A DNA stretch of 64,000 bases from Harriotta raleighana (lineage: Eukaryota): assembly GCA_050575255.1 (NCBI GenBank), contig JBNZDD010013638.1, positions 175,530 through 239,529 on the forward strand, given 5' to 3'. A program made the position numbers and the translations under genes. Every line of letters starts with the position of its first letter. The first letter of the stretch is position 1. The notes beneath the pieces are model-generated. The model saw nothing but the letters and a program-made list of their open reading frames with translations. It did not search any database and had not been told where the DNA came from. Shown piece after piece: positions 1 through 64,000 of this stretch.

Positions 1-49
1 CTTTATAGGAAAACCTGTGTGGCGCATTGAGATGTTTTGATAAACTGAT

Positions 50-370
50 AACAACAACAACTTGGATTTATATAGCATCCTCCCCCAATGCCAGACGGCA
101 TATCAGAGTGCTTCACAATAATGGAGCTCGGGGCCGAGCCAGGGAAAGGGGGAAGGTGACGATGGGCGTGTTTGAACAGAAAGGTCTTCAGGCGCGACCT
201 GTAAATGGAAAAGGAGGGGGGTCAGGCGAAGGGATTGAGGGAGGGAGTTCCAGAGTTTGGGGGCGCAGCAGGTGGAGGCACGGCCGCCTATCGGGAGGTT
301 TCAGGGGACAAGAAGAAGGCCAGACCCAGTAGAGCGGAGGCAATGGGTACTGCTGTGAGGAGAGAGAGTA
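50..370 (-). mobile_element. L2 LINE 3' fragment
   Basis: (caa)n tail followed by reverse-complemented L2 3' ORF2/UTR, e.g. ggagttccagagtttgggg. Confidence 0.65.
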
Positions 371-440
371 GGTTAAAGAGGTAGGTAAGAAACTAGATCA
401 AGTATTGTTAAGATTACAGCGTGTAGAAACACAGTTTTAC

Positions 441-602
441 CTTCTATGAATGCCCATGGCTGGACTGCATTCACAGGTTTATACAGAAGCTTCAGTGAAA
501 CGATTGGCCCATCCCCAATTTGTGTCTTAATGTTGGCATCGACAACGATGTACCGAATGCCGCTGCTAACCTCAAGTGGGGGTTTCTGAGGTGAAGGTGC
601 AA
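441..602 (-). CDS. TEK: TEK exon 10 (start of FN3-1); gene continues beyond the window
   Basis: caacAG...GTaaaa, 162 bp. Encodes VAPSPQKPPLEVSSGIRYIVVDANIKTQIGDGPIVSLKLLYKPVNAVQPWAFIE; human has GDGPIKSKKLLYKPVN. Confidence 0.93.
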
Positions 603-1222
603 CTGTTGAAAGGGCACATTACATAATATGTCAACAGGTGAGAATGAACCACAAAAACTATTCACAAAGATGAGAAGAACAAAGTCGTGGACAGATTTTG
701 AGTTTTCTTCTAAAACACATTTCTAAATGGACCATGCAGATCCTTTTACTGTGTATATCCAACCTCTGTGCTTTTGCTGGTGGATTAATTTAGTTACTGT
801 GTCTCAAACACAATCACACAACTGCATAGTTATGCAATACTTGGAGGTGATGCAATTGAGGAGACTGTAAAATGAACATAGGCCTTTGCTTTCTTTGGTG
901 GCTTTATTGAGGTCAGATAATTGACTCTGTCATCGAAGACTGATTGACTAGAAATAACTGTCTGCAAACATTGTGCTCTCTGCAATGATGACAGAATCAG
1001 GTTGCCACGAAGGATAATTGAGGCCAAGGCACTGAAGGGCTTTCTTCATTGTAACTAACCGGTTGCATGGCAGACCTGGCAATAGTGGCAATTCACAGCA
1101 TGAGAAAAACGGTATCATGCAATGGTCGTTGGGATTGTCGTTGGGATTGTCGTACTGTCGTTGGGATCATACTAGTCATATCAACTGAGAAAGATAAGAC
1201 TGCTCTCCAAATAGGAACCTAC

Positions 1223-1376
1223 CTTTAACAGAGACGTTGAAGGGCTTGTCAGCTTTGCCAGCTGCTGTCTGGACATGGCAGAGCCATTCTCCTGAATCTG
1301 TTGGGTGTATCACAGGCACTTCGAAGGATGCAATGGTCTGATTAATTGGATGTGTTAATGTCTTTGTGGCAGTCGG
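1223..1376 (-). CDS. TEK: TEK exon 9 (Ig3, C-terminal part)
   Basis: tttcAG...GTaggt, 154 bp, phase 0-1. Encodes PTATKTLTHPINQTIASFEVPVIHPTDSGEWLCHVQTAAGKADKPFNVSVK. Confidence 0.93.
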
Positions 1377-2700
1377 CTGAAATTAATAAATAGGAAACAC
1401 TATAAGAACACACAGTTCTTCCCATCACTGGGAAATTGGATATGCCATCTTATCAGTTGGATCTCTTGTGTACAATATATTCAAGCATCCATTAGAGGAG
1501 TAAGCCTGTTTTAAATATAGGAATATTGTGATCATAATATTCAAATAATTATTTGTGAAAGATTAACACATTTGACTCTATCAGTGAAAGCATCTTCAAA
1601 TTTAAAACTCCTCCCCCAAGTAATCCCAAGTAACAATTGTATATACTGTAATATGCATTTGGCTAATTGTAATGTGGCTTATCATGCAGGTGATGACAAT
1701 GAGCCATTTGATGACAGTTTGGCCAAAGGTGACATCGCTCATAAGATCATAGGAGAGTTTTGGATGAAGATTCCTTGGCCCATTTGGCTCTTGCTTCCAT
1801 CACTGCGTCAAACTGATTTTTGGATGAGTCCAATGACATGGCCTCAAACACCCTTCCTGGTAACCTCTTCTGGTTGTTTAATTACCTCCCTGATGTCTAC
1901 CCTGAAACCATCCTTTCCAACTCTAAAACTGTGCATCCTAAACTATTATTCTAAGTTTATTTTCTCAATCCTATTTAAAATTTTATATAGCGCTACAAGG
2001 TTTTCCTTGATGCAGCTCTTTCCAATACTGAAGAGTCTTAGCTTGTCTAATTTCTGCTCATAACTTAGTCCTCTGAAGGGGAATCATCCATCTTGCTTTC
2101 CTTTGTACTGTTAGCGCCTTGGGACGTCCTCCTGATGTAGTTGGCGCTTTACAAATGCAATTTGTTGTTGGTGTCTCCAACAAAGATCTGGGCAGCCTTA
2201 TTATATTCTGGCAACCAGAAATGTACACAATAAATTTATTGATAAGTGTATAATGATGTGCATGGGCAACCACACTGAAGAATAAATGATTGTGCACTAC
2301 ATTTATACAGTGATACTAAGCAGCTAATTACAAAGGACATTATGTTATCAGTGCATATTTTCCCGAAGAGCCCAGTTCATTCCTTTACTGAGAGGAGACA
2401 CAGATGGCTTGCTTGGAGGTGATAATCTCACTCACATAGACCAGAAGGCAGCTGCAGTGTAGCGGGAATAGTTTAAGGCGGTCGTCAGTGCCTCAAGTGT
2501 AGTAGGACATACTCTTACAGGTTGGGTGTTGAGACAGTTTATTTTACATCTAATCATGCTGCTATACCTTTTCAAAGAGTTCTTGATATTGTGTTCCAAA
2601 AATAAGAAAGTGTTCTATATCTTGGTACTAATGTGTCTCACAGAAAACAGTAGAAAACGCGGGTTCGATTGCTGAATTAACTGTGTCCCAAACAACTTAC

Positions 2701-2855
2701 GTGAACCTCTCTTCCATTTGGCTTTATAAGCTGAATATCATCGTGAGTTGGCAGTGGATGGCCTGTTGCAGTACAATTGAGGTGTAAAGTAATACCCGAG
2801 TTCACTTCAATATTGTCAACCATATTCACCACCATAGGAAGCACGTTTCCAATCC
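2701..2855 (-). CDS. TEK: TEK exon 8 (Ig3, N-terminal part)
   Basis: ctttcAG...GTaagt, 155 bp, phase 1-0. Encodes GIGNVLPMVVNMVDNIEVNSGITLHLNCTATGHPLPTHDDIQLIKPNGREVH. Confidence 0.93.
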
Positions 2856-3624
2856 CTGAAAGAAATGACTGTGTTTACAAACAAGGGCAGTGTTTTACTA
2901 ACCTTCACTGATGAAAAATTGCACTGCTCACCAATAATAGACAGTAAAAATGGAAATAAAAATATCCAACACTGTTGTCTGCTTTGTACTTAATTCTTAA
3001 GTAGGTAAATAATTTTGGTAAATTTATGAATTGCAATGCTCACGGCTAGAAATAAACATTTGTTGCCTTTGTGGTAAATTATCATTATGAAACACTCTCA
3101 GGTCAGGTATTGCCTGGATTATAAAAGAGGTTTTCAGGAAGAGCAAAGATTGTCTCAGAGAGAAGCAATGCAATTTAGGAAAGCTGAAAATTTAGGAAAG
3201 GAATTGGAATATCTTGAGGGAACTAATCAGATCTTGGAACAAAGAATACCTCAGAGAAATGGAATAGATTTAGGGAACAGTGACTGCTTGAAAGGGAAGT
3301 GATGGATTTTGGTGGAAACCTCAGTCACTGATAAAACAGTTTCTAAGTAAACATTTAGTGGCAGATTTGTCAATAAATCTGAATTTCAAATTTTCGTACA
3401 GATCGATTCATGAACCTCATTGGGGGTGATATGAAGGCTGAAGAGAACAGATTGATACATTAGCATTGCAGTTGAATCGGCCATTAAATTGCTCAGCATA
3501 TGTATTTGTCTTCCCAATTATTTGACTCTGAAGACACTGGCAGCCATATTTGCCAAAAAATCCAATCACACTGAGTTCTAACACAAGCTAATAACATCAT
3601 GGATGTAGCCTCTTATTATATAAC

Positions 3625-3862
3625 ATAATAATAATAATCCTTGCATTTTATATAGCACTTTTCACAACTTATCAACGTCTCAAAGCCCTTCACAGATTTA
3701 CTGTAAAGTGAATTGGCTGTATATTTGTGGGAGAAACACGCCAGCCAGTTGTGCACAGCAGTGTCCCACAAACAGTCATGGATTGAAATTACCTATTTTT
3801 ATTTATGTGGGTTTTTTGGAGGGATTATTGTTAGGCATGTCAAGTAAGGAAATTTGCCCAAA
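3625..3862 (-). mobile_element. Deu-type SINE, 5'-truncated
   Basis: (taa)n tail plus the SINE body shared with 24914-25232. Confidence 0.75.
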
Positions 3863-3884
3863 GTTTCGCCAAATCTAAGAGTTC

Positions 3885-4712
3885 GTTTTCTACAGTTGAA
3901 CGTCAACAAGACCGAGGTCCTATTGATTGGCTCGCGCCAGCGCCTTCTTGCATCAGGCGCTGGCTGCATCAACCTCCATGGTTGCATATTCATCCTCCCG
4001 AAGCCAGTCAGAAACCCAGGTGTCTTGTTTGACCCTCAACTGCTTTTCCTCCCTCCCATCCAAGCATTGACTTGCTCTGCCTTTCCCCACCTCTGCAACA
4101 TTCCCCGACTCCGCCAATACCTCACCCCTAAAGTCACTGAAACCCTCATACACGCCTTCATTACTTCCTGGCTCGATTATGCAAATGCCTTGCTGGTCGG
4201 CCTTCCCAATTCCTCCCTCCACAGGCTGCAGATAATCCAGAACTCTGCAGCCTGTGTCCTCTACCATTCTAAACACTGTGATCCCATCTCCCCCATCCTC
4301 GCCTGACTCCATTGACTTCCCATCATCCAGAAGATTCAATTCAAGATCCTGATCCTCACATTTAAAGCCCTCCACAACCTCTCCCCACCCTACATCCGTA
4401 ATCTCCTATCCCCTTAATAATTTGCCATTCAGCAGGCTCTGGCCTGCTCCACATTTCCCGACCCACCCGGCGAGCCTTCAGCTACTCTGCCCTAACCTCT
4501 GGAATTCCATCCTGAAGTCCCTCTGCCTCGCCCCTCCCTAGCCTCCTTCAAATCTCGCCTCAAGACTCTCCTCTTCAATGTACCCGTCGGCAACTCCCCC
4601 ACACCCACCCTTTCCTCAGTTCGAGTCTGAATCAGTGACTATCCAGAGCCTTGGGACGTCCTCCTGATGTGAAAGGCACTATACAAATTTAATTTTGCTG
4701 CTGTTGTTGTTT
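3885..4712 (+). mobile_element. L2 LINE 3' fragment (RT C-terminus and tail)
   Basis: LQLNVNKTEVLLIG...LIHAFITSWLDYANALLVGLP...LQIIQNSAA, then tail gccttgggacgtcctcctgatgtgaaaggcactatac and (gtt)n. Confidence 0.9.
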
Positions 4713-4773
4713 ACTTTCCTGGTATTTGTTTTAGCCTAAGGTCATTCCCTGATTACAATGTACCTTGCTTTAC

Positions 4774-4902
4774 CTTCTTTCTCACAGTGTAAGCCGTGCC
4801 ACCCTTGGGGACACAAGCAGCCTTGGAAGCGGTCACACGTTCCCTCGTTGTCACACTCACACCTCAGCTGGCAGCCGGGCCCATAAAGCCCAGGATCACA
4901 AG
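4774..4902 (-). CDS. TEK: TEK exon 7 (EGF-like 3)
   Basis: tatcAG...GTaaag, 129 bp. Encodes [43 protein letters not shown]. Confidence 0.96.
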
Positions 4903-5549
4903 CTGATAAGCAAAAAAAAAAGAATGTTTTATCAAATTGCATTGTAACAACAACAACAACTTCGATTTATATAGTGCCCACTACGCCGGACGGTGTCTCA
5001 GAGCGCTCCAAACAGTTATGCAACAGTTACATATCAGGATACATTAAGGATACTTTGCCATTTGCTATTAAGAGCTGCACAAAATTGGTTTTACTGGCAC
5101 CAAGAACGTTAACCATCTCACAGTACTTGTTGAAACATACAGTTTTTGCAGGAAGATACTGCGGTTACTATTTGTGCACGGTAAGGGTTCAATTTATCTG
5201 GAGGATCATTTACTTTTGAATAGTGCCATAGCCATTTCATTCAACTGATCAACAGGCAATCGAAACCTCAGTTTAACATCTTATCCAAATCATCATCTCT
5301 GACAATGAATGATTAGCCAGTACTACATTGGTGTGTTAAGGTAGACTATGAGTTTTGCACCCATAACCTTCAGTTTCAGAGGCAGGAATCTTCCTTACTG
5401 ATCCAGGCTGATATCTACAATGGAACCCTTAGTATTTGCGGGAGGGGATTCAATACGGTAATAATATAATTTTGATGTATCTTTAGAAGGGGTATTCTTA
5501 TTCACATTCACTGATACTTATGGACTCATTTCATGTTTATGCAATGTTT

Positions 5550-5810
5550 CCTGCATTCCTTTCCAAGGTCCTGGAACAAATTTTTGCTTCCCAGCTTCAC
5601 TCCTTCCTCTGCATCCACTCCCTTCGTGAACCCTTCCATTCGGGTTTCCGTGCCGCCCACATCACACAAGCACCTTTAGTCAAAGTAGCAAATTACATTT
5701 TGTCCATCTGCAAATAGGGATCCCTCTGCCTCCTTGCCCTTCTTGACTTCTCAGCTGCCTTGGGATGTTCTTTCGTCATGAAAGGCTCTATACAAATGTA
5801 ATTTTGTGGG
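5550..5810 (+). mobile_element. L2 RT fragment and tail
   Basis: FLSKVLEQ...HSGFRAAH and an LDxSAA-like segment, followed by an L2 tail. Confidence 0.65.
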
Positions 5811-5828
5811 TGTTATGTCCACGATTAC

Positions 5829-5966
5829 CTTCATCACATTGAAGCCCTTTCCATCCAGTCGCACAGGAGCATCCATAAGGATCTGGGAGGCAAAAAACTG
5901 AGAAACTGCAATTTCCTTCTTTGCAGGTTTCTCTGCAGGATTTTCCATATGCACCTTGTTCACAGG
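5829..5966 (-). CDS. TEK: TEK exon 6 (EGF-like 2)
   Basis: ttcAG...GTaatc, 138 bp. Encodes [46 protein letters not shown], with the Tie-family motif [11 protein letters not shown]. Confidence 0.96.
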
Positions 5967-6511
5967 CTGAAATTAAAAGGAATTGAAAAAAATAGTATGA
6001 CTGGATGTAAATCACACAGAGGCTTTGCAGTTTGTTTTTAAAAAGATCCCATCTGTGTAATTTTACAAGGTATAATTTGATATTAATAATTAATATATAA
6101 AAGGTATTGCAATGCAATAGATAAAACGTAACTGTTTATAGCCCCTTGTATTGAGTGACCTAGTTCGCTGATGATGGTCCATGATTTTTTTTTGCACCTT
6201 CAAGATATAACGCCTTTCATTTCAGGAGGATGTCTCACAATGCTTCACTGGATGTATAGTAAAGTATAGTTGGTTTTGTGGGTGATGTCTCATTTAAAGT
6301 ATATTAAACAGGAGAAAGAAGTGGTAATAATTATAATATGGTGTCTTATCACGTTGTCAAAACATCTCAAGCAGTCACAAAGTGAATGATTAATTTTAAA
6401 TGAGGGATAGTTGGCCAGAGCAGAAACTCCCTTCTTTTTTGAATATTATTATGGGATCTTTAGCATCCACCCGAACGGACATATAGGTCCTGGAGTTATT
6501 GTCTCATGGTA

Positions 6512-6816
6512 TAGTAAAACCTTATTTATCCATGACTCGATGAACCGGAAAACCCGTTCAACCGCCATCTCCAAAACAAAGTCTTGATTTGAAAGTCGAG
6601 TTTTTTTTACTTCCGTTGGGTGAGGGCTGCCATTGTGAAGTTAAGTATAAATAATAAAGTACTAATATAATATTTTGTTATTATTTAGTCTATTAATAAT
6701 ATGCTATGTGCTAAAATAATTTTTAATTTAAAAAATATATATATTTTTTTTAAAACGTTTAACCGGAAACTGTCACTGGCCAGGTCCCGTGGGTGCTGGA
6801 TAAATGGGTTTTACTG
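6512..6816. mobile_element. Tc1/mariner (Tigger-like) MITE
   Basis: TIRs tagtaaaaccttatttatcc / ggataaatgggttttactg, flanked by TA. Confidence 0.8.
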
Positions 6817-7124
6817 TACCTCTGATAATGCAACGGAGTGTATACTCATGAGAGATAAATATAAAGAGGTCTTCCACTCTACCAGTCAACAAACTCAAAA
6901 GGTAGGGCTGTATCAGCTGGACAAGAGATGTGAAACATAACATTACAATGGTATTCCTGCTGTGTGCAGATACAAAAACGTAAGAATATACAAAATTAAC
7001 ACTACCATGTTGTGGAAGTAAAGAATTTCTTAAATCTTAAAGTTGGCTTTAGTACATCTTCAGTAGGACGGGTAAGAATACACATTTAACATATGTAAAT
7101 TTTACACAGTTTCTAATTTCTTAC

Positions 7125-7256
7125 CAGTTTCACATCGGTCCCCCATGAAACCAGGTGGACATATGCACTCTCCCACCTCGTCATGACAAACACCTCTATT
7201 TAGGCACATTGGGCAGGTATTTGCGCAGTCAATGCCCCACTTCTGAGCTTCACATC
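7125..7256 (-). CDS. TEK: TEK exon 5 (EGF-like 1)
   Basis: 132 bp, donor GTaaga. Encodes RCEAQKWGIDCANTCPMCLNRGVCHDEVGECICPPGFMGDRCET. Confidence 0.96.
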
Positions 7257-7454
7257 CTTTAATGATAATATTAAATGTTTAATATCATTGAATAATCTTA
7301 ATTTAAATTAACACTGGACTATGACCAGCAATCACAATGACACTATAAAGCTACTCAAAACATGTGGCTTTCAATGTAGAAAGGTTTCTAGGGGTATCTG
7401 AAAATGTCACAAAATATTTTGAATGTGGTTATGAAAAATACAAGTAAATATATT

Positions 7455-7770
7455 GTTTACAACAAACAACAATAAATTACACTTATATAGCATCTTTCAT
7501 GTTGGGAGGAAGTCCCTAGGCGTTGGACAGTCAAGGATTCAAACTGTTGGTTGGGATCAGGAGAGATGGATGACAGGGAGGGTGGGCGGCTGAGGATGAC
7601 CAAAGGTGTGGCTGAAGAGGAAGGTCTTGAGAAGGACATTAAAGGATGGAAGAGGGTGGGGTAGGCAAAGGGGCTGGAGGAAGGAATTCCAAAGAGTGGG
7701 GTCAGAAAAGCCGAAGGTCTGACTGCCAATTGCATGGACATGGAACAGGCCGGAGCCCACTGAGTGGAGG
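7455..7770 (-). mobile_element. L2 3' fragment
   Basis: Reverse-strand L2 tail and PTLWNSF-type ORF2 end. Confidence 0.75.
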
Positions 7771-8765
7771 TAGCAGACAGTTTGATATGGAATTTACAGC
7801 ATTATTGGATGTCTTGGCGATGAATGAAATGGAGTAAAAGCAACCATTGAGGCCAATTGTGAAGCTCATGGTTCATTGACAACATGGGGTCAAATTTGTA
7901 GTAGCTTATAAAGAACTTTTGACCCTGAAATTGATTTGAGTCTTGCGGCATATATCATTTCAACTCGAGAGAATGCCACTCTGAAGATAGGTGAAGCTGG
8001 AGTGATGTTCCCACTGGTCACATCAAGAACATCCTGATTTTTTAGTAAAGCAATTTGACAAAGGATAAAGTAAGATAAATCCCTATTGGGTAGAAAATCC
8101 ACCCGGCTCGAGATTTACTTTATTTTATTAGCATTTTTAGTGCGGCCAGAGTTTGGCAAACAAGCTTCAAGATGAAAACTGTATTTAGGAACTTGGCAAC
8201 TTCTGCACATTGTGAAATGCTAAGAAAATGGAGGGAATCTTGAGCCGATGCGGAATGTCTACTCCCTACACACTAATTGAAATTCCAGGAATACCCATTA
8301 GGGAGCTGCTGGCAATAATATTTATCAGTCAGACAGGTTCAACTGAATGATATACGAGTAGGTCAGGACTGTATTAAGGTATCAGGTCCAATGCTAATTC
8401 AGTGCTGACTCTGACAGATGCCGATGAGCTGCTTTCTGCTTCTGCCATCAGCATAACCAGAAATCTACATTTACATATCGCCTCTCATGTCAAGGGGATA
8501 TCTCAAATTGCTTGAAATAAAGATAAATAATGACTACATTGACAATTCAACGGCAATGCTCTGGAATTGTCATTCACTTTTCTGGGGATGACTTTTGAGT
8601 TAAATTGCAAAATGGTGAAATGTTCTGTTTTGACATTTTAAATCATTTAATCTGGGAGGCAACCCTGTCATTCACCAGACATCTGGCACTTAGTCAGTCT
8701 TTGGAGTCAGTTTCCAGCCAATCTACTTGAGGCCCTGAATTTCAACCAAAATGTGTTTTAAAAAT

Positions 8766-9160
8766 ACAACAACAACAAATACAACAACAAAATTACACTT
8801 GTATAATGCCTTTCACTTCAAGAGGATGTCCCAAGGTGCTGGACAGTCATTGTTTCAGACCTGAGCTGGGGTCGGGACTGCGGAGAATGGAGGGCAAGAG
8901 GAGGATGTGGGGTGACCGACGGGACCATCGAAGAGGAGGTTCTTGAGGCAGGACTTGAAGGAGGCCAAAATGGGGGCAGGTGGAGGGTCTGTGGGATGGA
9001 GTTCCAGAGTTTGGGGGCAGAGTGGTTGAAGGCTCGCCCACCAATGGAGGGGCGGGTGGGTCAGGAGCAGGCCGGAGCCTGCTGAGCAGAGGGGGCGAGC
9101 AGGTTGGTAGGGGGTTAGAAGGTCACCGATGTGGGGTGGGACGTGGCCACAGGAGGCTTT
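8766..9160 (-). mobile_element. L2 3' fragment
   Basis: (caa)n tail and reverse-complemented L2 ORF2 end. Confidence 0.75.
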
Positions 9161-11394
9161 AAATGAAAAAATTAAGAGTGCACAGAAAAGTGAAATTTTT
9201 TCCTAAATTCAGTTGAATTTGGAAATCAGTTTCTTTTCAAGAACAACGTAAATTTGACTTCCAAATCAAGACTGAAATTTTTTTTTTCTACATAAGTCTG
9301 CATAAACTTAAATTTTAAAATGAATCGGGCATACAGGCTAACATAGGGCGAAATATTAGAACTTTTGGTTGGTGGGACCTGAATAGCTGTGGAAATTGGC
9401 GGCAGGAAATTCCCTGGATCCGTCCAGTTGTTAAAAGGGTTAAAATAATCAAGACTTTCCGCTATGCCTGTGTATGAAATCAAAATAGTTTTGTGAAATT
9501 TGCTCACGAAGGGATGTTTCCTCCTGAGCTGAACAATGCGGCTCCTGATGTAATGTGTGTGTCTAACTGCATGGAACTCAGCCAAATGAGTAAACTTTGC
9601 TTAGGTTAGTCCCTGGGGTTGATTCGCTCTTGAAATGAACAGGATTGGGCCGGTATCCAGCTGTGCTGCAGACAAGTCCCTCCCCACCCAATGCTAGGGC
9701 TCAGCGTGTGGGTATCCAACTAGTTACTCACATATTACAGTTTGGGATGTTATTCGATGGGGTAGCTGCTTATTCTGAGTCTTTGTTTAGTAAACTGCTG
9801 CCATTAACCCATCAGTCAAATGTTGCGATCCACAATATACTGGACAATGATGGTGAATATACAACCTGGCTTCATAATTTTGAGATCAAGAAAGGTCCCA
9901 GGGGATGGAATTATGGAGGGGTATGTATGGGGAGATTGCCAGAGGTGTGGCGTATCTGTTTCTTGCACATTCAGGTATAATTATACAATCAAAGAGTTTT
10001 ATGGCATAGAAGGGGCCATTTGACTCATCATGTGTGTGCTGTTTTGCTGGCTCTGTGAAAACGCTTGTCCACTTTTTCCCACTCCCTGACACGTTGTCTG
10101 TGATCCATTTTTTCTTTTTCTCAAAGAATTGGCCAATTGGCTCTTTTTAAGCTATTCCTAATATATTCATGATCATTTTCTGAATGTAAACCACATGTGG
10201 GATCTTTTTGTAATTGTGAGAAAGATCCGGAGCTCATTATAGGAAAGAGCCTGGCCAGTCTTTATTTGGACAATCAAACTCAATATTTTACTCAAAGGAA
10301 CATGAATGGGGGTAGTTTTCAAAGGATTATCACCTATCATTCTGTTTGTCTGCTTTTTTCATGCGTTCTGAGACGCTACCTTGTCTGAGCGTGCAACATA
10401 AATGCAAGTTGCTGTTGTTGTATTCTGGATAAATTTTTTCTTAGGCATTCACAAGGGGAGAAATATGGGAAGAAATTCAACCGGAGTCTAGATTTACTTA
10501 AATCTATTTAGTTATGTTTTACTTCATCCAGAATTTGGTAAACCCGTTAATACAAAGTTAATATTGAAACTGTTTTACTGTAAGTTCTTTCAAGAATCAC
10601 AAAAAACACATGCAACTTCAGAGTTGCAACTGAATTCACCAATTAGCCAAATGTTGTGCACTCCAACATATTGTATAAATAGATCTAGATCCAAACAGCA
10701 TTTATTCTCTACTTACTATTCTGGATCAACCGGTCTCGAGTTTCCACAATCTATCACTTGATTCATAATTTCCATATCCCTCATTTTTGCCTCCTATTTT
10801 TACCTTTATTTTCTTGCTGAGATTTTCCTAATCCTTTAGATTATCAGACCTTTGGATTCTCCAAATATCTGAGCAACACCGAAAGCCTGAAAGTCCACTT
10901 GGCCTTAAGAGCGTCATAAAAGTTAAGATCACACAGAATTGTAGAACAATTTTAAATTAAAAATGTTTTAACTCAGAAACTATTTGCTGACAGTTTGTTT
11001 TAAAAGAGCTCTGGAAACCCTGATTCTAGATGGAGCTTTTATTTAGGAATTTTCCAAAATTCTGCACTGACTTAAATGTTAAAACAATGGTCTTAATGCT
11101 CAGACCAGTTAGATTTCAGGCCACTTATATCTCACGATGGAAATGGTGTTTTCTCCTGCAATACTGGGAATGTTCCAAATGGCCTTAAGTTTCCAGCAAA
11201 CACCCACAAGCTGGGACAATAGCAGAGATTGCTGGGAGTGTAATGTCCGTTGGTGCACTTCTTAACCCTTCAGCAGCCAAAGTTAAACTTATACTTTTAA
11301 GACAAATTTATAGTTCTCTACAAACTTGAAAAAAAATTGGAATGTTTGTTCCCAGCCTTGGACATCTCTCTGTCCCATTCAATCTCCATAAACC

Positions 11395-11700
11395 ATAGGC
11401 GGGGAGGCTCTTGAAGTCAGGTAGAGAAGGATCAAGGTGGAGAGGAGAAGGAAGGACTTCCAGAGGCTGGGGGCATAGTGCATGAAGGCTTGAGCATTGA
11501 TCGTGAGGCGAAGGGGGCAGGGAACACGCAGCAGGCCTGAATTTGCTGAGTGGAGAGTTAGCAGAAGCATGAGAAGATCACAGTGAGGGGGAGATGTGAG
11601 GACATGGAGGGATTCATGGATTAGGGTGAGGATCTTGAGTCAGGGAGCCAGTGGAATCCGGCAATGATGGGCAGGCGAAGATTTGTGAGAGTAAGGGTAA
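11395..11700 (-). mobile_element. L2 ORF2 3' fragment
   Basis: SANSGLLRVP...AFMHYAPSLWKS. Confidence 0.65.
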
Positions 11701-11795
11701 GGAAGGTGGGGTTTAGTTTAAGGAGCAGACATTGACTAGAAAAAACCAAGGAAACAGAGATACCACAAAGTAATCAATCCTCTGTCAATCCTTAC

Positions 11796-11948
11796 TTCTT
11801 ACTATCAGCTTCGTGAATGCTGCTATCAGAAACGGGCTATGAATCAAGGACACAGAGTAGACCCCAGTGTCATCCAAGGAAACAGAGGCGATGGAGTGTT
11901 CAACAGTGTCTTTGACGTCCTGTCTGGGTATGGACGTGATAAATATTC
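11796..11948 (-). CDS. TEK: TEK exon 4 (Ig2, C-terminal part)
   Basis: cttcAG...GTaagg, 153 bp. Encodes IFITSIPRQDVKDTVEHSIASVSLDDTGVYSVSLIHSPFLIAAFTKLIVR. Confidence 0.95.
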
Positions 11949-13515
11949 CTGAAGAACAACAACAGAAAAGCTGCAGGTTAAAATATGTTCAATAAATTCC
12001 TTGTAAAATCCACTGTCAGACTACCTTACAAACTGGACGTCATTTAAGCAAGTATAAGGCTGCATTTCTCTGGCTACTTTGATGACTCAATCACAGCACT
12101 GACTAGCGGGTTTAGATAACATAGGCAACTATTTATATCAGAAAGGCAATCAAACACGTCAATTGGCTGGAAAACTTTAAAATACCTTTGATATAGCGCA
12201 TTGTCAACTCTCAAAGTGTTTCATGGGATTTGCTGTAAAGTGTAGTGACTGTGCAGCTGTAGGTGAACAAAGCAGCCGATTTACACATTGTGGGCCGTGG
12301 CCAGAGTGTTATTCAGCTTGTGTATAACTTCTCTGGATCTGAACGCAACCAATTTGACAATGTAGCCAGGCATCCTGTTGCCTTGTTTATTCCCCAACTC
12401 CTCCCTCTCCAACTGGCTATGGCAATCCCTGGACTAGCATCTACAACAACAACAACTTCGATTTATATCGTGCTCTCCACGGTGGATGGAGTCTCAGGGC
12501 TCTTAAAGAGAAGAGGCTAGAAAAGGCTTCACACCAGACAGCTATTCAGCTGCATCTCAACAATTGGGGACAAGATGTGACCAAGTCAGCCACCCCCAAA
12601 GGTTTGAGTCGTCTGCTAACTCTCACTGCCGAGGTTCAAATACAAACTGTGGCCTCTGTGTGAGCTAACAGAGGGTGGTCAATACCTCTAGATCCCAAAC
12701 CAACAGGGTCAGGCCTTCAAAACAACAGAGAAAACCCAGTAGCCCCAGTAGTTGTCATTACACTAACACTGCTGTGTGCAATTGGCTGCCGCATTAGCCC
12801 ACAAATATACAGTGAATTCACTTTACAGTATATTATATGAAGCACTTTGAAATGTCGATAAGATGTGAAAAGTGCTATATCAAATGCAAGGATTATTATT
12901 ATTATTACAACTAGTCCTAGCCTGTAAGCATGTCGTCTTAAAAGGTTGAATTAGCGCAGAATTGTGGAACAATCTTAAAATTCAGTGCTAATTTCAAAAC
13001 ATTTTTCTCAAAAACATCTTCAAAATTAAAACACCTGGACTGTCCATCCTCCTGACGTTAAAGGTGCCATACGAATGCAATTTGTTGTTTGTTGTTATTA
13101 AAATAATCCATCTTAAATTTTAGGCCAAAGCATTCTTTCCAGGTGAGATTAGATGGATTTCCAAGTGAACTCTCTCACTAAAAAACTAATCTCTGAAATA
13201 TTCTTCTGTTGGTGACATAATTAATAAAGCCACTTGTTATCTGAATTCTAGAAGACCAAGGCAGCACACTCATGTGTATGGGAGTGTAAGAAGGAATCGA
13301 GTCAGTAAAGTCACAGGAAGGGAGATCTGAAGCACACTCATCTCATACAGTATTATCTACAGACTGGTATTTGAACAAAGAAAACAGTAACTTTGAACTA
13401 GAAACCGACTGTGAACGCGTCTGATCTTTACACTGAATAATGATGTAGTGTAACTAAAGACAGACCAATCAGTTAGTCCAAATGAGAATGGACTGAATGT
13501 CCCAGGCTTGATTAC

Positions 13516-13626
13516 CATTTTTATAGATCATCACATCCGCTGTTATCAAAAGTTTCTTCTTGAAAGACATTTTCACACTTTCTCCTTTACTTGCGGTCAC
13601 CGTGATGGCTGTTGGAAAGAAGTGTG
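13516..13626 (-). CDS. TEK: TEK exon 3 (Ig2, N-terminal part)
   Basis: ttttgcAG...GTaatc, 111 bp. Encodes AHFFPTAITVTASKGESVKMSFKKKLLITADVMIYKNG; human is [38 protein letters not shown]. Confidence 0.95.
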
Positions 13627-14241
13627 CTGCAAAATAAAAAAAAATATTGATTTCACTTGATGAAAATAAGTTCCTTATTCTATTGTTTGTGGGTCACTGC
13701 TGTGCGCAATTGGCTACTGTGTTTCACCCACATATATACAGTCAGTTCACTTTACAGTATATATTCTGTGACGCGCTTTGAGACATTGATAAGATGTGAA
13801 AAGCCCTATGTCAAATGCAAGGATTATTATTATTATTACTACTATTTATCAGATACAGAGAATGAGATTGGAATAAGAGTAGGTAAATAACTTCCCTCAT
13901 CAATATCTCTGACACTTTTTCTGCATATTACATGTTGACCCACATTATAACACTCCGCAGTTTAGTATGAGGCAGTTTATAGAGCGGGTATACTGTGGAT
14001 TCGAAAGAAATCGGAAGCGAGGAACACTTCAGGCTAGGAGGAAAAACTGGAAAAGCTCGGGATTTTTCAGCTTGAAAGGAGTTATCTTAGAGGGGGGCCT
14101 TCAAAAGATATTTAGTGGGTTAGACTGATGTAACAATGCCTCCAAAATAACTAAATAAATATAATATTTGGTCACTCAATCCACGACTGTTTGTGGGATA
14201 CTATTGTGTGTAATTGGCTGCCACATTTTTATACAAAATAT

Positions 14242-14860
14242 AACAACAACTTGCATTTGTATAGTTCCCTGCCGACCAAGTGAGGGACATTTCAGAGAGC
14301 TTCACATTGGCAGAGTCCAAGGCCGAGCCAGAGGGAGGGGGAAGGTGCCTGTAAGCACAGTCGAAGAGAAAGGTCTCCAGGCACGACATGAAGATGGGAA
14401 ATGAGGGAGGCGAAGCAAAGGGGTGGAGGGAGGGAATTTCAAAGCTTTGGGACGTAGTAGCTGAAAGCATGGCCACCGATGGTGGAGTGGAGGATTCGGG
14501 CGACAAAGTGGGAGACTGGGCCCAGTAGAGCGGATACTGCTGTGAGGAGAGAGGAGGGTAGAAAGGTAGGGCAGTGTCAAGGAATGGAGGGATTTGAACA
14601 CAAGAATGAAAATTTTGAAGTCGATACGTTCTGGGACAGAAAGCCAGTGGAGTTAAGCAAGGACTATGGTAATCGCGGTTTAAAGTTAGGTGCGGGTGAG
14701 AATGTGGGCGGCGGAGTTTTGGATGAGCTGGATCTTGTGAATGTTGGAGGAGGCAAGATGGCAAGGAGGGTGTTGGAGAAGTCCAGCTGAGAGGTGACAA
14801 CAACAACAGAAACAATAAAATTACATTTCTAGAGTGTCTTTCACATCGGGAGGCGCTGAA
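14242..14860 (-). mobile_element. L2 3' fragment with a second L2 tail
   Basis: Reverse-strand IQLIQNSAA...FKSLHSLTLPYLS and (caa)n tails at about 14242 and 14797. Confidence 0.8.
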
Positions 14861-16919
14861 CAGTCAGGTTGGCATAGATCAGGATTTTGGCTGCTTTAAG
14901 GGGTAGGTTTTGAGGGAGAAGGGCAATGTAGCATAGATGGAAGAAAGGGGTGCTGCTAAGGGACCAGTTGTAGGAGGGAAGAATAACTGGGGATCGAACC
15001 TGAAAATATATAGTATTTCTGTGACGCATTTTGAGACATCTCAACAAGGTGATAGGCTCCATATCAAATGCAAGAATTATTACTATTATTTAAAAATACT
15101 TTGAGATTCACCAGCAATGAGAGCAGGAAGCTGAGGTACTGTGTAGGCACCACATGAGCAGTGTAGAATCCCCCCTGTCTCCACTGTATTCATAAATCAA
15201 ACCACAGCTGATCCGCAGCCAAAAGGAAATGCCCTCCTTACTCTTATCAACATGAGAGGCCATGTCCTCTCTGGCACTTGGGTGTAATTCTGCTCTGACG
15301 ATGCAGCTGTTGGCCCTGAAACGTCCTCACATGAGTTTGAGTTTAAATACTGACCCCTATTTGGACAGCATCAGCTTCTTAAAGTTCACATGAATTATGT
15401 TTGCATTGGTGCTGAAGCTGAAAGACAATCCTACTCTATGCCCTGTTTCCAAATGTTATTCTTTGCTGCCAGTTTTTCCCCCCTATCCCTCTTTGCTCTG
15501 AGTCTTGCCGTCATTTTGCTCTCTTGCTTGCTGTCCCCACATTTGTCTTTACCCCTATTCCACGGTCTGTGGGTGATTTGTTACCTGTTTCCACCTTTTA
15601 ACCTCGCCCTGTGTGCAATGTGTTTTTATTTGTCATCTTGCAGTCCCCTGTCCTGTATTAGCACTCTTTCTGTTCTGATTACACAAAATGACACAACACG
15701 GAAACAGGCCATTTGGGCCAACTAGCCCGCACCAGTTATTTTCCACACTAGCTTACACCCCTCCTATACTCCTCTTCTTATACCCCTCTATTCCCTTCTC
15801 TCTCTTGGCATCAAGTTTCCTCTTCAGTACATCGCTGCCTATTTTCCAAATACAGCTTGTGACAATGTGTTCTGCGACAAAGGGCTTTGCTGGAAACTCA
15901 AATCGTCCTCTTTTAGATGCTAATTGACCACGGGCAGGTTTGTAGTATTTGTGTTTTCCTTTCAGAATTCCAGGATGTAGTTTGTTTCTCTTTTTAATTC
16001 TGGCCGATTGCATTTGCTACACCATGGTACCTGCTCAGCAGCCAGCACCATTGTTGTTTCTCTGCCCTCTCATTTATACCAGCCTTCCCGATAAATACAA
16101 TGGAAAAATCAGCAACCTCCGCAGGAAAATGGCAATTTTGTTGAGCAAAGCTTTGTTGCTCTTTTTGCTTTCTGAGCCCCACCCCCACCCCCTCGCTGTC
16201 TGCCTGTGTTTCCTATTTCACTGCCACTGCAGTTTATTTCCTATGTTTCAGAAGAGATTCAGCAAAAAAAAAGGAAGCGCACTCACAGATGAATAGATTT
16301 TGAAAAGATTGGTTTTTTTGTGCACTGACACTCCCCCGACCCTGCTTGACCCCAGTGTTTCTGCTCTGTTCCTTGCTCGGTAAAAGAGGTGACACATAGC
16401 GTTTATCTATGATACATAGCAAATGGGATTTTTAAAAACAAAATAATATATATTCAGTAGTATTAAACCAATTTCGTAGTGATAACCTTTTTTATTCTCT
16501 CTTTAATGATGGAATAATGTAAATTCAGTTTTATTAAACCAATTTCGTAGTGATCATCTTTATTTCTCTTTAATGGAAATCTGGATGTTAATGCTGTGTC
16601 CTTTCATGACTTGCACCTCCTAATCTCCTCCCTCGAACCCACACACCCGACCACCAAACTGCGGGTAGGAAGGGTGCTATGGCAGATGGATTTTGTCTGT
16701 CACAGGCTGATCACAGTGAAGGTTCACAATAGAAAACGAATGGTGTTGAAGTGAAGGTGATATCTGGAATAATGGCAGATCTGCTTTTCATTCGATTAAT
16801 AAAGAACAATACCCACCTGTAATAAATCTCCAGCTCGGTGAAAATATAATGTGTTGGAAGGAAAACATGAAACATGAGGCGTTAATTAAATTTCTGTTCA
16901 TGTCCACCTAGTTAGGAAG

Positions 16920-17494
16920 TTCTGACTAACTTCTATAAAACTTTGGTTAGGCCTCAGTTAAAGTACTGTGTTCAATTCTGGTCTCCACACTTTAGGAAGG
17001 ATGTTAAGGCATTGGAAAGAGTGCAGAGGAGTTTACCAGGATGGTACAGGAATGAGGGACTTTAGCTATGAGGAAAGGCTACAGAGGCTACGTTTGGTCT
17101 CATTGGAACAGAGAAGGTTGCGAGGAGACCTATTAGAGGTTTTAAGATCATGAGGGGATTCGACAGTAAACACTAAAAAACAGTTTCCATTGGTGGGTGT
17201 TTCAGGGACTCATGATCACAGATTTAAAATAGCTTCAAAAAGAAGCGGAGGGGAGGAGAATTTTTTTCACTCTGCGAGTTGTTTGAATCTGGAATGCATT
17301 GCCTGATAAGGTGGTGGAGGCTGTTTCGATACCAACTTTTAAAAGAGAGGTAGACGATTATTTGGGGAGGATGGGTTTGTGCAGTTATGGGGAGAGAGCT
17401 GGGGAGTGGGATTAAATTGCTCTTTTTACAGAGCTGGCACAGACTCGATGGGCCGAATGGCCTCCTTTTGTGCTGTAAGATTCTATGATTCTAT
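16920..17494 (+). mobile_element. CR1 LINE 3' fragment
   Basis: [17 protein letters not shown]...SYEERLQRLRLVSLEQRRLRGDL. Ends gggccgaatggcctcc...ttctatgattctat. Confidence 0.9.
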
Positions 17495-17854
17495 CTCTCC
17501 ATTTTATTTTAAAATCATTATGAGATAAAAACAAATTTACGGGATCATGGAAATGACAGCCTATTTGAAGGTCCTTGCAGCATCTGCTGGATCTTAATCC
17601 ACCACTAAAGGTATCTACCCCAATCCCAATAACCTCCTCATTTCCTTGTAGCCTTCTACATTCTACCTCTTCCAATGATTGTCCACTTCAACTCCCTTTT
17701 AAATGTTTTACGGTCTCAGCCTCCAAGAGCTGGGTGTGACAATTTTCTGCTGAATAGTCTTGAGGCTGCTTTATATGGTAACTGAAAAAAAACAACTGGT
17801 ATATCTCAAAAGTGCTGTTGAGAATCTCCATCTTGTAAGTATGTGCGTTTTTAC

Positions 17855-18169
17855 CTTGTTCTGACATCTTAACAGTAGTTATTGTGGTGCTTGTTTCTTT
17901 AAATCGCCCATCGCAATAGAACAGTCCAATTCCATCCGACTGCTTCTCTGTCTTCCACAAAACCTTCAACGAGTAGTTTTTGATCCTATTTTGATTCAAA
18001 GGCCATCTTGATTGATTGATGAGAGCATGGACGTTGTGCCCTATTGATACCTTTGATACCTGATCTGGATCAGGGTAACTGCCAGCAACGCACAGCAGCG
18101 ATGTCTCCGAGGTTGCGAATAGAGGACTCGAGTTTATTAATGTCAAGTCAGGCAATGCCTCAGCTAAGC
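17855..18169 (-). CDS. TEK: TEK exon 2 (Ig-like domain 1)
   Basis: ctctAG...GTaaaa, 315 bp, phase 1-1. Encodes LAEALPDLTLINSSPL...ETSLLCVA...KVLWKTEKQSDGIGLFYCDG...TITTVKMSEQ, similar to Tie2 Ig1. Confidence 0.95.
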
Positions 18170-18246
18170 CTAGAGTGAAGAAAAAAACACATCAATAAGC
18201 ATACCAGCTCAAAATGTAGTGTAGACATACACATATAAACACAGTA

Positions 18247-19226
18247 CAGTTAATCCTCACTTAATGTTGTAGTTGTGTTCTTGAAAATTGCGACTTTAAG
18301 CAAAACAACGTTAAGCGAACCCATTTTTCCCACAAGAATTAATGTATAAACTGGAATTAGGTTCTTTTGGACATTTTTTGTCAACATTTTCTAAAACAAA
18401 ACCCATTATAATTTGAAATACATGTACATTTATAAATGTAAAATACAGTAAAACCCTATTTATCCTGCACCAACGGGACCTGGCCAGTGGCAGTTTAATG
18501 GTTTTCCGGATGAATTTAAAAAAAAATATATTAAAAAAAATATTTTAATATCTACCATATTAATAATAGACTAAATAATAAGAGAATATTGTATTAGTAA
18601 TTTATTATTTATATTTAACTTCGCCATGGCAGCCCTCACCCGACGGAGGTAAAAAAAACGCAACTTTTAAAAGGAGCAGGTGCGAGTTTAGACTCAACTA
18701 GCGGACAGCTAAAATACCTGCACCAGTACTCGCATGCGACAATCGATTCATTAAATCCGTCATCACTATTCTGCCAGATAATTTCCGGTTTATCGAATCG
18801 GAACTTTTTTTGAGGTTTCAGTTCAACGGGGTTTCCGGTTCATCGAGTCACGGATAAACGGGGTTTTACCGTAGTTTGGTTGTAGATTCTTTTACTACCA
18901 AACTGTTTTTTTTACTCCAGACTCACAACTGTCACTTGGTACCTGGGTGTTTTTGACTCATGTTTATGGAGGATGGCACAAATAAATCACGATAAAAAAT
19001 TACAGATATCACACCTGTGCACAAACTTAAAATGGCGACGTTAAGACTGGGATGGAGCTGTGTAAGAATACCGGATGGTAGTATACGCTACCCAAGTTTG
19101 TTTTCACCGTTGGCGAATGAAGTAATAGCAAATGTCGCAACGTTAAATGGATATATGTTCCCCTATGTATCAGCAACGTAATAACGAAACAACGTTGACC
19201 GAAGCAACGTTAAGCAAGTTTACCTT
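18247..19226. mobile_element. Tigger-like MITE carrying a nested MITE
   Basis: TA-cagttaatcctcacttaatgttg ... caacgttaagcaagtttacctt-TA. A related copy lies at 57977-58428 in the opposite orientation. Confidence 0.7.
18446..18871. mobile_element. Nested Tc1/mariner MITE (family of 6512-6816, inverted relative to it)
   Basis: TA-cagtaaaaccctatttatcc ... ggataaacggggttttaccg-TA. Confidence 0.85.
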
Positions 19227-22200
19227 TACATTATCAAGAAGGAAACTGTGCTTCCATCTGTTATCAAAGGTATCAATAGGGCACAACATCCATGCTATCT
19301 ATCATTCAGTAATAGCTATACCTTTCAAAATAGTGTGAATGGGTAGTCCTGGGAAGCTGCTAGGATTTCGAGCCTCATTTATTACTGCCTGAAAATGCTT
19401 GCGTTGGTTCAGCCCTGGCTCAGTACAGCCCTTGCTCAGCTCAATGTTGGCTCAGTTCACCATTAGCTTGGATTAGCTCTGGTTTGTTTCAGCACTGGTC
19501 TGGTTCGTTCAGCCTTGGATTATTCCTTTCTTGTTTTTTCTCGGCACTGTTTCAGATCAGAATTGATTCAGTTTCCTTCTCTCTCCTTTACACACAGGCT
19601 CTGTTTTCTAATTCAATTAAGATTGATCCTTTTTTTTTTAGGAAGTATTCACCTAGCTTTCCTCCAAATGCAAATTAATTTTTAGGCCATGCTTTCCATT
19701 TATCATTTTCTGTAGAAAAGTCTGACATTGAGCTATCCCAATGTATTAATGAGTAAAGATGGACTTGAAGTTTGGTGGTTTCAGTGTGAAGGCCTGTGAT
19801 GAATTAGCAGACCTCAGATGGAGCAAGAATTAGGCTTCGGTTAGGGATTATAAAAACAACCAGTCTTCCTATGCCTGATAACTGTCAAGAGACCCCTGTT
19901 GGAAGGTGTGTGTTGAGATCGGGTAAGGATAGCATCAGACCTGACTATGATGTTGCCTGGAGATAAATCTCCTGCCAACACTCAGTGTCAAGGCTCGCAC
20001 ATAAATAATGGCCACTTGGGCAAGTTTCTGAATGATGACAAGTGATTGTGGACAAGCAACCTCAGTGGAAAGGAAATGCAATCAATGTACCTCAGGCGAG
20101 GAGAATATTTGAGGTTTTATTGCGCACAAGAACATAGGAATGCACGTGAATAGAAAAGGCTTGAATCGTGTTTTGAGTTGGAAAAAAATTAAATATAAAT
20201 CAACCCTATTCAATTTCTCATGTCATTCAACTTATTGTGTTAACCTAATTATAAATAATAATAATCTCTGCATTTGGTATAGAGCCTTGGAAGGACTTCT
20301 CAAAGCGCTTCACGGGACTTATTGTAAAGGGTAGTGACTTTGTATTGCATCCATCTTGTCATAATGTCTCAAAGTGCGTCACAGAAGTTTTCTGGAAAAT
20401 GGGAGTAACTGTATTTTTGGCCAACACTGCAATGAATGACTACATTTTTATCTGGAGGATTGTTAGCCAGGACATCACATGCAAAGGAATGTGCCTCCAT
20501 CAGTGGAGTACCACCACCCCAACCACTGCACTGGACTGTCAAGAACAACAACAGATCCCTCCACGCCGGACGGAGTCTCAGAGAGCTTCAACCTACGTTA
20601 TTGGGGCAAGGCTCAAGTAGGGTTTAAATCTACAACCACCTGATTCTGAGGCAAGAATCCTACCAACTGAACCAGACTGACACCTACCTATTCCACGTTT
20701 ACATCCATGTTGTTGTGGTTAGATAAAATTTATGGTCCATTCTCGCAGTAGTTGAAGGCCATAAAATACATCCATTTATTTATATATATATATATGTGTG
20801 TGGTTCGGAATATATCACCATAATGCCTCAGTGTGGAGGAGGTCTAATTGCTATTACAAGTGATTGCCCACAATTGGCTCACAGTGCTCAGCATAAAAAA
20901 TGAACTTGCAGTTTACCAACACGAAAAGCATGCATTTTTGGTGACATACTTTGTGAATCCGCTTTGATAAATTTTAGTTGTTTGACTGGACACTTGGGAT
21001 TTTTATGAGAGAAAAACATAATCATTTAATTTTGGTCCAAGGACAAGGTAAATTGCACAATTTACTGCAACCAGAAACGCAGAGCTGAGGTATCGATCTT
21101 ATGAGTGTACTTACATGAAGAGTGTGCATTTTGTTGATCAGGTACCTCAAATAGATAAGCTTATTACACTAAAGTTACAAAGTACACCATTGCTTCATGT
21201 ATGTGTAAAGAAAGAATAAAATATTAGTCAAATATGTTTTCATACGACAGTGCTCCTTTAATATCCTCTGATGGTGCAAGGCTCATGTGTCTATGAGTTA
21301 CGATACTTTAAACAAGTAAAATAAATCTTGAACCCAGCATTAAGTGCACTTATATTTGATTTAAGACTTTGTGTCAATCTTTTACATTTAGGTGGAGGGC
21401 AAATTGACCTCAGGAGGTGTTGCGAGAAGTAGATCCAGATGTTTTTTTTATTTGACCAGTGTCACATTGTGGCCCCATAGTTATAACTACACACCACAAC
21501 ATACATAAATGTCATTACAACTGGTTTAGAAATTAGTTAGAAAACAAACCAAGAGTGACTGCAGTTTAGGCACGGAGAACATAATGGTGATTGTATCTTA
21601 CATATGGATCTATTTAAGCACCAAGAAAGTCATGCTCTTGACAAAGTTATGCTTTATGTCTTTAATTGGGAATAAGCTGAGTTCACCTAACTCAGAAACT
21701 GCATCCCCCACTCTGCACACATACCTCACTGTCGTGTCTCTACAATGATTAAATACTGCATTTAGCAAAAGCATAGTAAGTGCGCAAATATTCTGGAATG
21801 TTAGTGTAATATATCTTTAAATGTAAGGTGGCAGATTGGGGTACACAATTTGCCTGCCATGTTTCCGTACAAAATACAGTCACTTTGAGCGCCTTGGGAC
21901 GTCCTCCTGATGTGAAAGGCACTATACAAATGTAATTTAGTTGTTGTTATTGTTGTTGTTGAGATGTCTTCCAGACGTGAAAGGTGTTATATGAAATGCA
22001 AGGATTATTATTAATTTAGTGTGTGGGATAGTATCTATGACAAAGAGAAATTTGGCAGAGTCTCTACAAGAAGCTAGCTAGATGGGCCAAATGGACCTTT
22101 TCGATTCCATGATTTCTGTGTCACCTCAATCTAGAATCCACAATTTCTCTGCTTCTTAACAAATTTTAAATACGCCAAGTTTACCTAATTGAGCAGTTTA

Positions 22201-24913
22201 GCAATGTTGTTCAGCCCTGCTTGAAGCAAAGTTATTTTCCCCAAAATACCACAACTGTGCTCGTTAAAACTGCTAAAAGACTTTGAGGGGGATTCTGAAT
22301 TACATTAGCCAGGCAATGAACGGAAAGGTTTGCATTTATCTCTTGCTCAGATCTGGCATTAGAGGAAAACAAAGGCTACATGCTTTGAATCAGAATGAGA
22401 TTTAAAAGCAGAGAATTGGAAGTTTTTTTGTGTGACAAAGTACGCAGCTGCTTTTGATGGTATATGCATGTATTTATACACATGTTTATAGTGGAGGGGG
22501 ATGGAGGACCATTGAAATGGATCTGCTACAATATAATGAGCTGCCTCACAGAGGAGCAGGGCTTGAGAAGGCTTAGACTCATTAGGAAGGTGTTACTGAG
22601 CTGGATCATTTACTTCATGAAGACCTGCAGGAACAGGAACAGTTCATCATTAGATCTGTCAAACAGTTCCAAAGGACATCACCATTGTCTCAACTGTTAT
22701 ACAACTGGGATGTTGTCAGACATCACAGGGACCTCCCTGGAGGGGGCCAACTTGCCGTACATCACTTAACACACACACATCAGTCTTAGTGGGGATCAGA
22801 AACATCATCAGATCCACAGTACAGCTGGAGTTCTATATTAATTGAGAATAATTCACTGCTTTCAGTAACCATTACAGCATCCCCTTCACAACAGACCCAA
22901 CAGAGGGGATACCATATATTAACATGCAGATAATGAAAGGGGTGGGAATCATGCTTGCTAATCCCAGGAGAAACTCAGAATTAATATATTCTAAGGGCAT
23001 AGAAGGAAAGATGGATGACTGGCTCTTGGGTATATATGCAGGCGGTAAATTCATAGCTTATAGCCATATTGCATAACACTGACTATAAGCTGTGTATGCT
23101 ATAAACAGCCAAAAAACTATTAATTTAGACCCAGGGCGTAAGATGTCATAACACAAAGAAGGATTTCTAGCCGAGGCCCTGCAAATCCTTGTGGACAAGA
23201 TTTTACCGAGTGAAGTCAGTGCATTTTTAGTGTGGGAGGGTTTGACTCTACATTGTACTTATATACAGAGCACTGCATGATGACATAAATATCAGTCAAC
23301 TGACACCATTCTATTCATCGCTATATCTTCGAGTGCACATCACTTGAACTAAATAGGTCAAAAGGAAATGCTGAACAAATGAATTAAGGAAGTTCAAATG
23401 TTTCTGCCCAACACAATAGCACAGTATGTCCTAAAATTTTACTCTGTCAGCCTTAAAGTATTTTGTAGTATGTCACTGGTAATGATGTGAGAAATTAGGC
23501 CAGTATCCAATCAAATCCCTGACGTTCCAGGTTTGACAGCCAGACTAGTCCCTTAAAGATCTATAAAAGTGACATTAATGATGCGGAACAGTCTGTTTGA
23601 TTAACTTCTTCATGTTTCATGGAATACCTGCAACACGCCAGAGATTTGGAGCTTGATTCTTTCATCTTATGATATATTTCCCTCTGTTGGGAGCCTTCCT
23701 GTGCAGTATACACAACACTATTTAATGATTTTGAAAAGGCTATTCGGGATATAGATGACATATTTGAGTCACTTATTGCCACATTTATATTGCGAATATC
23801 AATTTGCAAGATTAATAAGGCAATGTAGCTCAATTAGAAATAATTGGATGAAACAAATTATTTTAAAGTTTTATAAGGGAGCTGACAATTAATATGTAAT
23901 ATAATAATAATACAGTAATTGCATTTGTCAACGAGTGCTCTGACCACTGAGCTATAGGACTAAATATCTGGAATGTAAACAGTTACAGATCTTTCAGTTG
24001 GATAACAGAGGTATGGAGGCACTCACTTTTGCTTTTAACACTTTGCACTGTGACAGGATAATTTGAAACATTGATTAAACAATCTCTGAATGTCTACCAT
24101 ATTATTCTTGCTTCCAAAACCCCTGGCATCGAATCCCCATTCTGGCAAATCAGATTTCTGTGTGACCTGCATTGTGCATTCTGAAGATAAACAGTGAACC
24201 TTTAAATCCTCCTATTCAATTTCCTCCATGCTTTTCTGTGGTAATGTCCATATAATCGATAATTTGCAATTTAACATACCATTTTTCCAAAGCAAACACA
24301 TATACAGTACACAATCACACACAGAAACTTCATTTTCTGCATTTGGAAGCAAATAATGCAAAGATAGGCTTTATATTTATTACCATTTTATTTACTTGGT
24401 TTATTTGCACTGCTAGTTGGTTTATTTGTTTTAATAAACATTTAAACACAGGACTTTTGACTTTGTAATTTTTGGGGTATTGATTGGATGTCTAACACCA
24501 TGCTTAAGAGCAACCAAACCAATTGGAGAGTTCTGTATGCTATTGGAAGTTTCCCTATGTCTGTAATGGAATGTGCACTCTCTCCTTGGAGGAAGAGTAT
24601 TTTGGAGAAGATTAGGCACAGGTTGTTAAAAGCCACAGCATGAAGACCTTCAAGAGTGCACATGGATAAAACTGCATAGCTTGTTGCTACTTGTCCATCT
24701 AGGACTACCCTACTCATTATGGTTTGGGTTTATAGGGTTAGCAGGAACTGAATGGGAAAAATCAGAGCCAGGATGTGTCCTAGAATACCCTGGCATCATC
24801 TGTGTTAGGAACGACCACATCCCATTAAGCAAAGATTTTTGTAAATATATTATTAGTTGAATCCAAAAGTTAGTTGTTGTAATGACAAATGAAATTACAA
24901 AGGAATTTATATT

Positions 24914-25232
24914 GGAGCTCCCATAGCTCAGTGATTAGAGTACTCGCCTTACAAGCGAGAGACCCGTGTTCGAATCCAGGCAAATCTGGGCAAAACCTTG
25001 GGCAAGTTTCCTTACTCTATATGTCTAATAAAAATCCCTCCAAAATAAACACAATAATAAAATTGGTCATTTTCAATCCATGACTGTTTGTGGGTCTCTG
25101 CTGTGTGTAATTGGCTGCCGCGTTTCATCCACAAATATACAGTCAATTCACTTTACAGTATGTTCTGTGAAAATGCTTTGAGACGTCGATAAGATGTGAA
25201 AAGCGCTATATCAAAATGCAAGGATTGTTATT
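24914..25232 (+). mobile_element. Full-length tRNA-derived Deu-type SINE
   Basis: tRNA-like head with A box tagctcagtgattagag and B box gttcgaatcc. Core ctgctgtgtgtaattggctgccgcgttt. L2-like tail ending (tta)n. Confidence 0.85.
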
Positions 25233-25676
25233 ATATTGTATGAAATATAAAATAGCAGTATCTGTAATATGAGAGACTGACACTACAGAAAACAAGTTAC
25301 CGTAACAACAAATAATGCTGAACTATCACAGATAGCAACTCTGAGACAAGAGATTTACCTACAAAGTATTCAAATAATGCAAATTAGGCTTTATATTTAA
25401 TTTACTTGGTTTATTTGTTAGTCTGTGGCTATTTTAAGGGGTAGATACTGCTTGGGATTAGTGTGGTACACAAAGTGCACTCAGATATTGCAGCCCAGCA
25501 CCATTTTAAAACATTGATTTGAAGGTGAGGAGCAAGCAGAGAGAGAACAGACCTGTATCTGGTTGTGGGATTTACGTGAAGTCCTATCATTCCTGTAGCT
25601 GTATTGTGAGCATGTTTCACACCGATCCCTACTTGACTGTTCAGCGCCTTGGGACGTCCTTCCGATGTAAATGTAA

Positions 25677-25708
<32 letters not shown>

Positions 25709-26049
25709 CAATGGAATGTCATTGACATTTGCATGCCGAGGATTTATTTGGTGACTATAAACATTAATGTGTGAGAGGAGAAATCTAGAATAGTTGTAAA
25801 CCACCACTTCAGGTCAATCACACTTACTGGGCAAAAGTCTTTGTGTTCCCAAGATCACAAGATAGGTCTGGATGAAAAAGGCCATTCAGCCTATTTGATC
25901 TCATCCTTTCAGAATACCCAAGCTGTCATCCTCCCATCACAGCATCAACCTGTTCCTCTGAACAAGTTCAGCATCCTGGTTGCAACCACTCTTTCTGGTG
26001 AACGTTTCCAGTGGTTCATTAACCTCGGGATAAATAATTACTTTCTAGT

Positions 26050-26282
26050 ATCTGAAACAAAATTAGAAGTCTCTGGGAACACTCAGCTGGTCAGGCAGCA
26101 TCTATAGAGAAAGGAAATTGAGTCAACTTTTCGGATCCACTGGAATCCATTTTGGGTCAATCAGAATCTGACGAAGGGTGGTGGATCCGAAACATTAACT
26201 CACTTTTTTATTCTCCATAGATGCTGCCTGACCTGCTGAGTGGTCACAGCGACTTCTGTTTTTGTTTCAGATTTCCAGCATC
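26050..26282. mobile_element. Penelope-like inverted pseudo-LTR remnant
   Basis: Arms of about 90 bp (26050-26140 and 26181-26271) are inverted copies of the agatgctgcctgacctgctgag repeat. Confidence 0.65.
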
Positions 26283-26579
26283 TTTCGCCCATAAATATAC
26301 AGTCAATTCACTTTACAGTATATTCTGTGAAGCGCTTTGAGACTTTAATAAGATGTGAAAAGCGCTATATCAAATGCAAGGACTTTTGTAATTTTTATCT
26401 GCAAAATACAATTCTCATTTGCAATCCAAAACCTGTGTCCTCTTCTGCTGTTGTCTTAGCAAGTCTGATAATGTTTTTCTGGCTTTACTTTTCAATCCAA
26501 TTAAAAATCACAGTTCTCCATAAGATCCCTACTGACATGACTTCTCTCAAGACTGAAGAACCCAGCCTGTCTAATGATT

Positions 26580-39117: not shown

Positions 39118-39738
39118 GATGTCAAGGCTGGACTATGGGAATACTCTCCTCGTAGGTCTTCCCGGCTCCTCCATCCACAAGCTGCAGGTCATCCAGAACT
39201 CTGCAGCTCGTGTACTCTCCCACACCAGGCTTCGAGACCACATCACTCCCACCCTCGCCCGTCTCCACTGGCTCCCCATCCCCCAGAGGACCGAATTCAA
39301 GATCCTCATCCTTACCTACAAGGCCATTCATGGCCTTGCTCCCTCCTACCTCTCCGACCTACTATCCCCCTATCTACCTGCCCGTACCCTCCGTTCCTCT
39401 GGCTCTGGTCTGCTCCACATCCACTGCCCTAACCGTCCCACCATTGGCGGCCGGGCTTTTAGCCGCTCAGCCCCTAGGCTCTGGAACTCCATCCCCCAGT
39501 GCCTTTGCCTCGCTTCCTCCCTTTCCTCTTTCAAGGCCGGTCTCATGACCTTTCTCTTCGACCGTGCCTTCAGCTCCCCTCTTGAGTCTCTACCCCCTCC
39601 TCGCTCCCACCCTCCCCCCCCCCTCGCCCTGAACATTTCCCCCTGCTCAGGTCTTAAACCAACTGTCCAGCGCCTTGGGACGTCCTCCTGACGTGAAACG
39701 CGCTCTATAAATGCAATTTTGTTGTTGTTGTTGTTGTT
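39118..39738 (+). mobile_element. Young L2 LINE 3' fragment
   Basis: Open frame [14 protein letters not shown]...[10 protein letters not shown]...[15 protein letters not shown]...[17 protein letters not shown], then an intact tail and (gtt)n. Confidence 0.93.
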
Positions 39739-40329
39739 AAGACGTGCAGTCAAGTCCCCTATCCGATACACAAGAAAATAATTTGGAAAAGAGGTTGTGT
39801 GAGCGAACCCTTCTACAATGTTATTTAAAATTATTTTAAATTCAGAATTTTCTAATTATGCTTACTGACCTTCTTAAGCAGAGTTCAAAGCACAATCTAA
39901 CAGGCAAAATAAATAAGTTATACCATAATGTAGGATCACACAATAACATTGCAACTCTGAACAGATTGTTCAAAGCAATAAAATCATGATGGGATAATTC
40001 ATGCGCCTACATAAATACCTTACACTTTAAATAAAAAATAAGTTTGAGACTCAAAGTACTGTAGTTGAATCAATGACAACTCTTATTACATGCAATGTGA
40101 ATTTTAACTGAAGAATTAAAATTGCTCCTAATGTTTCTCAGGTTGCAGAAAGTAAAAAGAATTCTGGTTGTCAATTACAGGATATATGGAAAGGGCAGGT
40201 AAATGGGATTGAAGAGATTGCTCTTAAAAGAGGAGGCACAGACATGGTGGGCCGAATGGCATTCTTCTGTGCTGTGAGTTTGAATGGTTCTGAATCATTC
40301 TGCCGCAATCTGTTCATTCTTAGTCTAGG

Positions 40330-41440
40330 CGTACATATTTTGGCTGCCGTAAGCTACCCGACTTGCTTCCCCATAATGCTTCTACCCATCCTCTTACCAT
40401 TCACTACTCCCACTCGGACCTCTTTCCCCGCTGCCCTCCCTGACTCTTATCCCTCCTGCTCTACCTCTGCTGCATTCTCCTCCCTTATCTCCTCCCTCAC
40501 CCTCTCCCTCCACATCCAGTCTACCACCCACATCCGCTGTTCCCTCAATGACCTGGTGATCACCCAGGGCCTCACTATCTTGGACCTCACAATTAGCGAC
40601 AATCACTTCATCTCCTTTAACTCCTCAATCCCTTTCCGCACCGCCAACCACTTCACCTCCATCTCATACTGCCCCTGGAAAAAAATCTCACCCGCCTCTC
40701 TGCTACTTTACAGTCATTGGAAGTCCTTCCCTTCTGAGCTACCTCCCTCAATGACCTATTCGCCTCGATCACTGTCCTCCATAACTCCCTCTCCACCACT
40801 CGTTTTCCTTGCTCCCCAGACTTCCTGAACTGTCTCCTACTCATGAAAGACACAATGGTACACCAGCCATCTCCACTCTCTTAAACCACTCAGCACTCAG
40901 CTACCTTTGTCCTTCCGTCTTCTACCACTTTCCCATCTCACACTCACCCTGCCCCCCACAACCTGGCCCTCATCCACCTACCACTCACCCTTGAACCTAT
41001 CTCCCACTCCTCTCTCACCACCATAACCTGCACAAAACCGACCACCTACTCCCTTGACCCTTACCATCTCCTTATCTCCCAGCAGCACCTCCTTGCTCCT
41101 CTACTTATAGACATCATCAACCTGTCCACTGACACTGTTCCCACCCCTTTAAAAACACTCATCACTCCTATCCTTAAAAATCCCTTGCTGGACCCATTCC
41201 TACTCTCAAATTACCGCCCATTTCCAACCTCCCTTTCCTCTCCAAGGTCCTGTAAAAAGTTGTTGCTTCCCAGCTTAGCTTCTTCCTCTAGTGCCACTCC
41301 CTTCACGAACTCCTGCAATCAGGTTTCCCTTCTCCCTACAGCACTGAAGCTCTAGTCAAAATGACAAATAAGATTCTGTCCATCTGTGACTTGGGATCCC
41401 TCTTGCTTTCCCATCCTCCTTGACCTCTCAGGTGCCCTTT
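40330..41440 (+). mobile_element. Degraded L2 ORF2 (endonuclease and RT) fragments
   Basis: ISDNHFISF, NYRPISNLPFLSKVL, QSGF and LLDLS remnants. Confidence 0.75.
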
Positions 41441-42078
41441 GAATTTTCCTCATCCAGAGTGACCTTCAGCCACTCTATCTCCAATGTCTGTTGGAGACAG
41501 ACCAAAGGAGATTACCTTTCTGGGGAAGGAGGATAATCAAAAGCACGGTTGAAGAGGAGGGTCTTGAGATGAAGCTTGAAGGAGGAAAGGCAGAGGGTAT
41601 GCAGGATGGAGTTCCAGACGTTGGAGGCAGCCTCCACCCTCCACCTCCCTAATCCCAATCCCGGCTCAGTTCTGAAACACTGACTGTCCAGCACCTTGGA
41701 CATCCTCCCAACAAAGTAATTTTGTTGTTATTCTATGGTACCAGTTATCTCTTACCGTTATGACCAACAATTTCTTCTGAAGAATTTCATGTTTTACTTT
41801 AAACTGAAACAGACTAATTTTAAATTGATTTAAGCAGAAATGGTTTATTAGATAAGACTTGTCATTGTAGTCACATACCATGAATGGTACTTCTCAGATT
41901 TGCCAGAATGTTTGAAGTAGCTGATGTGGTAAAGATATCCAATTCTACTGTGCTGAAAGCAATCTGGCAGGCTAACTAACACATAGCTGCACTAAATACA
42001 TGTCACATGCATGACATCAAATACTTCTTGAAGCAAAAATGCAAAACAGCAACTTAATATGTCATGTGAAAAAAAAAG

Positions 42079-42084
42079 TTTATT
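42079..42084 (-). terminator. Probable IFT74 polyadenylation signal
   Basis: AATAAA on the minus strand about 130 nt after the stop codon. Confidence 0.6.
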
Positions 42085-42214
42085 CAACCGTGAAATAAGT
42101 GTAACAAGAACAATGTAGGTTTATACTGGAATGGAAATTTCTCATTGGTATTTTAAAAGGAATTGAAATGAGTCACTGCAATATCCTTCCAGATTAGTCA
42201 GGAAAGAGTCCATG

Positions 42215-42330
42215 TCAGTTCCTGGAGTTTTGAAGGGCTTCTTGAAGTACTTTGTTGTACTCAGCAAGTTGTTTTGTCACATTCTTCACAATTGGCCGGT
42301 AGTCACTCTCCATACCCTTTGTGGCTATGA
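42215..42330 (-). CDS. IFT74: IFT74 last coding exon ([38 protein letters not shown])
   Basis: catcAG acceptor, 116 bp ending in TGA. Human is [27 protein letters not shown]. Confidence 0.96.
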
Positions 42331-42844
42331 CTGATGACCAGAGTTAAGGAAATGAGAAAAAGAATCAATGTCTCCTGAGAACCAAACAAATTACATGTGA
42401 AAAAGAAAAAGAATTGCACTATGTACTACATACTGGATCACAAACACGTTATTGATGAAACACCAATTATTTTCACAATTTAACTGCAGATCAGGTTGAT
42501 ATCAAAACCCTTTCTGAAATCTGCTTGTCAAATATTTGGATTGATTAGTCATAATTCAGGAACATAATTCAGTCTCCAATAAGCATAAAAAAACTCCCAG
42601 AAATGTGCTCAATGGACAAATTTTATTTATTTATTTATATATTTTATTTATCATCAATCAAAATCAAAATTTTATTTATATATTTGATTTTAGTGTTTAA
42701 GACACATATTCTTTGATGGTGTTAGTGGAGATTTATTAACTTACAAGATGTCCATTTGGATTAAAGTTAAATATTTCACCTTCGAAAATCATACAAGATT
42801 ATTGTACCTCTGTAAATTTGTTTACTGATACAGGAGCTTAATTT

Positions 42845-43750
42845 AGGAACATATGCAGGAGCAGGCCATTCGGCCCCTCAAGCCTGCCTCACAATTCAAT
42901 AAATTCATGGCTGATCTTCTAATGCAGAGGGAGATAGCTTTTTACCAATGTGGGCCAGACCATTATAGGCCTGTCCAGGTGTGGGCAGGAACAATAACCG
43001 ATTATTTTAAGCCGCCACCTCAGCAGTCACTCCAGGGCTGGGAAATTCAAAAGAAGTGGGTGGGATGACGTCATGCGGCTGCCGGTTGCCAATTGGCTGA
43101 GGCCTCGGGGAATCGAGAATGATGGCGAAGGTGCGTCTCGTCGGCCGAGGATGAGGCCCAGGTGGTCCCCAGGGCCTCGAGGCTCGTGGCGGGCCGGATG
43201 GGTTGTAGGTTGCCAACCCCTGTTCTAGTGTAACTCCACCTTCCCGCCTTATCCTCATATCCCTTATTCCCTCTATCCATTAGAAATCTATCAATCTAAG
43301 TCTTGAATATATTCGAGGACTGAACATCTGCAGCCTTTTGGGGTAGAGAATTCCATAAATTCACTACCCTCTGAGTGAAGAAGTGCTTCCCCAATTCTGT
43401 TCAAAAAGGCTGACTGTTAATCTTAAAACTGTGACCCCCTAGTTATAGATTCTACTACCCAGGGGAACAATCTCATAGTGTCATTCCCCTTAATAATCTT
43501 ATAGGTTTCTATAAGATCACCTCTAATTCTTTTATAGAATATAGACCTAGTTCACTCAACATATCCTCATAGGTCAACCGCCTCATTCCTGGAACTCATC
43601 TTGTGAATCTATGCTGCAACCCCTCTAAGGCAAGTATGTCCATTCTTAAACAAGGAGCTCAAAACTGCACACTAGCCGTGGTCTCACCAAACCCTACACA
43701 GTTTCAGCGAGATTTCCCTACTCTTGTATTCTAACCACTTTGCAATGAAA
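42845..43750 (-). mobile_element. CR1 3' fragment interrupted by a hAT MITE
   Basis: Reverse 3' end aggccattcggcccctcaagcctg, plus CR1 ORF2 C-terminal remnants. Confidence 0.75.
42925..43222. mobile_element. hAT (Charlie-like) non-autonomous element
   Basis: 8-bp TSD ttctaatg/ttctagtg. Right TIR gttgccaacccctg; left TIR is degenerate (cagagggagatagc). Confidence 0.7.
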
Positions 43751-45440
43751 AGCTGCCTGCAAGTTTACAAATGGCATGAAATTGATGATTTCAGATCCTT
43801 TGGTATAAAAACTTAAATCTTCTTGTTGTCATTGAAGGGGTTAAATCATGAGTGGAGAGAATTTAGAAACTATAAAATAATCCTAAAATAATACCGGTAT
43901 CAAATTTTTAAACTATCTGGCTTGTGTATGAATAACCATTCCAATTTTCAAAAACCATAAGGTGGCAATTTGTTTAAAAACTAGTTAAACATCAATTGAT
44001 ATGTTCTTCTAACTAGTATCCTCACTATTTGATGTATGGCAGTGCAAACAGAAAGGATTATACAAGTATAAAGAATTTGGATCTGCCAACAAATTGACAC
44101 ACATTTCTGAGTAACTGAGAGGGAAAAACATCACAAGGTTAGAAAAATAAAAATAGATGCATCACTTCAAACAAATAATTTAGAACATACAAAATCAATT
44201 AGACAATGGTAGTACAAAATAAACCATAAGAAAGTTGGTGAAGATAATTAATGTAGAAGTATAAGTAAAGCTGCCTGGAATTTTACTAATGGAAGAAAGT
44301 GATGATTTCAGATCCTTTGGTTTAAAGACATAGAAGTCATCTTGTTGTCATTGAAGGAGCTAAATCGTGTGTGGAGAAAATATTAACAAAACATACAAGG
44401 AATGTCTGGCTCTTGCTGGGAAGGAAATGACAGGATCATGTTTGGGTACTAAAAAGTTTCAGGAGCTGTAAATCTTATTGAAATGAAAATCAAATGGACA
44501 ATGGATAAGTATGCAACCTTCATGATTATGCATCTGTCCTGTACCTTCCAACTCAACTCCCAAATCTGTACAGTATATTAAATTATCTTAAAGCATAGTG
44601 TGGCATTTTTTTGTGTGTGTGCAATTCTAAATCTCCATTAACAGTAGCATTTGTGAATGCTTTCAGTGTATGATTCCAAGTCCCAATGAGAGGCTTGAAC
44701 CTACAACTTTCTGATTCAGAAGCAAAAGTGCTACCACTGAACCAGGCTGACACATGGTGGGGGAAGAGGGTGGGAGTGCGCCTTAAGGATAAATCTTTTG
44801 AGAATAAATAATCTTCAGAAAGGGTAAATCAGTACTCTCTTGGCTCTTCTAATCTATTACAAAGCTGCTTCTGTGTAAATTTGTACTTGACTGAATGGTT
44901 GCTTTTTTCTTTCATAGAACTCCAGAAGCTCTTAAGAAGTCTTCTAATAATATTATACAAGTTACATAACAACTCACATTTACACAGTGCCCCTCACACA
45001 GGGTAGTATCTCAGATTGCTTAATGAAAGATACAAATGTAAATCTTTGGTTTTATTTTCCACTGCAGTGAAATCTCAAATAATCTACCACAATATTTATG
45101 GGAATTTAAAGAGATTTTTTCACAGCTATCCTTAATTGATTCCAAAAGTATCAATTTCTGTGACTGAGGAGTGATTTATGCAACAACAACAACTTCGATT
45201 TATGTAGTGCCCTCCACGCCGGACAGCGTCTCAGAGTGCTTCACAATAACGGATCCTGGGCCTGAGCCAGGGAGAGGGGGAAAAAGATGACCAAAGGTGT
45301 GGTCGAAAATAAAGGTCTTCGGCTGAGACCTGAAACTAGGAAGAGAGGGGGTGAGGCGAAGCGAGTGAATGTGCAGACTTTCATAAACACATCAAACATT
45401 CAATAATGGGTTTCAATAAACAGAACTTCATAAAACACTA

Positions 45441-45847
45441 CAGTAAAATTCCTTTAATACGGCACCTGTTAATCTGGAATGCCTTACAGTCCGGCATCTG
45501 CGACGGTCTGTTTTTTTCCAATATACGCATCTCTTCTCAGAGACCATTCACACTACTCGGTGCATTTTCCTCGGGTGCCTGTGACTGATGTCACGTTGAA
45601 TAAGTGCGCGCGTATGCGCAATTTTTAAAAAAAAATCACTTTTGGCGGGTGCGATGCCTCTTTAGGCGCAGACTGCTCCGCCAGGCTAGGGAGAGCTCTG
45701 GTTTTCGCTATATGTGTATGTAACATAGATAAGAGCACAGCACACTCAAATCCTCCCATCCGTAAAAGTAACGTCCAATAATCCGTCATATTTGCTAATC
45801 CGGCACCGCTTAGGTCCCAAACGGGCCGTATTATTGGAATTTTACTG
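45441..45847. mobile_element. Tc1/mariner MITE
   Basis: TA-cagtaaaattcctttaatacgg ... ccgtattattggaattttactg-TA. Confidence 0.85.
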
Positions 45848-46494
45848 TATCAGGTAACAAATTATTTAAAAACGAGTGCATTATTATATCTAAGGGAAGC
45901 AGTAAAATAAAACAACAGATAATTACTAGTGAAATATTTCAGACAATTATTTTAAAATACAAAATCCCCGAAAGTCATATAAAATAATACGCCACCTGGC
46001 CTTAACCCATCGACTCATGACAAGGACAACAACAACAACAGCAACAAAATTGTGGCAACAAAATTGAATGGCTTCCATGGAGTTGGACTCTATACTCCTG
46101 TGCAGTCTTGGTCCCTTACAACTCCGCACGACCATGTCCCTCTGAATGTGACCTTCACCTCCCCTGCATGCATTAACTGTTTATTTCGACAGTGGCATTG
46201 GTTGGTTGTAGCAGTTGTGGATTTTGCAAGGGGGAAAGGGGAATTCTGGCAACGGTTGCAGTGGAATTCAATGGCTGGCAGTCGAGGATAGAATACATAT
46301 CTTCCACGTGGTGATCCTTGTTGTGCATGTGTCTGTGCATAGTTTGCAGTTAGACAACAGATATGGGGGTGGGGCAGTTTAAATTGTGGTGGGATTTTTT
46401 CAGACGCTCCCTTAACTCGGGTTCTCGTCCGCACAGAGTGAATTGTTTCCACTAGCATCGCACCTCACCTGGGGAAACACCACTCGAAAAGGTG

Positions 46495-46790
46495 GAGTTC
46501 TGTAGCTCAGCGGTTAGAGCACGTGACTTGCAAGCAAGACCTGGGTTCAATTCCAGGCAGGGTGAAGCCTTGGGCAACTTTCTTTACTCCACCACACCTG
46601 ATAATAATCCTTCCAAAAAAAAAAGAATAATAAATTGGTCATTTCAATCGTGTTTGTGGGACACTGCTGTACGCAATTGGCTGCATGTTTTACCCACAAA
46701 TATTCACTTTACAGTACATTCTGTGAAGTGCTTTTAGATATCTAGAAGACGTGATAAAGTGCTACATCAAATGCAAGGATTATTTTATTA
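46495..46790 (+). mobile_element. tRNA-derived Deu-type SINE
   Basis: gtagctcagcggttagagcac...cttgcaagc...gggttcaattcc head, with core and tail. Confidence 0.85.
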
Positions 46791-48040
46791 ATTATGCAGA
46801 AAGTCCAGTGAAATGATTGTATCCTGCGGATTAAATAAATTATCAAGCAAAATAAATATTTATTAAAGTAGTGCAAACATTCACAATCTGTACTTTGTAT
46901 TCTATAATATTCTATTTTGTTATTTTACTTGGAGTTAAGGACCAGTTTTGTGGCCAAATTGGTAGTTTTAGTTATTAGGATCCTAATTGTATTATAAAAT
47001 GTAGCAGAAATCCCATGATTATAGTTAAACGTTTCTATTTTTAAATGTAAGAATTAATGAATTTTGGCCATGTTCCAGGAAGCAGTCAGCTTGCTCCCCA
47101 ATCTCAGTGAATTATATCACTTTGATACACTTAGCAAGTCTTGTAAATGGATGACATGCTCAGTTAGAACCCATAGAAAGGCAGACTGCTCCATGAATGC
47201 AACTGGGGAAACATTTTTTATTCTGAGCAGAGATTAAAGGTTGTTCCACTGGGATGTCACTTAGATTTAGCAGACAACCACAGCAACTTGTAGCTTTCAT
47301 GTAAAAGAAACATCTTGAACTGCTTTACTCTGTAATAAAAAATGAAGTGAATGCATGGGGCCTTTGCACCGGCATCATTCTATGAACGATGAGACTAAAA
47401 GCTAATACATCTGAATAAAGGGTGAATGTAGAAGAGGACAAAATATAAGATAGAAGAACTGTGCTAAAACGCTATTCTTTGAAATAGCAACAGAATCATT
47501 AGAATTCAAATTAATCTCTTGTAATCCAAATAATCATAAGTGATGATGATCAGAAAATAAAATTGTATTAATGTATAATGTTAAGACAGGAAATGTGGCA
47601 GCAATTGCTGAAAAACAACAGTGACATGAGTCAAATTAATTCAAAATTTGATTGAGAGAATTTGGATTGAGGAGTTCTATATTTATTAAAGCTTTTATAA
47701 ATTTTACAGTTGTAAAGCATGCACTATTTTCTTTGCCATGAATTCCTGAGACCTACAGATCTCAAGTAATCTGATAGCAAATGTCATGGTACCTCTTCCA
47801 TCTACTTCTCCAAATTGCCACTGCCAGTGCTGGTGAATATTCAGTAGAAACTGTTTTAACTCGGACATATTGGGGCCAGCAGTTTTGTCTGATTTACCCA
47901 GCATCTGGGATTAACCATGGTCCCAGCTAAAGGGACGCCCAATGTGTACAGTATTCTTACCTGTAGACATTAAGTCTTCCAATCAATAATTTGTTACAAC
48001 AGTAAAAATCTAATTCATGTAATTGTGTAAAGAAGGATAC

Positions 48041-48101
48041 ATTCTTTCATTACAAAGTTGTTCTGTTCGTGGTGCTGCCACTTCCGCTCCAAGTTTGTCA
48101 G
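48041..48101 (-). CDS. IFT74: IFT74 penultimate exon ([20 protein letters not shown])
   Basis: tttcAG, 61 bp, followed by the U12-type donor GTATCCTTCT. Highly conserved IFT74 motif. Confidence 0.96.
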
Positions 48102-49189
48102 CTGAAACAGATATAAGTACAACATTGAGAGCTATCATACTATGTATTGTACCAAGATTCACAAACAATTTCTAGTTTCCACCCTTTGTGATGCATCAGC
48201 ATACAAAACAAATTTCAGCATAGTACTGTAATATTATGTGCAAGGGAACAAGGCACAAAATGTGAACCACCTCTTGGTCAGCTTCAATTATTTCACTTAT
48301 ATGCAGTTTAGCATAAGGTTTAGTGAGGATGTTAGAATTGCTAATGCTGCAAAGGAACTCTACTGCAAGAGTACATTACAACAAAGCAAAATTTCCTCGG
48401 GTTAGTAATGCGGTTAGTGATTTTGAATCCTTTTGAAAGAAATCACATTAAGAAATATTGCAAATGAAACCTTAGTCCTACAAGCTAATCAATAATCTCT
48501 GAAGTAATTTAATAAGAGAGAAAACATTCTAATGTTCAAGTTCACTCAGTTCATTCAGCTAAATGAGATCCACATTGTATATAGTGGCCAGTCCTGGCAT
48601 CATTGTGAAAGTAATAATAATCCTTGCATTGTTTATAGATCAGATTTAATTGTTTTGTAACTGTATAGAAATCAGACTGTGAACAAACATCATAAGAACA
48701 TATCTTTACAAGCGATAACAAGTGATTTTATTAATGTACTGTTCAAGTGAACATGTTTGACATCTTAGGTTACATGAATAATCTGAGATGGGAGTTGTTT
48801 TTTTCCTCTTCAAATGGCTAACTTATTGTCAATGACACACATGTGCGCAAACACATGCACACAAAATTTCCTCACTTCAACAGCCTAGCTTCCTGTTAGT
48901 TCCAATTATCTGCTATAACTATGAACTGCAGTGTGAAGATTATGAAACAATTGAACTAACAATGCCTATGACTACATAATTCAGGACACTAGCAGGAAAC
49001 TCAAGTGTTTATCATGTTGATGTTTATTTCCTGGACGATAATGACACCATTTTATAAACGTGGGGGAATTTTGTAAGAAATGATTTAGTGCATTCCTTCT
49101 AAATGGAGAAAGTTAAATCTGTCAACAGTGGCTAACAACACTGAACAGCTTACATAAAAGGCAGAATTATTTTCAACTGAATTGTTTAG

Positions 49190-49650
49190 AACACCACGAG
49201 ACAAGTTTACCCACACCAAAGTTCGTGCCCCGATTACCCCAGATGCCAAACTCTTCTGGCTCCTTGTCATAGAGCGGATTAACTTCAAGATCCTCACACT
49301 AGAGTTTAAATCCCTCCATTTCTTGGCACCCCCTATCTCTCCAACCTCCTCTCTCCTCACAGCAGTATCCGCTGCTTTTGCTTTATTGGATCTGGCCTCC
49401 TCCCTGTCCCCCAAATCCTCCGCTCTACCATTGGCAGCCGTGCTTTCTACACCACTACACCCCAAAACTTTGGAACTCCCTCCCTCAATCCCTTCACCTC
49501 ACCCTCTTCTTCCCCATCTTCAGGTCGCACCTGAAGACCTCCCTCTTCAACCGCATTTAGGGGCACAATCATCCTCATCCTGGCTCCATTGTCAAGGGCT
49601 CTGAGACGTCGCCTGGCATGGAGGTTGCTATTTAAATGCAAGTTTTGTTA
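49190..49650 (+). mobile_element. L2 3' fragment
   Basis: WLLVIERINFKILTLEFKSLH and PKLWNSLP, followed by a tail. Confidence 0.75.
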
Positions 49651-49659
49651 AACCAATTT

Positions 49660-50500
49660 CTAAAACAAAAGCAGAAGTTGCTGGGAACACTCCGAAGGTC
49701 AATAAGCATATTGGAGAAAGGAAGACAGTGTTTTGGGTCCACGACCCTTCATCGGAACTGGGGCATATTGGGAGGGAGAGGTTTTCAATGACTAACAGAG
49801 GGGTGGGAGTCAGGGAAAGGAAGACAAAGGAGAAAATGGAAAAGAGAACAGGGGATGACGGGTTAAAGAGGTATTAATGATGCAAAACAAAGGGTTTACA
49901 GCTCTTTGGCCTTAATATTGATTTCAATAATTTTAGACAATAACATCTGTCCCCACCTTTCTTCTATGATCATTACCACATAATTTGAGTCCCAGATACT
50001 GTACACCTTTTCTCTCTCTGGTCTGCCTGTTTTGTTGCATTCCACTAACCCCACCCGCCCCATCCTTTGTTTTGCAATATTAACACCTCTTTTCCCCTGT
50101 TTTTGTATACTTTATTAATTTAAATGACAGAATTTAATAACATAACTTTTTTTAAGTTACCACAAATGCAAGTTCACTGACAAACATTTGGAAATAAAAA
50201 CAATTAAAAAAGGAACTAGACAAGCTCCCAGCAATTAAAAGGAATCAAGGTTATTCAATATTGTGGAAATCGTTAAGAGAAGTTGAATGTGAAAGCTAGA
50301 TGGATTAAAATGTTTACTCCTGTCCGAAACTCTATGTTGTTAAAATAGAACCCCATTATAATGCTCCAGTTCTGATAAAGGGTCGTGGACCCAAAACATT
50401 GACTCACTTTTCCTTTCTCCACAGATGCTCCCTGACTTGCTATGTGTTCCCAGCGACTTCTGTTTTTGTTTCAGATTTCCAGCATCTGCAGTATTTTTTA
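49660..50500. mobile_element. Penelope-like non-autonomous remnant with inverted ends
   Basis: Inverted pLTR-like ends at 49660-49771 and 50366-50500. Internal GLNIDFNNFR remnant typical of a GIY-YIG ORF end. Confidence 0.6.
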
Positions 50501-50778
50501 TTTTTTCCCCCCACATTATAATGCTGATTTGCTTGTGTGAACATTGACATTTATCTAACCGCAAAATTCCCCAAACAAAAAACACCCAGGTCCAGACTCG
50601 ATGGGCCGAATAGACTCCTTATGTGCCATAAGATTCTATGATTGGATTATACAGTAACATGGTTCCTACATGTATTTCTTTGTGGATAGGTGGATTGTAA
50701 GCACCTTCTCTAACTGAGATCCTGCCCTGCAAACCAAGGTGTGTACAATACTGACATAGTTAAGAGTGCTCTTCTTAC

Positions 50779-50904
50779 CTGTGCATGAGTCTCATTTTCT
50801 TGCAGTTGTACCTTCAAGGCCTCATACTGTTTTGATAGCTGCTGCATAACTTTCCTGAAGGTGTCTCTACGTTTTGTCAGGGTCACCCTCTCTTCCTGCA
50901 GTTT
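50779..50904 (-). CDS. IFT74: IFT74 exon (KLQEERVTLTKRRDTFRKVMQQLSKQYEALKVQLQENETHAQ)
   Basis: ctttAG...GTaaga, 126 bp, phase 0-0. Confidence 0.95.
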
Positions 50905-51744
50905 CTAAAGAACAAATTGAATGAGAAGAAGGAAGTTTATGCATTTGGCATTACTGGCACATCAAGGCATGGACACTAATACATTTTTAAAAAATGCCTT
51001 TCTCACCAAAGGGTATATGAGCTATGCTATTTATATACTTCCAGTTATCTTATTTTTATAAAAGGAGGATTGAGAGAAAACAAAATTACATTTGTATAGT
51101 GTCTTTCACATCAGGAGGATATCCCAAGGCGCTGGACAGACAGTATTTCAGACCCGAGCTGGGAGTACGGATTGGGGTGGGTGGAGGGCGGGGCCGGGAA
51201 AAAAGGAGATGGTCAAAAGCATGGTCAAGAAGACCACTAATGTGTTGTTGGACCAAAATGGCATAACGCAGAATAATCATACATATTTTATAGTTTCTTT
51301 CACATTGGGAGGTGAAAGTGCTTCACACGGGTGACCAGGAGTCTGAGCTGGGGAAAGAAAAGAACGTTGAAAAGGGAGATGAAAGTGACTGAAAGTGTGG
51401 TCGAAAAGATAAATTTTAGGACAGACTGTGAAGTCAAAGAGCAAACAAAAGGACTCCAAGATGGAGTTCCAGGTAGATTTGACAGCTTGATTGAATGTAT
51501 GTGAGACCTTCCATGTTGAATACGCTTGCGGGAAATTTACTCCTCTTGTTCACTCACCCACCCACCCTTTCCCATTCTGGAGTGTGGGGTATGGTGGCAA
51601 GCCACAACACCACGTGTAGCTTAGAGGTCCATTTCAGATTTCTGATCTTTTCAAATTGCACAGTGGCTGCTCCTATGTACCCTCTTATGGTGAAAATAAA
51701 GATTTATTTTCTTGGATTTTGCCAATTAATTCAACCACTTTTAC

Positions 51745-51908
51745 CTTCTTTTTCTCTTCCCCGGTTGCCTTCAGTCCATCCAAGTTGCTATAAGTTTCTA
51801 GTGCCTCAGCCATTTGGTCGATCTTTTCCTTTAAGGAATTCAGTTCAGTATTGATTTTGCTTTCCAGTTGTTCTACTTTCTGAAGGTCCTGCTGGAGCCG
51901 ATGGCTTT
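51745..51908 (-). CDS. IFT74: IFT74 exon (ESHRLQQDLQKVEQLESKINTELNSLKEKIDQMAEALETYSNLDGLKATGEEKKK)
   Basis: cacAG...GTaaaa, 164 bp, phase 1-0. Confidence 0.95.

Positions 51909-64000: not shown

What the first reader, a model, noticed from the sequence alone, without database searches (positions are those of the whole stretch)
18024..19304. 35-bp inverted copy of TEK exon 2 in intron 1: candidate exon-intron RNA duplex (ECS-like)
Seen: intron 1 at 19262-19296 (+: tatcaaaggtatcaatagggcacaacatccatgct) is the reverse complement of coding exon 2 at 18024-18058 (codons VSKVSIGHNVHA), matching 34/35 with a weaker extension to about 19304. In the minus-strand pre-mRNA the single difference gives a G-U wobble, so the two segments 1.2 kb apart could form an uninterrupted 35-bp duplex. 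The spacer is mostly nested MITEs, which could fold back and bring the arms together. Known: exon/editing-complementary-sequence duplexes direct ADAR recoding (GRIA2 type) and affect splicing. Inference: this may be a lineage-specific editing or splicing control on Tie2 Ig1 (possible K>R/E, I>V, N>S/D, H>R), or simply a recent neutral template-switch duplication.
Basis: partly seen in the sequence, partly recalled or inferred. Interest (0 to 1): 0.75.

Follow-up and report, generated by a model that had tools for sequence, protein, structure and literature searches.

The report
Backwards TEK exon scrap in intron
A 35-base piece of a coding exon of the blood-vessel receptor gene TEK (Tie2) is repeated backwards in the intron just upstream in what is probably a chimaera fish, so the RNA is predicted to pair with itself there, but it is most likely a harmless DNA-copying scar, with a small untested chance that it would guide RNA editing that restores a conserved arginine.

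Summary
The inverted copy is real: 34 of 35 bases, one G-U pair in the minus-strand RNA, and a predicted 35-bp helix (pair probability 0.99). It is the core of a ~79-bp copy (17986-18064 vs 19256-19333) whose distal part is degraded. The gene is TEK, most likely of a chimaera other than Callorhinchus milii. Two nested TA-flanked elements make up 81% of the 1203-nt spacer; without them the arms lie 221 nt apart. No editing data and no orthologous intron DNA were obtained, so function is untested. Internal evidence leans neutral: the exon arm is no better conserved than the rest of the exon against C. milii, the core has no A-C mismatch, and 1 difference in 35 fits neutral ageing. One point favours function: the core covers a His codon that is Arg in 12 of 12 other vertebrate TEK proteins, and A-to-I editing would restore it (chance about 5-14%, post hoc). 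Verdict: most likely a neutral template-switch scar with a by-product duplex; selected editing guide about 15%. The scan noted this kind before on other DNA (four unchecked notes, three judged neutral).

The parts
17855..18169 (-). TEK (Tie2) coding exon 2, 315 nt, phase 1-1 (skippable in frame), aligning to the N-terminal ~100 residues of the Tie2 ectodomain (Ig1; domain name recalled)
   Evidence: AG at 18171-18170 and GT at 17854-17853; 88% to C. milii TEK; aligns to residues 3-99 of PDB 2gy5_A, E 2.3e-14
18024..18058 (-). Exonic arm of the 35-bp core (codons VSKVSIGHNVHA); 12 adenosines, 8 of them nonsynonymous if read as G
17986..18023 (-). Exonic template of the degraded distal extension
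18033..18038 (-). His-Asn codons in place of the vertebrate Arg-Asp (G-R-D motif); A>G at 18037 and 18035 would give Arg and Asp
   Evidence: Arg in 12 of 12 and Asp in 7 of 12 non-holocephalan TEK proteins; human chain reads G-R-D at this place
19262..19296 (+). Intronic inverted copy, 35-bp core (antisense to exon 2 in the pre-mRNA)
19297..19333 (+). Degraded distal part of the copy (5 substitutions and 5 indel events); partly paired in the predicted fold
   Evidence: anchored extension reached by 15-55 of 5000 random window stretches in five scoring schemes; helices 19325-19333 (p 0.86) and 19311-19316 (p 0.73) at 37 C
19256..19261 (+). Proximal 6-nt edge, 4 of 6 matching; possible microhomeology, not above chance
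   Evidence: 624-3215 of 5000 random stretches score as well
18247..19226 (.). Outer TA-flanked non-autonomous element with about 25-bp degenerate terminal inverted repeats (Tc1/mariner-like by recalled TA and CAGT ends); a second copy lies near 57974-58415
18446..18871 (.). Inner TA-flanked element nested in the outer one; ends predicted to pair
   Evidence: other copies near 6510-6818, 52970-53380, 60855-61593
29821..29874 (-). First coding exon (signal peptide), which places the copy in the ~11.65-kb intron 1
   Evidence: tblastn with C. milii P0017, 12 of 18 identical, E 0.007

Best explanation
The intron carries a real inverted copy of part of TEK exon 2 that most likely arose by one local template switch during DNA replication or repair and has probably been drifting neutrally since, and the exon-intron RNA duplex it is predicted to form is likely a by-product. 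Shown: the copy, its 79-bp extent, the nested elements in the spacer, and the predicted helix. Inferred: a nascent strand in intron 1 switched to the opposite strand of exon 2 and copied 35-79 nt in reverse orientation, perhaps when the two sites were only about 220 nt apart (if the transposons came later; order not established). The degraded flank is either uneven decay of one old copy or pre-existing partial similarity that guided the switch. Both arms are in the nascent RNA before intron 1 is removed, so ADAR could edit some adenosines at low, unselective levels, and this would be tolerated because the stretch is a variable part of the domain.
For: The exon arm shows no extra constraint: 2 of 12 core codons and 5 of 27 extended codons differ from C. 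milii, against 8 of 77 elsewhere in exon 2 (Fisher p 0.31), whereas both arms of the GRIA2 Q/R duplex are highly conserved across vertebrates (PMC3553965, passages). Outgroup conservation of core columns averages 5.4 of 12 against 7.1 for the rest of the exon. The single core difference is G>A at a CpG in a window with CpG observed/expected 0.38, a common neutral change (established knowledge). One difference in 35 has probability 0.12-0.16 at 9-10% divergence, about the per-lineage age of the neighbouring transposon copies. The flank has more indels than the transposon yardstick (5 of 13 events, p 0.04), which fits a copying or alignment origin better than clock-like decay. Short inverted copies by template switching are common germline events that need no selection (PMC5453318 passages; PMC8421209 passages).
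Against: Differences are unevenly placed: 222 of 20000 permutations give a 35-column window with at most 1 event (not corrected for the fact that the core is why the feature was noticed). The core covers one of only 2 A>G-restorable changes among 94 otherwise invariant columns, which 18 of 374 random 12-codon windows would do (51 of 374 at a looser threshold). The one core difference is wobble-compatible on the transcribed strand, and its A matches the Ile seen at that codon in several shark and ray proteins. At 1203 nt, or 221 nt without the transposons, the distance exceeds the 100-bp range that the MMBIR study searched. No empty allele in a relative was seen.
Confidence: 0.62

Rival explanations
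1. The copy is a selected editing-complementary sequence: it pairs with exon 2 before intron 1 is spliced and guides ADAR to recode the receptor, most interestingly His>Arg (18037) and Asn>Asp (18035), which would restore the vertebrate G-R-D motif lost in chimaeras.
For: Arg is invariant in 12 of 12 outgroup proteins and the His codon is one A>G step from it; 18 of 374 windows would catch such a site. Stable duplex, 0 of 200 shuffles as strong. Core better kept than flank (222 of 20000). Upstream-intron ECSs are a recognised class (PMC6724681 passages). By hand, with C. milii codons inferred from protein only: the 4 transitions needed inside the extended region would all leave G-U pairs, against 1 of 3 outside (weak).
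Against: Both sites are A-U pairs with a 5' C, a less preferred neighbour (PMC11120146 passages). A guide older than the Arg>His change would be expected to keep C opposite (A-C mismatch), but the copy carries the derived A at both sites. An unbroken 35-bp helix lacks the bulges tied to site-selective editing and exposes 8 nonsynonymous adenosines. A>G-restorable changes are common elsewhere in the gene (15 of 297 outside columns at the loosest threshold). C. milii shares the His but has other changes in the core.
Confidence: 0.15
2. An old ~79-bp inverted copy decayed, and a later template switch between the two arms (quasi-palindrome correction or gene conversion) refreshed 35 bp. This is neutral but two-step.
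For: Explains a sharp near-perfect core inside a significant degraded flank; conversion of near-perfect inverted repeats into perfect ones is described for human and chimp (PMC5453318 passages).
Against: Needs two events, and the described cases have short spacers; the flank's indel excess is odd for plain decay.
Confidence: 0.14
3. The duplex is kept because it tunes skipping of the in-frame exon 2 and so the share of receptor lacking the first Ig domain.
For: Exon 2 is 315 nt, phase 1-1; an annotated white-shark isoform (P0012) lacks exactly residues 18-119. The fold also buries the exon-2 acceptor in a second helix with 18905-18925 (p 0.82-0.93).
Against: The core lies 111-146 nt inside the exon and covers no splice site. 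The second helix is no better than chance as a DNA match (761 of 1924 or more random stretches score as well) and lies inside the outer transposon. The shark isoform is an annotation in a lineage not known to carry the copy.
Confidence: 0.08
4. Assembly artefact: a short chimeric inverted join.
For: No reads were laid on the stretch; the window has a probable assembly duplicate elsewhere (33982-36672).
Against: The copy has a CpG-type difference and a degraded flank and sits in unique sequence with no N nearby.
Confidence: 0.01

Closest known systems
Template-switch / MMBIR-type templated inverted insertions (PMC5453318; PMC8421209; passages read)
   Same: Short reverse-complement copy of nearby sequence that creates a new inverted repeat able to fold in RNA; ragged or dissimilar flanks; no selection needed.
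   Different: Template now 1203 nt away (221 nt without the transposons), farther than the 100-bp range searched in PMC8421209; no empty allele seen; junction microhomology not above chance.
Intronic editing-complementary sequences of ADAR recoding sites (GRIA2 Q/R, FLNB, GRIK2; PMC6724681, PMC3553965; passages read)
   Same: Exon paired with a neighbouring intron within 2.5 kb, duplex long and stable enough for ADAR, variable spacer.
   Different: No editing shown; core is an unbroken helix without bulge or A-C mismatch; exon arm is not conserved above the rest of the exon; conservation of the intron arm unknown.
Restorative (harm-permitting) A-to-I recoding (PMC6881472; passages read)
   Same: An A>G change in RNA would return His to the ancestral Arg and Asn to Asp.
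   Different: Described from measured editing in coleoids; here only a potential site, and the guide carries the derived base, so it probably postdates the substitutions.

Membership tests
Intronic ECS (ADAR recoding duplex) | Stable duplex between the exonic site and intron sequence within about 2.5 kb, stronger than shuffles | tested here: met
   -54.2 kcal/mol vs shuffle mean -25.0, 0 of 200 as strong (duplexfold and 200 shuffles, not the RNAplex and 1000 shuffles of PMC6724681); helix probability 0.99
Intronic ECS (ADAR recoding duplex) | A-to-I editing observed in the exon | not tested
   No RNA reads were examined
Intronic ECS (ADAR recoding duplex) | Editing lost when the intronic arm is deleted | not testable with these tools
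   Needs a minigene or genome edit
Intronic ECS (ADAR recoding duplex) | Both arms conserved across species, with compensatory changes | tested here: inconclusive
   Exon arm at protein level only: 2 of 12 core codons differ from C. milii, no extra conservation; no orthologous intron DNA
Intronic ECS (ADAR recoding duplex) | Imperfect duplex (bulges, mismatches) that singles out a site | tested here: not met
   All 12 core adenosines are in A-U pairs of an unbroken 35-bp helix; imperfect pairing only in the distal flank
Template-switch inverted insertion | Reverse-complement copy of a unique nearby template | tested here: met
   Each arm hits only the other within the window; exon 2 is the only one of 10 TEK exons scanned with such a hit; rest of the genome not held
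Template-switch inverted insertion | Microhomology at the junctions | tested here: inconclusive
   Proximal edge not above chance; distal flank similar above chance but could be copy or guide
Template-switch inverted insertion | Ancestral allele without the copy in a relative | not tested
   No orthologous DNA obtained
Restorative recoding site | A>G returns the ancestral amino acid | tested here: met
   His>Arg (Arg in 12 of 12 outgroups) and Asn>Asp (7 of 12)
Restorative recoding site | The site is edited in vivo | not tested
   No RNA reads were examined
Known structured RNA family (Rfam) | Match to a covariance model | tested here: not met
   0 matches at E up to 0.1 in 18880-19500

The most novel reading that the evidence does not exclude
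A chance inverted copy of TEK exon 2 was recruited in chimaeras as a new editing guide that lets ADAR turn a genomic His-Asn back into the Arg-Asp that other jawed vertebrates carry in Tie2: a datable birth of a restorative recoding site from a template-switch scar, in a non-neural vertebrate receptor.
Probability: 0.12. Interest if true: 0.7.

Novelty: new member of a known kind. Interest (0 to 1): 0.3.

Why it matters
If neutral, it is an ordinary example of how template switching seeds exon-intron duplexes, the raw material for editing sites. If the duplex is edited and conserved, it would be a rare case where the origin of a vertebrate ECS can be traced to one duplication and tied to the loss of an otherwise invariant residue, which would make the restorative-editing idea (PMC6881472) directly testable on one site. 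I found no report of TEK recoding in the held library (searches, listings only; 0 hits for TEK or TIE2 in the 7 supplementary files of PMC9989829, a study whose main text does not mention sharks or cartilaginous fish). Subscription papers and bioRxiv supplements were not searchable.

Tried and rejected
Own genome: not held, so uniqueness is shown only within the window. Sequencing runs: no RNA holder listed, which is no evidence on expression or editing; 11 of 14 rows held part of the stretch, none was laid, and their shares are not used as evidence. No reads were laid, so editing, assembly support and cross-species conservation stay open. Metagenome scan with the exon-2 protein: 596 pattern matches, 0 confirmed. 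Search for exon-sized chimaera protein fragments: 1 candidate, 0 significant. Earlier notes by place and by sequence: nothing. Rfam: nothing. A larger ancient copy reaching the exon-2 acceptor (suggested by the helix 18905-18925: 18165-18188) was rejected: its best local score is matched by 761 of 1924, 1013 of 1931 and 1251 of 1932 random stretches. Proximal extension of the copy: not above chance. Transversion excess in the copy (5 of 8): not significant against the transposon yardstick (p 0.17). Dating the copy from C. milii residues failed: the copy matches the window at the informative positions, but outgroups make the window state ancestral or ambiguous at all but one CpG-prone site (Ile/Val). 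The copy as part of a transposon: rejected within the window, since it lies 29-35 nt outside the outer element's end and has no other copy.

Full report
Observation. In the minus-strand RNA the difference is exon G (18032) opposite intron U (19288). Anchored at the core, the distal 38-nt extension is reached by 55, 15, 16, 19 and 20 of 5000 random window stretches in five scoring schemes, and by 18, 0, 0, 1 and 9 of 2000 shuffles; the proximal side is not above chance (a first run with 400 nulls agreed).

Gene and organism. The exon (17855-18169, minus strand, 315 nt, phase 1-1 from the splice sites) encodes 104 full codons whose only significant hit among longer proteins (1 of 140 candidates) was Callorhinchus milii TEK at 88%. 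It aligns to residues 3-99 of the human Tie2 ectodomain structure 2gy5. Eight further coding exons lie downstream and the signal-peptide exon lies at 29874-29821, so intron 1 is about 11.65 kb. The window differs from C. milii at 13 of 104 residues, shares with it a 3-residue insertion that 11 of 12 outgroup proteins lack, and matches even an intronic 14-codon stretch at 13 of 14. I infer a holocephalan other than C. milii. The insertion comes from a 9-bp tandem duplication inside the core and the copy carries it (seen in the sequence), so the copy, or its last refresh, is younger than that duplication.

Spacer. Between the arms lie 1203 nt. An outer element with TA flanks and degenerate terminal repeats spans 18247-19226 and holds an inner one at 18446-18871; both have other copies in the window at about 77-83% identity. 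The label Tc1/mariner-like is recalled, not from a call. They make up 81% of the spacer, and removing them leaves 221 nt. Whether they came before or after the copy is unknown.

RNA structure. The duplex is in both the MFE and centroid folds of 17855-19340. In the partition function of 17780-19420 the 35-bp helix has mean probability 0.99 at 37 C and 1.0 at 10 C, with -62.3 kcal/mol for the core and -83.4 for the extended arms; the opposite strand would give -79.7, so there is little strand bias. The inner element's ends pair; the outer element's ends form no listed helix. In an ECS-type test modelled on PMC6724681 (passages read), the 31-mer round 18037 scores -54.2 against a shuffle mean of -25.0, with 0 of 200 as strong; of 49 windows tiled over seven TEK exons, the two on the core were the strongest (-45.0 and -43.2, next -36.7). 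These are equilibrium predictions; co-transcriptional folding and protein binding are not modelled.

Is it kept by selection? The direct tests (editing in RNA, orthologous intron DNA) could not be made: no genome is held, no reads were laid, and searches for relatives gave nothing. Indirect evidence against selection: the exon arm is not more conserved than the rest of the exon (2 of 12 core and 5 of 27 extended codons differ from C. milii, against 8 of 77; p 0.31), unlike the GRIA2 duplex (PMC3553965, passages). The core columns are less conserved among 12 outgroups than the rest of the exon (5.4 vs 7.1 of 12, with three insertion columns counted as 0). The one core difference is a CpG transition in a CpG-depleted window (0.38). 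As a neutral yardstick I aligned 60 of 80 transposon copy pairs (overlapping, so not independent): 827 transitions, 552 transversions, 254 indels. At 9-10% per-lineage divergence, about half the pairwise distance of the spacer elements, at most 1 difference in 35 has probability 0.12-0.16. The copy's 5 indels in 13 events exceed the yardstick (p 0.04) and its 5 transversions in 8 substitutions do not (p 0.17). All 12 core adenosines sit in A-U pairs and 8 would recode, whereas site-selective editing is linked to short or broken duplexes (PMC11120146, passages).

Indirect evidence for selection, told as fully: the events are unevenly spread, with 222 of 20000 permutations giving so clean a 35-column window, though this ignores that the clean core is why the feature was noticed. 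Among 473 mapped codons, 94 columns are invariant in 12 of 12 outgroups; the window differs at 3, two of these can be restored by one A>G, and one is the His at 18038-18036 in the middle of the core, where the outgroups all have Arg. The next codon, Asn, would become the Asp of 7 of 12 outgroups. A random 12-codon window would catch such a site in 18 of 374 cases (51 of 374 at the 10-of-12 threshold; two sites at the 7-of-12 threshold in 28 of 374). This was found after the fact. It fits the definition of a potential restorative site (PMC6881472, passages), but the copy carries the derived A opposite both sites, and both have a 5' C, less preferred than U or A. The best context in the core is U-A-G at 18042 (Ile>Met). 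The copy's A at the wobble position matches the Ile of several sharks and rays, which could mean the copy predates the change to Val shared with C. milii, or simply CpG decay.

Mechanism. Most likely (0.62) one local template switch copied exon sequence in reverse into the intron, a process documented as a common germline event that creates foldable inverted repeats with ragged flanks (PMC5453318, passages; PMC8421209, passages). The flank is then uneven decay or the partial similarity that guided the switch (inference). The duplex probably forms and may be edited at low level as a by-product (inference). Rivals: a selected editing guide, most interestingly restorative (0.15); an old copy refreshed by conversion (0.14); control of exon-2 skipping (0.08), for which the only hints are the in-frame exon and a white-shark isoform annotated without residues 18-119; assembly artefact (0.01). 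That angiopoietin binds the second Ig domain rather than this one is recalled, not checked.

Comparison and novelty. It works like the structural half of an intronic ECS but is not filed as one: editing and conservation are untested and the selective-site anatomy is not met. It fits the template-switch class in orientation and uniqueness, with distance and junctions inconclusive. Searches of the held library found no report of TEK recoding or of this element (listings and abstract starts only; passages; supplements, 0 hits in 7 files). Earlier notes of this scan describe the same kind of inverted exon copy in MYO5B, HCFC1, elephant-shark TEX261 and an insect nicotinic receptor gene, three judged neutral and one an editing guide; these are unchecked AI notes and are not counted as support. 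Verdict: new member of a known kind, interest 0.3; the restorative-guide reading has probability about 0.12 and would deserve 0.7.

Noticed in passing
window 33982-35326 and 35328-36672: A 1345-bp, 100% identical direct duplicate on either side of a single N at 35327; probably an assembly join artefact.
   Followed up: no
window 54171-54334 and 54648-54811: 164-bp inverted repeat, 97% identical, 314 nt apart; probably the ends of a young transposon.
   Followed up: no
window 19894-19935 (-): Intron-1 stretch that translates to 13 of 14 residues of the first exon predicted in the C. milii UniRef entry P0001; either well-conserved intron or an unannotated alternative first exon.
   Followed up: no
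window 18905-18925 with 18165-18188: Predicted 12+8-bp helix that buries the exon-2 acceptor (p 0.82-0.93), using G-U pairs; not above chance as a DNA match.
   Followed up: yes
window 18036-18059 (-): Both chimaera TEK proteins have a 3-residue insertion from a 9-bp tandem duplication and have lost the Arg of the G-R-D motif, which is present in 12 of 12 other vertebrate TEK proteins compared.
   Followed up: partly
P0012 (white shark TEK isoform X4): Annotated isoform lacks exactly the exon-2 residues (18-119 of P0004).
   Followed up: no
window 43749-43862 / 44267-44381 and 24350-24407 / 25371-25417: Other local two-copy duplicates (direct, 84% and 79%, 405 and 964 nt apart), showing that short local duplications occur elsewhere in this window.
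   Followed up: no
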